Source: Botryllus schlosseri | Taxonomy: Eukaryota | Assembly (NCBI GenBank): GCA_051294905.1 | Contig: CM119372.1 | Coordinates: forward strand, 3,782,001-3,846,000 | Direction of reading: 5' to 3' | Length of the DNA: 64,000 nucleotides | Shown: in pieces, positions 1 through 64,000 of the stretch | Numbering within the stretch: the first letter of the stretch is position 1 | How the letters are laid out: each line of letters begins with the position of its first letter | Translations under genes and position numbers: made by a program | Notes under the pieces: model-generated | Database searches by the model: none | What the model was told of the DNA's origin: nothing | What the model saw: the letters and a program-made list of their open reading frames with translations, nothing else

Positions 1-21
1 TAGTAAATTTTGGTTTCGCGC

Positions 22-313
22 CAGAATTGCTCAAACTATATAGTTAACTAACGGTCAACTAACTACTGTTTTTAGTATAGTTCTAGTTCTAGTTGCGGAT
101 TTGGAAAAATGAGTAGTTCCAGATGCGGATTTTGAAAAGTTGAAAGGTTCTAGTTCTAATTCTAGTTGCCAGTTTTGAAAAATGACTAGTTTTAGTTTCA
201 TAGTTCCGAGTTTTGAGAAGTGAGTAGTTCTAGTTGCGAGTTTTGAAAATTGAGTAGTTCTAGTTCTAGTTCTAGATGCGTATTTTGAAAATCCAGTATT
301 TAGTACAAGCCTG
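22..313. mobile_element. hAT-type MITE with internal (TAGTTC)n-rich repeats
   Basis: Perfect 8-bp direct repeat TTTCGCGC at 14-21 and 314-321. Imperfect termini CAGAATTG.. / ..CAAGCCTG. Internal repeated motif TAGTTCTAGTTGCG..TTTTGAAAA also seen at 38820-38960. Confidence 0.72.
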
Positions 314-881
314 TTTCGCGCGGCGTACTAGATTGCAACTGTCCATCAATTGTTTATGCCGTGTCATTCTCCATTTTGCTCTTTCTGTCCCGGAAAACAG
401 TAATTAGGCGCGAGACAAGCAATGGCGCTCCGCGAGCCCAAATTTGCAGGTTAAGCCAGAGATTCCCCGTCACTTTCATGCAAATTATACCTTAGTACCT
501 CGCGTGGATGTGTTATGAGCCAATCGCTTACTGTTTTAAAACCATTAAATGCACGCAGGTCGCAATTAAAATTGTTAATGACACTCGACGGCACTGGAGG
601 TCGCTGAGCTTATAGACGTAACAGCAATTATTAGCAATGGGCAATTTCAACACCAAAAAACGCGCATTCATGAGAAAATACGAGAACGGCCGCAAACACA
701 TTCAAGTCTGATGGCTTAAGTGCGCAACGTTAAACGATGGCCTAATTATTAATCGTCAATTACCGAGCGATCATAACTCGTTACCCCATTGTCGCCATGA
801 AATTGAGTAGTATTTCGATACCATTACGTGTTCAGTCGCGTGACTGTGCTAATTGAATTATTAAGGAAAGACACGTTAAAA

Positions 882-1046
882 TTTAAAGAGCTTCTTGGAG
901 GTACAGAACTTCAATATACAATTAAATAGTATATTCATATTGAAATGAACCCGAATATTTTCGGCTGACACTCGTCAGGGGTAATCGTCAGCAACTAGTA
1001 GAGAATTGGAAAGAACATTGTATATCAACAATCGTATCACAAAATT
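882..1046 (-). mobile_element. Solo Penelope-type pseudo-LTR unit (~165 bp) carrying a hammerhead ribozyme
   Basis: Near-identical (reverse complement) to 58214-58376, which directly follows a Penelope GIY-YIG C-terminus. Further copies at 1852-2022, 41749-41895, 44726-44893, 45890-45970 and 52975-53130. Confidence 0.75.
949..982 (-). ncRNA. Minimal type I hammerhead ribozyme
   Basis: Minus strand reads ACCC-CUGACGA-G(UGUCAGC)C-GAA-AAUAUU-C-GGGU. Helix I is ACCC/GGGU, core CUGANGA, G10.1-C11.1 pair, GAAA, palindromic helix III AAUAUU, predicted cleavage after UUC. Confidence 0.72.
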
Positions 1047-1489
1047 TAAAAAAATTTAACAAAATTTAAACGAACCACCGTTCTTTCAACTTGATAGATT
1101 TCACATATTTTTAAAAATAATGATCATTCTCTGATTATGCAAGGACTTACTATGAAATAAAACCCGTCAATATTGGTACTGCCGTTATTTCATTGTGATA
1201 TTAGTATTTTTCAAGATTCGGGTATCGATGGTTTCCACATATACTAAAATTGTATCAACACATCTTCTACTATTGCGAAAAGGCCTTGGAATGTACCAAA
1301 TACAGTGCTACAGCTTTTCAAATATATATACAGTTATACACGCATTGGCGAGTGATAGAGTTATGTGGTGAATTTTATTTTGAATGAATGGATAAATTAG
1401 TATATTTTACTGTCGCGAAGAAGCATTGAAATGTACCGAATACAGAATGCTTTTCGAAATACATATACATGCCCTTTTTGTGATAATGT

Positions 1490-1624
1490 TTGTTTGTTTG
1501 TGTTGGGGGTATTCATGGTGTTTGTCGACTACTATGGTCATTGGTCATTTACACCAGGCCGATATTCTTATTTTCCGTAACTGCCGACTTATAGCACGGC
1601 CCACCTCTAGGCTTTTGTAAGATA
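1490..1624 (-). mobile_element. 3' fragment of tRNA-derived SINE family 1
   Basis: Matches 11250-11375 (CGACTT.TAGCACGGCCCAC.TCTAGGCTTTTGTAAG; GGTCATTTACACCAGGCCGATATTC). Confidence 0.55.
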
Positions 1625-1851
1625 ATGTTAGTTTCAGCTATGTGTTGGCATGCGCAGGAAAATATTGCCTTTAGCTTTGTAATGTACCAAATACAGAATT
1701 ACAGCTTTTCAAATACATTCATTTTGGAGTAATATTTTTAGGTTCAGTGGTGTAAATGTATAGGCATACGCTAGAAAATATTGCCTTTGGCGTTACGTAA
1801 CGCAAATAAACTTCCTGCATTTTCATTAATACATGCTTCTACCCAAACTCC

Positions 1852-2022
1852 GAAGACTCTTGGCGGCAGCGAGCTTCAATATACAATTGGCTATATATTC
1901 ATATTGATATAAACCCGAATATTTTAGGCTGACACTCGTCAGTGTAATCGATGATGATGTCGAATCAGCCGAAAATAATCGGGTTTATTTGAGTATGATT
2001 AATATATTATTCAATTGTATAT
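1852..2022. mobile_element. Inverted pair of degenerate Penelope pseudo-LTR/hammerhead units
   Basis: Minus-strand copy with GAAA changed to TAAA (1912-1945), abutting an opposite-orientation degenerate copy (..CAGCCGAAAATAATCGGGTTT, ~1950-2022). Confidence 0.6.
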
Positions 2023-3039
2023 TTTTCTTTACGATGCGAGTATTTGACATAGTATATCTCGCGTACTGGCACGTTGCTACACTCCCCTCCAGACGACGTG
2101 ACATTCTCCTTGCCATCCGATAAAGTAGTTTTATCTGCAGGGTCATGAAGGTGGTTATGTGCCGCTGTCAGATGGATGGAATATAGCCGTACGCTCGGGA
2201 TCAAGTTATGATAACACCGCTCTCGCAAATTGACCGATTGTGCGCGCGCTATAGAGTTTTCGAAATTATCCCCACCGTGATTCATAACTTGACGCCATTT
2301 TACGGGAAAATATTTTTTTCTCGTTAATTACCCCCTTGACTTTCAAATTAGACAAAACAAAATCCCGCACGTCCGGCAATTAGTATTAGCAACAATCATT
2401 GACCATAACCTCACATGCTTAAGAACAGTCGGCGCGTAATTATTGTGAAATTTTGCGGTTTTTATCCCATGGTTTTGTGGGCATTAGGTATAGCCTGACG
2501 CCATCCGCATTGGAAAATGAAGCTTTTCCATTCTGCCAGGTCACAATTACAGAAAAGAATATACCCTATCGGAACAGTCTTTCGTATGTGGTCACGATTT
2601 CTGAAGTATTCGACGACTCCATTATCGGCCGTATACCAGAAGTTATCCAATTCGTAAATAAAACTAATTGAGAGAAAGTACTCGAAACATAACCACAACA
2701 TGCGGCGACTTAGCGCCATTTCGAGGAAGCCAATCATCGCGTCGCAATAATTTAATGAAGCTTTCGCGACCTTATACAAATCCCATAAAGGTGCAATCAT
2801 GATATTATAAAATTACGGACCATTTACAACGTTGAGCAATACCCGAAATGGTAAATACTTTTGATATAATTAACGGGCCGCATATTGACAAGAAAAGCTC
2901 CCATCGTCCGCAGGCCCGCCTTACAAAAACTGCAATTTATGTGTATGTTAGATCACGACATTGGAAAAACTTCATTCGATACAGCTAACAGATAGCGTAT
3001 GTAGTAAAACAAACTTCTGTGCAAGCCAGTAAATCACGG

Positions 3040-3240
3040 ACCCAAGATCGCAGGACCAGGCCTACAGGACCAGGACCACAGGCTCAGGGTCACTTACTCT
3101 AGATCTCAGGTTCAGACCTACAGCGTCCGGCTCAAAGGCTCAGGCCCACAGGCTTACCATCACGGATTCAAGCTCTCGGGTTCAGGCCTACACAGTGTCC
3201 GCTGTGCAGCTCACAGGCTCCGGCGCTGGCTCAAAGGACC
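3040..3240. repeat. Degenerate GC-rich short tandem repeat (CAGGACC/CAGGCTC/CAGGCCT units)
   Basis: Visible reiteration of CAGG-NNN motifs. Stop codons interrupt the minus-strand frames I translated; no ORF in the supplied track. Confidence 0.4.
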
Positions 3241-5489
3241 CTATACGCACCACGCAATGCATGCGATTATATTGTTCGACCTTTCCGCCGATCTTATACG
3301 CAATACGAAACTTTCTTCACGCATCAAATTGAATTTAGCCACAAAATTGTCACGTCACTCCCATACAGTCGCAATATCGCGCGCTTAACATGTCGGGACA
3401 AGACACTATTCTTGGAAACGTGTGACGTCACTATACGGCTTCGCGACATGTAAAGTGTAAAGTGGAAATGTAAAGATAAACCGTTATTATATCAGCCGGC
3501 CGGGCAATTGCCGATGCGTTTTCAGCGAAACGGCGCTTAATTAGCGATTGTTTCATTAGGCATTCTTAGCGGAGTAACTCAAAACCGACGATTAATTAGG
3601 CTCCGGAATACCTACACAGAAACGTCAATTTAAACACGAGTTTCGGTGTCTACCGTTGATGGCGACTGCCAGGAATGCGGCAGCCGCGTGCCCCTAACTC
3701 AAATCTATTCATACTGACGTCACAGAACGGGCGCGCTTTGTGATTAGAGAGCCAATAATTACTCATGATGACAAAGCCTACCTGCACAGTGTACTACGTA
3801 CGGTAGCATTGACAGATTGCTCAGTGCTCACAAAGAGGTCGGAAACGGCGTACAACTTAATATTGTCGTCTGCGTCCGCGTTAGAATATTGCAATTTGGG
3901 GGACTAAAAACCAGCCAACACATCGGATATATAACTAGTATTAATTGACAGATATTTGCGCGCGACCGCATGGTATTAAGAGTGATTACTGTCACTTTGA
4001 TGATCTGTGTTCGGCGATAAAGATCACAGGTTCACGTAGTCCATGGTTAGGGTTGAATAGATGTCGATAATGAAGATTTTCTGCCACGTAATTAGGTGAA
4101 AATACTGGTTGGGGCAGGCAGACGCTCTCATACAGTAACAGGGAGTGAATTACTCCATAGCCTTTGACACGATTACCGTATATTAAGGCCTGACTGACTT
4201 GAGCCATACACTACAGGGGCACTGTCATTAGTTATTACTGATATCACAATTATATTTATGGAGAAAATGCAAGGTTTCAGTTTTGTAAGTCTAGTATTGA
4301 CATAAAATCGAAGAGACTTACTTTTCATCCGATAAGGAGTTACAAACTATACAATACATAGACCAGATAGGCCTACCATGAAACGCCATGCTCCAAGCAC
4401 AATTTAACTTCATAGCTATAAGCGGACCTCGCAGGTGAGTGCAACAGCTGCCGTGTGCTACATTGACCCATGCAATTGAGAAATTCTAATTGAATGAGCT
4501 CATAATAGCGCCCAATCGCAAAATAAATTGATCTGACGAAGTACTGTTATTTCGAATTTCAAAAAGCTATACCTTTTTCTACCTTGCGAACGGTGAAATT
4601 AGTTTGCGCAGGACTCGTGTCATAGGTGAACGCAGAGATAAGATATATATACATCGAAAATGATGTTTAGTTAAATTAAAAAGACCATTTACATATAAAC
4701 GTATCAGGATTAGGCTTACCTACGTAAGTGTAAAAAAGGTACAGTCATAGTAGAATATCGTCCAATTTCATCCATTTTAATTAATCTCAATTAGGAAAAG
4801 TTGGCTCTGAACGGACAGTCAGCATCGAGACACCATCATGTTCGAACATAATTCAACAAATTAGAATGTGACAATGTATATATGGGCAATTTGTGATGTG
4901 ACACATATTTTCCTAAGTTATAGCGTGTGATTGGCGTTGATTTTCGAGGTAATAACACTAAACGAATTTAACTAGAAATATCATGTATCACTTCTCCACC
5001 CATGCCAGATTGGCAATTATAGTGGGCCTGATTATATACGCAAGAAAAGCCTTCGTGCTATACGGCGACTAATGTGATATTGTGAAACCGTATTTAGTGG
5101 TTTCCATTGCAAGTTTTCAAGTTTTTGTCCACTCCGTGCGGCTTGTTAACAAATCGCTTGCTCGGAAAAATGACAGGTTTCAAAGTGGAATGGTAGACTC
5201 GGAAATGCAATTTGTTAAACGCCTTGTCAACAACGTTTCAAGTGCAATTTTTATATCACGGTAGTGGTATAACACGAAATTCCGTATTAGAAATGCGTTA
5301 TAGCGGTTTTTAATTTTCACATACGTGCGATTGCGCATTTAATATAAATTTGCTAAAACATATTCCGGTTGTGTTTAATTCAGGGCCATAATCCCAATTT
5401 TGAATGTACAAATAAGCCCACAGAAACATTAGAGCTCGATACATAGGTTAACTTATTGCATACGATTTTTTCTAAGGTTTTTTACTAGG

Positions 5490-5650
5490 CTCCTCTTCGC
5501 CATCTGATCGGCGTATGCGGTGTCTTAAAAAAACCTATAGTGGTGGGCCGCGCTACAAGTCGGAAGATATGGAATCATAACGAAGAATATTGGCCTCGTG
5601 TAATTGAGCATTGTAGTCGAAAAACACCGTGAATATCACAAAAAATAAAA
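5490..5650 (+). mobile_element. 3' fragment of tRNA-derived SINE family 1
   Basis: GCGGTGTCTTAAAAAAACCTATAGTGGTGGGCCGCGCTACAAGTCGG matches 14360-14405 and the reverse complement of 11330-11385. Confidence 0.5.
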
Positions 5651-5909
5651 CAGGTCTAAGATAAAGTCCAAGAAATTGGTCAATATCATGTAACGATTAC
5701 AGCATGCATATCTCGAAATGAATCAATTTAAGAAATGATTATTGTGATGTATGTATATTTGATGTTAAGGAGGAATTGACTCATAACAGACGATACTACT
5801 ACTGTGACAAGACCCACAAACATGTTATCCAGCGTCATAAATGTGTAAATCAACAACAGAAAAAAACCGCAAATTTTACATTTTCAGGTAGGTATAAAGC
5901 ACCCGGCAG

Positions 5910-6388
5910 CAGAGATGAGCGGATTTGGAATTTCTATATCCTAATCCAATCCAAATCCGAAACCTCTAATCCTAATCCAAATCCTAATCCAGAACTTTTG
6001 TATATTCAAATCCATGTCCAATCCTAATCCGATTCTAACTTGGAAATTCAGTAAAATTGCTAATTTGTGCAAGGGAGGAATTAGAGATTTTTCCTTCACA
6101 ACCAACAATTCTCTTGATTTGAGATAACTCGGCATATGACTGCACCTATCATGTTCATTGGCACCGAGTGTACCATAGTGTAGTGTACCATAATATAATA
6201 ATAACTAATCTGAATTAAGTTTGTCGCCATTCGCTACACGACATATCAATCTCCCAGAAAATCGGTCAATCCAATCCAAATCCTAATCCATTCAGCAAAA
6301 AATCTCTAATCCTAATCCGATCCAAATCCGACAAAATCTCACAAATCCGGTTTTTTCAAATCCTAATCCTAATCCATGCTCATCTCTG
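5910..6388. mobile_element. hAT-type MITE (479 bp) with AATCCT/AATCCA subterminal repeats
   Basis: TIR CAGAGATGAGC / GCTCATCTCTG; perfect 8-bp TSD CCCGGCAG (5902-5909, 6389-6396). Confidence 0.85.
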
Positions 6389-6970
6389 CCCGGCAGTGAG
6401 GTCCGGTGGTTGTTACGACAATATGTCAATAGCGATGAAAGGCTCGGCTTTTCATTACCAGTGATTTACTTGTTGCCAAAAGTAAGCCCAACTTCGCGCT
6501 GTGAAGATATGCTGCTAGGGTTTTCATACCCGAGCACCACTCAAGCATTCAAGTACATCACTCTGAACATTCACTACACGAATCATATCGATAACCGAAA
6601 AAAATCAGGCCAGGAAACGCAACGCCCGATGAGGCCGATACCTCTTTCGCGATGACAGAAAATTACAAAATGGCGGAAGCAGTCTACGAACAGAGAGTCG
6701 CTTAGGCTCCGTACATTGTCCAAGCTTCAGTGTAAATTACCAATCCAACATATATACCATTTTTTACATCCATGTGTACCAGACATAGCCAGTAGCCACG
6801 GACCCACAATTAAGGTATTGCTACAAGGACATTCACAAGCTATCTCAACCATTGGAGTCGATTTTAGATTAAGCCTACCATTAGATATAGTAGACAAGCC
6901 AGTGTGTAACGTACATATCGTGCAATGCAAAACGCACGTACTATTATAAGTGAAGCAAACGAATTCTTAC

Positions 6971-7562
6971 CTTTGGATGGGCGTACTAGTTGTTCACTGG
7001 TGACTTGAGAATTTAGTGTCTCCGCCGAGTATTGAATGTAAGGCCTGCGATCATCGGAAAGCTGGCAGTCCACTCTGGGAGATGACCGTGCACACTGCAC
7101 TGCCTCCACTTCGTCACCGGTAGATGTGACATCGATGTCTTCTGAACTTTCAGGCCTGTCGCTTGACTCTACATCGATAGGTTCGTCGCTGTCGTCCGAC
7201 CTTCGATGTTCCATGTTTGCCACCCTCGAATCGCGAGCAAGACTAGCGTAATTCACGAAATCCTGGATGTGCTTCGGCCTGGATACTACAGGAGACGGGA
7301 CCACACCGTTGGCACTGAAGCGTAGCATATCTTGAACGTATCTCGACTGGTCCGCGCGATTAGGGAAAAACACAGCGCTTGTCGTAGACGAGGGCTTTTT
7401 TACTTTGGCGATTTGTTCTACAGTCTTTGGTGTCTCTGAATTCGGGGCAGTGTCGCTCGCTTGTCCAACGCCGCCTGTAAGTAACCTTGAAGCAAATACA
7501 CGGCCGTCAGAATATTCCGGGCCTTTATCGTTCCAGGGTCGATCTTCATCGGAACGACCCAT
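6971..7562 (-). CDS. Large coding exon of an unidentified gene (MGRSDEDRPW...EQLVRPSK), Ser/acidic-rich, possibly a regulator N-terminus
   Basis: Part of a 244-codon open frame, much GC-richer than its flanks. ATG at 7562; strong donor AAAG|GTAAGA after 6971 (phase 1). Downstream exons not confidently located. Confidence 0.6.
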
Positions 7563-9904
7563 AACAAAAGAAATTCTAACTAACCTGCTGTGTAACAAGA
7601 GAACAAAATTTCGATGATGACCGGTCGCGAGTATAGCTGAGTCTCCTTGTTGAACCGATTCGTGTAACTACCGTGTATACGTGTAGGATCTTTGAAATGA
7701 TCTACAGCAAAGGAAATGAACGTAATTGTGAAGATTGCCGAGACAAATCGTTTATGATCGCTGGAAACCGTTAGAGTCGCACGGCAGATTTTTTCGTTTT
7801 TTTGCGCTCTCGATATTGATTCGATGTAACACTAGCCACCACCGTAGTAGATTTTCATTTCAGCTGGTTACCTTTTCTCTCATGGCCACGCCGATCTGTA
7901 AATATTCTCTCAACAGGTATGCAAGAAGCAACTGTATAAAGCTCGTTAGATAGATTTGAATGGATATAGAACCACTACCGGGAATCAAGATGGCAACTAT
8001 TAAATACTAAGATAATGTAACACGGAAATAAATATGTTCCACGTGCCGTAGACGGCGTGGTGCCCTTTTTACAAGCTTCACCTTGTCACCTATAACCCCA
8101 CTGTTGATTGTAAATATTGCATGCACTCAATTAATGAATAGTCGGGCAGCATCTTACATAATTCCCATTGTCTTTGTCAGTCTCTGTTAGCCTAGTCGTC
8201 TCTAGCTGTTTGTATATGCCCACCATGTAAGTAGATTATGCCAGATGTAAACTTTTTTTCCACCATGGAAAGACTTTATGAGGCACTCGTGCGTGCGATG
8301 CAAAATCAGTGAACTTAAATAAATCTCTTAGCTTAAAATAAAGGTATCTAATTATCCCCTATTAAAGACCACACGTCATCGTTTAATTCGTGGTGCCCTT
8401 GAAAGGACTGTTATGTCTTCTATTGAGTTTGTTCTAGCTTCAATCAACATGCCCGAAATTCCAGAAACACTCAGTATGGGCCAATCTAAACTGATGTCTT
8501 CCGTTTTATAGACGTTAATAGCAAATGATCAGCTCTTTTGCCCAGATGCTATTGAAATTGTGGACGCTTCGTCGTTCAGCTGTGTAATGGAATATAGACC
8601 AATACTAAAAAGACTGAAGCAGTTTAATTCAGCGGTAACAAGAACGTGATTTAGGGTTGCCATCGTTCGAGGTCCAGAAAAGAGGACACTTTTTACGAAT
8701 CACACAATTTATAATATACGGGTAATTTGAAAATCTTTACGGAAAATACTGTTGGGGTAACTAAAAAAAGGTCATTTTTTAAAACTCGAGTCCCGAAAGA
8801 CTCGCTTGAATGTCCGGATTCCAGATTTCGAGTCATTTATCGCGTTTTTTAGTTGTGCCTGTATAATCGACCGGCTGTCAAAGCTTGAAAGTGGGACGAA
8901 TTGCCCGAAGGGATCATATTCGGGCGTCCGCGGAGGACAACTTCGATTTCCTGAAAATGGAGGACATATCCTCCTAAAGGGGTACGCACGCCAAGCCCAG
9001 CTTTATCCCAAAAACTAGTTATATATATGCGAATCATATCGCACCCTACCTTAAGTTATTTCGCTGGCAATTGACTAGATGCTGCAATTCTACTCATTAT
9101 GATAGCGCATGGTGGGGAGTTGAGTACAGATTCGATCTGGGCTGGATTTCGAACATTTTGGCAGGGTGGGTACTGCGACCAGGTTGGATTCAAGAGTCAA
9201 GTTTCTTCTGATACGTTGCTGGTCTTGACTCGGATTCGAGGCACTTTGAGCTGCAAGATTGGAATAAAATAGTCGATCCTTGAAGAATCCGCCTCGATTA
9301 GCACCTGCAAAGGTGATACCAAACATGAGGTGAACTATCGCCATCTGCAGATTTCCTAGAAAGAGTCTCATCAAGGGAGCGTGTCAGTCGTAAGCACGAG
9401 ACTTAACGATATTTTATTGTCCCCAGGAAAGGTATAAAGCATTCGGTATGCAGTGTATAGTCGTATTTACGTAATAACTGCCTAATTACTGTCAAACGAG
9501 CTATTATAACCCACTAATGACATCATTGGTTCTGGAACCGACGGCATGATCGGCTATAGTAGAGATGTTCGTTACTGTAATTACGAGCGTGTCGCATTGT
9601 GCGTGTATACTGCCCTGTTTCATCGATAAACATATAATAGAGTCGTTTCTTGGGAATATGATTTACCACTATTGGGCGGGTCTTGCTCGTTAGCGAGCAG
9701 GAAATGGCTCCGCAAGTGTGATCTATTACTGATTGAAATAATTTTGATGAGGGTAACTTGCAGAGCACCATCGGGGCGATAATGTATTATACAACTGACT
9801 TAAACGCTCTTTTCGGGACAGCTCCATCTAATTCCAATGTGTTGTGGTTTTAATTGCTTCAAATCAGAGCATTATGTCTTTATGAGTGTATGTTATACTT
9901 GCAG

Positions 9905-10857
9905 GCGTCGGATTCGTCGGCCATTACCTCTATGTGGAGAAACGAATCTGGATGAAAACTCACACAGTGTTGGCTCGCGGCCCAGTTCGCAAATTAAGAG
10001 TATACGAACGGTCGAACGCCAATGTATTCGTCGAAAATGAATCGGAACACAATGCCGCCATACAGAATTTATTTAAAGATGTGCTATTTTTGTAAGTTCA
10101 CCTTCAAACAGCGGCAATGTTTGATATACTGGTTGCACGAATGTTCGCATACGATAAATTCAGGATCACTCTCCAATGTTAGCCAGTGCAAAAAGCTGGA
10201 CACATAACCCTATACGGCCTACCATATTCGATGTGTTATGAGTTGATGATATATCCTCAAACGTATAATGTGAAGAACCTATGTTGTTGTTTTCAATTGA
10301 GGATTCGCGAAGAATGGTTTGCATATTACTTAGACTTATAACTGGCATGGTAAAGATAACTGCACCTGAAAAATGAATTGGATCTCATCCAGTATATTGG
10401 AAATTTCATCTTAAGATCCTTGTAGAACCGCAGTATCCTTCTACGATACGTTGGATAAACATTTTTAAGGATGATGGAGACCTTGTTATCGTGTCTGCGT
10501 GGATAGCTTGTCCACACCTTGAAGAATTGACATGTTCATTTATTTTCACACTGTGGAGTTTCTGTTACACGAAGCGCGTTAGACTACTGATCCCACTAAA
10601 TATTTACTATAGCTCTAAAGCGATTAAGAGGTAACTCTATGAGGAACGAAAAGTCTAGGGACTTCACAGGCAGAGAAATGGAACCGATTTCTGACAAGGT
10701 AGACAATTCGCGATTTGTTCCGCTTGTTGTTAATTCATTAACTGAATTTAGTGTTGGTATAACTGACATACCAGCTAATTACACCAGGGAGTCTGCTGTA
10801 TACCACTTACTTAGCAGAGAATTCATGCAGGCAATTTCCCATGCTGGGATCTACCAG
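9905..10857 (+). CDS. Two putative exons of an unidentified plus-strand gene (9905-10091, 10752-10857)
   Basis: Acceptor ACTTGCAG|, donor TT|GTAAGT (phase 2), then TTTAG| with phase-2 entry and CAG|GTGACC. Joined frame: GVGFVGHYLY...FKDVLFFVGITDIPANY...HAGIYQ. No family recognised. Confidence 0.3.
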
Positions 10858-11249
10858 GTGACCTCTCGTTAGTTCATGGAGGATTATTTTATGTTGGCTG
10901 AAAAACGATTGCGTGAGATCCTTATGACGTGCCAAATGACTTCAACGTCCGAATTTCAATCTGTATTTAACAGTAATATGAGAATACCATCACAAGAACA
11001 CAAGTTTCAGTGATGCTTCAAACGTATAGGGTAATGGTGAAATGCTTAAATCCCACGAAAGTATAGAGCTCAGATTTTCATAACAATATATTTACAACGC
11101 TTAGATTACTATTCGAGTAATTACACTCGCCTTGAGGGCACCTTCATCCCCAAAGGTGGAAGACTTAAGTTAGGCTCATAAGCGAAAAAAGATACTTGAA
11201 GGGCTGAGTTTTTTTCTCCCCAGTTTTATTGCTAAAAAGTGGTACTATG

Positions 11250-11518
11250 TGTTGTTTGTTGTATTCATGGTGTTTGTTGATTACTATGGTCATTTACACC
11301 AGGCCGATATTCCTCATTTTTGATTCCGTGTCTGCCGACTTGTAGCACGGCCCACTTCTAGGCTTTTGTAAGCCACCGCTTACGCGAATGAGATCGCCAG
11401 GACGAGCGTAGATAAACCTCCAACACTTCGGTTGGAAATCTGCAGTCGACCTCGGTCGGACTCAACCCATAACCCATTGGTGTTGTAGCTGTGGATTATA
11501 CCACTACGCTATCTCGCC
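11250..11518 (-). mobile_element. tRNA-derived SINE family 1, near full length
   Basis: 5' GGCGAGATAGCGTAGTGG (Pol III A-box-like), GGGTTGAGTCC (B-box-like), body shared with 14217-14510, CAA-rich tail. Confidence 0.7.
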
Positions 11519-14216
11519 ACACTATATTTAGTACTATGTGTCTAAAGAGGGTCAGTCCCGTCAACCAACTTGTCTCTCCCGTGCCAAAAACACCCATGTT
11601 ATGCCTTCATGGTTATTTAATATTTACGAAGCATGCATGTATCAGCCCCATCGAACTGCCGTTGTCCTGGGCGGTGGCCAGGCAAAGTATTTCCATAAAA
11701 CTGCAGGTGTTTTTAGACAACTCATATGCGGAGGACTGTGACAAATTTCATAGGTCATACACTGATATGATCTCTCCAAGAATAGATACCAATTTTGGTT
11801 TGTTGTTTGGTATGTTTTATATATATGCAGCTGGTATTTTCCAAGACAGTGTATAAAAATAAATATACAATAGGCAATAGCCATACACATAAATGACACA
11901 ATATCATTCTAATTCACGATATGGACTCCAAGCTACGGTTTCAGTACCATTCGATAAAACGACGTATGTACGAAGAGAGGAAGTGGTTCAAATATAAGTC
12001 TACAACCCTCCACATGTCTGTATAACAAAGTATTGCGGAATGCGACTATTATCGACTTGGGTAACCAACCAGTACTCGAAATAAACTTGAATTCAAGCAG
12101 ACACTTCATGAGTTTATGCCCGATGAAAGTATATCACGACTGATGGCAAGTGCTGCAGATTAACTTCCAAAGAGATTAGTCGGATTACTATATTGAGATG
12201 GAAGACGGTATCCAACAGAAACCCAAAATAGAGAAGTCAGCCCGGGACTTAGCTGCTGGTAAGTGATATCCTTGCGAATATTGCGGTGTCTTTGCTGCGC
12301 GGTGAATTTACGAAGACATGTATATTAGATAGGTTGACCTTCGTTATATCTTTAGGACTAATTCATTGATATCAAGTTTCAAGTATAGCCTTTAATGAAT
12401 CGGATTTCCTTGGCAGAGTCATTTTTATGATGAAATGTGACCTCGCGAGCACTGCCATGGTTGAAGAGTTGGTATACATAAGATTGGCCTTTAAAGCTAA
12501 TAAAAACCCATTAAACGCTATTTGGACCAAAACAACGACGAGTCATCGCTGTACTTTTGCCCCGAATCAAGCGAAAATGATTATTCCGCGTATTTAAGCA
12601 TAAAGTTGGCCCAAACACAGATTAAAAAGTTATACTGCGGAATGGTTTCATAGTCCGTAACAACTTTTATTTGTCTGCAGCAAATTGACTCTCGAAAATC
12701 GTTACACTGCACTGTTACCTCAATAATAACTTCATTGTTCTTTGGGTATGAGCACCGCGCCGGATTTTCTCTAAATAGTATTTAAATTTAGAGTTTTCCC
12801 CATTAAAGGAAAATGCCATTTTCCCCCGTGCTAAATGTGACCAATGAGACATATTCATCAACATCAACTTCACGGTCCATAGGATTATTAAACAGGGTTT
12901 CATGCCACCACCAAAGGCCGTACCGTAATCAGTCTAAGATATAATGGATAAGTAAACACGATAATTGTTTATCGTCCGTCACACCTCGGTCCCTCGTGCC
13001 AGGTGTTCGCCGACAGCAGAGTGTGTGAGTTTCTGTGCTACCGATGGCTTCTTCCGTATAAGTATATCTTGCCTATATTTCAGTACAATTGTCATTTAGT
13101 AAATTGCCAGATTTAATGAAATTGATATTTTCCTAGCATAAAAGTGATTAATTAAGGAATACATTTTAACACAGGGGTCGCCAACTCAAAACGTCTCGCG
13201 GGTCACAAGTTTGTTAGCGGCCGCCGGCCCCAAGAATGCAATATCAACAGTCCAGGGGTCTCAAACACGCGGCCCTAAATAAGAATTTTGAAAAGAATTG
13301 CCGTGGTCAAATAACCAGTAGATCCATCAATATGTATTGCGCAAATACAGATTATTGATATTGGGTTTCCTCAATCACTAAGTGAACGCGAAGATTGTGT
13401 TATAAGCGCCTGGATGCTGAATTATGTAGAGGGCATGAAGTACTTTTGTCAGATTCCATCGACAGGGGTATATGAACGTCAACAAATCTGCAAAGAGAGT
13501 TAATTACTTTTAAGCCCGCATTTCCTGGGCTATTTGTTGCATGCATAAACATAATGCACGCGACTCGCGCATGAAACATGTGTTCGGCAGAGACAAACAG
13601 TAAACTTAACTTGTCTTTAAACGCCAATCGTCTCGGAAAAATGCACTTATCGGAGATAATTAGCTCTGCATTGAGTGACGTCGGATTTGTCCCGCGTTTA
13701 CTATTGCAACTTTAAGTGCCCCTTGCCGGGTTGCATTAATTATTAAACTAAGCGCATGAGAGGATAATTTCCTATAAAATTCAAATTGCCATTCACCATA
13801 CCACCCATGAAACCACGAAACGTTTTGCGCCACTATCATTCTATCATGCGATGTCTCCTTTGAAGACACGAACTTCTCATATTTCAAGTGCCTTGACAGG
13901 CAATATGTCATCTAATAGGATGTGACAAAATAGCGAATATCTGCCTTAATCTAAAGGCCTGTGTCTTTCTTAAAACTGAGAATTGGTCTTTCACGAAATT
14001 AATCATATACGATCTATTTTTACATGCCTCACAACGCGCTGATGGTCTTTCTGCAAGTGATGAATGATAATATGTTTAAGCTGATGTGTAGTTGATATCC
14101 CATCAAAACAAGGCGAGAATTTTTAATTCGAACCGGAGAGGAATCCGGTTATTTTTTGAAAAGACGATTGGTTCTGTACTCGTTTTTACACAGTTTAAAA
14201 TTTATTTTACTTTTGC

Positions 14217-14510
14217 GGCGAGATAGCGTAGTGGTAATCTATACGTCCCACAGCGGACACCAACACCAATGGGGTGCGAGATCCAGTCCGACCGAGGTCA
14301 CAATTCCTACCTGAGTGTTGTAGGTTTATCTAGGCTCGTACTGGCTGCGATCCGCGTAAGCGGTGTCTTACAAAAGCCTAGGACGAAAGTGGGCCGTGCT
14401 ACAAGCAGGCAGGGTAGGAATCGTGCTAATAAATATCTGTCTGGAATAAATGACCATTGACCAATTACCAATTTACCATATAGTCTAATCACCATGAATA
14501 CCAGAACAGC
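14217..14510 (+). mobile_element. tRNA-derived SINE family 1, near full length
   Basis: GGCGAGATAGCGTAGTGG ... GGGGTGCGAGATCC ... GTCCGACCGAGGTC ... CTTACAAAAGCCTAG ... CACCATGAATAC; colinear with the reverse complement of 11250-11518. Confidence 0.7.
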
Positions 14511-15439
14511 TTTACTTCAACAATGTGTTTCTCCAGCCAATTACTCATTTACAGCATATTCAACGCAAGGCTTATCGTGTCTTGACCAACAGGGTCGTTT
14601 TTAACGTCGTGGTGTTATACATCAGAACCGTACGTTTTGTCATCGCGTGATGCACTGCTACCGACTAATAGCACAGCACAGCGTCTCTTTCAGCTTTATG
14701 ACATCACAATGCACACGGAGATCGGGAGACAAGAAGTCTAGACAGCGATTTTCAACCTTTTTGACCTCGCGGATCGGTAGAACCTCGAAACAATATGCTG
14801 CGGGCCGGTGAACCTTCAAAAATCAAACTTAACTGTAAATTAAATACGGCAAATGCATGTAGCTCGAATGTAATATTGGAAACATCATTTAATGCAGCCT
14901 TTTTTATATTAAATGTTATACTATTAAAGATTCTGCAAGGCGAAGCTCGCGAAGTCCCGTTGAAGACCACTAAGTTGATTGTGATTTCTCGGCTTCCTTT
15001 GAAAGTAATGCGACTTTGCTTTTTGCTATAGAGGTAGCCTCTATTACACTTTCAAGCGCCGCTTGTCTATCGGCGCTTAACGAAGTATAGGCTATGCAAT
15101 ATCCCATTTAACTTGTCAGAAACGCGTTGGAGGCAACTTTGACGGCAGGCGTTGTGACGTAGGCCTACGCCCAAAGATCCAAAGTATACCATGGAATCTA
15201 CTACACAGAAAAGATACGTTTCAAACTTGTAAATCAATTTGAAATATGATGCTTTGCTTATCTAATTAATGAAGAAGGGTCCAACGTCTTATTGCATATT
15301 GGAAATGAGATTTAAAATTTCAAAATATTTGGCAGACCGGCAGGAAACTTTCCATTGACCGGCGGTTGAGAACGACTGCATGGTCTAGCTATAGACATAC
15401 TTCGAAAACGCTAGCAGATATCTTGGAGGGAGTTACTAC

Positions 15440-15500
15440 CGGTGTCGGACTCGAACCCGTAGGCAAGCAGGCAGTGGTTGAACTATACCTCCACGCCATT
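15440..15500 (-). mobile_element. Isolated tRNA-like SINE head
   Basis: Minus strand TGGCGTGGAGG (A-box-like) and GGGTTCGAGTCC (B-box); no complete cloverleaf. Confidence 0.35.
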
Positions 15501-15543
15501 CATCACCACCTAACATGGTTAATTGATGCTTAAAGGTCTAGAT

Positions 15544-15866
15544 CAGTGGTTCTCAATCTTTTTTTAGACACGCCCCCCTTTTTGATAGTGAAAAATTTCG
15601 CGCTCCCCTTATCGTCATATCACAAAATCCAACTGGGATGCTAGCAACCCCAACAGATTGTTTGGTGGTATGGACGGTTATGAATGTTGATGAGAGAATA
15701 AAAATATATGAAATTGGGTCTATATAGAGAGAAGCACGCGTGCACTGTAGGTAAATCGCGCAGAGCGCGAAAATTTTTTTCAGGTGACCGCATCTTTGCG
15801 CCCCCATTCGGATGTTTCACGCCCCCCCCCCCCAAGGGGGGCGCGCCCCCAGGTTGAGAACCCCTG
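15544..15866. mobile_element. hAT-Charlie-type MITE (323 bp)
   Basis: TIR CAGTGGTTCTCAA / TTGAGAACCCCTG; perfect TSD GTCTAGAT (15536-15543, 15867-15874), matching the NTCTAGAN target preference of Charlie elements. Confidence 0.87.
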
Positions 15867-18800
15867 GTCTAGATGTATGAGTTATGAAAACAGGCTTGCA
15901 ATAATAGTAAACACTAAACAGTCGTCTGCGCATTTCTGAAAGCTAGTTTTTGATACTTTGATCTTAGAGTGAATCAATGATTGAATGGCCGTCCTATTAT
16001 TTATTGAACTGAAGAATTTTTTCAACCTGTATTGTATTTTCGACAACGAAATTCCATGAATGCATAATGGCATATTCATATTCTGACTGGTATAGAGCTA
16101 AGCTGTTAGTATTGGTCGGCTTCTTGCCTCATATACCAGTGGTCGGGATCCTATGGCTCGAGAGTCATATATGGCTTATTTGGGTAAAATATATACTATG
16201 GCTCTGTGTCCAATATTTATTTTTGCACTCAATTTATCAATCTCGCAGCAACTTGTTACTACATTTGCATCAGGGCCAGAATAAATATTCTTGAGGCTGT
16301 ATAGGCATGACTCTGAGAGGTCAAGACAGTGGCGTATTCAGGGTTAGGGGCTCGGGCTCCCTTTTCAAAATCCTCAAATTCAAGTTGCTTTCGCGCCGGA
16401 GACCAATATCACTCGCGAGTTCAATACACCGGACATCGCGCGCCTCGAAATCTCGAAGTACACGATACGTTGATTGATGAAATGATCAAAGAAAAAAGCA
16501 GACATCGCGACACCTGTATGACAATGCAGTTTTCAAATAAGCATTGTCTTCCTGGTCCACGGCGAGAAATGAACTGCCGTGGAAGTCACATGTGCCTTAC
16601 CTCTCCTTTCGCGCCTTATTACCGAACAATAAATATGCAAATTACGTGATTTTGGAATTAAATGATCAAAATCTGGTCATTCATAAACAACTATGAAAAT
16701 ACTAATATTCATTAGAAGTTTCACAATTTTCATTCAGTCATCCGGACGGCAGGTAATGCATTTCCTCACTTGCGTTCTCCGACCCCACGTCACTGACGTA
16801 TCACACTTTACAGTGGGTATGTACTGCTGTAGGTAGTGACCATGTTTGGTTCCACCTACGCATGTGATCATGGGTCCTCATTCCTCATATTACAAAGGAG
16901 CATCAAGACGAGCTTACGATCTCGCATAACTGACGAAAGTAGAATCACACTTTTACCATGGTGTCCTATACTTTTACTGTTGACTACATCTGTTGTAAAT
17001 GGTAATTATTATTATAATTAAGTTTCGATAAATATCATTCGGCTCTTAGAGATGTAACTTTTCAAAAGACCTATGTAAGATCTACTCAAGTTTCGCCTTC
17101 TTAAATGAAGCAACCAGCAAGAGTAGTAAAAGTTTTTACAGAGAAAATGTGACGCACATTACGAATCCCATGTAGTGAGCTCGAATTAGTGCTGTGATGA
17201 AGTTACAAAATTTCAATTTGGCGGTTGAAATGGAAAATGTAGGGCCAATATGGCTCTTCGCGCGAAAAAGGTTCCCGACCCCTGCCTTATACCTCCAACG
17301 GAGCATTCTGCATGGGAATGATAACGAAATTATTCGGCAATTATATAGAAATGCTTCAATCAATTCGGATAACACGGTTTCCTGTTGGGTATCTCATTTA
17401 ATCAGCTGTAACGCGTCAACATTACGCCACGGTTTATTTTCGACGGACCTATAAAACAGCCTTTCACAGCAAATCAAACCGCATGTTCGTGGCGATGAGG
17501 CGAAAATTACAGTTTGAATACTCGGTATTTAAACAATTTGCCTGATTTGCGTCGGAGCCCGCCATCGAAATGATTGGTGTTGGTGGGTAATGGCTATCAG
17601 TGTATTATGAGAAACTGGATCGAGTATTGTGAGTGACAAAGGTTCCACATTACAAATGGTCCCATGGCATATTGCTCATTAAGGTTATCTTCACGCGAGT
17701 AATTCGAGAGAATATTTCTAAAATTCCATTATTGTAACGGCGGCAGAACATCATAGTGCGCAGCTTACGCTGTTTCCATTCGAATCAGTCCGTCTGCGCA
17801 ATTGTTTCGACACCTTCCTATCTTTTCATTGTATCGCAGTCTTGTGATGTTTTGAAACGATGGAAATATTGATTGATGCTATCTGCGAGGTGGCGCAAAT
17901 GAGAAAATATTTTTCTCGCGGTTGCGGGTATAACGGACATCGAAACGCAGTAGGAAAAAATTAGAAGATTAATAGACATTCAAATGCGGACCTGTACCAG
18001 ATTTGAGATAGGGATTCAAGCAAAAGACACTAAGTTCAATCCTTCTTCCCTCTTCTCCGTAGAAAAGGCACATCAGCTCAAATTCTATTCCGGATATACT
18101 AGCAAACAAGTGTATACTCTATGCAGCAACGTTATAATGTCACGCCAACCTCAATCCCCAAACTTCCTCGCGCGATCTGATCCAGATTCGCCTCCACACA
18201 AGAGCGCAGATGACCCGACATCATAGCAATTAGCAAAATGTCATTATTACACATCCCGAGCTATTGCAGTTTATGTCAAGTTGCGTAATTACCCCCATGG
18301 CTTACTTTGGTTTTGTGTATGATTGCCAATGTTTCACTGACATCTAGCGACAGGGAAATGAACTTTGAGTGTTGATTGTATTTTCTCTGCTTCGCGGTCT
18401 TTCGAGCTCAGTTCAATTCAGTTTATTATTATTCTTTATCATTTCAAAACCCCACTGTGCTACATTCAGTAACTAAGGACAAAAATATGGAATATCGGTC
18501 TGGTGCAAATGAACGCATTAATCGAAACACCATGGATACCGAAAACAAAACACCACAAGATTGCGATAAAAATGAAAAGACCTGGAACGACTTAGAGTAG
18601 TCCAGTGGCGGCTCGTGACAATATCGGGTGGTGGGGCAAGGGCTGCGAGCGACTTTTATCAACATGACGTCACAATGGCGTTTTCCAACGTAAAAAAGTA
18701 ACTTTATGATGGTCACATGAATTTCCCGACAACAGTGATTTTAACGTAGGTGCCGCGAGAGGTTTGCCGGTGAGCCGTGACTTGAAGTGTGGTAAAAATG

Positions 18801-19589
18801 TTTTATTCATTTATTTTTAATCAAAGGATTATTTTACAAAATGTACGTGAACTAAGAATCGTCCCTATGCCACGAATCAAGTATCAGGTCATCCTTAGTA
18901 GCATGCGTTTTGATTTCATGGTAGAGTTATAGATTACGCAAATCGATAGACCCTAAAATCCGACCGTCACCCCAAATTCGAAATCCGGATCCAGTCCGGC
19001 CAGGTAAAAAAAACATTGAAATCCTGCTCCGGCTCCTGAACCGGACTGTGGCCATCTCTGGTTACGACCAGGTGATAATAGGCAACCAAAGCGGAGGCAC
19101 CCGGCGTACGATTGGATCAATAGACTGGACAACTTCTAGACCTCTCATTTTCGCTCTAAAGGCAACTGCGTAAACTACGTACGGAATAAAGATTCAATAC
19201 GATTCATGTTCGCACTTGACTTGACCTGACTAATTCCAATGACTAGAACTCGAGAGATTGCGTAAGCCTAACTGGAAAGGTCAACGAGTTCGGACACATA
19301 CGCAATTGTTATCTCATAGATTGGGCCTGTCATATTGAATCCAGAACATCAATTTGAATGGTCTTTGAAGAACTAAGGACAGCAGCCTCGGAACTTCGGT
19401 CTCGGAACAACGTAGGACATTTTGGCCTTGAAACTGGAGACTGTGACACAACACATACGGCTTACTGTCTATAAGTCAGCTGCGAAATCGCCGTTGGAAA
19501 ATATATTAATCAATAAATACATGAATAAAAGCCGTAACTTAGTATACTGTTACAAGAAATCATCGAGAAGTAGCATACGCAATCTCATA

Positions 19590-20378
19590 ACCCATTCCGG
19601 TATGGTACACTGTCAAAATCAATGCAAACAGACGAACACCGAACTTTGAGTAAAATAGATCGAGGAATAGGCTGATCGAATGATCAGCTGTTAGCCGACA
19701 TCGAAAATGAAATAGCTATCGCAATTGACAGGGGATTGTAAGCAAATGGTTTGAAGGCCACAATTCCACAGTGAAATGGACATTGGCGAACATAAAATTA
19801 TGTGAATATTTGAATGCAAACCGAGAATCTTGGTTAGCTGTTTCATGCGATCATCAAGATATACCATTGGAAATATCATCACCGATCTCGTTATGGAACG
19901 CAGACTATAGATTAGCACAGACCGACACCGGCTTTTGCGTGAGATCCGCAATGACGTAGGTAGGCTAAGTATCAGATCAGCGCGCATCTCTACCATACTC
20001 GACCTCGAAAACGAAATAACTGCCTCAATCATTGAGTGTCAACTTTAAGACTTGGCACCGCGTTCGATACTAAAATCAAGACATACCGTGTGAAAGCTCA
20101 TGACAGATCTAGGTATGGAACATCGTTAAAATCAATAGAGACCAATAACGGCTTTTGCGTAAATTTGTTGGCGATAAATGAAGAGTCAGCTCTTACTCGA
20201 CTTTGGAAACGAAATTACCACCCACATAGTTCAGTGACAAACTTAAAACTTGTTACAGCGGTCGATACTAACACTTACCGTGCCAAATGTCATGACCGAT
20301 CTCGGTATAGAACATCGTCAAAATCAATGGAGACCAATACCGGCTTTTGAGTAAAATCTGTTTGCTGTACTATGTACA
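19590..20378. repeat. Degenerate tandem array (~190-280 bp units) inside the outer hAT element; resumes at 24090-24270
   Basis: Recurring anchors GTCAAAATCAATG and CCGGCTTTTG.G at about 19613/19646, 19929, 20127/20148 and 20317/20340; GATCAGCGCGCA at 19975 and 24094. Confidence 0.55.
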
Positions 20379-23300
20379 TAGGGTTGTCCAAAATTTGAAA
20401 AATTTCGAAAATGCTGCGTTGTAATGTCGTATTCTATAGATTATTGATTAAAAACATCAACAAGCCTGAAAGAAGCTCTCAGGAACGTCGTTAAGATTTC
20501 TTACAAAGCGTTTGAAAGTAGCCGTCTGCATGTGGGCGGGGAATCGATGAAGTGGGCGGGCAATCACGAACCTAGAATTTTGATTGGTTGGAACCTGTAA
20601 TAATAAGCTACTGATTGGCTGAAATACTGATTTTGTGATCATTGCTGGTCACGATTTCGTTCTACTCTGTTGTGTTGGTTTGCAGCCATTTCTGTTCGTG
20701 GCATTGGCGATATGGTAAATTGACGTTGTTAATGCTGCCATCGACAACAGCATAACGATCCAGTAATATATTTTCTACCTGAACACTGTGTATAACAGTT
20801 TTGTTACTTCTTGCACAGGAGCTTGGCCAATTAAGATAAGAATGAGCTAGATGCATGCATCGTGCTACCTTCGAGCCTTCTAAAACATACCAGTTGACAA
20901 CGACTGTAACTCATAAATTGCAAACCAGTAGTCAATTTCTCCTTATGGCTTGTTATGGTAAGTCGACGTCTCTCTCTAAAACGAACGCATATTACACTTT
21001 TTATTCAAGATTTAACAAAGGCAAAAATGCTATTTACAAAAGGCATCATTAAAAAGTATATCGCAGGGTCAGTGTTGCAGATCACTGGCCTTTGATAAGA
21101 GTAGACTTCCTGCTGTCTCCAAAAATCTTCCTATGCTGTTCCACAGCTTGAAGCAAACTGTCTCTTTGCTGTTCATTGTCAGTCAAGATTGCAGCATAGT
21201 CTGTGCTTAGCTTGACACCTCTTTCTGCGGCATCATTAACGACTTTGACAGAACTAACGTAGCAATTCATTTTATTGAATGAATCTGAAAAGTGCCAATC
21301 ATCAACCGGTTGACGCAGCCAATCCCCAGAGCATTCAAAAACTTCAAATATGTACCACGACTGGGGCCCAATAAGGTCAGACAACGTACTGTCCTTGTTG
21401 ATCTGTATAGTTGCATTCAATGAGGGTGGGCCCCTTCTGAAACTGGAAGTTCGCTCTACTTGCAGGAGCGCCTTTGCCATATTTTCCCGGGTTTCCTTGC
21501 TTTCCGTCGGTGAAAACAAGGCGTATACAGCGGTTTCCTCAACAATATACCAGTCGTGCTTCAAAAGCTTTCGTGAAGCAGCTGTGGAAACTTGCTCATC
21601 ATATTCCTTATAACTCAACATGTGCTGAACGAATCTCAAGTCATTACCAGCTGCATCACGACCAATGCTTGAATCCACCCACGCAGGGATATAAAAGAGA
21701 ACCAAAAATAAATTGAAGCGGCGCAGCAGTTCAACTTCTTCAGATTTGTAATCTAATTGGTCGGCCCACATGAACATCTTTTGAGCATACAGAATTGTAC
21801 CCATCCATCTCGCATGGTGTGCTGCACCAGGTTTGTGATGACGTATATCTTCATCTGCACCGAGAAGAGCAAGAGCATTAGTCACACATTGCTTGTAGTC
21901 ATCCCGTGTGAAAAAATCTTTTCTGTTCAACAGTAGCTTGAACTTATCAACTATCATTGCAGCTCGTTCAGCAAAACATAGAGGAATAGTCAGAGTCTTG
22001 AATTGCTGTTCCCTGTCAAGACTGCTCCAGTTCCTTTTAAGGTGGGCAAACCATGCATTCTCTGGTCCAGTTGTGGCCTTTCCAAATAAAGATTTCCAAA
22101 CGTCTTTCACTACCAGCTCATACACATGGTGCCGACATGCATGGTAGAACACCTTCCTTCCTAGAAGGTCTTCAAGAATCTTTGCCGCACCCTTCTTCCA
22201 GCCGCTGTTGCTTGCTGTAGTGTCAAAAACCAAAGCTGTTACAGCATCTTTTATATTCCAACTTTCAATTATGTTGAAAGTGGTTTCTGCTTGCGTCTGA
22301 CCTGCAGCATTTTGCATCTTTTGAATGCCAAGTAGTTTTCCTTCTGAGTATTGAGGATGACAAGATAGGACAATTGACAGAGCCTCATACCGATTTCCTA
22401 ATCTATCCTCTGTGAGCTTTCCATCCCAATGAATAGCAACATGTTGAGGTTTATTTTCTGCAAATTTTTCTGAAATATCCTTGGAAATTTCAAGACGATT
22501 TGTTTCCCTGGCTCTCTTTGTCGAAGATCTTGACAGAGAGAACATTGCTATGTCACCGCCACAAGCCGTAATAAATGCTCCGATCAGCATTGTTGCCTTG
22601 TTGTCTGTTATTTGCAATCGATCCAGAGCTTGGGACACATGGGTATTATTCATAATATTTTTAGGTGCCATCAGCTTAATGGCTGTCGAGGTGCCAAGAC
22701 CAACATCAGCATCATAATCAGAACTTGAACTCAAACTATCACCCTCTTTTGAAGATGAAGAAGATGCTAAAACAACATAGTCATCACTTGAGTCATGTTG
22801 AATGTTTTTAACAGTTCTATCCGCCATGGTTGCTGTTTTCTTTTCGATGTCTTTAGCGAGAATCTTGTCTCTTCCCAACATTATGCATTTGCGAGATTGC
22901 TGTTGATCTTCATAGAATGCAATGTCTTCGAGCTTTCTATCATGTGATAGACAAATGTCATTTTGTATTATTGCTATCGCATCTGTACTTCCAATATCCC
23001 ACAACTTGTCCAAATCTTCCGTGAATTTTTTCCTCTTACCCTTGGGATCACTTTCCCGTTTCATGGTCGCCTTCAGAAAAATATATTTTTTGTTCAGTTT
23101 TTCAAGTAATTTCACCGCATTTCCTTTAAGTATTGTGGCAATTCTCGATATTTGCCACACTGTCATGACATCATGAACCACCACATTACATAGCTCACGA
23201 GTAGGGGTTGACTGAGGGCAATGGTCTTTCAGATGCAGAAAGTAACTCATTACTTCTCGCAAGGTTGGTAATCTCGAGCCACAGATGTAATCGCAAGCAT

Positions 23301-24082
23301 ATCCGACCAAGTAATGCTCAGATCGAGATCTTGTTCTTCTCTGTGGCAAGTGCACAGTCTTCCGCCGTTTTGCCTCTGCCATGACAGTAATATTTTTGCC
23401 TTCTATCATAAATTACAGCTACGCCTAATACATTTAAGTAACAAGTGTTACATTACGACTATTAACTCACCAACCCACAATGCCCTTGTACATAACCACA
23501 ACCACTACTAACAAAATCGACCTCATCAGAACAGAAAATGCTGCTGCAACTAAAACATTGAGCAAGGAACAAGTGTTGCATTACAACTATTGATGCATCA
23601 ACCCACAATGCGCTTTACAAATTCCCGTCTCTACTAACAGACTCGACCTCCGCAAAACAGAAACTACTGCTACAACTGATACATTCGAAGAACCACTGTT
23701 ACATTACTACTATTGACTCATCAAACCACAACACGCTTTTACAGTATTACAGCCGTCACCAACAGACTCAGCAGCAGCAAAACCTACTCCTTCTGTCAAA
23801 CACGGTGAAGCACCCAAATCAGAGCTGACAGCCGCCGTCATCATTGAAGCATAACCGATTACCCAATCAAGAATCGTGGTTTCGTCATTGCCCGCCTAGT
23901 TGCAATTTCGCCGTCGGTGGCCCGCCCACTCTTTGGCAGCTACTTTCAAACGCTTTGTAAGAAATCTTAACGACGTTCCTGAGAGCTTCTTTCAGGCTTG
24001 TTGATGTTTTTAATCAATAATCTATAGAATAAGACATTACAACGCAGCATTTTCGAAATTTTTCAAATTTTGGACAACCCTA
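20379..24082 (-). mobile_element. Full-length, apparently intact autonomous hAT-superfamily (hATm-like) DNA transposon, 3.7 kb
   Basis: 144-bp TIRs (20379-20522, 23939-24082) starting TAGGGTTGTCC, with one mismatch. Near-TSD ATGTACAT/AAGTACAT (7/8, boundary ambiguous by 1 nt). Single long ORF. Confidence 0.9.
21082..23409 (-). CDS. hAT-superfamily (hATm-like) DDE transposase, 775 aa
   Basis: Uninterrupted ORF with motifs HWDGK (D), VFDTTASNSG (D), ACRHH (CxxH) and VVNDAAERGVKL (E), lying between TIRs. Confidence 0.9.
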   Translation of the reverse strand: MIEGKNITVMAEAKRRKTVHLPQRRTRSRSEHYLVGYACDYICGSRLPTLREVMSYFLHLKDHCPQSTPTRELCNVVVHDVMTVWQISRIATILKGNAVKLLEKLNKKYIFLKATMKRESDPKGKRKKFTEDLDKLWDIGSTDAIAIIQNDICLSHDRKLEDIAFYEDQQQSRKCIMLGRDKILAKDIEKKTATMADRTVKNIQHDSSDDYVVLASSSSSKEGDSLSSSSDYDADVGLGTSTAIKLMAPKNIMNNTHVSQALDRLQITDNKATMLIGAFITACGGDIAMFSLSRSSTKRARETNRLEISKDISEKFAENKPQHVAIHWDGKLTEDRLGNRYEALSIVLSCHPQYSEGKLLGIQKMQNAAGQTQAETTFNIIESWNIKDAVTALVFDTTASNSGWKKGAAKILEDLLGRKVFYHACRHHVYELVVKDVWKSLFGKATTGPENAWFAHLKRNWSSLDREQQFKTLTIPLCFAERAAMIVDKFKLLLNRKDFFTRDDYKQCVTNALALLGADEDIRHHKPGAAHHARWMGTILYAQKMFMWADQLDYKSEEVELLRRFNLFLVLFYIPAWVDSSIGRDAAGNDLRFVQHMLSYKEYDEQVSTAASRKLLKHDWYIVEETAVYALFSPTESKETRENMAKALLQVERTSSFRRGPPSLNATIQINKDSTLSDLIGPQSWYIFEVFECSGDWLRQPVDDWHFSDSFNKMNCYVSSVKVVNDAAERGVKLSTDYAAILTDNEQQRDSLLQAVEQHRKIFGDSRKSTLIKGQ

Positions 24083-27000
24083 AGTACATGATAGATCAGC
24101 GCGCACTGAACTTCGGAAACGGAATTACTACCATTATCTTTAAGTAGCAAGCCTGAAACTTGGAGCAGTGTTAAATACTACCTTCACGACATATCATACC
24201 AAGTTTCAAGAATTATCATGGTGCGAAACACCGTCAAAATCGACCTATACCAGCAAAGGTCGACTCAACGCATATTACGGTAACCGAGTTCAGATATAGA
24301 TACGATTGTTACATCACACCTTAAGGGCGAGTAGGCATATTTGCCCCGGTTGCTCGGCCATTTTACGAATAGGAGAGAGTAAATCACCGTTTCTTTATTG
24401 TGCGCGGCTTTGAGAGAATAGATAGTGAAAGCTTGTTATGAGCGCTACCGGGGCAAGCCCCGGCTAGGCATTCACAAAGCGAAAACACAGAAGAGAATTC
24501 GATTTTCGCAGACTTCGCTATGTATGGGCGTTTGCAAGCGAAAGCACAAGAAGAACGCGGGTTTCGCTGTGATCTCGGTATATATTGATTGCTGTGCGTC
24601 TATAAATGGTTAAATTGTTATTGAACAGAATTTTAGGTGGGGCAATGCCCCAGTTGCCCTATAGGACGAGCCGCCACTGGAGTAGTCCCACCTTGGCCTT
24701 CGAACACATAAATAAGAGGCATGTGCTCTTACTTACAAGTAAAAGAAGATAACATAAAAAGGATGAAGCGATTAAAAGGAAGTGGCAATTGTCGGTAGGT
24801 GAAAAAGATATGTCTGATCGTGGTTGGGTTGAGCCCGACCAATATATGGCCGATATCTGTCTCCATACAGATTTTGATATAAGCAAACTCCGGTTGATAT
24901 TTATCGGCCTGTTCAATGACGTAATCACTCCTGCCATTGTTTTAAGTGAGAGGGTTTCAGTATTGTTTTTACCATCGGTTCACTTCTTGACGAAAGTATA
25001 CGTCGAAATGTAAGTTGTGTTTCTTAAACTACAATAAACGTCCGCTGAACTGACAGTACTAATTTATTAATACGCAGGAGTTTTATTGTAAATTAGGCTT
25101 ATAAATTCTCTCTCGCGAAGTTAGATATGAAGATTATAATAGGGTGTGTAGAAGCGGATAGTAAATAGGATAATAAAAGTTGAGGACATTTTCAAAGTTG
25201 AGGTCATGAAATTTATGAATGGTTATTATCAACTACTTAAACTACCCATGTATTTGAAAATAATCCGCTCCACATACCTTCAAATGCTCACCAACATCGA
25301 GCAAGATTTCCCTATGTATATAGCTATTGTCCAGAGCTGTGCAACACAACTACGAGTCTTGTGCAAAATTCAATCACGCGATTTGTGTCTGTACTCTGGA
25401 ATAACGTTTACCGTCTAAAGTCCGTAATTTACCTTCTTGTGAGTTTTAAAAGACAATGTTTTGACTCTTTGCTACCTCAACATTGCATTTACAATGGCAT
25501 TATTCTATCCATTCAATTGCTTATTATTTTCAGTGAACTGATTTCCCCTATACATTTGTATTTTTGTTTGTCAATCTAACGTTTTCAGAGCATAACGACT
25601 TCTGATGTTCCTGGCTGGAGTGGCTTAGTGTTTATCACTCTGTTTTAGGGGTGTCGAACATACGGCCCACAAATCAATTCAGAGTAGATTGAAAAATTGC
25701 TTGTATTATGCGGCACATACCTAAAAAGTGTTTTGATATTTAGTAGAAATACTTACAGAATAAATAAGCCCTCCAGACAACAAATGTTGAGCTATGTTGA
25801 TATGCCCGCAATATAACCATCCGACGGCGGTGTGTTGGTTTCACTCTATAGTCACCATTGGCAACCAAGTCGCTGATATTGACACCCAATTCCGGTAAGG
25901 CAAAAAGTGCACATTGATTCCAGAAAGAAGTTCAAAACAGAAGAGAAAGCACTAATGCGAGACCGTCATATTCAAATATCTGTTGTCGCACCGCTGTATT
26001 AGTTTTGGCTTAAAAGGTCTTCGGCCGATACCCGAATCGCGATTTAATACTGATGAACCAAATTCCAACCTCCGCGTTTACAGCTCAATCTCTTGTATTC
26101 CTCACGACACATACCCATAGGGCTAACGCCAGATTACGACTAAAATAAAGTGAGCATATAGAAATATGCCGATATCGAATTTGAGAATGCCAACTTATAT
26201 CGTTACAGATACTGTTTATAGGCTTATATATAACTGCAATTCAATCGGCCACTCAACGTATTTTTCCAATTCCCTTGTTTGATAATAAAGGTGCTATACC
26301 AGAAAAGAACTCCTATGATCCGATGGTAACATAATATAGTATACTATAATGTACACAGGCTTGATAATATTATTCAAGTGAAAAGCAAGGGCATGAGGTA
26401 GCATTTTCGAATCATTGACCGGTCCGGTCCGCGACGCAAGGTGAGTTTGACACCACCCCTGCTGTATTATGTCGAGCCTCCCGTCTCTATTATTATAACT
26501 TTGCTTATCTGCTTATCACATTTCCCCTATTACATTTTTGCTATGTATGTTATCGATTTTCACGGTTGAAAAATATAGATTCTGTCGCTCACTCTCTCTC
26601 TCTTATGCCGGGTATATATTTATCAAATTACCGCCACTATTTAAAAGTTCTAGTTGAAAGTGCTACATTTTGATATCGGAAGAATATATCGAGTTTATCG
26701 ACAATAATACAATGTATCGGCGACACCGTTATCGCGTCAAAATTCTGATATCGGGCGGGAGCTCCAGTTTCTAACTCCGATGGATATGGTCAGTCAAGAA
26801 CAAAAGTCCATTCTGTGCAGTGTCCACTCTTAAACACCCTTAATCTACTATATAAGCTCTTCATTATCACTTAATCAAGCACGATAACTCATCATTCTCA
26901 ATAGTCTGTATTATATTTTAGTAAAATATATTAGAATCTCAGTTCTAGTTGCGATAAATGCGAAGATTCCTAATTTTCTATTGTACAAACACGGATATGC

Positions 27001-27160
27001 GTTTAAAAACGTATATGCATTCCATTTCATGATTGAATACGTTCCTCAGCGAGGTGTTTCCGAAGTCAAGAGACGCCGATAGCAGTAATTCTTCCAACAG
27101 GCTCCGTGGAATTTCAGCTACGCTGGAACTGTACCAACTCCCTCGTTCGTGTTTGGGAAT

Positions 27161-30100
27161 TCATTCCGATTCGTTGTGACGTTTCGTCTCTTCCATGAGC
27201 AAGTCGGTTTTCTTCTCTTTCTGTTTCGTGAATCTCCCGAGCCATGATCGGTCTTCCGGCGCCAAGAATAATCTAAGGACCATTTTCTACTCGGTTATCA
27301 TGGTCACACTTTTCGAAACTAAGAAATGAGTTGAAACCCGACCGTATAGCACAGTGGTTCCTAACCTTTTTCGACTCATCGTCCCCTATCCAGCTTGACT
27401 AATATTTATCGCCCAACATGAGGACATATAAACGGGGAAATTGTGCAAGTTACCATGATCGCAGGTAAAGTGACTTGAAAAAAGTCAACTTGTCGCAGCG
27501 ATCCCCGAAAATCCGGGTATCTGAGGATAATTTGTGGCGAGTTTACCTTTTTTAGTCAACTTTTGCGGCAGTTCCAGAGTAACCCGTTTTTCAAGTGTAT
27601 TATTAACTACATGTGACTGAACGTTCCAATATTTTCGCCCCCTTCGTACGTTTTCGCCCCCAATCCCACCCCTTTTATTCGCGCCCTCTGTTTCTCAAAA
27701 TCGCCCGCGTTGGGCACCACTGGTATAGCATGTCATACACATGTATTCGTGTCAGAAAGGTGCTTTGAAGAGATGATGGAATATCTGTATCAAAGCAAAC
27801 TAGTTTATCCACTGTTCCGTCACATATAGTTTAACAAAACAGCGCATTGTAAACGTTGGAAAGGGATGGTCCTTATTACAAACGTTGAATATAAATGATT
27901 TTCTCTCTTTACGTAATACGAGCATTGTCACTGTCTTTTTTCCGCAATAAAGCATGTACTGATTTTCTTTACCATCTCAGCGTTGTCAAAAGATAACCCA
28001 AGATGCATATAATCAGAGGTGGTCAATAGAGAAGTACTCAAGTAGATTTTCCTGCTTATATTGCTCCCTCAAGTGGTTATGATTTTATACTACTTTTAAT
28101 TCACAATTTTCAGTTTAATATGCAAAGCTAAGCGTAGAATACCTACTTTTTTTATTTAGTTAGAAAACGCTATACTTCTACTTGAGTGCCAACGGCATAA
28201 AATCGTTTGAAAAAGTTGACGAGTGATTCGCGCAATGTAATCTGGTAAAAGTTCAATGCATTTTAACGCGCAGCTAAAGATTAGGAAACCTGAGAAGCTT
28301 TTGAATGGACGGTCAGGATTACGATATCGAACTTACAGCCAGAACACGCCCGCGGCTATTGCTCCTAGTATGTCAGATGTCCATAGCAACCAATGCCGAT
28401 TCCATGCCGGTCCGCCGATCAGCACTGCGGGGCCGAACACCCTTGAAGGACTGAGGCATACGACTCCTGTCCAGCGCCTAGAATGTATGTAGGATGCATG
28501 TATGTATATTACGGGATTATGCGTTTCGTGAATCGCCTGTCACATGTGTAAACTATGCCAATAAAGAGACACTTTTATTTTTCAGCCACCAAGTACGCTC
28601 ACAGCAACAATGATGATACAGACAAAAAAACGAAAACACAGTATTCAGTATAGGATAGGAATAATTCGATACGACCTTAGAGCTCAACTATTGATCACTA
28701 AAGCTGGGCACAATGATTCGAGACGGGTAGTGAGAGATGATATTTCGAGCACCACAATTACTTACTACTCTCTCCTTGCGACAATAGAGGTAATTTATTA
28801 ACGATAATTATAGTTCCGATGCTATTCTCCACTGTGAAAGGCTGTAAACCACGATTGGCCATGCCGGCGGCATATACGAAACATGCTAATACATATGTGA
28901 AGTTGTGGTCAACCAACAGCATTGTCACAAAGTGTTATGAGATATAGGTATGGTGAATAATTACCCAATCTTATTTAATATGTTGCGGAACAGGCATTTT
29001 AGTTATTGGACGCATAAAATGTAGGCCCACATATTTCAACTTTCTGCATCATCCATACTGTCGCGACTAGGGTTGCATTTAAAGCAAATGCTTGTTTAAA
29101 ACAGTTTGCTCAAAACATGTTTTAAACAGTGTTTTAAACAAAGGCCTTTAAAAAAATTTTAAGTTGTAAATCGTGCCATAATTGTATAAATACTTTGCAA
29201 AAAACATGTTGTGTGAGCCTACGGACAATTACCACGCGATATAGCTGACGTATACGATATGGATGGTTGGAACCCGCAAAATAGTCGGTTCAACAGCTAT
29301 AGTTCGTAGATATTTCGTCAAAGGAGCTATATTTACCCTGTATTTTCAATTGTCAATGTCACTTGACGTCACAATTGAATATTTGTGACGTTATGGCTAA
29401 AAAAAGTAAACAAAAAACAATAAAAAACATGTTTTAAACAAGGGTCTTGTCTTAAACATGTTTGTTTTGAACTGATTTTGTTTTCAATGCAACCCTAGTT
29501 GCGACGTCATAATGATACTCTCTAATACTGCACTCGACGCCGAATACTCGATTCAGAATCGAATCACTCAGTCTGATTTTTTCCCGCCCTACCGATCATA
29601 CCCGTATCAAAAATATTAAACATACGTAAGTTATAGCAGTCATATAAAATTCGAATCAAAATCAGTGTAAGAATGACGTACCCTGATAGAAGACACATGA
29701 ACACAGCCATACCGACGCCGAACACTCCAAGTGGCTCATTTACTTTCGCGTTTTGAGTCAACTCCGCCGCTATAATCGTAATGCTGGCGACCATGATGAT
29801 TTCATTGAAAAGAATTGACAAGGATCCCACATCTTCCGGGATAATAAGTGCAGGTGGCGGCGCTCCCCTTATCAACTAAACTCGTCAATCAAAGAATGAA
29901 TGTCAGGTATAGTTTGTGTGAAGGTCAGGCATAGTTTACTTGAGATACGTAAGCAGCCAGTAGCGATGATAAACATTGCATGATGATGTTTGGTACTAAC
30001 ATAAGAGCAGGTACGGTACCGACGATCACGAGCGTTGTGGTAATAGCAGGACTGAATTGCGCCGGTGCGTAGCTGTTTGCAAGCAAAGCTACTGAAGACA

Positions 30101-31169
30101 GTTCAACGAAACCAATTGGATTTAATACCTCATTCTTGAATACACCATTATGCATATCCACACTGATATTCCTGACTGAAAAGCCGGCGCGAAATACTTT
30201 GACATGTAATCTATCTCCATGTCCCCAGGCTTCGTGGTGCTGCAACAATATATGTTATTCATAGAACTGAATAGATAACGTGGTGTCCTGGTACCAGATA
30301 CATTCGGTTTGTGGATAGGACATGCTATAAGATTGACACCCAGACTTGTCACTATTAAGACCCAGGAAAGATGGGTCCCTAGGGGCTGTCATAGTCCGGA
30401 TTTTCCGGACATGTCCGTACTTTCAGTGTGTAAACAGCGTCCGGGGAATGCTAAATATGCCTAAATGTCCAAAATTTTGGAAAATTGTATTTTAGTCCGA
30501 ATTTTTCTAGGTTGTCAGCTGTCATTTTCCTCAACTTTTTCTAGGTAGCGAGCATTTTCAGTTTGTCAAATCTGTTTGCTTCAAACCATTCTGCAGCTCG
30601 TATATATCACGTGTCAGAAATTGTTTGCTATCAGCAGTGCAGAGCAGGGTTAGGCTTACAACATGGATCTCTTCGTCAACCTTCAAAGCCCGCATTTGAA
30701 TATTTGCTACCCTGGCATCAGTTCATTTAATTTTTAATTATTCTATCAAAATTACACAAGATCGTGATATAATGAATGCTACAACCACCACGGGCTATCT
30801 AGTGCCCGTGGACACCGCGTTGGCGACCCCTGGTGTACAGACATTTACCATTTTCATGCTTATTTGAATGAACTGTGATTTCTTACTAATTCGGAATTTA
30901 ATTCAACTTCCAATCCATTTCAGTAATCCAATTTCGAAATCATAAAAACTTTTCTACACGGTCATTGTCCAACTCTCATAGCATAATTGATGGTAATTGT
31001 TTAACGTTTATACTTACTTCAGATTAAAATCGTCATATTGTGGCTTCTCCACCATGACTCCCCAGAATGTCATCGTAAACTGGGATATGAATTCAACCAA
31101 GAGAGGAATAACAACGTGCCTAACCGGATCGCGCTTGAAGTCATCCCATCCGTATGCAACTGGCGGCAT
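27161..31169 (-). CDS. aqp8-like: Aquaporin-8-like channel (280 aa) with SPA/SPS replacing both NPA motifs
   Basis: Exons 31169-31018, 30239-30129, 30072-29940, 29875-29682, 28477-28337 and 27272-27161; all GT-AG, phases compatible, 843 nt. MIP hallmarks: IPLLVEF (TM1 Glu), AQFSPAIT..MQCLSSLLAA, FNEII (TM4 Glu), CLSPSRVFGPAV, HWLLW..ILGA. Confidence 0.87.
27352..27722. mobile_element. hAT-type MITE in aquaporin intron 5
   Basis: TIR CAGTGGTTCCTAAC / GTTGGGCACCACTG; perfect TSD GTATAGCA (27344-27351, 27723-27730). Confidence 0.8.
29068..29497. mobile_element. hAT-type MITE in aquaporin intron 4
   Basis: TIR TAGGGTTGCATT / AATGCAACCCTA; TSD GTCGCGAC/GTTGCGAC (7/8). Confidence 0.75.
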
Positions 31170-31442
31170 CGTTGTTCCCTTATGTTATGTTGGGTGTCGT
31201 AGCCTAGTCTAATTCCTGGTTTTCCTGAAAATGCTACCGGAAAACTGTATAATGTCACACGAGCCAAACTTGCTGTAGGCCTACAAACACTTGCCAGTAT
31301 CACGCGAATGAGAATGAGCTCTAATTTGACACGAACTGAACTTGATTCGATTTCCAAATTTTTGCGAATCCAGTAATTCTAATTCCAATCAAGTTTGAAA
31401 AAAGACTTCAAGTCAATTTATGGCTACAATTTTCAATATTCC

Positions 31443-31668
31443 AATACACCACAACACTGCGATACAATGAAAGACAGGAAGGTGTCGAAACGACTTGGAG
31501 TAGTCTTTGAAATCAGACCCCCACCTGGCCTAGGCGATGTAAACAAAGGAGGCATGCACGCTGAATGGAAAGTAAAAGAAGATAATATGAAAGGACGGGT
31601 GAAAAAAGGTGGCATGTAACGGAAGGCGAAATCGATATGTCAGATCGTGGTCCGGTAAACTAGAGGAC
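31443..31668. repeat. Interspersed repeat family X (~230 bp, unclassified)
   Basis: Colinear copies at 55046-55260, 54240-54340 (partial), 17800-17860 (inverted, partial), and 18548-18602 plus 24688-24830 (split by the hAT insertion). Confidence 0.6.
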
Positions 31669-32081
31669 TAAATAGTATTTACTCGGTAGAAATCGTTTGT
31701 ACTTCGACTTGAATGTGAACATGCTCGATGACTGTCTGATAGCCGGCAAGATACTGTTCCACAAATCAGGCCCGGCATATGCGATAGAGCGATGATCTTT
31801 TTTGTCTACCATATAGTATAGTTGGACGACGTGGACGCACGTGTGTTGTACTGATACATAAACTTGGGAATTTCTAGTTTCCGCATATTATTTATGTTTA
31901 GGACGCCGGATCTTTTGAGCAGTGATTTGTTAGACACACATCCTGGTTCCTTTGGGCCCTGGCTATGATACGGTGGACCTGATGTTGTAGTTTTTGCAGT
32001 GGCTTCGGTGCGCTAACACTGGCATCCCCCCAACAGATGATGCCATATTTGACGATGCCAGGTGATGCCATACTTTAAAGC

Positions 32082-33356
32082 CAGGACGTAACTGCCAAAC
32101 CCCAAACCACCCAATGGGGGGGGGGGGAGAGTTCGAAGGGGGCCGCAAATTATTTCGTGAATTAGCATAAATTATAGAGTATTTTTTGAAATTTATCCAA
32201 CTTTTTCAAAAAATTTTCGCGCTAGGCGCGATTTAAAGTTGCCAAATATCTTGGTTATTTGGTACTCTTCCCCCAAGAAAAATGATTTATAGAAATGGAT
32301 ATATCGGCGCTGGCCGTTACCGCGCCACTACGCACCAAGATATATAACGATTTAGGACATATTACATGCGACTCCAAGAAGTGTGCCAGAACGATCGGCA
32401 GCGCGAAAAGCTTGGCCGAAAAGGACTGCATGCCCTTACGCAGACCGAAAACTTCGTTATGTATACAAAATAATAGGTTTAATTGTCCAGGCGCCTAAAT
32501 GACTGGCGCCATATGTTCCTGTCTTGGCAATCTGAACCTCCGAAGACAAATACCATCTCGCAGGAAAAAAGTTTATGCCAGTGAACAATACCACTTTGAA
32601 ATCGATTCTATATTTTTGATGTAGCAGACAGGAGGTCACGAAATAAAATCACGTAACGAAGTCATACCAACGGGTCCGCCCGCCCGAAGATGTTTAATTA
32701 TTATTTACGGTCCTTACAGTTTCCGGTAAATCTGATAACGTGAGCAGAGAGGACAAGAAATTGATAGCAATATATATGCAATTCCCGATCTTATTGACCG
32801 ATTGTATCATGAATTATCGAATATTTTCGCCCTTAGCGCAGGCTCACTAAACAGCAGTGCAGCTAATTTCGCGGCAAAAGCGAACACTGTGATGAGGGGG
32901 TCGGTTTATAACCCTATGAGATCCTCAAGGCAAAGTTTTTGTGGGGGCGGGGCTGACGAAGTGCTGTTTCGTTCCTGCCAACGGGTATACGCCCGAAGAT
33001 GTTTAATTATTATTGGGCGGTCCTACGTTTTCAAACACACCCCGTTCAGCTCTACCGGTAAATTTGATTACGTGAGCCGAGAGAGGATCAAAATTGATAG
33101 CAATATATATGTAATTCCCGATCATATTGACCGATTCAACCATGATTTACCGAATTTTTCGCGCTTCGCGAGTCTAGGCGGGAAAAGCTGACTCACCAAA
33201 CGGACACCAAATGCAGATGTCAAATAGCGGCAAAAAGCGGGTAGCCGAAGGGGGTCTGGGGGGCGAAGCCTCCCATAAGCTCGGTTTATCACCCTATGGG
33301 GGGGGGGGGTAAGGCCAACGTTTTTTGGGGGCTGACGAAGTGCTGTTACGGCCCTG
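32082..33356. mobile_element. Non-autonomous hAT element, 1275 bp (family shared with 56304-57633)
   Basis: Termini CAGGACGTAAC / GTTACGGCCCTG; perfect TSD TTTAAAGC (32074-32081, 33357-33364); internal ~330-bp duplication. Confidence 0.85.
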
Positions 33357-34902
33357 TTTAAAGCTATAATTATAATTATAATTATAATCTAATTTGGTAA
33401 AGCTGAAAATTGTCTAGTTGTCCAATTCTGGAAGTTAACTCAATTCACGATATGTCTAATTTGTGGTTGCTCATTATCCCAGTCGGGAAATACGTTCGAT
33501 GTAGAGTAGACTGTCATGGTGCCTGTGTAACGTAACCTTATGAGCATTCCTGGTCCTGAAACCTATTTAGTGCACTGTGTTTTTAACCTACAGAACCTAA
33601 AAGTGGGTTCGGTAATATTTCCAAAGGCATCGCGCGCAACGAAAATAGCAATTTTTTTCGCTGTGCCGACATGTGCCATGATCTTTCTGATTGTCCCGAT
33701 GGTTCAAATATTATCTAGCGCGAAGCGGACTTCGCAATGATGCTGGTATTTTGAAACTTACGATAGTGCGTATTGAGAATCCACAGTTGAAACATGAGTT
33801 GTTATTCCTTGCGATATCATAATCTGACTGCACAACGGTAGCCTAACCAACGCCCGCGGCATTCCACATTCGCATCCATTGATGTTATTTTGCGGATTGA
33901 AATTATTGCTCCGTTAAGAAAAAATCGAAATACTAAAATCAAAAGCAATGAATGCGTATTAGATCAAGTGCGTATCAATGAATGCGTATTACAACAACGC
34001 CGTCCCATATTCAGTTTCACTATTCAGCGAGCTACGTGAGAGGGGTCCGATGCTTCGAATATACCAGAGATTTCATGAATCAATGCTACACAGCTACGCT
34101 TGAACGACGATTGACGCTTTCACTCAATTCTTACAGGTAGGCCAATAAGGTTAACTGCTCAAGTCGACTAGGGTGTTCCTATAGCATTTATATCCTTTTG
34201 ACTATACGATACCAACATCGCGCAACACATGGTAGGTAGGTTAGGTAGGTAGCATCATATTCAAACTAGGACCTTTTAGCTCATCCTGTAATCTTTTGTT
34301 GCCTTCGGGTTGGCTGAACTATCTATCACTAGAGCTGAGATAAATACATCATTGATCTGCCCATCGCACTGCGTTGCAATGAGTGATTAAAATTTCACCC
34401 GCGGCGAAATCCTTACCAGGCAATATAAACAAGCTGTACGAACATACGATTGTAATGTTCACTGAAAGACATCAACTCCAACCCTATTAGGACGATTCCA
34501 GCGGCACGAGTGCCGCAGTACAAACATTCAAGTGGGCTATCACAATCGACAACTGGAAAAACCAACATACTTTTAATTCACCTTTGCTACTGAAGCGCAG
34601 TGCGCATGTCATCGACAATATTTTTATAGAGTTATATTGTCATTGGCCCAGGGCAATGCATCCTAAATATTCGAGTTTCACAGGTGCAAACTCACTTAGC
34701 TATACTTGTTTCCTTCAGCTACGGTGTGGCAGAACTATTTATCTCTCAATAGCCTACTGACACGCAAAAACCGGTGAGTTCGAAAAATGCGAGCTGCCCA
34801 CGGCAATCCATCTTCCTTAAACACAGATTTGTCGGTATTTCGCTTCAAGGTCAGCAATCACAAATTACGCTGGTTCGTGCAGCAAGCATCACGTATCAGA
34901 AG

Positions 34903-35625
34903 CAGACTTGGACAAATAGTTGTCTAATTTCACTAAATTAGATCGAAATGCAAGTAATCTAATTCTTATCTAATTTGTGATATGTTTCTGTAATTCTAAT
35001 TCTAATCTATTTTGTGAAATGGTCCTCTGATCTAATTCTAATTCTAATCTAATTTATTGTTTTCCTGAAAATGCCGTGATGTCCGAGTACGATAATAGTG
35101 GTAATTGTGACGAATAATAACCATGTGTTAGCGCAACGCCGAAGCCATTTCTGCTAGAGCGGAATAGTGTTGTTGGGCACAGGCGAATAGCTTATTTTGA
35201 AGAAAAAAAACAATAATTTGAAATTGAAATCAATTTCAGTATTTCAAAATTCTTTACTTCGCGTTCTTTTAAAATCACAAATCAGATCGCCGGCCGCATG
35301 TAGCCCTCGTCTTGGTGATCCCTGGTGAGTGCAAAACGAGCGAAGCGTAGTGTAGAGACGTTAACCATTCTCATGCTTACGCACTGTGATTTGATATGAA
35401 ATGAACTTGTTTTTTGTAGTATTTATTTCTCATTCAATTTCCAAGTTTTTGCGAACTCAGAAATTCTAATGCTAATCTAATTCGGAAAAAGCTATGTAGC
35501 TCTAATTCTAACCTAATTTGAAAAAAGTTTGTTGCTTTAATTCTAATCAAATTTGGAAAAAACTGTGTAGCTCAAATTCCAATTCTAATCTTAAAAGCCG
35601 AAATTTTTCTAGTTGTCCAAGTCTG
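34903..35625. mobile_element. hAT-type MITE with TTCTAATT subterminal repeats
   Basis: TIR CAGACTTGGACAA / TTGTCCAAGTCTG; perfect TSD ATCAGAAG (34895-34902, 35626-35633). Confidence 0.82.
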
Positions 35626-35665
35626 ATCAGAAGTACGCTTTCCAGATATACGCAGAAGTCCATAT

Positions 35666-36649
35666 CAGTGTTGGGATGACTCGAGTCATGACTTGACTCG
35701 AGTCAACTTTTTCGTATGACTTGACTTGACTCGAGTCACTTTCCAAAAATGACTTGACTTGACTTGACTCGGCGCTTCAAAAATGCGAATTGACTCGTGA
35801 CTCGGAGCAAAATTTTGGAGTCAATTTCGAGTCATCAAGTAAACGGTATCGATTAAATCACTGAATGTTGTGAATGTTATTATTATGTGCGATACTCCTG
35901 CTGTGTCACTTGCGAGAGTAACCAGTCATTCAGTGATTGTACGTTTCACTGATCCTCTATTGCTACATCACAAATATATTGACAACAAACGTAATGATCA
36001 CAGCTTACGTTGTTAGTAGTAGTAGCAATAGATTAACCTCATAACAAAGTATCTCTGTTTCTTAGACGGCCCACGGGCCCAGTGCTTAAATTCCACGGTG
36101 ATCGCCTTTACCGACCCTCTTATATGACTTAAATCCAGCGAATATAGTTTGTGCGTTTATTTTTCACGGATCGGTATAGTGTATTATGTACCATATGAAT
36201 TTGTTAAACTTCTCAAGCCTTCGAGCCGATTGGCTGCTAATAACAGACTGTTGCATGTTGTTATACATAGTAACTCGAGTATTTTATTTGCAGTGCTACG
36301 CGTGCGTGAGCGATACAGTGCCTTCTTGAGGAATATTTAACTTTATATTAGTTATTTGATTCAATATAAATGGCCAATTATTCTGTCTTTTACACAGCTA
36401 GCAACATGTTATGACTTTGAATCGTCACTGATACTTCGAAAATTCAATTTGACTTGAATTATGACTTGACTCGTGACTCGTCTTGAGTTGACTTGACTTG
36501 AGTTGACTCAAGTCACCTCCAAAAAACGAGAGACTTGGCTTGACTCGAGTCACCTTCGAAAATCGATTGACTTGACTTGACTCGAGTCAAAATGTGCAAT
36601 GACTCGAGATGACTCGTGACTCGAAGGTAGTGACTTGATCCCAACACCG
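35666..36649. mobile_element. hAT-type non-autonomous element with GACTTGACTCGAGTC subterminal arrays
   Basis: TIR CAGTGTTGGGAT / ATCCCAACACCG; perfect TSD GTCCATAT (35658-35665, 36650-36657). Confidence 0.85.
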
Positions 36650-36659
36650 GTCCATATAT

Positions 36660-36917
36660 ATATAGAGAGAGATGATATTCGTTCTCGCCTGGCACCATCG
36701 AGATGCCTTGACGACGGAGTTGCGATACGGCCGTGAGGTGATCCAGTCTGCGCCCCCGTTTTTTTCTCCTCCATGCTATGACCGTGATTGCTGAGCGCCT
36801 AGCAGGATAGCTGCGGATACCAATTTTTGAGTCTTCGGTATGACCCGGCCGGGGATCGAACCAACGCCACGACCTACCGCTCGTGAAGCCGGACGCATCA
36901 CCATTACACTATCTCGC
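36660..36917 (-). mobile_element. tRNA-derived SINE family 2, probably MetaSINE superfamily
   Basis: A-box-like TAGTGTAATGG and B-box GGTTCGATCC, then GGGTCATACCGAAGACTCAAAAATTGGTATCCGCAGCTATCCTGCTAGGCGCTCAGCA, which resembles the Meta central domain (recognised from memory); (TC)n(TA)n tail. Confidence 0.65.
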
Positions 36918-38327
36918 TCAGTAGATGCTATTTCCATTTTTTGCGAGTTATCACACTTGGAATTGCTATATACTTCCCTTGGAGTAGCCTATACCAAAGA
37001 ATGTGTGGAAGGACCTTCTACATCTACATTCTTTGTCCTATAGTAGCCTATCGCAAATGAGTTAATCTGGCACATCAGAATACTAGCCCGGTGGGTCTTA
37101 ACCCTTATTTTACCTAGCGAACCCTTACTTTAATCTGCAATAGGCATACCTGAGCAAACCCCAAATTTTCGATGAGTCACGAAAACAAAAATCTACCATA
37201 TTAGGCATCTAATCCATTGCCATAGAATACTGGTGCACAAAATGGAACTGCGCATCAACTCCAGTATTAAAAGAACGAAGCCATTACATGACATTCACGA
37301 GGAACCAAAAAATTTATATTTGCTGCAACGCAAGTGTGACTTCCGCTGCAACAGTTGGACGAAACTGGCTCAATGAACCCCGGTTAAGGGCCACTGTACA
37401 AGCCGCTACTTTCTGAATTGCTTTCCGTTGGCAGGATGCGGCATATTCTTAAGGGGAGTGTATGTGACCACACCAAATTACACATCTGTTTTGATACACC
37501 ACAATGGATTCGTGACAACACTTTATTGTGGAACAACTTTCGTCCCCCCTAAATTAAAGCATACGGTTCCAACTTCAAGCCTTCGGCCAAGCGCACGATA
37601 AGCTATCATTAAATCCTCCTAGTGCTCGTAGTGTCGACTGGACCCAGCAACCGTGAACGGCGCCAAGATTAGCGTACACCGACAGACATCTTGAATAGAA
37701 GAAACAGCGTGCTCGATCCCCAGACCAGCGCTCAAACGAATACAGACAGAACGGAAGCGGGCCATGCTTTAAGTCGCCAGCTCAGTATAACCATAACCAT
37801 ATTACGGAATCTGGGCTTGGTGTAAAAAACCAACACTCGTCGATACCAAAGGCCTGGCTGGGCACAATGATTCTAGATTAGATTATACGATTGTTTAGCA
37901 CTGAAATTATACGCCCGTTGTCATTAATGTTAATTTATCGAAGAGAATTATAGTTTCGACGGTATTTTTCCAGGCTGTAAACTGGTCGTATCGTAGCATA
38001 CTAAACGTGTAGGTAGCCGTATAAAAAGCTACACACACAGTTCAATTATATAGTTATGGCCGTGGAATTACTAAATAATCTTGAATGTGATTCATTACTG
38101 GCATGATTTTATTCGAAATTTCCGCTCTTGTGTGGCCACTGGCCATCTTGAGAGATAGTCCAAGCCTATTACTCGATTCAAAGTCTAATTATCCAGGTGC
38201 TCGATTGTGCTCAGCCCGAGTCGACACAGCGTGAATAGATTTTACCAAACAACAACAACAACAACAACAACAGAAAACAAATAGAACGCTTGTGCATAGG
38301 CGACAATCATTTATTCTTTATTAGGCG

Positions 38328-41300
38328 TCATGAACTGTCGTCGTCCGATGATTCATCGTCCGTCAAATCCGGCACCGGAAAGCGCAAAATAGCGGCTATC
38401 CCTGTCAACTGGGTGAGCTCTGAAACACACATAATAAAAATGCAGGGACCCATAAATTCAAAGAGGATACGACTGGCTTACACTCGTCAGCCTAGTAGAG
38501 ATTTCAATACAACTATGTATAATTGTATATCGACGAAAGTGGGGCGAAAATATTTTCGGCACTTTCTTAGACACCGATTTCGGATATTGCTGTATTTAGA
38601 AACGAAACGGTCGATTGTAGGTTGGCGGCTTGGCGCGTCTTGAAAACGATGGGTTCGTAGGGTTAATCTACTGTTTTACAATGGTGTCCGTGACTTGAGG
38701 TCGGGCGCCACTGCTTTACACCGCAAACCAGATGGCGGTATGGATTCGGATTTTCAAAACGTTCGATTCGCAGATTTTGGAACGAATACGTATTTCCGAA
38801 TATTTTGAGGCTGGACTAGGTCCTGGACTTTCCAATGTTATTTCTAATACTGAAAAGTGAGTGGTTCCAGTTCAAGTAGCGTATTTTGAAAAGTGAGTAG
38901 TTCTAACTCAGGATGCGTATTTTGAAGTGAGTAGTCTTAGTTCTAGTTGCGAATTTAGAAAATACAGCATAGCTGGTACAATGTGCAAGTCTGCAAGTAG
39001 CTCATCTCTGCCGAAAAATCAACAAGTACGACATCGACTAAAACTTACGCTCTCCCGTGATATGCATCGACGAAAACACCCGCACCGTCCCGCCGTTCTC
39101 GCGCACGCTGTCCACCACCGCTATCAACCTCTTGCGTTTCGCCACGTCGTGAGTGCGCAGCAAACCGTCGCATATCAGCAGCGTGTCAATGGCCTGCGAC
39201 TCGCTAGCTTGGAAGACTTCTTTTTCCCTGCCGCAAACGAAGGTGTGTCACGTCATTTCTACGGGACATAGCAGCGGAGAGCTGGATAAATTAAAAATTT
39301 CAAGCATCTCCAAATTAGATTGGATTTTGAATTACTGAATTCGCAAAAGATAGAAAGCATGCGGCACTTCCAAATTACATCGGAATTGGACTTACTGGAA
39401 TTCCCAAAAGCGAGAAAATTCTCAGCATTCACAAATTAGATTAGAATTAGACTTACTGAATTTGCAATATCCAGAAGAAAATTTTGTGCATTTCCAAATT
39501 ACCGAAGAATTACCAATTCGCAAAAACTAGACAATTTTCAGCATTTTCAAATTACATTAGAAATAGAATTACTGAATTCACAAAAACTAGAAAATTTTCA
39601 GCATTTTCAAATTACATTAGAATTCGAATTGCTGAATTTACAAAGACTAGAAAACTTTCAGCGTTTCCAAGGAAGATTAGAATTACTGAATCAAAAAAAA
39701 ATCGGCATTTTCAAAGTAGATTAGAACTAGAATTACTGAGTTCGAAAAAACAAGAAAATTTTCAACACTCCAAATTAGATTGTAATTAAGATGACTGCAT
39801 TTTAAAAAAAAATCGGAAATTGAAACATAATTCGAATTTGAATGAAAGACACTCATTTTCACAACCATGAGAATAGAAAGTGTCTGTACATCGACCTCAG
39901 GCTAGTACATTGTACAGTGTACACTTCTCCTATAGCATTTACAGGAAAACCGCAAATCAGATCACAATCATGAAGAGCATAAAAACATTTCACGCATTAT
40001 CTAGCCAGCCAAGTCTGCTACCATCAAACCCGACCACGCAATAATACCCGTAGTATGCTTTGTCCGGTTCCAGCTGCAGCATCTTATAGAAATGTTCCAA
40101 AACCCTGATTTCTTCCGCGGCCTTCGTGTCCGACAGCCTGGCGACCACGGCCGGATCGCTCAGCACTTCTGCAACCAGAGATCGCCGGTTTCGGAATCCG
40201 GCTCCGGAAGAAACCCGAAACTCCGACTCACCTTTCAAAGAGTGCTTGAAACCGGAGGAGGCGTGCACCAGGAGAAATTTCGGCTTGTTATCTAGCAGCA
40301 GCCTGTTGTCGATTTTGGCCGCGTAATCGAACATGTATTCGTGGAACTGGTCCTTCACGAAACCAGGGCTGGCTATCAGAACACATTTCACCACTGCAAC
40401 AAGAGAGAGAGCCGCGTATTTCAGGAGTCTTGCGACTACAGGTACAAATCCTACAACAGCATGTTGGTAATATGTGTATACTGGTTGAGGTCTAGTGAGG
40501 GTCGTTGTTCTAAATTTATCGATATAGCGAGGTCGCACTGCTGACGACCGCCGTTCCGACATGCAGTTTTAAAAGTCACTGTTCGGAGCCCGAGCCCTAT
40601 TTATACTTGAAGGGGATTTCATTTCTTTGAGAAAGTTTTTAAAAGCAAGTACAACTGATAGAGCATGTTTCACAGTCATAAAGGTCAATCATTACATGCT
40701 TTGACATCGAGCCCACTGCTTCAGTGCTTAATTCTACTCAAAAAATCAGTAATTTACTTGTAACTTCTTTCTTTTCATATTCAAGACAAAGTTCTATAAA
40801 AGAGAGATTAGACACAAGTCGTTTTTGCCCCTTTTAAGCCCAAAACTAGCTTTATAGTGTGTATGTATGTTTATCAATATATTGCGAAATTCGCTTTTTT
40901 TTGGCTCGTTCGGGGAAATTGCACGGCCACTAGAGGGTGCACGAACCCAACATTACGATAGAAATTATTTATTTGATATTTGGCACCACACATCGAGATC
41001 ACCTTTCGAAGAGTTGTTCAAAAATGACTTACAGTGCATAGTAAATTTGACTCAATTCAAACCGGCGGAAGAGAATTTACTGGAGTGGAAAGGTTTTACG
41101 GTGGGTGGCTTTAAAATTGATGATGAATTTCCCGAAATCCAAAATTTTGTACACAAATATCTTCGCTTCTACGGGTTGGAATTGAGAAACGTTTGTTACG
41201 CGTCGTTTATTGACACACCTCAACCATTTCACGGTGTAGGCAGTTATATTTGAAACAAATTTCATCTTTTAATACATAACTGTAATAGCTTCGTTTCTAC

Positions 41301-44300
41301 AGGTTAGAATTGGGCCAAACTTGCTGTGCAGCGTTTTTTTTTCAACCAAAACTAACCTAACAATTTTATAGAATACCCCGTAAACTTTTATAGAAAAATT
41401 ACTTCTGAACAACTCTGCTACGCATGTTACGGAACGCGATGCTGTATATCGCGCAGGTCAATAGGTGACGCGACCCTATTTAACGTCACGAAGCTAATTA
41501 GCACAGCAGCGCCGACGTATTCTACACGAGATTACTACAAGAGAATTTTCTTGAGCCACGCGTTCGGTCGATACTACGGTGACACGCCAATTAGGCTCTA
41601 CCAAACGAACATTTCAATTAGCGCGCCGATGCCCCTGAGGTTTGGTAGCGGTCCATAATTGAAGATGAGGCGGAATTAATATTTTGCACAACGCGGATCA
41701 GAGGATTGATGCCAATTTGAAATCAGTACATTGTGCGCTTTATAGTGAATACGATTGTTGATATACAATGTTCTCTCCAATTCTCAACTAGTTGCTGACG
41801 AGTCCGCTTGTCAAGTGTCAGCCGAAAATATTCGGGTTTATTTCAATGTGAATTGAATATTCTATCCAACTGTGTAGTGTAAGAGTTCGATGCTGCTAGG
41901 CTGGTCCCAATTTCGAATGGGCGAGTGCTTTGGTCTATTTTAAATAGGCCTATGTAAAACCGCACATGATGACATCTCATCAGTATGAATGCTGGGGAAT
42001 TTCAAATACGCAACTTCCATGTTGCACAAAAGAATATAATGCTATTTCTACATCACATTCGCGGTACTTCGGTATCGTTACGACCATACTTATTCCATTG
42101 CAACGCGATACAATTCTGAGCCGGGATGTTTTCGTGTACTACGCTGTTGGTCAAGAGCTCAAGACATACACCTAGGGTTAGTTCGGATATCAATAATTTT
42201 CACTATCCGGATAACGGATATATCCGGATATTTTGGAATTTATCTAACCGGTTAACCGGATAATAACTGCTAAGTGAGACAATCGATTTCATTAGGTCTG
42301 CATGTAAAACGGATCGCAAAATCATTACACAGTGTTATTGTAGAGTACCTTCCTACGCGCGCAGTATGAGCGAATACGAGAAAAACCACGCAAATTTAAT
42401 GTTCACCGCTTCTGCAATGCCCTCTTTATAAAGCACAGATGCATCAATTGTGGGATCCTTTAGCCGGGACCGGAATTTTGTAACAAATAGTCTACGTTCA
42501 TTGAATGCTTTTTCAGCTTCCACAGAAGTGGGCTGAATAGGAAGCAGCGCTTCGTAGAGAGTTAAAAGGTTGGCAGGTCGTACGCCGGAAACTTCAACGG
42601 CTTTACATCCTTTTGACCATCCTTATGTTTAGGTTTGGAGTACTAGAAGGACGACTAGCTGATACTGGAATTGATACCGACATGATACCTCGCTCTAATT
42701 CACGTGATCAGGCACGCAGCCAGCCGAAAATGTAGGGGGATTGAAATAAAATCAGGGGGTTTCGATTTTTTTTCGAATTATTCATCAGGGGAAATTAATT
42801 ATGCTTGCACGCACGCACATTTTTGCGAACATTAGATGTCATTCAGTTTCGCGGTGTCACTCTCAGGATTACTAATTAGAATACACTTAACGGCATATCG
42901 TCAACAAGCCATCTAGAGATAGGAGCCAATGCATGCTGGGTCCGAGATGGTTAGGCAGGCGATTATATCGTTCGTAGGCCTATTGCAGATGCGATTGTGT
43001 AGGTCAACGATAATATCGTGAGCACCAAGCCAATGAAGATGCGATTGTGCTGGCCAGCGATGGAATAGTGTGTACACTGCACATGGCCTATTGCAGATGC
43101 GATTCTTCAATCCAGTGGAACTATCGACTTGTTGTAGACGCGATAAATCAGGCCAGAGACCATAGCCGAGCGCGCGGCAATCAATGACCTAATTTAACGA
43201 TCTTCTCAGCAGGAGATCGCGTCACATTACATTGTGCAATGTGTACAGACGCATCTCGCTAATTGGCAACACGCTTCTCGTTAATAGGCCGCGCCAACAC
43301 TGATTACGACTTATTGAAGCTTACTAAAACGTGTAAAATGCATTAGCAACGATTCTTTATTATCCGGTTAACCGGCAGAAAAATATCCGGATATCAGATA
43401 GTGAAAATACCTGCGGTTAACCGTTTAACCGCTATCCGGATAATCCAACCCTACATACACCCCAACTCGTACTGATTTACGGTAAATATGCATCATTACT
43501 TTTATTTGCATGAAAACCAGCTTGTAATCGTTTTGTTCTTTTGACGCACCTCTCAAATCCCGGTAGCATTCGTAAAAGCCATACTTCAATATCGCAGCCA
43601 ACAATATATTCACACCGCCAAATTCGTTACAAGAGCTTTGATCTGGAGCAAAAGCCGGTAAGTGCGGTCAAATAAATTAGGCGGGATGAATATATTTTCC
43701 GTCGAGATATTATATGCGCGACAGGTGACAAAGAAACGGAACACCCCGCGAAAGGCTTACCGTCAAAGTTGACGTGTCGCAGTATAGCCTGCATGACGGA
43801 CTCGAAAAATCGCTCCACGCCCTGCAACACAAAATCAATCGCGGGTCGATAACGCTCGGTTGTGGTCAGCAAAGAAACACAATTGTACGCGAGTAGGTTT
43901 TGCTGACATGTGCACTGCTTTCTCAGGCGGCTGTGTTTTAGGCTACCCCCACTTCAAGTCGTTGGTAATTTTCCGTTAGTATGCCACTTGCAATTTGGAA
44001 AACGGCCACGCCCAATCACCTGCAACTTGTATGCGACCCATCGGGCGAACCCACTTTTTGCAACTACCTTGTAATGAAGCTGATTCACCCTTTTATGTGG
44101 AAAATGGCCACCTCCGATCGACTGCTGAAAGTTCGCGACGCATCTTTAGGGCCCTTCATTTTCTACTCACGCTAGCATAGAAACTCTCACTCAAGTGATT
44201 CCCAATCGCGGCTCCAAGGTAGCCTTCTTACGGTTCCGATTGACCTCTAAACATGCCACAAAATTATAATAGGCGCCAGTTTTTGGTTGTTGCTATGAAT

Positions 44301-47300
44301 AGTTATAGTCAATTTCTGTATATGAAAGCTAAAATGTGGGATATTAGTTGTGTCTTTTGTGCAATAAGTGCTGGAATGTGTGAAGACTGAAGAGCTGTCA
44401 CATAACGATATTATGTTCTATGTTGCAGTAATGAAATGCATGTTCAGTTTATTTCAATGTATAGCACTCGCCAATCTGCGTCTATCAATGCTAAAATAAA
44501 CGATAAAGAATCTATAGAAGTCTATATGCGATGTGCATTCTTTTGAATTAGCTGTGCATGGAGAGATCCAGAGGTAGGCTGGCTACCTTTAAATTTCGTT
44601 ACAAGTAAGCCTACTCTGCAGTTTGAAATGCGGCCCCGACATCCAACAAGGTTGGGAACCACTGCGGTCTCACTACTTAAAACAAGCCTGGAAATACTCG
44701 AAAATCGTTGACTGGCTATATTTTGGAGACTCTTGGGAGGTAAAGAACTTCAATATACAGTTGAATAGTATATTCAAACGGGAATAAACCCGAATACTTC
44801 GGCTGGCACTGGTCAGTGGTAATCGTCAGCAACTAATAAGAATTATTACCCCTCACGAGTGTCAGCCGAAAATATTCAGTTTCATTTCAATAAAACACAT
44901 TCTTCAATTGCGACCGGCCATACCTTGTCGTGCTGCTGCGAACTGCCTTTCCTTTTGCGCGGTATGTGCATCTCTATCTTGGCCCGCACCAGAGTCATGC
45001 TGGCCAGTACGAGGCAAACGTGCGCGATGCCCTCTTGCATGACGACCGCGGCCACGTCGGAGTTTTGCGACGGGTCGCACGCGGTGTCTGCGGTAGCGAG
45101 AGAGCGTTTTAGCGGTCAAAATCGGCGGGAAAATCGCAGTGATTAGCATACTTGGACAATTAGATAACTCGATTTGTGTTGTATGTCGTTCTAATTAGGT
45201 ACCTATTTCAATTTCTGAGTTTTAGCGGATTCATCATTTCTAATTCTAATGCCTTAATTTTTAAAAGCTCGAAGTTTTCTCGTTGTCATAGTCAGGATTG
45301 CACTGTTGAGGTACCGATTCGATCCAGCACGACGCTGTCCCAGCATTTCTTGGCCAACGTGAATTTCCTGTTCGGCTCCAAGTCCAGAGTGTGATACGCC
45401 CCCATCTGTTGTACAAATTAAATAGATGTACCGACGAGCCATGACCTAAACCTGCCCGTCCCCAGGCCAATATATATCTCGAAATTGCTAAAATAAACTC
45501 GGTTCAACTCTGCAAGACATCAGTAAGTCCGCTTAGCCTTGCAGGAATGGAGGTGTTGACTAAACGAGAGTAGTCACATTGCAACAAGGAAAAAGGATTA
45601 GCCATAGCCACCACATCACTCTTCGGTATTGATTTGCATACAATTCGCCGGGTTGGTCTCGCTGCTCGCTAGGAGCACATTGTGAATTGCAGCATTCATT
45701 GCCGCAACAAAAATTTTGCAAAATCTTGCAGAAAGAGCTGCAATAGCTCGCGGCAAATGCAAGCGGGGTAGCGGTTTCAGACGGCTTAGTTCCGCTCAGT
45801 TTTATCATGAACCACAAGATTGCGGCACGGCAATTAATCAAATACCCGCCTTGCCTAATAACAAGGATAAGAAAACTTGATTGGTGTATTCATATTGAAA
45901 CGAACTCATCATCAACGAGTGAAGAATTCGAAGAGCTTCTCGGAGGTACAGAACTTCAATATACAATTGAGTTGGAAAAAGCATCGTAAATCAATGATCA
46001 TATCACTAAATATGACGTCACCGGCATGAAATTCCAGCAGTCCCTCAAGCTCAATGCATTAATTTGTACTATATTGGAACACACTCTTTTTGTTGGTGCA
46101 AATTTGATTAGCGGATTATAAGGTGCATATCTGGAGCATCTTCAGACAACGCGATGGAATGGTAAAGTAGGTTTATGTTGATGTAGTATTTATGATTCGA
46201 GGCTATTTTCACTTTTACTTACGTTTTTTAAGCAAAACTACTTATTTTTACACTTAGGATTTTGTCGAAAGTAGTTTTGATCACAAATAAAGCAATTCGA
46301 CTCTTCCAGAGTACCCATACTGGAGTGGAGTGGGTATGATGATAGAATACCTCTACTTCAACACAATCTTCTGTTTTTCAGGCAATATTAGGCCCAGAAT
46401 ACTGACTTGTTAACAGGGAGGTTCCGAGTCACAAGTCAACCTCACTTTTATAGTTTTGACTCGAGTCAAGTCGAGTCATTTTCAATTCACCACCGAGTCT
46501 TAGTCAGCGAGCAGCGGGTCGATTCCAAGTCACAGTGTTCACTGTTCAGTTTTGAGTTCAATCCGGTGACACAGTCTTAACAGTTTCTGGTCCTATTTTC
46601 CTAGTATCAGGACTGAAAGACGAAATATCAATTATGTGGTGACTTCACTATTCTTAGAAGCTACAATGAAATGTCTGTCTTGGCCGTCTCAGTCTCGAGT
46701 CATATGACTTAATTCGAGTCATGCACGATGACTTGAACACAAGTCGAGTCAATGCACAAATTGACTGTAGTAGAGTCATTTTACGCATTTGAAAATTTGA
46801 CTCGAGTCAAGTCAAGTCAAGTCACAAAAAAATCGTGAGTCGAGTCATTACAACCCTGCTTTTTAATTACTCGGAAATCAGGACTCCCTCTTGTATTTGA
46901 CAATTAATTTACATCAATACTTCTACTTGAGTACTTTGACAACCTGGGCCGGAATCTCACCTTGACGAACTGGTTTTCGACAATATTCCTGCCCTTGACC
47001 CGGAGCACGCATCCCTTGGAATCAAAATCCAACGTTTTCACAGTGATGGTCAAGGTCGTCCTTACGCGACTGCTGGTGCTGCTGCCCGTGTTGGACTCCG
47101 ATTGAACCTGCGACAACGAAAATGTTGTTATAGACAGACAGACAGACAGACAGACACAGACAGGTTGGTTTACACTTGGCATTCTCGTGTCATGTCTGAG
47201 AGAATGGAATCTGATTCGATATGGAATGAACTTTGATTTTTGTTGCGTTTCTTTCCAAGTCGGAAGTTTGATTCAATTTCAGTAATTCTAATTCTAATCT

Positions 47301-49689
47301 AAATTTGGGTACACGCATTGCAGCTATAATTCTAATTCTAATGTAATTTGGAAAAGCTGAAATCTTTCTGGTTGTGCAAACTCCAGCTCACTTTATAGAT
47401 ATGTATATTAAAACCACACACATATATGCAGAGCAGGGGTGGTCAACCTTTTTGGTAAAAGGGCCACATTTTGTTGAGGAACGATCGCGCGGGCCACTAG
47501 CCGCACCAGGCGCGAAATTTTTTCAAAGTTTATACGTCGATATTATTGTTACTTGAGTATATTACGGGTTTGCTGTATATTGCTGGGCTCAGTTTGCAAG
47601 AACTGGACTATTTGGCGCCTGGACATATCGATATCGAAAGCTTTGGCCAACATGCGTCAATCATTTTATGCCTATGTTTCTTCGTCGACGGTCTTTCTGC
47701 GTGCGCAAACGCAAGGTCACATGTTGGACGACACTTTCTCTTGTAATCGCGATCGTAATTAGACCTAATATGGTACATTAGGCGTTCTTTAATTTTCAGG
47801 AAGGGGCAACAATATCAAAAGCAAGAAATCGAGCGACAACATATTGTGTGAAGCGTGAAAAAAATTTACTTTAGCTAAATCTATCACAGAATATTCTGCT
47901 TTATTGTAATGTACGAAGATCTACCAAAATTTGACTGGCCCATGGATCTGCCAATGCGTCGGAACTGATATTCTAGTCGTCACATCCCAAATGTTGCGGC
48001 CAGACTAATCAAATTTTTGATTGGCCGTGCAAGTTCACAATCTGGGCAATCCATTTTTGGTAACATTGCCAATTTCTAAAATTACTTCGCGGGCCACGGG
48101 TTGGCCGACCCTGATGCAGAGTAACCATATATATATCCTAAAAAAAAGTAATATTGCCTTTAGGAAATCACGTAGAATACTTGGAGAATATATTTGCAAA
48201 AATCAGCCGTGCATAATTTCAGGAACTTGACGAAAAGTATTTCTTTCGGAAATATCTCGGCAATGACTAACTTTGAAACAACGTGAAAACTGAAAGCACA
48301 CAAACACGGCCAAGAATATGGGCCAAAAAATGAAAATTAGACAAAAACTTCATTTTCTATCAGTATGAAGAGTGAATCACAAAATTTGAAAAATAGACAA
48401 AAGCTACTTTGGTTCCACAGCGACGATATGTAATATAAATATATTATGTTACATAAGCGCCATGCATAGAGTGGTGCAAAGTATTTCAACCAAAGATGTT
48501 ATAGTGACGTGAAAAATGGTGATCCATGAAAAAGGTTCACAGTGCAGAACCTACCAAGGTTCGTTTGTGAACGTGAACCTATAAATTTCTGTGAACCTCT
48601 AAACTTCTGAGGTTCACACACAGAACGCGATCGTGAGCCTCATGTTTACACCATCCCTGGTAAATAGTTGAGTTGACATTTACTCGTTATCACGGACTCG
48701 CTAATAGACAGCACTGATGATCTCGTTGGGCAGACAATAGAAATATACGGCGGGCATTTAAGCATTTATTGGCAAGCATATATTACATGGTATGAGATGG
48801 TAACTATATTAAAAAACTGGGCTATCATGCTTACCTTACGCACAGTTGACGACCTCAAACTGTCCCCCGCCTGTATAATATTGTACGCGTGCCACATGTC
48901 CTCCCCATCTTCAGCGATCAGAGTGACCTGACTGTACAGAAATTTCGCGGATTAATATCAGCAAAACGCAAAATCAAAGAATCGATTACAAAACAAGTCG
49001 GGCCAGAGACGGACAATTAGAAAAATGTGCAGCTTTTCCAAGTTTGATCAGAATTAGAAATACAGCTATGCAGTGGGGTTGTTGAAAAAACCGGATTCCG
49101 AGGATTCACATTCTAACCCAATTTTGGAAATATATTCAGTTCCCATTGTTTCCCTTTTCCCCATGACAAAACATATCTGCAACAGCCACATTCAACAGAA
49201 GGGCATACAGCAGTGGTTTTCAACCTCCAGATTTGCAAAATGGTTGATAACCCAATTTGTATTTCTTTAAATTAGGGAAATCACAATGTTGTTACGCTTC
49301 AAAACTTGCATCGACGGAATGGCCGTTCGAGATAAAATATCCTGCTGCGCAAACTCATTTTAATTGCCAAGATGATGAAAAACAATAAAGTTAGGGTTCT
49401 TAAACGTTTGCAAAAATCCGTTTTCTCCTGTGACAAACGTAACCCCTCATACAGAATAACTTAATAAGTTGAGCTGCTAAATAGAAATGACTAGGCTGGA
49501 CGCTATATATTCATTAAAAAAAAGTGCGCCAAGACAAAAAGGTTGATAAATACCAGTGTATCGGCTATGTATCGTACAAGATTAAAAATCCTGGAAGTCA
49601 CAACTGGGACGCCATCGTCACTGCACATCAAATCACATAAATTCTCACCCGGAAGAGTCTTTGGTGATGTTCCTATGAATGAGCTTCAT
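38328..49689 (-). CDS. pelo: Protein pelota homolog (eRF1-like ribosome rescue factor), 384 aa
   Basis: Exons 49689-49649, 48931-48835, 47107-46961, 45405-45315, 45087-44924, 43821-43761, 40393-40232, 40168-40048, 39227-39049 and 38419-38328; GT-AG, phases consistent, 1155 nt. Motifs [65 protein letters not shown] just after the stop. Confidence 0.97.
39290..39800. repeat. 60-bp-period tandem repeat in pelota intron 8
   Basis: Lines 39541-39600 and 39601-39660 are near-identical at an exact 60-bp offset; roughly 8-9 degenerate units. Confidence 0.72.
41749..41895 (+). mobile_element. Degenerate solo Penelope pseudo-LTR/hammerhead unit in pelota intron 6
   Basis: Colinear with 58214-58376; second CTGACGA box mutated (TTGTCAA); GAAAATATTCGGGT retained. 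Confidence 0.6.
42173..43453 (-). mobile_element. Internally deleted hAT transposon (1281 bp) in pelota intron 6
   Basis: TAGGGTT termini with TATCCGG/TTAACCGG subterminal repeats; perfect TSD CATACACC. Minus-strand remnant of the hAT dimerisation domain ([31 protein letters not shown]) at about 42410-42598. Confidence 0.87.
44726..44893. mobile_element. Inverted pair of degenerate Penelope pseudo-LTR/hammerhead units next to pelota exon 5
   Basis: Minus copy with core CTGACCA (44785-44825) and plus copy with core CTCACGA (44848-44885); both cores mutated. Confidence 0.6.
46414..46858. mobile_element. hAT-type MITE with GACTCGAGTC repeats in pelota intron 3
   Basis: CAGGG..CCCTG termini; TSD CTTGTTAA/CTTTTTAA (7/8). 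Confidence 0.68.
47434..48113. mobile_element. hAT-type MITE in pelota intron 2
   Basis: Termini CAGGGGTGGTCAACC / GGTTGGCCGACCCTG; perfect TSD ATGCAGAG (47426-47433, 48114-48121). Confidence 0.8.
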
Positions 49690-50709
49690 GTCAACGTAAA
49701 CTTTCGTATGTGACGATTGATCCCAACAATTGCGATTGGATAATGTAGCATATTATATAAATAAATAATTGACTAGTAATAGCTGAGGAAAACACAGGAA
49801 AACTGCATAATTCGAGGAGCATTTTCAACCAGCTTACTACACATAAACTCGTGAACTAAGCAAACAAACCGCATATCAAAATAGGTCATCTCGGCTGCGA
49901 TACCAAATATCTACGGCGGCCGTACAAACCAAAAGAATAGGGAACTGTAGGCAATTGTTAGATAATAGAAAATCGAAATTGTATGGATATTACATCAATT
50001 TAGCATAATTCATCAAACATTTAGGGCTGAGCAAATTCAAATATTAGACTTTGAGTCAAGTAGAGTCAACACTAATCAAGGCGTTACAATAGTATGAATG
50101 ATGTAGATAGTTTCAATTGTACCTGCTCTGTGACCAAAAACGATAAAGGAAAATGAAGAAAATTTTCTTCGTGACATTATAGATTATTACCGAACAATTT
50201 CATTGCACTCTGTGACAACGGTATGGGTTGATTACGACATCACGAATATGTCTGTTTTGCTAACATGCGTAGTTCTTTACTACATATTCCCTATGTTGCG
50301 ACACTACCACTCGGGGTTACATTATTCAAAATAAGATCGAAGCTATAATTCTCGTGAACATATTTTGGTGTGTTTTAGAGCATAATTTCAATGCTTTAAA
50401 ATATCATCTCTCACTGATAGAGTTCGGATTATTATGCCAAGCCCTACAAAGAAACCATCCGCCTCTCGTCTCTTGAATTCGAATTTATCGAAAAAGACAA
50501 GAATGCTGCTACAAAACGGACATTAACATTTTGATCAATTTTTACACCTCCAAAAATGTATATTTGAACGTAGCATCATAACACAGGGTATTTTTTCAAG
50601 GTGCAGAATTATTTTAAGCCACATTTTACTGTCAACACGATATCCATGAATCTTGATGCGTCATATTATCAAACACAACATCACGAAAAGTGCATGAGAC
50701 CATAAGATA

Positions 50710-53700
50710 TCATGAGAAGGTGTTGATCAATATAATAATATACAAAAATGTAAATCCCACAATGCTGACAACGGACTGGATGGAAAATAAGCTGGTATGA
50801 AACAGGCAAAGGTACCAAATTCCGGCCAGAATTAAACCTGGAAAAGGAAGAAATGGAATTGTGAATTTGAAAAATATAGAATTCAAAGCCACTGACCTAA
50901 TACCGGGAGAAACAGCGACCCTATATGAAGTTCTTCCGCCATCATTTGCAACTGTTGCGAGGCACTTCCTGCCACATTTTCTTGCACATTCACAACGGGG
51001 GATAAAAAGCAGTGAACCACAGGAACTGCATCGCTATCACCATCCTGTTCAATGGAAAAGGTATGCATGAGAAGAGCATCACCTGGAATTTACGGTAGTG
51101 ATTACCAAGGCGATTTTTTTTTTGGACAAAATTGTAGCGTTAGGTGAAATTGCTTACATGATCAAAACGTTTTTGCAACCTGCATTTTGTTTGTAACGCA
51201 GATGTTTGCACTGTCGCGAAACTTATCATTTGACAATTTACATCTTGTAGCCTACTTTATAGTTTATAGGCCTACTGTTTTAGACGACCCATTGTCTGCA
51301 CATTGTGAATCATAAACGGTAAAATGAAACAAATGGCTGACATGGTGTTATGCTCAATGACAACGTCCCGCAATATCCTGAGGCAAGAGTGCGGGTGCGG
51401 GGGGATTGGTTCTTATATCAAGAAGCGCATGATGAAAAATTGTTATGTATGTAGACAATATTGTCAGAATGAAGAAACGCGGTGTGTCACCAACAGTGTA
51501 CACACAACTTCAGCGTTGCCAGCCAGCAACTGCTGCTGTTGAAAGTTCTTTCTCCATTTTTGGCAAGCCACTTAGTAAGTATCCTTCGTTGTGCTACAAC
51601 AAATTTAATTATTTCTACCATAATGCGTGATGTAACTACTGGAATTCTTCATAGGTCCAGATTTCGTTATAATGAATATTTTAATGTAAAAATATGTCAG
51701 TTTTCAAGTCAAAGTTTTTTCTAGACGAACTACTTCGCAAGGACTGACAGTTCCAGTCAGAAATGAAGATAAGTACAATTCTCTGACATTATGTGTGAAA
51801 ACACCCAATTTACATACAAGAGGTCAAAATTTTGTCAAAATCAAGTTGAAGATAAAAAAATACCAAAATTCTGATTTCTTAGGTCAAAATCTTCTGTTTT
51901 TCAGGTTAAAAAACCCACCCTATTGATAAGGAATCGATACCCCAACTCCACTTTCCTAACCAACTTTGAAACAACAAACATACAACAATGCTACACAGTT
52001 ACACGAGTTAAATATTGTCAGTAGTCGACATGATTCATTTTAGCGACTCTTCTTGGACAAGTTATCATGCCAGAATAAACACTGCTTTACAACAATTTGA
52101 CTTGTGAATCTAGCTGCCGTAATGCACTTCAAAAACGTGGGATGTCACTCTTTAGTATCTTTTCCACTGTCTGGCTATCTGTCACAAGCAGTGGTTCTTT
52201 TTTCACGTTTTTTTCACATTTCACCTTCTTGCGCAAAAAATCTTAGCCGATGTGCGTATAGCTTCTAGATTTACCCTCCAACATGAATAATGGTGCTCTA
52301 AATGCGACAAAGAAAATGACTGGCTGCCAAAATTCTTTTCTGAATTTCACCACATCATATTCACAGCGCAGTGCCCGTTTAATATGTACCGCACCTGATT
52401 TATTACAAGATTAAGTTGCCGCAAAGTTCTAGTGCCGTCTCTCAGAACTTGACCCCGGTATATCAATCTGTACCGACTTTGAGTTTCGACTGGCAGACAG
52501 CGGCTACAACAAAAGACAATATTACAATTTTGTTGAATATTCCTACATGTATTGTGGTCTTACTTTCTGAACGATTCCAATGTTTCGTCAGGGTTTGCTT
52601 CCACAGTGGTAGATGATTCATCCATATATTTCAAACGGATTTTTATAGTGGCCGAGTCAGGTTCATCAACTTGAGACGGTGTGACTGAAGAACTTGCTTG
52701 TGTGTGTCTCTGCCTCAAAGTGTCCCCACCGGACTGTTCTTCACGAACGCTAGACGTGGATTCAGTTTCATTCCGTGAATTAAGATCCTCCGGTGTTGCT
52801 GGAAAAGCGCAAAATCAACAAATAATCCTACAATGATAATAATATGAGAGCTGGGTTATTGCAGAATTTGTTACCTTCTGTAGAATCCACATTTGACGAA
52901 GGGACTTCAGCAGTATCAGGAACGGTCGAAGGGTCTGCGTGTTGCCTCGTCCTGATATACACAAGACGATCAGACCACTCTTGGAGGCGAAGAACTTCGT
53001 TATACAATTGGAAATATATTCGTTTGAAACAAACCGCAATTTATTGGCTAACACTCGTCAGGGGTGATCGTCTGAGACTAGTTGAGAATTGGGAAGAAGA
53101 TGGTATATCAACATTTCAACAATCATATCAACAGACATTAGGGCTCTTCAAAAATGACTTTTTTTCTCAAATCGTACTGGCTACTTGATAAAATTGTTAG
53201 GTTACCTAATTTAAGCCTACACACAAAATTTGGTTCAATCCCAGCCAGTAACCGCTTTGCTACAGGAGAAGGTTTCTAGTTATTATATAAAAATAAATAA
53301 TAAAAAATTTGAAAATTTTCTGTTTGGCATGAAAGTGTTAGGCTGTCTATAGAAACGATGCTCACCAAATTTGGTTCAATTCCAACCAGTGGAAGCGGAA
53401 TTATTGCCGTGCAAGAATTTTGATTTGAATAAAATAGTATTTACGGTGACCGATTCTTTGTTTATTTATTATAGTTGTGCTCACCGTAAATACTAATTTA
53501 TTCAAATCAAAATTTTTCGACTGCAATAACTCAGCTTCCACTGGTTGGAATTGAACCAAATTTGGCGAGGATCATTTCTACAGACAGCCTAACACTTCAA
53601 TGGGGTGAACAGAAAATTTTCAAAATTTTTATTATTTATTTTTATATAATAAATAGAAACTTTCTTCTCCTGTAGCAAAGTGGTTACTGGCTGGAATTGA

Positions 53701-54112
53701 ACCAAATTTTGTGTGTAGGCTTAAATAAGGTAACCTAACAATTTTTTCAAGTAGCCAGTACGATTTGAGAAAAAAAGCCATTTTTGAAGAGCCCTAATAG
53801 ACATATTAGGTGATAAGATTGTCAAGATCCAATGTTTTTTCCAATTATATATCCATTTCTGATGTTTACCATGACTGGATTCAGCTGAAAATATTTGAGC
53901 TTGTTTCAACATGGATATATCATTCAATTGTATAAAAATGTGCACTGTAAAGTGTGCAATCATACATACCTATTAGTTTCGTTGGTGGCATAATTCACAT
54001 CATTGACACGCGTTGACAGCCATGATGCAACTACTATGACAATCGCGATCAAAATACCAAATGTCAGTGTAACTTCATCTCCCACACCATCGATGAAATA
54101 AGATTCAGTCAT
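50710..54112 (-). CDS. tmub: Transmembrane and ubiquitin-like domain-containing protein (TMUB1/2-like), ~279 aa
   Basis: Exons 54112-53970, 52951-52875, 52798-52564, 52503-52395, 51044-50897 and 50837-50710; phases consistent. N-terminal IDGVGDEV plus TM, UBL domain (IRLKYMDE..ANPDETL..YRLIYRGQVLRD..TLRQLNL..VVHC), C-terminal IGSLFLP plus two TM segments. Confidence 0.88.
51445..51630 (+). pseudogene. Decayed hAT transposase C-terminal fragment in TMUB intron 4
   Basis: LQRCQPATAAVESSFS resembles the hAT dimerisation motif (PxTSAxVERSFS). Confidence 0.45.
52975..53130 (-). mobile_element. Degenerate solo Penelope pseudo-LTR unit in TMUB intron 1
   Basis: GGAGGCGAAGAACTTC.TTATACAATTG ... ACACTCGTCAGGGGTGATCGTC ... 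GGTATATCAACA; GAAA box lost. Confidence 0.5.
53139..53796. mobile_element. Foldback MITE (658 bp, arms ~310 bp) in TMUB intron 1
   Basis: TAGGGCTCTTCAAAAATG.. / ..CATTTTTGAAGAGCCCTA; the arms stay complementary almost to the centre (~53450-53480). TSD ACAGACAT/ATAGACAT (7/8). Confidence 0.85.
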
Positions 54113-54915
54113 TTTCGGAATATAAATAATATGTCTACATGAACTTATCGAGATCGACCTGTTAAACTGAGAAAAAAAAGGACATTGCATTACAATTACC
54201 CTCTATAAGTTATCATTTTATTGAATTTTTTTATCAAATCAATACACCACATGATTGTGATACAATGAAAACAGAGGTGGGTGCCGAAACGACTTGGGAG
54301 TAGTCTTTTCAATTTCAATCAGACCTTGGTTGGCCTGCAGTTTTATAGAACCACTGCCTAGTCCAGTGGTTGAGAACCCCTGAGAGGGATTATCTCGAGT
54401 TAAGAGTCAGGCGCCAGTCGACTTAACAAATAGATTGGACTAACATCACATTTCATTCACGAATACCAAGCAAGTGGAAGTGGGTCATCAATTGTGAGCG
54501 TGAGCGGATGGAAATGATAGTGCCACACTGATCATATTACATTTTTGTACTTAGGCTATACAGAATCACATACCATCTCATCCCATCCGGAATCCTGTTT
54601 TCGCTTCTAAAGTCTACTGATTCGGATTTTGAGAAATCACGCGAGAGATGACCTGAAATCTACAAACATTAGCAAAACATACGGGATACTACGTTTTCTC
54701 TAGTTCGCCAACGGCAATTCGATTGGCTTCAGTGGTGTACCATGATTTCAATTATATGGTAAGCCCCGAAGAACATAGACCCTTGATTTCTGGTACGTCG
54801 GTGCACACTGGCTACAGCTACAAGGAGGTTAGTAATCTATGGCTTTGCAACTATAGATAACTATAACTAACCGCCGTAGGTGGTAGGTTAGTTATCTATA
54901 TTGCAACGCGACTGA

Positions 54916-54933
54916 ATCGGGGAATTCCCCGAT
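54916..54933. promoter_or_regulatory. Perfect 18-bp palindrome containing a Rel/NF-kB consensus site
   Basis: ATCGGGGAATTCCCCGAT, about 0.8 kb upstream of the TMUB ATG; function not demonstrated. Confidence 0.3.
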
Positions 54934-55045
54934 CATGTTACGTTTGCGTTCTCTTTTCTCTATCGTGGCAGTTGCGTGCCAGAGGCGAGATGGATTTGGA
55001 TTCAAATTCAGTTCGTTTCAATTTATTATTAACAAACTTCATTTC

Positions 55046-55260
55046 AATACATCACAAGACTGCGATACAATGGAAAGATAGGAAAGTGTCGAAACTACTT
55101 GGAGTAGTCTTTGAAATCAGACACCCACCTGGCCTAGACGATGTCAAAAGTATGAGGCACGCACACTGAATGGAAAAAGTAGAAGATAATATAATGGACA
55201 AGCGACAAAAAAGGGGTGGCACATGTGGGAATGCGTCATCGCTATGTCAGGTCGTGGTCT
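55046..55260. repeat. Interspersed repeat family X copy
   Basis: Colinear with 31443-31668 (CTTGGAGTAGTCTTTGAAATCAGAC.CCCACCTGGCCTAG). Confidence 0.6.
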
Positions 55261-56303
55261 ACATGGCTGAATCGCTTCCCGCCATGACCAGGAGTCAATC
55301 CACTATCTACATTTCTGAAACGATCCATTCAAGTCAAGTTAACAAGTTATGTGAAAAGATTGACTCGACTCAGTCTCCAGCTAGGACATAGCTGTATGTA
55401 TATTGTATATGCACAATGTCGGCATTGATATGGATTCGAAAATAGCTACAGCAGAGAATTCCAATCATCATAACCGATCGGCAAACGATGGACGAACTTT
55501 TGATTGCGAAGTGGATGTGCTCTTCAACCATTTTCGGAATGGTTTACTCGAAACTGGTAAGATCCGTTATAATACTAATCGGAATGGACAAGGCTTCAAT
55601 GTATTGGAAACACCGAATGCTATTTAGCGCTATAGATTGCCCGTCTAACATTGACCTTGCCTACCGATAGGCCTACTACGCCCTACAATGCTACTTCATT
55701 TTCATCGCTCGAACTTAAACGTTAACTTCTGTTACTGAACTCCTCTCTACCAATTCAAAGTTTTATATATTCTTATCGCTTGTAGAGTTGCTGGACGCAT
55801 CGTCCCTGTCATTCTAAAATCTAAATGATTTATTCTCGCCACCTGTAGCGTTGCCCAACGCCTCAAAGGCTTACAGTGATTCATTATCGTCGCTTAAAGC
55901 TGGTGAACGCCTCCCGACTATTTGGGGTGATTTATGGAAGGTATTTTGGATCGGAGAAGGAATCAGTTGGCAATTCGACTGGCCTTTATTTGTATTTCGT
56001 TTTTCCAATCAATCTAATTGTAGCTTTTAGTCGATTTGATTGTTTGATTACTGTTTTACTTGTCTCCTTGCTTGCATTAGCATCTTTGTTTTTCTAATAA
56101 CGAAATCCAATGTCTATATAATTCTTCGATTCGGATTGTTTAGTTGGATTAACCAGAATACAGAAACGATACGCATCGTTTGCCTTGTCCAAAGCAAATT
56201 TTAACTGAGCAGACAGGATTCGACGCCTGGAAAATCGGCACTCATTGACACTGAAGTGTTGCGTCGGTGAATGAGAACATCATGTTGGCTAGGCTATTCT
56301 AGC

Positions 56304-57633
56304 CAGTGCCGTACCAGCACTTCGTCCCCCCAAAAAATGTTGGTCTTGGCCCCCCCATAGGATGTTAAACCGAACTTTGCTTTGCCCCCCAGACCTACCT
56401 CAGGCTCTACGCTGTTTTCGCAACTTATCATCTACATTCGGTGTTCGTTTAGTGAGTCAGCTTTCTCACCTAAACGCGCGAAGCGTGAGAAATTTCTATA
56501 ATTCATGATTGAATAGGTCAATGTAACCGGGTATTGCATATATTGCTATCAATTTTTATACTCTCTCTGCTCTCGTAATCTGATTGACCGGTAGAGCTGA
56601 TTGAGGTGTGTTTGAAAAGGTAAGACCCCTCAATAATAATTAAACGTCTTCGAGTGTATAGTGTATACCCGTTGGCAGGAACGAAACAGCATTTCGTCAA
56701 GCCCCCCAAAAAAGCGTTGAGTCTTGGGCTCCCATAGGGTGATAAACCGACCCCCCATCACGTTATTCGCTTTTGCCACGAAATTATAGCTGGACCGTTC
56801 AGCGAGCCTGCGCGAAGCGCGAAATTTTCGATAATTCATGCTAAAATCGGTCAATAAGATCAGTATAATTGCATATATATTGCTATCAATTTCTTGTCCT
56901 CTCTGCTCACGTAATCAGATTTACCGGTAGAACTGAGTGAGGTGTCTTGGAAACTGTATGGCCCGTAAATAATAATTAAACATTTTCGGGCGGGCATACC
57001 TCTTGGTATGATTTCGTTACATGGTGTTATGTCGTGACCTCTTGTCTGCTATATCAAAAAATATAGAATCCCCCAAACGTACTAAATTAAAAGATCACAC
57101 GGTTTCAAACTCGTATTTCGTCACTGGCATATAATTTTTCCCTGTGGGATGGTGTTTGTCTAGTGAGGTTCATATTGCCAAGACAGGAACATTCGGCGCC
57201 AGTCATTTAGGCGTCTATGGACAATTAAACCTATATGTGTTTTGTATATATAACGAAGTTTTTGATCATCATGAGGGCAGTCCTTTTCGGCCAAGGTTTT
57301 CTCGCTGCCGATCGTTCTGGCACACTTCTTGGAGTCGCATCCTACATGGCCTACAACTTTTTATGTCTTGGTGCGTCGTGGCGCGGTAATGGCCAACGCC
57401 GATATGCCCATTTCTATAAATCTTGCGTATTTTTTCTTGGGGGGAAGAGTACCCAATAATCTAGATATTTGGCAACTGCAAATCGCGCTCAGCGCGAAAA
57501 AAAATTGAAAAAGTTGCATAAATTTTCAAAAAATACTCTGTAATTTATGCTAGTTCACGAAATAATTTTGGGCCCCCTTCGAGCTCACCCCCCCCCCAAT
57601 TGGGGGGTTTGGGGTGCGGCAGTTACGGTCCTG
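56304..57633. mobile_element. Non-autonomous hAT element, 1330 bp, inverted relative to 32082-33356
   Basis: Reverse-complement colinearity with 32082-33356; perfect TSD ATTCTAGC (56296-56303, 57634-57641). Confidence 0.85.
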
Positions 57634-57978
57634 ATTCTAGCTATCGCCACTATGATATGTTAAATGCTCTGCAACCACATAGGTTAGAGTTTCCATATGT
57701 CCTCCGTTCGGAGGATTTGACATCCTTTTTTGGGAAATCGGAAACGTCCTCCGAGGACGCGTAAATTTTCTCATTTGTGGGAAATTCGTCTTTCTTTATA
57801 GATTCGACAGCTAGGCTAATGGGCAGGCACAACTAAAAACCGCCACAAATGACGCGCACAACCCGTAAAAAATTTAGAATCAGAAGTAATATGGTAGTCC
57901 TGTAATTTAACTTTTGAGATTTTTAAGAATTGTCCTGCTTTCCGGATCCTAACAGCGGAGCGATCAGAAGCCATAAAC

Positions 57979-58170
57979 TCTGCCATTGGCAAACATCTGT
58001 TGGATAATCCCGCTTGTGCAAAAAATTATCGAGACGACAGATTTCGCGTCATCCGAAGGGGCCGCTCACACTTTCATCTGTGTGCCTTGGAGTCAACCTT
58101 TATCAAGCTGCATCAGCCCAAGCTTTGTCTACAGAAGGAGTTCGTGCACCATCTTAAATTAGTACATTGA
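57979..58170 (+). pseudogene. Penelope-like GIY-YIG endonuclease C-terminal remnant
   Basis: Start-less open frame (57898-58170) reads SAIGKHLLDNPACAKNYRDDRFRVIRRGRSHFHLCALESTFIKLHQPKLCLQKE, the typical SAI..HL...C...F.I.....L..LE..FI....P.L..QKE end of Penelope-like proteins. Confidence 0.8.
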
Positions 58171-58276
58171 ACGCTCTCTTATTCGATATCTCATTCCAAG
58201 CTGGTGACGTCATATTTTGTGATACGATTGTTGATATACAATGTTCTTTCCAATTCTCTACTAGTTGCTGACGATT

Positions 58277-58310
58277 ACCCCTGACGAATGTCACCCGAAA
58301 ATATTCGGGT
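58277..58310 (+). ncRNA. Minimal type I hammerhead ribozyme (10.1-11.1 pair mismatched)
   Basis: ACCC-CUGACGA-A(UGUCACC)C-GAA-AAUAUU-C-GGGU; core intact, but A replaces G10.1. Confidence 0.6.
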
Positions 58311-58506
58311 TCATTTCAATATGAATATACTTTTCAATTGTATATTGGAATTCTGTGCCTCCAGAAGCTCTTTAAACCTAACAAATGTCTACTTATCGGT
58401 TTGTATAGAAACATTTATTGTCTTTAGACAAAATTGCAATTGATGTATAGAATTATATGCCAAGCATAGATTTCACTAAAATACGTCGCCATCCATTTCT
58501 CTTTCG

Positions 58507-61500
58507 CTAGCGTTCTCTGAAACCGATGACATCTCGTTGAATCGTATCCGCATAGTCCGATTTTTCACGATCATGATTGAGTAAGCGCGGAAATAACACC
58601 TTCATATGCTCCGTTTCATCGGTTTGGTCTGGACTGGAGGGATCGGAATTATTCGCATCCAGTAGCTTCTCAATCTTTCGTAGTCGTAGCTTCAATTCTA
58701 GACCGATAAATAAATATATAAACTGTTGGAGGTTGGGACAGTCATGGGATTGTATAATTTTTCACTTTAACGCTATCATATAAAGACTTCTGCAATATCC
58801 GGCTTCGACAGATATGGTTGTGTAATGTGTATTTACTCTCGAAGAAGAAAGTGGGATAATGACCATGTTTTTCGAAATGATGCCACTATTTGTTGATATC
58901 ACAGTTAATCAGGATTAATCAGGCACTGCGGTGGTACTTGAATATGTTCAATTGTTCGTGCATTTGCAGTCGCAGATAAAGAAGTGAGCTCGTGGCATTT
59001 TGAGATGGTACCACTAACTCACAATATCAACTATCTGCGTTTCAGGCGACACGCATGCATCAATTCAATAGCAGGCACATTTATGATAATTTATGGATTC
59101 CGAGGATTCGACTCATTTGATTCTATACCGGACATTTACCGCATTTTAAGGCAAGCTATGTACGTGTCCAATTTTGAATAAAAATTTGTTCAAGATTGGT
59201 CATTCATAAAGACCAGTGGACAAACATATAGATGCCTGCTATGATAATAATATTATACATAGGCCTACTGTATATATAACATGTGAGCAAATTAAGGCTC
59301 TCCAATACCTGCCTCCCCTGACCGATCGTTCTTGTGCTATAGCTATAAGCTAGTTTCAGAGAGTATCCGAGTTCGCCTATCTCATTTATTAGCACTTACT
59401 TTCTGCAGACTAGGTCATAGTGGGTACGTTACTAGCGGTACATGCGAAAATTCCTCGCTAAACTTTGCTTTGAAGATAGGCGTGAGTGATTTTGGAAAAG
59501 TACTTTCCTTTCGAAAAGAGTTTAACACATTTTTATTGCTACTTTGCAGTTTGCACATACACCAGGGGTCACCGACACGCGGTCCGAGGTCATGTTTTGC
59601 GGCCGGCGAACTGATTTGAGATATCGGAGCAACTCTTGGTATAACATTTTTAAATGCTCAAATTGATTTCCGTTTCAAAATATTGTTGGTGGTATTCAAA
59701 ATAAGCTATTATCCTGTGCCCAACACCACTATTTCTCACATGCTGATACGTCTTCGGCGATGGTATTATGAATACGAATGAATTGGAATGGACAATGGGC
59801 ATATTGCCATCAGGCCCAGACACGGCCAAGACCAAGACACTTAGAAAACGACTTAAGGCTTCCCCACAAGACCAAGCTTCAAGAAGAGTTAGTTTTCCTG
59901 CAAACGCCGTGTATAGCTAACCCCGATATCGATTCTTTAGTCGCTTAAAAGTGTTGTCGGATGCGCTGCTTGTAGTTCAAAATATATTGAAAGTGGAGAT
60001 CATGATATTCCTGTTGTATTTCTGAGAATATATTTTTTCTTGGTGGTAGCTAGGCCAGTCGCACATGTTAGAGAGCATGACATTTTACTGACGTAGAGTT
60101 TTAAAATCGTGATTGTTAAACCGTGTGGCCTATTTTATCGCGATATTGAATTCATGCGGTCCGCGGCCACTACGAAATTTGAAAAGTGGCCCGCGAGCCG
60201 CGACCCGTTTTGAGTTGGCGACCCCTGTGTTACACGTAAATTAGAATAAATATACATTTAATGACATGTGGCATTCTGGCGCCGTTCTTTGAAATGCTGA
60301 AACTTCATAACCTAATAAAGTTGATCCAGTGCAGGGGTGCCAAGAACTATTTATGCCATTGAGGGGTGTGGCAAGGTTAAGAACCATTGCTCACAACATT
60401 TGCTCGGCAACAGAAATATGTCATTTCACAGTCATACGCTTGAGCAAAGAGTACAGAGCACGAGCGTGCACCATGATATAGTTTGTGTGTCATAAATAAC
60501 GATCGATCATTCCTCGAGACATCTGCGTAGACGCAAATGCATGAGACATTGCATTGGGGATATTTAATGGACTGCTTTCTGCAGTGTAATTAATAATCAA
60601 ATGGTATCAAATGGATCTATATTAAGACATATTATTGATATTGGTATTGATGGTGTAAAAGACAGTGACGCTTATCGCCAGAAAGACCAGACGCTGACTT
60701 GAAAATGCGGGCGTAATGCGAAATTATGGACAATCAATTTTCTACGTAAGAACACAAACACTGAGACAACATGAGGACTAGCACAAATTTACATATATAT
60801 TTGCCACGCGACAGAACGAACTATGCCACTGGAGACAACATTTCGAGGGTAATGAGTAGAAGGTCGAGCGTAGCAGTAATATTGCGAGCTCGAGGGCCTT
60901 GTCGAATAAAAAGTTTCGGTGAAAGTCATGCCGGAAGCTCATATAATTCAGTTTACATTGCTAGCACCTCTTACCCTCAAATTCCTTCGGTATGTTGGCG
61001 CTTTCTTCAGTATCTCGTAATAACACTGCGAGGCAGTTTTCGATTGAAGTGTAGATTCGGCTGAAAACAGGTGGATTTAGTGGGCGAAATTGTGAATAAA
61101 CGCGATTCTTCAACTGGACGCTTACCAAGAATCAATGACTTTTTGAATCAGGACGGGAGTACCAGGTACTTTTCGGGCATCATATTTACCACTGGCATCG
61201 TTTGATGGCAATTTCGTTCCGACGCGATTTTGCAGGATTCTCGTTACCGTGATAGGTAACGTATCAATTGCTGAAGAGTCACGTTGATTTTGCCAGTTTT
61301 GTTTCTGTCCATTGAGTGGAAAATCGTAAGTCTGACTGCCGAAATCATCAGTTGACTTGATACTGAAGAACGATCGTTTTCCACCAGGTCTTAATGTAGC
61401 TGTCCAATGCTGTCTCTTTGCCTGTTTTATGTGGTTGGCCGGATGGTCCATCATTCCGTTCGTAGTGCTGATTATTATCAAAACAAACCATATCTTCGCG

Positions 61501-61526
61501 AAGACATTCACAGCTCGCTCGTCCAT
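58507..61526 (-). CDS. gnrh: Gonadotropin-releasing hormone precursor (225 aa); mature peptide pQHWTATLRPG-amide
   Basis: Exons 61526-61126, 61060-60975 and 58697-58507 (phases 2 and 1 fit, 678 nt). Hydrophobic signal peptide, KR-QHWTATLRPG-GKR at 61412-61374, GAP-like tail containing two Cys. Confidence 0.85.
59563..60227. mobile_element. hAT-type MITE in GnRH intron 2
   Basis: CAGGGGTCACCGAC / GTTGGCGACCCCTG termini; flanks match at only 5/8. Confidence 0.5.
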
Positions 61527-63181
61527 AACACTATAAGCCTTGTGCTAAAAAATAGTTATATCCGTTCAAGATTTCGTGTTTTTATCAATGTTCTCTTCTC
61601 AGTACGAACTGAGTTCTTTGCGATACACTGGGGTTTTATAGGGCGAACAGGAGATGACAAGAAGAAAAAAAGTCATCAAACTTCATGTTGCCCGTTCAGT
61701 AATGGGTTCAGGCTCATTATTTTGCGACAACGCACACGATACAAACATTGTCTTTCATTTAATCTTCAAATTTTTTAATTTATAGATCTACATATTTTCC
61801 GGAAGGCTATCTATATATAGATCCAGATCCCATGAACATATCGTACTATTTCGACGAAATCGAAACTTTAATCAGCTATATTTTAAGTCATGTAGTTCAC
61901 GATAGTCTGTTGCAGCAGTTACACAAGTTAAATTATTCATTTCTAATATGATCATTTCCACTAAAATTTGGAAACAAGTCATATCCAGTGGTAACCTGTA
62001 CAGAGCACGCTCGTTTAATTAATATCGACGACGTCTAACTCAGTGTTGTGAAACATAATTCATCCGATATCCCATGGGACTCTTGTAGATGTACACGTCC
62101 TGTTTAGTCTATTCACGGAAAGATTGAAATTATTATATATATAGTGGGAAACGCCGGGGATGATATGTACAATATTAGTAAACCGTAATGCAGCTACTCC
62201 CTTTACGTCATAGCACAACGCATTAGCAGTTCAGTTTTTCAAATATAAGTCCATGCATGCGTGCACGCCTTCGTGTGAAATCAGCGCACCCCAAAGTACA
62301 TCGTTCCATTGAGTCATACATCTTACGTATTTGTAGGCCTATATGAAAATGCATTTAATAGAAGAGAGAATGTTTCCAGAGATATAGTGCTCTTTCAGGT
62401 GTTACTATTTTGGACATGATTAGCCCACTGTTTATTGCACAATCAGGTTTTATGCTGTGTTAGGCTTCAATTACAACCAAACAAAAATCAATCACGGATT
62501 TCCAATCGATCGACATAAATACGTAGCTCCGATGGTAGCGTTGTTAAATCAAACCATATGCTTGTGCCAATGGAACAGATTGTTTTTAACGCCCTGAATT
62601 TCATATATGTCTCTATCCTTATACCAGTATCTTGTTAGGTATGAATTTACATCAAAGTAATTCCCACACCAACTTCCTTATCTCTCCAATTCCTCAAATT
62701 GGTTTTGGAGCATCATATCAAGATCAACACTACCTCAAAACGTCCCGCAATACTTCAGCAGTATACTGCAACTGCAACACAGTATACTGTGACGTCAGAA
62801 TATTCTCGCATCTGCTTTGGTCGTCTGTGGACGTAGTGTTGACTGTCAATAAACTGCATCTAAGCATGAGTCATGATGACCCATAAAAATATGGTATTTT
62901 CAATTTGGAGTGTGCTAATGGCTTTGCTCTGTAAGCTATTATACAGTATATTTAATAATAAATCAAATCCCATTTAGTTAATATAATTAACGCTGAGATC
63001 CCAGTGCTTTCAATGCCCTCAATTTGGATTACATAATAAAAACACGTAGTATATGCAGCTTGTCATAAAAATTTGTGACGCGGTGAACATCACAAATATC
63101 TCGGAACAATTTTATCGAGCAAGAAAAGTGGAGATTGTTGTTCGACTCATGAAAATGTGTATGTAGCGTGTTAGTAATCAC

Positions 63182-63637
63182 TAGGGCAAGTTTTTGCAGC
63201 TTTTGCAACTTTTTTACAGCTTCCAGCAGCTTCCTAAATACTCGGAAGATATGTAGAATTCTGTTTTAAGCTGTTTGAAGGAATCTTATATTGCAACTTT
63301 TTGCAACTTTTGTCCATTTATTTTCATGCAACTTTTTCGATTTTTCATGAGTGTATTTTCGATTTTGGTGAAATTCACGGCCAAATTCGATTGCAATACC
63401 GTAAATTAGCACTGAAGTAACGTTCTTACGGGTATTTCGGGAGCTGAGCCGGAAAGTTGACATTTTTTTAGTCAATCAGGAGTGGAACTGGGAAGTTGAC
63501 CTTTTTTTTAGTCAGCCGAGCAAAATGTGATCTTTTAGTGCAACATTGGTGAAAAACTAAATGCAACTTTTTATGCAACTTTTGTCACAAATAAATGTAA
63601 CTTTCCACGGATTTAACTGCAACAAAAACTTGCCCTA
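63182..63637. mobile_element. hAT-type MITE upstream of GnRH
   Basis: TIR TAGGGCAAGTTTTTG / CAAAAACTTGCCCTA; perfect TSD GTAATCAC (63174-63181, 63638-63645). Confidence 0.85.
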
Positions 63638-64000
63638 GTAATCACTCTACAGGGCGTACACAAACCGGTATGTCCGCTTCCGCTATACGTAGTATCGCCG
63701 TGTGTCGCAAGACCCATCAATAAATTTATCACAAATTTCTTTTTGTACTGTTCGTTATGTCCGGAATGATTTAGAACTGGTGCGGCCGTCACTACATACA
63801 TGAGTCTTATGGAAAGAGTATTCCAACACTTGATACATCGTCGTGCCGCAATAATAGAAATAGTTACAATTTCGTGTATTTAACTGCCTTTTCGAGGCAA
63901 CTTACGATTGATAAAATACAATAGAATGATAGATGAATGAAATACTAATCCATGATTTGTATATTAATATAATGTAACTCCTCCCGATCATTGTTAAATA

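What the first reader, a model, noticed from the sequence alone, without database searches (positions are those of the whole stretch)
882..1046. Dispersed family of ribozyme-bearing mini-elements with a 6-nt palindromic helix III and a possible built-in switch
Seen: at least seven ~165-bp copies in 64 kb; the copy at 949-982 (minus strand) has a fully intact core. Three features stand out. Helix III is the self-complementary hexamer AAUAUU rather than the ACGU tetramer I associate with minimal Penelope hammerheads. The CUGACGA box is duplicated 13 nt upstream, and its UGA can extend helix I (UGA/UCA) around a CGAUU bulge. CUGAC-GAGU-GUCAG can form a competing 5-bp hairpin that hides the catalytic box. 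Inference: cleavage probably needs dimerisation and may be conformationally gated, and the family behaves like a non-autonomous retrozyme/SINE-like system mobilised by the Penelope machinery.
Basis: partly seen in the sequence, partly recalled or inferred. Interest (0 to 1): 0.72.

Follow-up and report, generated by a model that had tools for sequence, protein, structure and literature searches.

The report
Truncated Penelope tail with pseudoknotted hammerhead
The "mini-element" is the chopped-off 3' end of an ordinary self-sufficient Penelope-like jumping gene of a sea squirt. It carries that element's known hammerhead self-cutting RNA motif, and the one unusual point is that the motif's second helix is built by pairing with a six-base box just upstream instead of by a hairpin.

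Summary
The sequence features are real, but the reading is only partly right.

**What 882-1046 is.** On the minus strand it is a very young insertion, 100% identical to the last 161 nt of a 2.3-kb autonomous Penelope-like element (PLE). That element has a 711-codon RT plus GIY-YIG ORF.
- It is not a discrete 165-bp unit. Copies share one 3' end and have variable 5' ends.
- Genomic counts fall from 2436 to 664 to 132 at 150, 300 and 1200 nt from the 3' end.
- The eight window copies measure 38-420 bp, and one runs into the ORF.

**The hammerhead.**
- The core, helix I and a palindromic helix III are intact and covary across families.
- The 6-nt palindrome and dimer dependence are already published for PLE hammerheads.
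- The "duplicated CUGACGA box" is really the partner of loop II. GCUGAC pairs with GUCAGC, and all six pairs covary in 14 family representatives from this genome and other assemblies.
- Stem II is therefore one base pair plus a 6-bp pseudoknot.
- The proposed switch hairpin and the helix I extension show no covariation.

**Expression.** RNA reads show passenger transcription and no ends at the cleavage site.

**Precedent and repeats.** One published hammerhead has a 1-bp stem II with a 6-bp pseudoknot (Perreault 2011). I found no description of this for PLEs. The scan has reported this same family and pseudoknot many times on other pieces of this genome.

The parts
882..1046 (-). 5'-truncated insertion (161-165 bp) of the 3' UTR of PLE family A
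   Evidence: 100% identical to nt 2175-2335 of the full-length element in L031. At least 40 genomic copies are 98-100% identical.
987..992 (-). Upstream box GCUGAC, the 5' strand of the pseudoknot that stands in for helix II (positions 10.2-10.7)
   Evidence: Complementary to 964-969. Five of 6 pairs show two-sided changes in 63 copies, and 6 of 6 in 14 family representatives.
979..982 (-). Helix I, 5' strand ACCC
   Evidence: Pairs with 949-952. It covaries (ACCC/GGGU, GCUA/UAGC, ACUG/CAGU, GCGA/UCGC).
972..978 (-). Catalytic box CUGACGA (C3 to A9)
   Evidence: Read directly. C3-G8 is replaced by U3-A8, never by a single change, in 5 of 14 families.
963..971 (-). G10.1, one linker nucleotide, loop GUCAGC (964-969), then C11.1
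   Evidence: G10.1-C11.1 is invariant in the sampled copies. The search patterns required both letters in the 63-copy set, so that invariance is by selection there. The loop pairs with the box.
959..962 (-). GAAA (G12 to A15.1)
   Evidence: Read directly.
954..959 (-). Helix III hexamer AAUAUU, self-complementary, so usable only between two copies
   Evidence: The palindrome is kept in 90.5% of cells with covariation (AAUAUU, AAGCUU, AUCGAU, AGGCCU).
952..953 (-). Predicted cleavage site, between C17 (953) and G1.1 (952)
   Evidence: Inferred from the hammerhead consensus. No RNA read ends pile up at the equivalent site (L031 217/216).
949..952 (-). Helix I, 3' strand GGGU
1041..1050 (-). TTTAAATTTT at the 5' junction, also present at 878-887. 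A possible target-site duplication or microhomology, overlapping both element ends.
   Evidence: Read directly. The insertion site is a run of TTAAATTTT-like repeats.
57955..58373 (+). A longer copy of the same tail (420 bp, 86% identity) that includes the last 73 codons of the PLE ORF
   Evidence: blastn and tblastn (81% amino-acid identity, E 3e-34).
1858..2023 (.). Old copy (1858-1950, minus strand, 85% identity, G12 changed to U) with an inverted fragment (1965-2023, plus strand)
44731..44892 (.). Head-to-head pair of tail fragments (44731-44844 minus, 44845-44892 plus)
41749..41861 (+). Decayed tail copy (88% identity), core destroyed
45931..46033 (-). Tail copy with an internal deletion that removes the hammerhead
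   Evidence: query 2153-2217 and 2297-2334.
52979..53113 (-). Decayed tail copy (80% identity)
53802..53934 (+). Decayed tail copy (75% identity)

Best explanation
**What it is.** Window 882-1046 (minus strand) is a recent, dead-on-arrival insertion made by target-primed reverse transcription that stopped early. It comprises the last 161-165 nt, all 3' UTR, of an autonomous 2.3-kb Penelope-like retrotransposon.

**The hammerhead it carries.** The tail holds the element's type I minimal hammerhead.
- Helix I is 4 bp (ACCC/GGGU).
- Stem II is only G10.1-C11.1.
- The 7-nt loop of stem II pairs over 6 bp with a box 4 nt upstream of helix I (GCUGAC with GUCAGC). I infer that this pseudoknot stacks on G10.1-C11.1 and does the job of helix II, while tying helices I and II together.
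- Helix III is the palindrome AAUAUU. It cannot close on itself, so it needs a second copy.

**How it would work in full-length elements.** Arranged as direct tandems, a hammerhead lies between successive ORFs. Two of them could pair through helix III and cut after C17, releasing unit-length RNA. This is the published PLE model.

**This copy.** The solitary window copy has no partner in cis. It is most likely an inert passenger of host transcription.

**Shown versus inferred.**
- Shown: identity as a PLE tail, and covariation of helix I, the box-loop helix, helix III and C3-G8.
- Inferred: coaxial stacking, dimer-dependent cleavage, and the biological role.
For: **The repeat is a PLE tail.**
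- Copies share one 3' end and have variable 5' ends, and two loci share at least 1550 bp upstream.
- L031 holds a full element. Its 711-codon ORF hits RVT_1 at 7e-9, has a KPDKG motif, and has a C-terminal VVYEYRC...GYVGRT motif with GIY-YIG at E 0.016. The stop codon lies 105 nt before the hammerhead.
- 3920 homologues carry DUF8422, RVT_1 and HTH_animal, with faint GIY-YIG.
- Genomic counts are 2436, 664 and 132 at 150, 300 and 1200 nt from the 3' end.
- PLE-typical inverted head-to-head copies lack the last 31-38 bp. This matches PMC8557442 and PMC11167929.

**The structure covaries.**
- In 63 copies, sampled in genome order or by loop sequence, the box-loop helix has 5 of 6 pairs with two-sided changes. 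The score for the whole model, which also includes helix I and G10.1-C11.1, is 0.407 against 0.213 for shuffles (0 of 500), and at most 0.119 when slid.
- In 14 family representatives, the box-loop helix has 6 of 6 pairs with two-sided changes and 94% of cells paired. Helix I has 4 of 4. C3-G8 reads CG in 9 and UA in 5, with no single changes.
- Box and loop pairs seen: GCUGAC/GUCAGC, ACUAAC/GUUAGU, ACUGGC/GCCAGU, UCUGGC/GCCAGA, CGUGCC/GGCACG and UGUGCC/GGCACA. In other assemblies: UCUGAC/GUCAGA, UCAAGG/CCUUGA, AGAUGG/CCAUCU and CUUGAU/AUCAAG.
- The helix III palindrome covaries.

**Tandem arrangement.** Family B forms a perfect direct tandem of period 2778 bp, with a hammerhead between ORFs.

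**Precedent.** A hammerhead with a 1-bp stem II and a 6-bp pseudoknot cleaves fast and depends on the pseudoknot (PMC3088659, Fig. 4).
Against: - No cleavage was measured.
- RNA reads cross the predicted site continuously, with no pile-up of ends.
- Rfam's hammerhead models do not match.
- Some multi-copy families break the rule. GGUGCC/GAAACC pairs at only 4 of 6 positions. The CCAGAC/CCAGAA family has its only complementary stretch about 40 nt upstream.
- I chose the 14 representatives after seeing them.
- Published work found that hammerhead mutants do not affect PLE insertion in vitro (PMC11167929), so the motif's role is open.
- Copies within a family are near-identical, so the independent evidence is the number of families (about 12), not the number of copies.
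Confidence: 0.85

Rival explanations
1. These are discrete, roughly 165-bp non-autonomous retrozyme or SINE-like elements, mobilised in trans by Penelope enzymes. Their ribozyme is gated by a competing hairpin and a duplicated catalytic box.
For: - Short tails are by far the commonest form: 2436 copies reach 150 nt, against 132 that reach 1200 nt.
- In family A the hairpin CUGAC-GAGU-GUCAG exists. Together with helix I it is about as stable as the box-loop stem (-8.4 against -7.4 kcal/mol).
- Four copies with unrelated flanks share the window copy's 5' end.
Against: - The 5' ends are variable and continue into the PLE ORF.
- Only 6 exact matches exist to the window copy's 5' junction, and two of those are longer copies.
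- I saw no tandem 165-bp arrays.
- There is no back-joint at the cleavage site in RNA.
- The hairpin pairs no better than shuffles (407 of 500 and 109 of 500). It is absent in families C, E and F and in L096 and L098.
- The UGA/UCA extension pairs in 45% of cells, the same as shuffles.
Confidence: 0.04
2. The box-loop helix is real, but it is not part of an active ribozyme. It would be a structural element of the 3' UTR used for something else, for example recognition by the PLE reverse transcriptase. The hammerhead-like core would then be tolerated or parasitic sequence.
For: - There is no sign of cleavage in RNA reads.
- Published work shows that hammerhead catalytic mutants do not change PLE insertion in vitro, and found no RNA-seq ends at the site (PMC11167929).
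- PLE hammerheads cleave poorly in vitro (PMC4209133).
Against: - The core is kept across families that are only 42-64% identical in protein.
- C3-G8 changes only as the compensated pair U3-A8. That is a constraint specific to the hammerhead fold.
- Helix I, the A15.1-U16.1 ends of the palindrome and H17 are all kept.
- The loop sits exactly between G10.1 and C11.1.
Confidence: 0.08
3. In family A only, the hairpin between CUGAC and GUCAG, together with a second hairpin CCGAA/UUCGG, is an inactive monomer fold. It keeps solitary or nascent copies from cutting until a partner is present. This would be a family-specific gate, not a conserved one.
For: The nested minimum-energy fold of the family A tail contains both hairpins. 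Alternative inactive monomer folds are known for dimer-type hammerheads (PMC4209133).
Against: There is no covariation, and the feature is lost in other young multi-copy families. The complementarity follows automatically, because the box (NCUGRC) resembles the core (CUGAN) and the loop must match the box.
Confidence: 0.12

Closest known systems
Minimal type I hammerheads of Penelope-like elements (Cervera and de la Pena 2014, PMC4209133; Lunse et al. 2017, cited but not readable here)
   Same: - It lies in the PLE 3' region (pLTR).
- Helix I is short, 4-5 bp.
- The G10.1-C11.1 pair is kept.
- Helix III is palindromic and implies dimers.
- U3-A8 core variants occur.
- Most copies are solitary motifs in truncated PLEs, or pairs on opposite strands.
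- There are thousands of copies per genome.
   Different: Published PLE hammerheads have a 6-8 bp hairpin as helix II. Here only 9 nt lie between A9 and G12, and the helix II partner strand sits upstream of helix I. The published descriptor requires the hairpin, and the Rfam models do not match.
[quoted passage not shown] 2011, PMC3088659, Fig. 4)
   Same: Stem II is reduced to one pair. It is extended by a 6-bp pseudoknot between the strand continuing from stem II and nucleotides at the far end of stem I. In that RNA, activity depended on the pseudoknot and was restored by compensatory mutation.
   Different: - That case is a single bacterial or phage-type sequence of type II topology.
- Its pseudoknot uses the 3' tail after strand 10.x and loop I.
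- Here the topology is type I. The strand before 11.1 pairs with a box 5' of helix I, helix III is dimer-type, and the arrangement is the rule for a whole PLE clade.
Non-circular hammerhead permutations SGC, CSG and GCS (Eckert et al. 2023, PMC10085705)
   Same: It is a hammerhead whose helices cannot be drawn without crossing lines.
   Different: Their scheme keeps block C (CUGANGA plus its stem II strand) unbroken and reorders the blocks. Here the block order stays C-G-S (type I), and only the stem II 5' strand is displaced.
Metazoan retrozymes (Cervera and de la Pena 2020, PMC7229834)
   Same: They are short, non-coding, carry a hammerhead and are abundant in invertebrate genomes.
   Different: Per the title and abstract of that paper, retrozymes are non-autonomous elements with classical type I hammerheads, expressed as small circular RNAs. 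That they occur as tandem repeats is my own recollection; I did not open the paper. Here the copies are dispersed truncations of a coding PLE, and no circular joints were seen.

Membership tests
Hammerhead ribozyme (type I) | Conserved core CUGANGA ... GAAA, with the A15.1-U16.1 pair and H17 at the cleavage site | tested here: met
   All are present at 978-953 on the minus strand. C3-G8 covaries to U3-A8 across families.
Hammerhead ribozyme (type I) | Helix I formed by the 5' and 3' flanks | tested here: met
   ACCC/GGGU. Four of 4 pairs show two-sided changes in 14 families.
Hammerhead ribozyme (type I) | Helix II as a local stem-loop between A9 and G12 | tested here: not met
   Only G10.1-C11.1 can form locally. 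The remaining 6 bp come from a box upstream of helix I, and that pseudoknot is supported by covariation.
Hammerhead ribozyme (type I) | Helix III | tested here: met
   A 6-nt palindrome with no loop, usable only between two copies. It covaries.
Hammerhead ribozyme (type I) | A match to the Rfam hammerhead covariance models | tested here: not met
   No hit at the gathering threshold in the window, nor at E up to 10 in 600-1400.
Hammerhead ribozyme (type I) | Site-specific self-cleavage | not testable with these tools
   RNA reads show no ends at the site, but they come mostly from solitary copies inside other transcripts.
Penelope-like element (canonical, endonuclease-positive) | A single ORF with a reverse transcriptase domain | tested here: met
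   RVT_1 at 7e-9. Homologues carry DUF8422, RVT_1 and HTH_animal.
Penelope-like element (canonical, endonuclease-positive) | A C-terminal GIY-YIG endonuclease | tested here: inconclusive
   GIY-YIG scores E 0.016, 16 bits, below the Pfam cut-off. The motif VVYEYRCHCDCGYVGRT is visible, and the family is faint in homologues.
Penelope-like element (canonical, endonuclease-positive) | 5' truncation, partial tandems (pLTR), adjacent inverted truncated copies, and an optional 30-40 bp tail | tested here: met
   Inverted copies lack the last 31-38 bp.
Metazoan retrozyme | A non-coding unit of fixed length in tandem repeats, each with a hammerhead, expressed as circular RNA | tested here: not met
   The 5' ends are variable and continue into an ORF, and the copies I inspected are single or in inverted pairs. 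There is no back-joint at the cleavage site.
SINE | A discrete 5' end with an internal pol III promoter | tested here: not met
   There is no fixed 5' end. Promoter boxes were not searched.
Pseudoknotted hammerhead with 1-bp stem II (Perreault 2011) | A one-pair stem II extended by a pseudoknot of about 6 bp to the far end of stem I | tested here: met
   The topology differs, being type I here and type II there.

The most novel reading that the evidence does not exclude
A whole clade of canonical Penelope-like elements uses a hammerhead whose stem II is a single pair extended by a long-range 6-bp pseudoknot. This is found here in a sea squirt, in marine metagenome scaffolds and in at least one other NCBI assembly. 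The published PLE hammerhead descriptor requires a hairpin helix II, and the Rfam models do not match, so roughly ten thousand copies in this genome alone may go unrecognised. PLE lineages reported as lacking canonical hammerheads but having a bare "HHR core" (PMC8557442) might carry the same kind.
Probability: 0.55. Interest if true: 0.6.

Novelty: new variant of a known kind. Interest (0 to 1): 0.42.

Why it matters
**As a mobile element it is ordinary.** Truncated PLE tails with hammerheads are textbook.

**Why the structure matters to ribozyme and transposon specialists.**
- It shows, with natural covariation across about a dozen families, that a hammerhead can do without a hairpin helix II if a pseudoknot supplies it.
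- The published PLE hammerhead descriptor requires the hairpin, and Rfam does not match, so hammerhead counts may be too low.
- It gives a compact natural scaffold in which one helix both completes the core and ties helices I and II together.

Tried and rejected
- **Rfam** at the gathering and E-value thresholds found no hammerhead.
- **An alternative register** with the upstream CUGACGA as the catalytic box was rejected by reading. ACCC would then fall inside helix II, and no helix I remains.
- **A discrete short subfamily** starting at TAAATTTTGTGATACG has only 6 matches.
- **RNA evidence for cleavage or circles** was absent. The bulk run X24 shows equal depth in both read directions, so strand cannot be assigned from it.
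- **Cross-species loci without information:**
  - L095 and L099 end before the motif.
  - L102 has a frameshifted ORF running off the locus.
  - L101 has a mutated core (CUGUUGA) and only a 5-bp box.
  - L100 has GCAAA and a poor helix I.
- **Literature not reachable.** Lunse et al. 2017 (PMC5785218) and the supplement of PMC8557442 are not held. I therefore could not check whether pseudoknotted PLE hammerheads are drawn there.
- **L094 was left out of the formal count** because its spacing differs by one nucleotide on each side.

Full report
**1. Observation**

The minus strand of 949-992 reads as follows:
- box GCUGAC, linker GAUU, helix I strand ACCC
- core CUGACGA, then G, then U
- loop GUCAGC, then C, then GAAA
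- AUAUU, then C, then GGGU

The hammerhead core (CUGANGA, GAAA, A15.1...U16.1, C17) is intact. AAUAUU is self-complementary. A second CUGACGA starts 13 nt upstream. CUGAC-GAGU-GUCAG can form a hairpin of -5.4 kcal/mol.

The repeat is real.
- A 32-mer from it has 4 matches at 3 or fewer mismatches, against none in shuffles.
- blastn finds eight loci in the window.
- They are not uniform 165-bp units. Their lengths run from 38 to 420 bp and their identities from 75 to 100%.
- Only the copy at 885-1045 keeps every core position.
- Rfam's hammerhead models match nothing here, even at E up to 10.

**2. What the repeat is**

In the whole genome (495.5 Mb, an animal; earlier notes call it a sea squirt) the 165-bp query has at least 40 copies at 98-100% identity.

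- All copies share the 3' end (...gaagctcttt, then 0-3 A). Their 5' ends differ, and two loci share at least 1550 bp upstream.
- Locus L031 holds a full element of about 2.33 kb.
  - Its 711-codon ORF hits RVT_1 at 7e-9 and has a KPDKG motif.
  - It has a C-terminal GIY-YIG-like VVYEYRCHCDCGYVGRT motif. Pfam GIY-YIG scores E 0.016, below the cut-off.
  - The stop codon is 105 nt before the hammerhead.
  - The element is preceded by an inverted 703-bp copy of its own 3' part.
- The ORF has 3920 homologues at E of 1e-10 or better, carrying DUF8422, RVT_1 and HTH_animal.
- Exact 24-mers at 150, 300 and 1200 nt from the 3' end occur 2436, 664 and 132 times. This is a smooth 5'-truncation gradient.
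- Inverted partner copies lack the last 31-38 bp. This matches the optional 30-40 bp "tail" of PLEs (PMC8557442), which was explained by internal initiation of reverse transcription (PMC11167929).
- In the window itself, 57955-58373 continues into the last 73 codons of the ORF.
- Only 6 genomic sites share the window copy's 5' junction.

The "mini-element" is therefore a truncated tail of an autonomous Penelope-like element. It is not a retrozyme or a SINE. The window copy is 100% identical to the full-length element over 161 nt, so it is very young. It is flanked by TTTAAATTTT on both sides, overlapping the element ends.

**3. The ribozyme's architecture**

The motif CUGANGAG-N7-CGAAA occurs 9085 times in the genome, against 24 for the reversed control. 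The variant UUGANAAG-N7-CGAAA occurs 692 times, against 57.

Listing the matches together with their upstream 15 nt shows several families. In each, the six loop nucleotides are complementary to six nucleotides starting 14 nt before the core.

| Source | Box | Loop | Core |
|---|---|---|---|
| This genome, family A | GCUGAC | GUCAGC | CUGACGA |
| This genome, family B | ACUAAC | GUUAGU | CUGAUGA |
| This genome | ACUGAC | GUCAGU | CUGAUGA |
| This genome, family C | ACUGGC | GCCAGU | CUGAAGA |
| This genome | UCUGGC | GCCAGA | CUGAAGA |
| This genome | CGUGCC | GGCACG | UUGAUAA |
| This genome | UGUGCC | GGCACA | UUGAUAA |
| L094 (other assembly) | UCUGAC | GUCAGA | CUGAAGA |
| L096 (other assembly) | UCAAGG | CCUUGA | UUGAAAA |
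| L097 (other assembly) | UCUGAC | GUCAGA | UUGACAA |
| L098 (other assembly) | AGAUGG | CCAUCU | UUGACAA |
| L100 (other assembly) | CUUGAU | AUCAAG | CUGAUGA |

The other-assembly rows come from PLEs whose ORFs are 42-64% identical to this one.

Formal counts:

| Test | Set | Result |
|---|---|---|
| Box-loop helix | 63 distinct copies, taken in genome order or by loop sequence | 5 of 6 pairs with two-sided changes |
| Whole model (box-loop, helix I, G10.1-C11.1) | same 63 copies | covariation 0.407 against 0.213 for shuffles (0 of 500), at most 0.119 when slid |
| Box-loop helix | 14 family representatives | 6 of 6 pairs, 94% of cells paired |
| Helix I | 14 representatives | 4 of 4 pairs |
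| C3-G8 | 14 representatives | CG in 9, UA in 5, no single changes |
| Whole model | 14 representatives | covariation 0.817 against 0.229 for shuffles |
| Helix III hexamer as a palindrome | 14 representatives | 90.5% of cells paired, with covariation |

I picked the 14 representatives after inspection, which is a caveat. The 63-copy set does not have that bias.

The competing hairpin falls to 3 bp or nothing in other young families. Its presence in family A follows from the box resembling the core.

**4. How it most likely works**

- *Shown by covariation:* helix I, the box-loop helix, the palindrome and the C3-G8 pair are all under selection. That set of constraints is specific to a folded hammerhead.
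- *Inferred from geometry:* the loop's 3' end abuts C11.1 with no spacer. The 6-bp helix should therefore stack on G10.1-C11.1 and act as helix II.
  - The single linker nucleotide between G10.1 and the loop would cross the deep groove of a 6-bp helix, as loop 1 does in classical H-type pseudoknots. This rests on my own knowledge and was not tested.
  - The 4-nt linker from the box to helix I ties the far ends of helices I and II together. That is the role of the tertiary contact in fast hammerheads.
- *Helix III:* it has no loop and needs a second copy.
- *Tandem arrangement:* family B forms perfect direct tandems of 2778 bp. A hammerhead sits 184 nt after each stop codon and 36 nt before the next open frame. 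This is the arrangement in which two hammerheads of one transcript could pair and release unit-length RNA, as in the published model (PMC4209133).

**5. Expression**

- One bulk and two single-cell RNA runs of the same species cover the tail at depths of about 200-1000 (both read directions summed). They cover the ORF at under 10.
- In the bulk run the two read directions are about equal.
- 62-96% of the laid reads run on into unrelated flanks.
- No place shows a pile-up of read starts or ends, including the predicted site.
- This is passenger transcription of many solitary copies. It neither shows nor excludes cleavage of tandem transcripts.
- The same negative result is published for an Anolis PLE, where hammerhead mutants also did not affect insertion in vitro (PMC11167929).

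**6. Comparison with what is known**

Already described for PLE hammerheads (PMC4209133):
- the PLE context
- a short helix I
- the G10.1-C11.1 pair
- a palindromic helix III, including 6-nt forms
- dimer dependence
- U3-A8 cores
- solitary motifs and pairs on opposite strands

What differs is helix II. Published PLE hammerheads have a 6-8 bp hairpin there.

- The non-circular permutations of Eckert et al. (PMC10085705) keep block C unbroken, so they do not include this layout.
- The nearest precedent is in Perreault et al. 2011 (PMC3088659). About 40% of hammerheads use a pseudoknot between stems I and II. [quoted passage not shown]
- The present case is that solution in type I, dimer-type form, and as the rule for a PLE clade.
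- I found no description of it for PLEs in the papers I could search. Lunse et al. 2017 could not be read.

**7. Verdict**

- The element is ordinary.
- The helix II pseudoknot is a new variant of a known kind.
- This scan has already reported it repeatedly on other pieces of this genome. My independent tests agree with those notes. They add the Perreault precedent, which lowers the novelty those notes claimed.

Noticed in passing
L111 (G000:C1:22033500-22041500): Family B PLE forms a perfect direct tandem array. The period is 2778 bp and the units are 100% identical. Each has an 853-codon open frame that is 59% identical to the family A ORF. A hammerhead lies between successive frames.
   Followed up: partly
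G000 genome-wide; L103, L104, L110: PLE hammerhead families with a U3-A8 core (UUGANAA): 692 motif hits against 57 for the control. Their box and loop pairs (CGUGCC/GGCACG, UGUGCC/GGCACA) have no similarity to the core.
   Followed up: partly
L105, L106 (G000:C1:19976476-19976630 and 18929307-18929461): A multi-copy family with the core UUGAAAA and loop CCAGAC or CCAGAA has no complementary box at -14. The only complementary stretch (UCUGG) lies about 40 nt upstream, beyond a small CUAC/GUAG hairpin. Helix I and helix III are also unclear.
   Followed up: no
G000:C1:1187432-1187705 and at least 5 similar pairs: A multi-copy family with box GGUGCC and loop GAAACC pairs at only 4 of 6 positions. 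In at least six of its listed occurrences it lies about 240-280 bp from an inverted partner with loop GGCAUA. This is an exception to the box-loop rule.
   Followed up: no
L002-L030; L031 2479-3181: Many family A copies are preceded, at 0-1300 bp, by an inverted copy that ends 31-38 bp short of the element's 3' end. This looks like the PLE "tail" signature.
   Followed up: partly
L031 100-2600, runs X24, X22, X23: A-to-G is the commonest kind of difference between RNA reads and the reference (8-10 of about 20-30 sites per run). At least one of these sites (188) is also in the contigs of run X9 (recorded as RNA by guess only), which suggests a copy variant rather than editing. Several "opposite strands" joints cluster at 167-246.
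   Followed up: no
window 1041-1075 (minus strand): The young copy landed in a short run of TTAAATTTT-like repeats. The same 10-mer, TTTAAATTTT, is found at both junctions.
   Followed up: partly
L096 1140 and 3981: A marine-metagenome PLE has the same pseudoknotted U3-A8 hammerhead both 61 nt before its ORF and 255 nt after its stop. This is a pLTR arrangement on a single scaffold.
   Followed up: partly
run X15: A run labelled as a different organism (organism B) holds 84% of the sampled words of the family A element.
   Followed up: no

Follow-up and report, generated by a model that had tools for sequence, protein, structure and literature searches.

Can an animal aquaporin be maintained by selection once its Asn-Pro-Ala (NPA) motifs have lost both asparagines? 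The aquaporin superfamily has these two residues as its signature, and they are held to cap the two half-helices, to orient water and to help exclude cations. They have been described as half-helix caps and as a cation filter (PMC4150397, PMC4734766, PMC3245135, citing Wree et al. 2011), and asparagine replacement is rare, being found in fewer than 16 of the 1008 MIPs in MIPModDB (PMC3245135). The question is raised by a gene in the window, the 64-kb stretch of Botryllus schlosseri DNA analysed here, which a first-pass annotation described as an AQP8-like channel with serine in place of both asparagines. The annotation considered this double loss exceptional among animal aquaporins, and either an altered selectivity or a role other than that of a channel may be inferred for the window protein.

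Gene model and transcripts

Splicing of the genomic sequence yields a MIP gene on the minus strand (27161-31169) with six exons and an open frame of 280 amino acids. The coding exons lie at 31169-31018, 30239-30129, 30072-29940, 29875-29682, 28477-28337 and 27272-27161, and all five introns between them run from GT to AG. Each of the five exon junctions was found as a joint in RNA contigs or raw RNA reads from four runs belonging to four studies (X1, X2, X15 and X23), confirming the intact six-exon frame that had been proposed for this gene.

The coding part of exon 1 (31018-31169), placed by the joint 30239/31018 in X1, its GT donor and tblastn of relatives, encodes the N-terminus, TM1 with E26 and the start of loop A. 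The X1 RNA contig reaches from this exon to 31246, which sets the minimum extent of the 5' UTR (31170-31246), and the earliest in-frame ATG that follows a stop lies at 31169. Exon 2 (30129-30239), delimited by the joints 30072/30129 and 30239/31018, encodes loop A with an N51-T-T sequon and TM2 with the filter position H2, which the alignment assigns to S73 (30175-30173). Exon 3 (29940-30072), with joints 29875/29940 and 30072/30129 and no other letters in the X1 and X2 contigs, encodes loop B with half-helix B, and TM3. Within it, SPA (residues 95-97, codons AGT CCT GCT, 30045-30053) replaces the first NPA, its serine being aligned to the NPA asparagine by a profile of 105 non-tunicate MIPs. 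Exon 4 (29682-29875), whose joint to the next exon at 28476(+1)/29681(+1) was recovered in all four runs, encodes loop C, TM4 with E157, loop D and TM5 with H5 at L194 (29692-29690). Exon 5 (28337-28477), which has RNA joints on both sides and on its own matches Pfam MIP at 22.9 bits, encodes loop E with half-helix E and TM6, including LE1 at V203 (28461-28459) and R209 (28443-28441). Here SPS (residues 206-208, codons AGT CCT TCA, 28444-28452) replaces the second NPA by the same profile alignment, without variant letters in the four runs. The coding part of exon 6 (27161-27272), joined at 27272/28337 in X15 and X23 or at 27272/28339 with two allelic letters in X1 and X2, supplies the C-terminal tail and the stop codon (27163-27161). 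The 3' UTR occupies 27000-27160 and extends below 27000, contigs of X1, X2 and X15 covering 27000-27272 and beyond.

Serine stands at both NPA asparagine positions of the product, S95 in loop B and S206 in loop E, and the annotation had located SPA (30053-30045) and SPS (28452-28444), each with an AGT serine codon, exactly on the minus-strand splice. Proline is kept in both motifs and alanine in the first only. No alternative letters occur at either serine codon in the RNA of the four runs, and the exon 5 RNA contigs differ from the genome only at 28438 and 28338, both changes being synonymous. The gene is transcribed and correctly spliced, the serine codons are not an assembly slip, and the gene is not a pseudogene. 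Rfam and direct-repeat scans of 26500-32500 gave no matches.

Family placement and the tunicate clade

Against the profile of 105 non-tunicate MIPs the spliced 280-residue product scored 105.6 bits (E 1.4e-34, residues 18-266), and the end-to-end alignment placed S95 and S206 on the two NPA asparagines. This local profile was used for family assignment because single exons matched Pfam MIP (PF00230) weakly (16.1 and 22.9 bits, under the cut-off of 25) and PDB weakly or not at all; orthologues of the window protein score 58-78 bits against the same family at that cut-off. Relatives were reached through an exhaustive representative search with exon 5 alone (50 aa), which found 31 proteins including P0001, and word-indexed searches that used P0001 or the subfamily alignment as query returned 4-5 subfamily members each and no more. 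Vertebrate AQP8 proteins are the nearest named non-tunicate matches among the 120 best profile matches listed (E 1e-27 to 1e-25). They are also sister to the tunicate clade in a tree of limited sampling, drawn without AQP1/4, AQP3 or AQP11/12 rows, which supports the tunicate clade at 100/99 and a five-member subfamily at 100/100.

An AlphaFold model of the orthologue P0033, which is 56% identical to the window protein and carries NPS/SPS, was obtained with pLDDT 83.7 and pTM 0.80. It has six long helices and two half-helices (96-105 and 207-217) that start directly after N95 and S206; its 50 best PDB matches are all aquaporins, and AQP8 entries make up four of the nine best Swiss-Prot structure matches. 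Since the window protein aligns colinearly with P0033 and with the MIP profile, it very likely shares the hourglass fold of six helices and two half-helices modelled for this orthologue. By profile search, tree, fold search of the orthologue and NCBI name of the Styela orthologue, the window protein is an AQP8-type MIP, in agreement with the first assignment. An unorthodox AQP11/12 type was considered and rejected: the motif pattern differs, and the 120 best profile matches listed, many of them nameless, include no protein named AQP11 or AQP12.

The other subfamily members, 56-68% identical to the window protein over its full length, are the Styela clava "aquaporin-8-like" protein P0001 (UniRef UPI00193A92E9) and the transcript-derived P0032, P0033 and P0034 (= L003:164-1033), P0032 and P0034 being either the orthologues of two species or the paralogues of one. 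With the window protein they share a subfamily-specific two-residue insertion just before half-helix B, glutamine instead of the usual histidine ahead of the first motif, threonine or serine at H2, the loop A sequon and a C-terminal LAPxDRSWLGRF...D[LIV]LM[ED]E tail. Conservation of this N-glycosylation sequon suggests passage through the secretory pathway. The segments APAQF-x-P, RVFGPAV and AWNRHW are invariant in the subfamily. All four relatives keep the loop-B asparagine (codon AAC where the CDS is known), in contrast to the serine of the window protein, and their loop-E motifs are NPT, STS, SPS and STS, respectively, STS being found in the window protein's two closest relatives. Serine in both motifs, and serine rather than threonine at H2, distinguish the window protein from the other four.

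Outside the subfamily, the same tunicate clade includes the Clavelina lepadiformis "Aquaporin" P0043 (NPA/SPS), the Ciona intestinalis "aquaporin-like" protein XP_004226091 (P0006; NPA/NPA) and the unnamed marine sequences P0042, P0015 and P0044-P0050. These relatives are 30-40% identical to the window protein, lack the loop-B insertion and always have NPA in loop B. Many of them carry, as it does, GG-x-AWNRHW after half-helix E, and several, the Ciona protein included, share its two-residue insertion at that place. The Clavelina gene, mapped by tblastn, likewise has six exons; four intron positions coincide with those of the window gene, and the fifth lies in the variable loop A. Of the 15 clade members examined, 12 have serine at the first loop-E position, and in all 15 H2 is A, S or T, small and not His.

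On this comparison, loop-E serine is the majority state, inherited from an old tunicate clade, and a filter without histidine is the clade-wide tunicate state, while N95S and T73S, read against the same alignment, are changes private to the window gene that arose in its lineage. The original claim of an exceptional double loss is tempered accordingly, since the window gene has just one serine of the two to itself: the claim stands for N95S, together with T73S, and falls for the loop-E SPS and the His-less filter, both common in the tunicate clade. As to whether the motif belongs to a widespread and described class, loop-E SPS is indeed widespread among these tunicate proteins, no description of a tunicate SPS class or of SPA/SPS aquaporins was found in the searchable literature, and among the clade members compared the SPA/SPS pair occurs only in the window gene.

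Pore, selection and competing explanations

Alignments retain E26 in TM1, E157 in TM4 and R209, and a MAFFT and two HMMER alignments agree on an ar/R filter of S73/L194/V203/R209 without histidine, both as first described. The one-residue loop-E insertion that the annotation had reported is absent relative to vertebrate AQP8, which has the same spacing before the motif, and is real only against AQP4-type and generic MIPs. Of the features that mark membership of the family, the glutamate pair and arginine are present in the window protein; the two Asn-Pro-Ala boxes are absent, as is the AQP8 filter of His - Ile/Val - Ala/Gly - Arg with both NPA asparagines.

We consider it likely that the gene encodes a transcribed, constrained and divergent AQP8-type MIP, predicted to be a working channel with Ser-capped half-helices and altered selectivity. 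Serine is competent both in capping helices and in hydrogen bonding. Like asparagine, it would cap the helix N-terminus and hydrogen-bond the permeant, so that the pore probably remains open. At its centre the constriction would be widened somewhat and would donate hydrogen bonds more weakly, and the outer S/L/V/R filter would be amphipathic without the histidine of AQP8. Such a wider, Ser-lined constriction combined with a His-less amphipathic filter suggests passage of water and/or small neutral solutes with altered selectivity, the predicted permeants being water and/or H2O2, ammonia or urea-like solutes. Inorganic cations may meet a weaker barrier, since cation exclusion has been reported to need the NPA asparagines.

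The strongest competing explanation, which we regard as unlikely, holds that the aquaporin fold is kept while the monomer pore does not conduct. The protein would then join a canonical paralogue in heterotetramers, as its partner in regulation or trafficking, or act in adhesion or as a scaffold, with selection acting on fold and surfaces. The motif pairs of the five close relatives (NPA/NPT, NPS/SPS, NPA/STS twice and SPA/SPS) are consistent with this proposal, since the three motif positions vary freely beside invariant flanks, which could mean that the functional site is no longer at the pore centre. The ar/R arginine is also lost in some clade members (SPSN in P0015, P0044, P0045 and P0048; SPSF in P0049), the C-terminal D-[LIV]-L-M-[ED]-E, which all five relatives conserve, may serve as a signal for sorting, and arthropod Aqp12-like proteins (CPY/NPV), unorthodox aquaporins that have lost the first asparagine, gave no oocyte swelling (PMC4539701). 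However, the half-helix regions and pore-facing segments are the most conserved parts of the subfamily, the window protein retains the arginine and both glutamates, and no partner paralogue is known, none lying in the 64-kb window or less than 10 kb from the Clavelina gene. The competence of serine in both tasks of the asparagine, capping and hydrogen bonding, likewise argues for a conducting pore.

For the preferred reading, that of a constrained and working channel, the argument for constraint relies mainly on polymorphism. The dS estimates of NG86 and YN00 were saturated or without value, and pairwise dN of 0.22-0.37 against saturated dS (>2), measured to three orthologous transcripts, gives an omega of ~0.1 or less that is rough and not specific to the N95S branch. 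Among the coding polymorphisms listed, which come mostly from assembled contigs and leave 15 further variants outside the count, 11 of 14 are synonymous and three are conservative replacements (V20I, V40A and I60M), giving for these listed variants a pN/pS of ~0.08 (194 synonymous and 646 non-synonymous sites). Allelic indels in the contigs are confined to the 5' UTR. The gene is under purifying selection; expression together with these pN/pS and omega values speaks against the pseudogene that the annotation had allowed for.

Very unlikely, too, is a recent release of constraint after the second asparagine was lost, leaving a gene that is transcribed but decaying toward a pseudogene. The terminal branch of the window protein is indeed the longest of its trio (0.39 vs 0.23 and 0.12), its two private changes, N95S and T73S, fall at pore positions, and a one-base deletion at 27217 (codon 263) appears in 4 of 13 reads of one run. 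Yet this deletion lies in an A-rich run, is carried by reads with two start positions and is absent from the contigs of the three other runs, while the reading frame is unbroken, every splice site is preserved, the contig indels are in UTR only, and the 11 synonymous polymorphisms listed face 3 conservative ones. Nor is the window protein richer than the Styela orthologue in private changes at conserved columns: of 129 columns invariant in four subfamily relatives, it deviates at 14, mostly conservatively, the same count being 13 in the Styela protein and 18 in P0033. That the serine codons or the gene model are artefacts, whether of misassembly, of a wrongly joined exon or of a collapsed paralogue, is scarcely credible. 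Nothing favours it but the X1 exon 1 contig, whose 19 differing positions and 3 gaps over 229 bases show that alleles or copies vary strongly at this locus. Against it, the differences of that contig within the CDS (6 synonymous, 2 conservative) fit an allele, the RNA of four studies, in separate assemblies and in raw reads, gives the same junctions and motif letters, with serine and never asparagine codons, and the 280-residue product is colinear with four orthologues.

Significance and comparison with known channels

In its widest form the finding would be a selectively maintained animal aquaporin that works without any NPA asparagine, placed terminally in a tunicate AQP8-type clade in which loop-E Asn gave way to Ser before the aplousobranch/stolidobranch divergence; we offer this tentatively and think it rather doubtful. 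What the locus provides is an expressed, constrained chordate gene without either NPA asparagine, on a tunicate AQP8-type branch across which the relatives show the loop-E asparagine to have been given up long ago with no loss of selective constraint. The graded natural series of NPA/NPA (Ciona), NPA/NPT (Styela), NPA/SPS (Clavelina) and SPA/SPS (window gene) is ready for asking which NPA functions are dispensable, and tunicate AQP8-like channels stand out as an unorthodox group that is still unstudied. Should inorganic ions, or a class of solutes excluded by canonical AQP8, pass through the Ser-capped pore, this series would test the role of asparagine in cation and proton exclusion. An AQP8 gene has been implicated in Styela tail regression (PMC11988888).

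Vertebrate AQP8, of the aquaammoniaporin grade, resembles the window protein in loop-E spacing and in the cysteine two residues ahead of the motif. The two are only ~25-30% identical, and vertebrate AQP8-type channels keep both asparagines and an H-I/V-A/G-R filter, with variation at the third motif position only (PMC13163493), whereas the window protein has SPA/SPS and S-L-V-R. Natural Asn-to-Ser replacement occurs in bacterial aquaglyceroporins of Burkholderia, Janthinobacterium and Chromobacterium, which have a C-terminal SPA motif, and the Segniliparus rotundus AQP (TPV/VPA) has lost the asparagine of both motifs (PMC6912568). Unlike the window protein, these are prokaryotic and belong to unrelated branches of the superfamily. 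The Burkholderia SPA protein was reportedly found by Wree et al. in 2011 to be a functional channel. Among the bacterial proteins only that of Segniliparus is without both asparagines, and it is known from sequence only. In plants, the first asparagine has been lost in some XIPs. Deviating motifs characterise the unorthodox aquaporins at large, namely AQP11/12, the arthropod Aqp12-like proteins and the plant SIPs and XIPs (PMC4539701, PMC6262540). These proteins keep the asparagine of the second motif, and the lineage of the window gene shows the reverse order, the second asparagine having been lost long ago and the first only recently.

Gene structure and transcription

Six coding exons on the minus strand (31169-31018, 30239-30129, 30072-29940, 29875-29682, 28477-28337 and 27272-27161) join into an open frame of 280 codons whose start is the first ATG downstream of an in-frame stop, and all introns begin with GT and end with AG, reproducing the six-exon, 280-residue gene model of the first-pass annotation. 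Both altered motifs lie exactly where that annotation had placed them on the minus strand: loop B reads CAA TTC AGT CCT GCT ATT ACC (QFSPAIT), with SPA at 30053-30045, and loop E reads TGC CTC AGT CCT TCA AGG GTG TTC GGC CCC (CLSPSRVFGP), with SPS at 28452-28444. No further MIP gene was found in the 64-kb window.

The locus is partly present in 20 sequencing runs of one species, the best of which contain about one quarter of its sampled words, roughly the exonic share. Contigs of three runs and the raw reads of one RNA-seq run, four studies in all, were mapped over 27000-31600, and all five junctions were recovered as RNA joints (27272/28337, 28477/29682, reported as cut +1, 29875/29940, 30072/30129 and 30239/31018); on the plus strand their ends are CT..AC, i.e. 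GT..AG on the gene strand. A single contig of run X1 covers exons 1-4 and another covers exons 5-6; exon 3 contigs are identical to the window, and exon 5 contigs differ from it only at 28438 and 28338. At a 10% threshold, no alternative letters were detected at either Ser codon in any mapped run. As far as the present data go, the junctions and the unaltered Ser codons therefore rule out editing, wrong exon joining and errors of assembly at these codons.

Repeats accompany the gene. Intron 4 carries a 446-bp MITE-like element (29060-29505) with 29-nt terminal inverted repeats (90% complementary) and an A/T-rich interior, present once within the window. RNA contigs cover it to a depth of thousands, compared with tens for the exons, and many of them continue into dissimilar sequence, which marks it as a dispersed repeat that is transcribed and present in many copies. 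In all runs the summed contig depth is also very high, up to ~4,300 and ~8,500, at 27308-27461 (intron 5) and 31466-31600 (upstream of the gene), presumably other dispersed repeats. No Rfam match at gathering score was obtained in 26500-32500.

Relatives and motif states in tunicates

An exhaustive search with exon 5 yielded P0001, a 281-residue Styela clava protein named aquaporin-8-like, and word-indexed searches yielded three transcript-derived orthologues, P0032, P0033 and P0034, from Logan assemblies. Identity to the window protein is 67.5% for P0032, 66.5% for P0034, 58.8% for the Styela protein and 55.6% for P0033. As called, P0034 has 251 residues and begins at an internal ATG; its frame extends 38 codons upstream to a start at L003:164 in the encoding transcript, and the real product is therefore 289 residues long. 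The added portion (L003:164-277, also in L004 and L005) encodes TM1.

A wider-family profile search matched first a tunicate group (Clavelina lepadiformis P0043, Ciona intestinalis XP_004226091, here P0006, and marine sequences P0042, P0015 and P0044-P0050), next vertebrate AQP8 (E 1e-27 to 1e-25), and then fungal, bacterial and TIP-type MIPs. Maximum-likelihood analysis groups the tunicate proteins in a single clade (100/99) adjoining vertebrate AQP8; within this clade, a long stem leads to a subfamily (100/100) made up of the window protein and its four closest relatives. The Clavelina gene likewise has six coding exons; four introns lie at matching alignment positions and the fifth in the variable loop A. 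On its contig (L006:1-22052, CAUIVY010000129.1) a claudin-family gene lies upstream on the opposite strand, with an NDK/Dpy-30 gene further up, and no second MIP gene occurs within 10 kb.

The motif states, loop B then loop E, range from NPA/NPA in Ciona through NPA/NVS in P0050 to NPA/SPS in Clavelina P0043, P0042 and P0047. Within the subfamily, Styela P0001 has NPA/NPT, P0032 and P0034 have NPA/STS, P0033 has NPS/SPS and the window protein SPA/SPS. The tree calls for two changes at the first loop-E residue, Ser being gained once and Asn restored in Styela, and for a single change at the first loop-B residue, on the window's own branch. The loop-E Ser codon in orthologues is AGT or AGC; in loop B, the three orthologues with known coding sequence all have AAC, and the window has AGT. 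These changes and codons indicate that the loop-E Ser is ancestral and widespread in the clade, the loop-B Ser alone being new. The double substitution, put forward as exceptional, thus stands in that both asparagines are replaced, but only half of it is peculiar to this gene.

In P0015, P0044, P0045 and P0048 (SPS, then Asn in place of Arg) and in P0049 (SPS, then Phe), which come from marine metagenomes or metatranscriptomes and from Logan assemblies, NPA is kept in loop B and the ar/R Arg is lost besides the Asn-to-Ser change, making the pore even more unorthodox.

Constraint, fold and predicted pore

Among 14 listed coding variants, 11 are synonymous and three are conservative replacements (V20I, V40A, I60M), giving a pN/pS of ~0.08 (194 synonymous and 646 non-synonymous sites) for the variants listed, with 15 further variants beyond these and calls mostly from assembled contigs. 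The X1 exon 1 contig differs at 19 positions and by three small indels over 229 bases (31018-31246, exon 1 and 5' UTR); all three indels fall in the 5' UTR, and the eight coding differences comprise six synonymous and two conservative ones. It is a very divergent allele, fitting the high heterozygosity known for ascidians. Against the orthologous transcripts L001, L002 and L003, dN is 0.22-0.37 and dS is saturated (>2 or not computable), and omega is therefore ~0.1 or less, a pairwise value not specific to the window lineage. At 129 columns invariant in its four nearest relatives, the window protein deviates at 14, mostly conservatively; counted in the same way, the Styela protein deviates at 13 and P0033 at 18.

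A 1-base deletion at 27217 (codon 263, in the C-terminal tail) appears in 4 of 13 raw reads of run X23, with two start positions. It lies within an A-rich run and is absent from the contigs of the three other runs; either the sequencing slipped here or a rare allele carries a frameshift that alters the final 18 residues.

The spliced protein matches a profile of 105 non-tunicate MIPs over residues 18-266 (105.6 bits, E 1.4e-34), with S95 and S206 falling on the NPA asparagines. A structure model made from a 28-row alignment on P0033, which stands in for the window protein, has pLDDT 83.7 and pTM 0.80, and shows six long helices and short ones at 96-105 and 207-217 that begin immediately after N95 and S206, the helix-cap position. 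Its best 50 PDB matches are all aquaporins, among them ammonia-permeable AtTIP2;1, and the best nine Swiss-Prot model matches include rat, human, Notomys and mouse AQP8. Serine is a good helix N-cap and can act as both hydrogen-bond donor and acceptor; the aquaporin architecture could therefore stand on Ser-capped half-helices, as the model of this SPS-bearing orthologue suggests.

The ar/R filter is S73/L194/V203/R209, the same residues being obtained by MAFFT and by two HMMER alignments (one of an orthologue with AQP4, the other of the window protein with the profile of non-tunicate MIPs), in agreement with the S/L/V/R first proposed. The position of the AQP8 His is occupied by Ala, Ser or Thr throughout the tunicate clade. 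The four remaining subfamily members all have Thr at the equivalent of position 73, which makes T73S a further change private to the window protein. The one-residue loop-E insertion noted earlier does not hold: the spacing before the motif is that of AQP8, and the residue is extra only relative to AQP4 and generic MIPs. A loop A N-x-S/T sequon (N51-T-T in the window protein) and a cytoplasmic tail (residues 247-272, exon 6, 27263-27185) with LAPxDRSWLGRF, a basic stretch and D-[LIV]-L-M-[ED]-E are kept in all five subfamily members, possible candidate glycosylation and sorting signals.

According to PMC4150397, PMC4734766 and PMC3245135, each of which cites Wree et al. 2011, the NPA triplets cap the two half-helices and their Asn side chains point into the middle of the channel; cations are kept out by the NPA region acting with the ar/R region and the helix dipoles, and the asparagines are called crucial for this. 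Fewer than 16 of 1008 MIPs carry another residue in place of Asn (PMC3245135). In the window protein, the central constriction would be slightly wider and a weaker hydrogen-bond donor, and the outer filter would pair Ser and Arg with Leu and Val. Given Ser capping, the altered constriction and this filter, the pore is predicted to conduct water, small neutral solutes or both, with a shifted selectivity and perhaps a lower barrier to cations. The leading alternative is that the protein serves in a non-conducting role; in its favour, the motif residues themselves vary freely even between close relatives, and some clade members have lost the ar/R Arg. Decay is the weaker alternative: because the loop-E Ser is deeply conserved, the half-helix flanks are strongly conserved in the subfamily and selection is purifying, we argue that SPA/SPS is a working state.

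Comparison with known aquaporins

The window gene is a real, unusual AQP8-type member, less singular than the first reading suggested, and its main interest is the natural series of motif states to which it belongs. In the searchable literature we found neither an animal aquaporin lacking both asparagines nor a description of the tunicate SPS group. An 'AQP8' gene is listed with the water-channel genes that change as the Styela tail regresses (PMC11988888). Its primer encodes F-G-P-A-V-V where P0001 has F-G-P-A-V-L, so this gene may be a different paralogue from P0001.

In vertebrate AQP8-type channels, variation is confined to the third position of the motif (PMC13163493), whereas the window protein is altered at the first position of both motifs. 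Glycerol facilitators of Burkholderia, Janthinobacterium and Chromobacterium, with a C-terminal SPA (PMC6912568), and arthropod Aqp12-like proteins, with CPY/NPV (PMC4539701), have each lost a single Asn, in contrast to the loss of both here. In its double loss the window protein resembles a bacterial aquaporin of Segniliparus, in which TPV/VPA likewise lacks both asparagines (PMC6912568).

Follow-up and report, generated by a model that had tools for sequence, protein, structure and literature searches.

A transcribed sea-squirt gene whose predicted product is a new version of GnRH, pQHWTATLRPG-amide

Results and discussion

A GnRH-like motif in Botryllus schlosseri

The question raised by this locus of the sea squirt Botryllus schlosseri is whether a short GnRH-like motif belongs to a real gene and, if it does, how far its peptide departs from the GnRHs already described. 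In the window, i.e., the whole 64,000-nucleotide stretch that was analysed, positions 61418-61374 (minus strand) translate as KR-QHWTATLRPG-GKR within an ATG frame opening at 61526. We conclude that the gene is real and transcribed, and that its predicted product is a new version of GnRH, pQHWTATLRPG-amide. Very probably, the locus is a functional three-exon ascidian gene for a single-copy GnRH-family preprohormone of ca. 225 residues, whose product would be expected to act on class-A GnRH receptor(s).

The layout given in the earlier note (signal peptide, 14-residue spacer ending in KR, QHWTATLRPG, GKR) was confirmed by translation and hydropathy:

61455-61526, minus strand: predicted signal peptide, residues 1-24 (manual hydropathy assessment, putative cleavage site)
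61413-61454, minus strand: 14-residue spacer ending in the dibasic Lys-Arg (61418-61413), from the translation; KR is kept in the related precursors P0001 and P0008 (see below)
61383-61412, minus strand: GnRH decapeptide QHWTATLRPG, from the translation; mature form pGlu...Pro-Gly-amide predicted
61374-61382, minus strand: Gly-Lys-Arg, amidation donor and dibasic cleavage site, from the translation

The leader has a charged N-region, the core IWFVLIIIS (residues 12-20, mean Kyte-Doolittle 3.0), and Thr at -3 and Gly at -1. The QHW...PGG[KR] motif occurs nowhere else in the six frames of the window, and the 225-residue product carries a single GnRH unit. By chance, the pattern [KR]2-QHW-x5-PG-G-[KR]2 would be expected 2e-8 times per window and 2e-4 times per ca. 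600 Mb.

Gene structure and transcription

The RNA data revealed a capped, spliced three-exon mRNA on the minus strand, and the gene is present in (unstranded) RNA runs from four studies. The earlier note had named a missing transcript as a finding that would speak against its reading; the opposite was found. The parts of the gene are as follows:

61634-61640, minus strand: TATAAAA box (minus-strand sequence), 25-31 nt upstream of the mapped start (-31 to -25)
61527-61609, minus strand: 5' UTR of 83 nt without upstream ATG, its start mapped by RNA reads
61126-61609, minus strand: exon 1 (5' UTR, codons 1-133 and two bases of codon 134), from RNA
61061-61125, minus strand: intron 1, 65 nt, GTAAG...AG, from the RNA joint 61060/61126
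60975-61060, minus strand: exon 2, 86 nt, ca. 28 codons with two Cys (positions 486-569 of the X10 contig record)
58698-60974, minus strand: intron 2, ca. 2.3 kb, from the loose end of the X10 contig and an AG acceptor
58395-58697, minus strand: exon 3, the last 62 codons, with an approximate 3' end (first 30 nt tied to RNA, the rest predicted from the open frame and poly(A) signal)

Transcription starts at 61609, where 13 raw X23 reads carry, immediately upstream, a reverse-complement template-switch oligo that we take to be the SMART oligo. The start codon at 61526 (context GTTATGG) opens the first ATG frame of the mRNA. Exon 1 is spanned from 61609 to 61126 by an 811-nt X10 RNA contig, and X18 and X6 contigs as well as raw X23 reads also map on it. 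One X10 contig crosses the joint 61060/61126, as do 13 X23 reads with 10 start places; the ends are CT..AC on the plus strand. The naive ORF of 134 residues is not the precursor, as its closing TAA (61124-61122) lies inside intron 1; this codon is spliced out and therefore the precursor extends through two more exons to ca. 225 residues. Reads end at 60977, beside a GTAAG donor, and we infer the final two bases of exon 2, allowing an allelic C>T at 60976. Past 60977, the X10 contig continues with a loose end that corresponds, with one mismatch, to 58670-58699, right after an AG acceptor. The stop codon lies at 58509-58507 and an AATAAA at 58419-58414. At the joint of exons 2 and 3 the X23 reads agree at only 0.66, and the C-terminal part may therefore be variable or subject to alternative splicing. 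A consensus built from the loose ends of these reads, taken as an alternative third exon, had no match anywhere in the window.

Intron 2 holds a repeat with high RNA expression (60036-60303), and another repeat with high depth flanks the gene (63118-63500). A search of positions 56500-64000 at the Rfam gathering score returned zero families.

One might suspect a chance ORF, or a motif sitting in a non-coding or transposon-derived transcript, and the neighbourhood of these strongly transcribed repeats would fit such an origin. However, RNA depth is even over the gene and unlike the depth over the repeats. The motif, apart from its negligible chance expectation, lies in the first ATG frame of an mRNA transcribed from a TATA promoter, 14 residues behind a signal peptide, an arrangement that recurs in two other precursors. 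This explanation is refuted as far as sequence data allow, and we give it practically no weight.

Membership in the GnRH family

A profile built from the window ORF and P0001 was run against 1.84 billion proteins and gave 14 matches at E<=1e-3, every one of them a precursor with units of the form [KR]R-QHW[ST]x5PG-G[KR][KR]. The matches include Ciona savignyi H2ZFB0 (with t-GnRH-5 and -6 units) and a Clavelina “Progonadoliberin,” both scored against the whole library at E values between 1e-5 and 4e-4, and Styela clava XP_039267008. By sequence relationship, then, the gene falls among GnRH-type precursors, and language-model features grouped the ORF with small neuropeptide precursors, progonadoliberin-2 among them.

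The peptide has most of the characters of a chordate GnRH. Cleavage at KR-QHW (residues 37-41) would expose Gln1, predicted to cyclise, followed by His2-Trp3; the length is ten residues, and pGlu is not followed by the two-residue insertion of non-chordate GnRH-like peptides; Pro9-Gly10 is followed by Gly and a dibasic site (RPG-GKR), GKR being found likewise after nearly all GnRH units retrieved; and the N-terminal signal peptide, manually assessed, is that of a secretory precursor. It departs from the family at position 4, where it has Thr and the GnRH consensus of the reviews has Ser (PMC5592718, PMC7697785). We treat Ser4 as a consensus position and not as an absolute requirement, because accepted GnRHs break neighbouring positions (Tyr3 in lamprey GnRH-I, Tyr2 in the guinea pig; PMC5592718, PMC7697785), Thr4 and Ser4 units share precursors, and the Styela precursor, which has Thr4, passes the Pfam GnRH model (19.0 against a cut-off of 18.5).

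The Pfam model PF00446 matched none of the window ORF, P0001 and P0008, with one copy each, even at E<=10. The multi-copy controls passed, namely P0002 (89.6 bits, seven units), P0014 (25.9, three), P0011 (24.6, two), and P0015 (19.0, two); a single divergent copy may thus be too weak for this 10-position model. Otherwise, Pfam gave only a spurious B56 match on the window ORF and nothing on exon 3. In word-index protein searches the window ORF retrieved P0001 only, and P0001 and P0008 retrieved only themselves.

How unusual are Thr4 and Arg8?

Ser4 is present and Arg8 absent in all 12 published ascidian GnRHs (t-GnRH-1 to -11 and Ci-GnRH-X, from four species), as the earlier note had stated for tunicate forms. 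For public sequences this generalization fails: the profile search yielded ten Thr4 units in six precursors, with position 7 always Leu or Ile, and a peptide with Arg8 is found in Clavelina lepadiformis (QHWSYGMRPG) as well as in two unnamed precursors, so that neither residue can be called exceptional. Thr4 is a conservative change, and in two precursors (P0007 and P0013) Thr4 units stand beside Ser4 units. The other suggestion, that the decapeptide is undescribed, agrees with the searchable literature, where neither QHWTATLRPG nor QHWTA nor QHWT together with GnRH was found, bearing in mind that papers print t-GnRH strings with dashes and that typed t-GnRH strings were also unmatched. The gene belongs with other ascidian GnRHs that have Thr4 and Leu7, a subgroup represented in public data and undescribed in the searchable literature. 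It extends the known ascidian GnRH family as a new, conserved, single-copy member and is not the start of a new family.

Conservation of the peptide

Compared with the window, the RNA alleles show 15 replacement changes and 7 silent ones over exons 1 and 2, none of which falls in the 15 codons from KR to GKR; the decapeptide was without allelic difference in four RNA runs. P0001 (Logan SRR25569784) reads AKR-QHWTATLRPG-GKRS, with an identical decapeptide, and P0008 (a 946-nt transcript contig, SRR32906208) has QHWTASLRPG, identical at nine of ten residues; its 45-nt core differs from that of the window by 8 nucleotides, 6 of them silent. Outside the core, local alignments of the window protein, P0001, and P0008 with one another scored no better than shuffled controls. 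As judged from these sequences, conservation is limited to the peptide and its cleavage sites.

P0001 and P0008 are probable orthologues of the window gene, to go by sequence: like it, they are laid out as single-copy precursors, whose unit begins at residue 36-40 and is flanked by [AV]KR and GKRS, whereas everything beyond the core of 17-19 residues is unalignable and P0008 retains a degenerate second unit (LHWTAGLSSG-GKK). P0001 possibly has one as well (PKWTTALKRY). An apparent ending of P0001 at the same exon boundary (“DSW”) was dropped; MAFFT aligns that region differently, and the flanks do no better than shuffled sequence.

These degenerate units suggest lost copies, and the rest of the precursor, with its 15 replacement changes against 7 silent ones, evolves almost neutrally. 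Both would fit a transcribed but decaying paralogue, left over from a multi-copy GnRH gene and heading for loss, with a peptide that has become unimportant. We disfavour this and consider it very improbable. Fast evolution of the flanks is usual in neuropeptide precursors, the frame is intact and the mRNA spliced and capped, and the core with both cleavage sites, invariant between alleles, is identical or nearly so in three precursors with unalignable flanks in spite of the six silent changes.

Comparison with other GnRH genes

Like the published ascidian GnRHs, the peptide of the window has ten residues, a pGlu-His-Trp start, and a Pro-Gly-amide end, and like their precursors, its own has a spacer behind the signal peptide, a basic site before the unit, and Gly-Lys-Arg after it. 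The Ci-gnrh2 products and t-GnRH-9 also have Leu7. Identity to the published peptides is nonetheless only 5-6 residues of ten; all 12 differ at position 4, and the only basic residue at position 8 among them is the Lys of t-GnRH-1. Moreover, there is one copy here, whereas the published genes (Ci-gnrh1, Ci-gnrh2, and Halocynthia roretzi gnrh) all have two or three copies per precursor.

The styelid Styela clava precursor XP_039267008 (LOC120342299, “uncharacterized protein”) resembles the window peptide in Thr4 and Leu/Ile7, but it has three units (QHWTTGIGPG, QHWTSGLAPG, QHWTTGLSPG) instead of one, and none has Arg8. The signal peptide and a following “PAN” are similar in both proteins (blastp E 1e-7, in a 16-sequence set), and in both genes every GnRH unit lies in the first coding exon with a coding exon downstream. 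Within the stretches available, nothing but GnRH exon 1 matched between the window and the Styela locus, which lies beside genes for a sulfotransferase and an M14 peptidase.

The earlier note had counted 7/10 identities with mammalian GnRH1 (pQHWSYGLRPG-NH2), which is correct and includes Leu7-Arg8-Pro9-Gly10. The vertebrate GnRH1 precursor is also similar in having one copy near the N-terminus, GKR followed by a long associated peptide, and three coding exons. However, the window peptide differs by Thr4, a non-aromatic Ala5, and Thr6 instead of Gly6, and it is preceded by a 14-residue spacer with KR, whereas in vertebrates there is no spacer between signal peptide and hormone. Between GKR and the first intron there are 82 residues here and ca. 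11 in vertebrates. A common origin of “LRPG” is not established, because other ascidians carry Arg8 in otherwise different peptides, and the likeness to mammals at Leu7-Arg8 is as likely convergent as ancestral.

Predicted processing and action

Maturation would follow the established neuropeptide route. The signal peptide would be removed first, prohormone convertase would cut after Lys37-Arg38 and after Lys50-Arg51, and carboxypeptidase E would trim the basic residues. Peptidylglycine alpha-amidating monooxygenase would then amidate Gly48 using Gly49, and the exposed N-terminal Gln would cyclise to pyroglutamate. The predicted product, pQHWTATLRPG-NH2 (calculated monoisotopic mass 1147.589, [M+H]+ 1148.596, [M+2H]2+ 574.802), would be secreted and, as a neuropeptide, can be expected to signal through at least one of the animal's class-A GnRH receptors.

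The gene and its peptide could also be real without the peptide being a GnRH-receptor agonist; it might instead be a modulator or partial antagonist like Ci-GnRH-X, or act on another receptor. We regard this as improbable. Thr4 and the non-aromatic position 5 are indeed unlike published agonists, Ciona already has an endogenous antagonist derived from GnRH, and a single copy is unlike published ascidian GnRH genes. Yet Ci-GnRH-X is extended to 16 residues, whereas the window peptide retains the agonists' length, pGlu-His-Trp, Pro-Gly-amide, and GKR, and the tandem arrangement in P0007 and P0013 suggests that Thr4 and Ser4 units are used alike.

Implications

This gene and its unnamed relatives indicate that position 4 of GnRH is variable in the sister group of vertebrates, that there is a conserved Thr4/Leu7 subgroup, and that ascidian GnRH genes are not always multi-copy. 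They also point to an annotation gap: the species' own product was not returned by searches of public protein collections, and the Styela relative is unnamed in its record.

In Botryllus, budding and gonad development have recently been proposed to be tied to metabolic state through GnRH-receptor signalling, with only the receptor described (PMC13635237), and a 2026 single-cell atlas placed a Gnrhr2-like receptor in the founder cells of asexual buds. The gene is a concrete candidate ligand, with a sequence and a calculated mass, for this proposed signalling, which makes the proposal directly testable. As a speculation that we hold to be rather unlikely though worth stating, QHWTA(T/S)LRPG could be a separate, strongly conserved single-copy stolidobranch GnRH paralogue with its own receptor preference and, in Botryllus, the missing ligand for the Gnrhr2-like receptor of the bud founders; if so, a GnRH-type neuropeptide would be linked to the start of whole-body budding.

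The GnRH gene and its transcript

The earlier note had placed an unusual GnRH decapeptide at 61374-61418. The coordinates held, and the motif KR-QHWTATLRPG-GKR is the minus-strand translation of 61418-61374; the end of the naive 134-aa ORF is wrong, as its TAA (61124-61122) falls within an intron. The frame starts with charged residues, followed by a hydrophobic core of nine (IWFVLIIIS) with small residues at -3/-1, and between this signal peptide and the decapeptide there is a spacer of 14 residues with a terminal Lys-Arg. No second QHW...PGG[KR] motif was found in the six-frame translation of the whole window. Chance occurrence is ruled out by the expectation for [KR]2-QHW-x5-PG-G-[KR]2, computed from the window's own six-frame amino-acid frequencies, of 2e-8 per window (about 2e-4 in a 600-Mb genome).

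RNA from three contig sets and one raw bulk run, belonging to four different studies, was mapped to 59500-63500, and together with the DNA sequence it gives this gene model:

61640-61634, minus: TATAAAA box, -31 to -25 relative to 61609
61526, minus: ATG start codon opening the frame that holds the GnRH motif
61125-61061, minus: intron 1, 65 nt, GTAAG...AG, absent from RNA
61060-60975, minus: exon 2, from an RNA contig
From 58697, minus: exon 3, open for 62 codons, stop at 58509-58507, AATAAA at 58419

Coverage was unbroken from 61609 to 60977. Immediately 5' of 61609, 13 raw reads carry the reverse complement of GCAGTGGTATCAACGCAGAGTACATGGGGG, which we take to be the SMART template-switch oligo and hence a marker of the mRNA 5' end; transcription starts at 61609. 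The 5' leader (83 nt) has no upstream ATG, and the start-codon context is GTTATGG. Intron 1 is skipped by one 811-nt contig and by 13 reads with 10 distinct starts. Past exon 2 the contig matches 58699-58670, with one mismatch, immediately 3' of an AG acceptor, and intron 2 is therefore ca. 2.3 kb long. The mRNA is thus TATA-driven, capped and spliced, and translation from its first ATG yields a precursor for secretion that carries a single conserved GnRH unit. This precursor is predicted to be 225 residues long: the signal peptide and spacer are followed by the GnRH unit with its GKR, and the other 174 residues, two of them cysteines, make up the C-terminal part.

The RNA tie to exon 3 covers its first 30 nt. 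At the 60977/58697 joint the reads of the raw run (X23) agree with one another at only 0.66, and their consensus departs from the 811-nt contig after eight exon 3 bases and matches nowhere in the window, which could mean that some transcripts use another last exon or that the allele is divergent. The C-terminal 62 residues are therefore less certain; the peptide is not affected.

Membership of the GnRH family

Chordate GnRHs are defined by ten residues with a pGlu-His-Trp-Ser start and a Pro-Gly-amide end, and all 12 published ascidian peptides keep these features (PMC5592718, PMC7697785). The window peptide has all of them except Ser4. A profile of the window ORF and P0001 (an unnamed precursor from Logan run SRR25569784), run without a word index on a collection of 1.84 billion representative proteins, gave 14 matches at E<=1e-3, every one a precursor with one to seven [KR]R-QHW[ST]x5PG-G[KR][KR] units. 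The named ones were all from ascidians: Ciona savignyi (H2ZFB0, with t-GnRH-5 twice and t-GnRH-6), Clavelina lepadiformis (annotated "Progonadoliberin") and Styela clava (XP_039267008). The last is annotated "uncharacterized protein LOC120342299", so the annotation of this well-used ascidian genome has a gap here. Multi-copy precursors pass the 10-position Pfam GnRH model (Styela scores 19.0 bits, the cut-off being 18.5), whereas it gave no match for the single-copy window protein, P0001 or P0008 (another unnamed precursor, from SRR32906208). As the passing precursors all have two to seven matched units, a single divergent copy may score too low. Language-model features, a lead only, group the ORF with small neuropeptide precursors (e.g., bombesin, spexin, galanin, corazonin, progonadoliberin-2).

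The earlier note's interpretation was borne out in part: this is a genuine, unpublished GnRH, new to a known family. It is set apart, modestly, by a single copy, where published ascidian genes have several (PMC5592718, PMC7697785), by Thr4/Leu7/Arg8, and by being strictly conserved across at least three precursors.

Thr4 and Arg8 in other ascidians

Thr4 and Arg8 had been regarded as exceptional, but both recur in other ascidian sequences. There are ten Thr4 units in the retrieved set, including:

Window and P0001: QHWTATLRPG
P0008: QHWTASLRPG
Styela clava: QHWTTGIGPG, QHWTSGLAPG, QHWTTGLSPG
P0007 (retrieved precursor): QHWTDDLFPG, QHWTFDLFPG
P0013 (retrieved precursor): QHWTYDLYPG

Position 7 is Leu or Ile in all ten (P0001, the Styela precursor P0004, P0007, P0008, P0013 and window 61383-61412) and mostly aromatic in Ser4 units; the two positions may vary in a coupled manner. 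P0007 and P0013 each have a Ser4 unit upstream of their Thr4 units within one intron-free ORF; Thr4 units are therefore ordinary paralogous GnRH copies. Arg8 is found in Clavelina QHWSYGMRPG (P0011), in three units of P0005 and in one of P0009 (QHWSDKYRPG, QHWSDWYRPG, QHWSMAYRPG and QHWSVKFRPG). The Clavelina peptide matches mammalian GnRH1 at every position but 7 and so is nearer to it than any published ascidian GnRH. QHWT and GnRH were not found together in the searchable literature; Thr4 and Arg8 are novel there and already present in databases.

The 7/10 identity to mammalian GnRH1 was confirmed, and no published peptide is closer; published ascidian GnRHs share 5-6/10, with the highest values for t-GnRH-9 and for the Leu7 peptides encoded by Ci-gnrh2. 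Table 1 of a 2017 review gives t-GnRH-1 as pQHWSYGLRPGa, the same as human GnRH1 (PMC5592718), while the same group's 2020 review has pQHWSDYFKPGa (PMC7697785). The former looks like a misprint that could mislead Arg8 comparisons.

Conserved core and variable flanks

Between the window and the RNA-run alleles, the coding parts of exons 1-2 differ at 22 positions (15 replacement and seven silent, close to neutral), none of them in the 15 codons from KR to GKR. P0001 (139 aa, a Logan contig and the sole relative by word-index search) has an identical AKR-QHWTATLRPG-GKRS, and P0008, a complete ORF in a 946-nt transcript-like contig retrieved by the profile search, has VKR-QHWTASLRPG-GKRSF. Over the 45-nt core, P0008 and the window differ at eight nucleotides, six of them silent third positions and two producing the single change Thr6Ser. 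The GnRH unit begins at residue 36-40 in all three proteins, and outside the core their similarity is not above that of shuffled sequences. Selection is confined, by these comparisons, to the peptide and its cleavage sites, the usual pattern where a rapidly evolving precursor contains a bioactive peptide.

The Styela precursor (locus L005:10001-11529) contains three Thr4 units, all in the first coding exon, and its last exon has 62 codons. Its signal peptide and the "PAN" after it resemble those of the window protein, a hint of recent shared origin between the styelid three-copy gene and the window gene. No neighbouring genes common to the Styela locus and the window were found within the reachable stretches. 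P0008 retains a decayed second unit (LHWTAGLSSG-GKK), and PKWTTALKRY in P0001 may be a remnant of another. Descent from a multi-copy ancestor via copy loss would fit.

Processing and action

Neuropeptide maturation follows an established pathway, from which we infer the steps here. The signal peptide would be removed, a convertase would cut after KR on both sides of the decapeptide and a carboxypeptidase would trim the end, the Gly before KR being used for amidation and the N-terminal Gln cyclising. The expected product, pQHWTATLRPG-NH2 (calculated [M+H]+ 1148.596), would act on class-A GnRH receptors, as an agonist or as a Ci-GnRH-X-like modulator. Ciona GnRH receptors show ligand-selective signalling via Ca2+ and cAMP (PMC5592718, PMC7697785). 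In Botryllus, budding has been charted in a single-cell atlas from 2026, which located a Gnrhr2-like receptor to the founder cells of buds and proposed that GnRH-like signalling links metabolic state, budding and gonads, the ligand not being described (PMC13635237). If the window is from Botryllus schlosseri, its GnRH gene is timely; such an origin agrees with the named relatives, all of them ascidian, and with the flank-level match, which is to a styelid.

Other features of the window

RNA contig depth was both very high and uneven at 60036-60303 (within GnRH intron 2) and 63118-63500 (upstream of the gene), reaching ca. 400 and 1180, respectively, with numerous divergent contigs and loose ends; both stretches probably represent repeats that are expressed, or pieces of transposons. 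Rfam, at gathering score, found no RNA family in 56500-64000 (including 57979-58376). An intact 775-aa ORF at 21082-23409 (minus) has no Pfam match. At 39990-40562 (minus), a 190-aa ORF matching Pfam eRF1 domain 2 (E 1e-8) looks like a portion of a pelota/Dom34-type gene.
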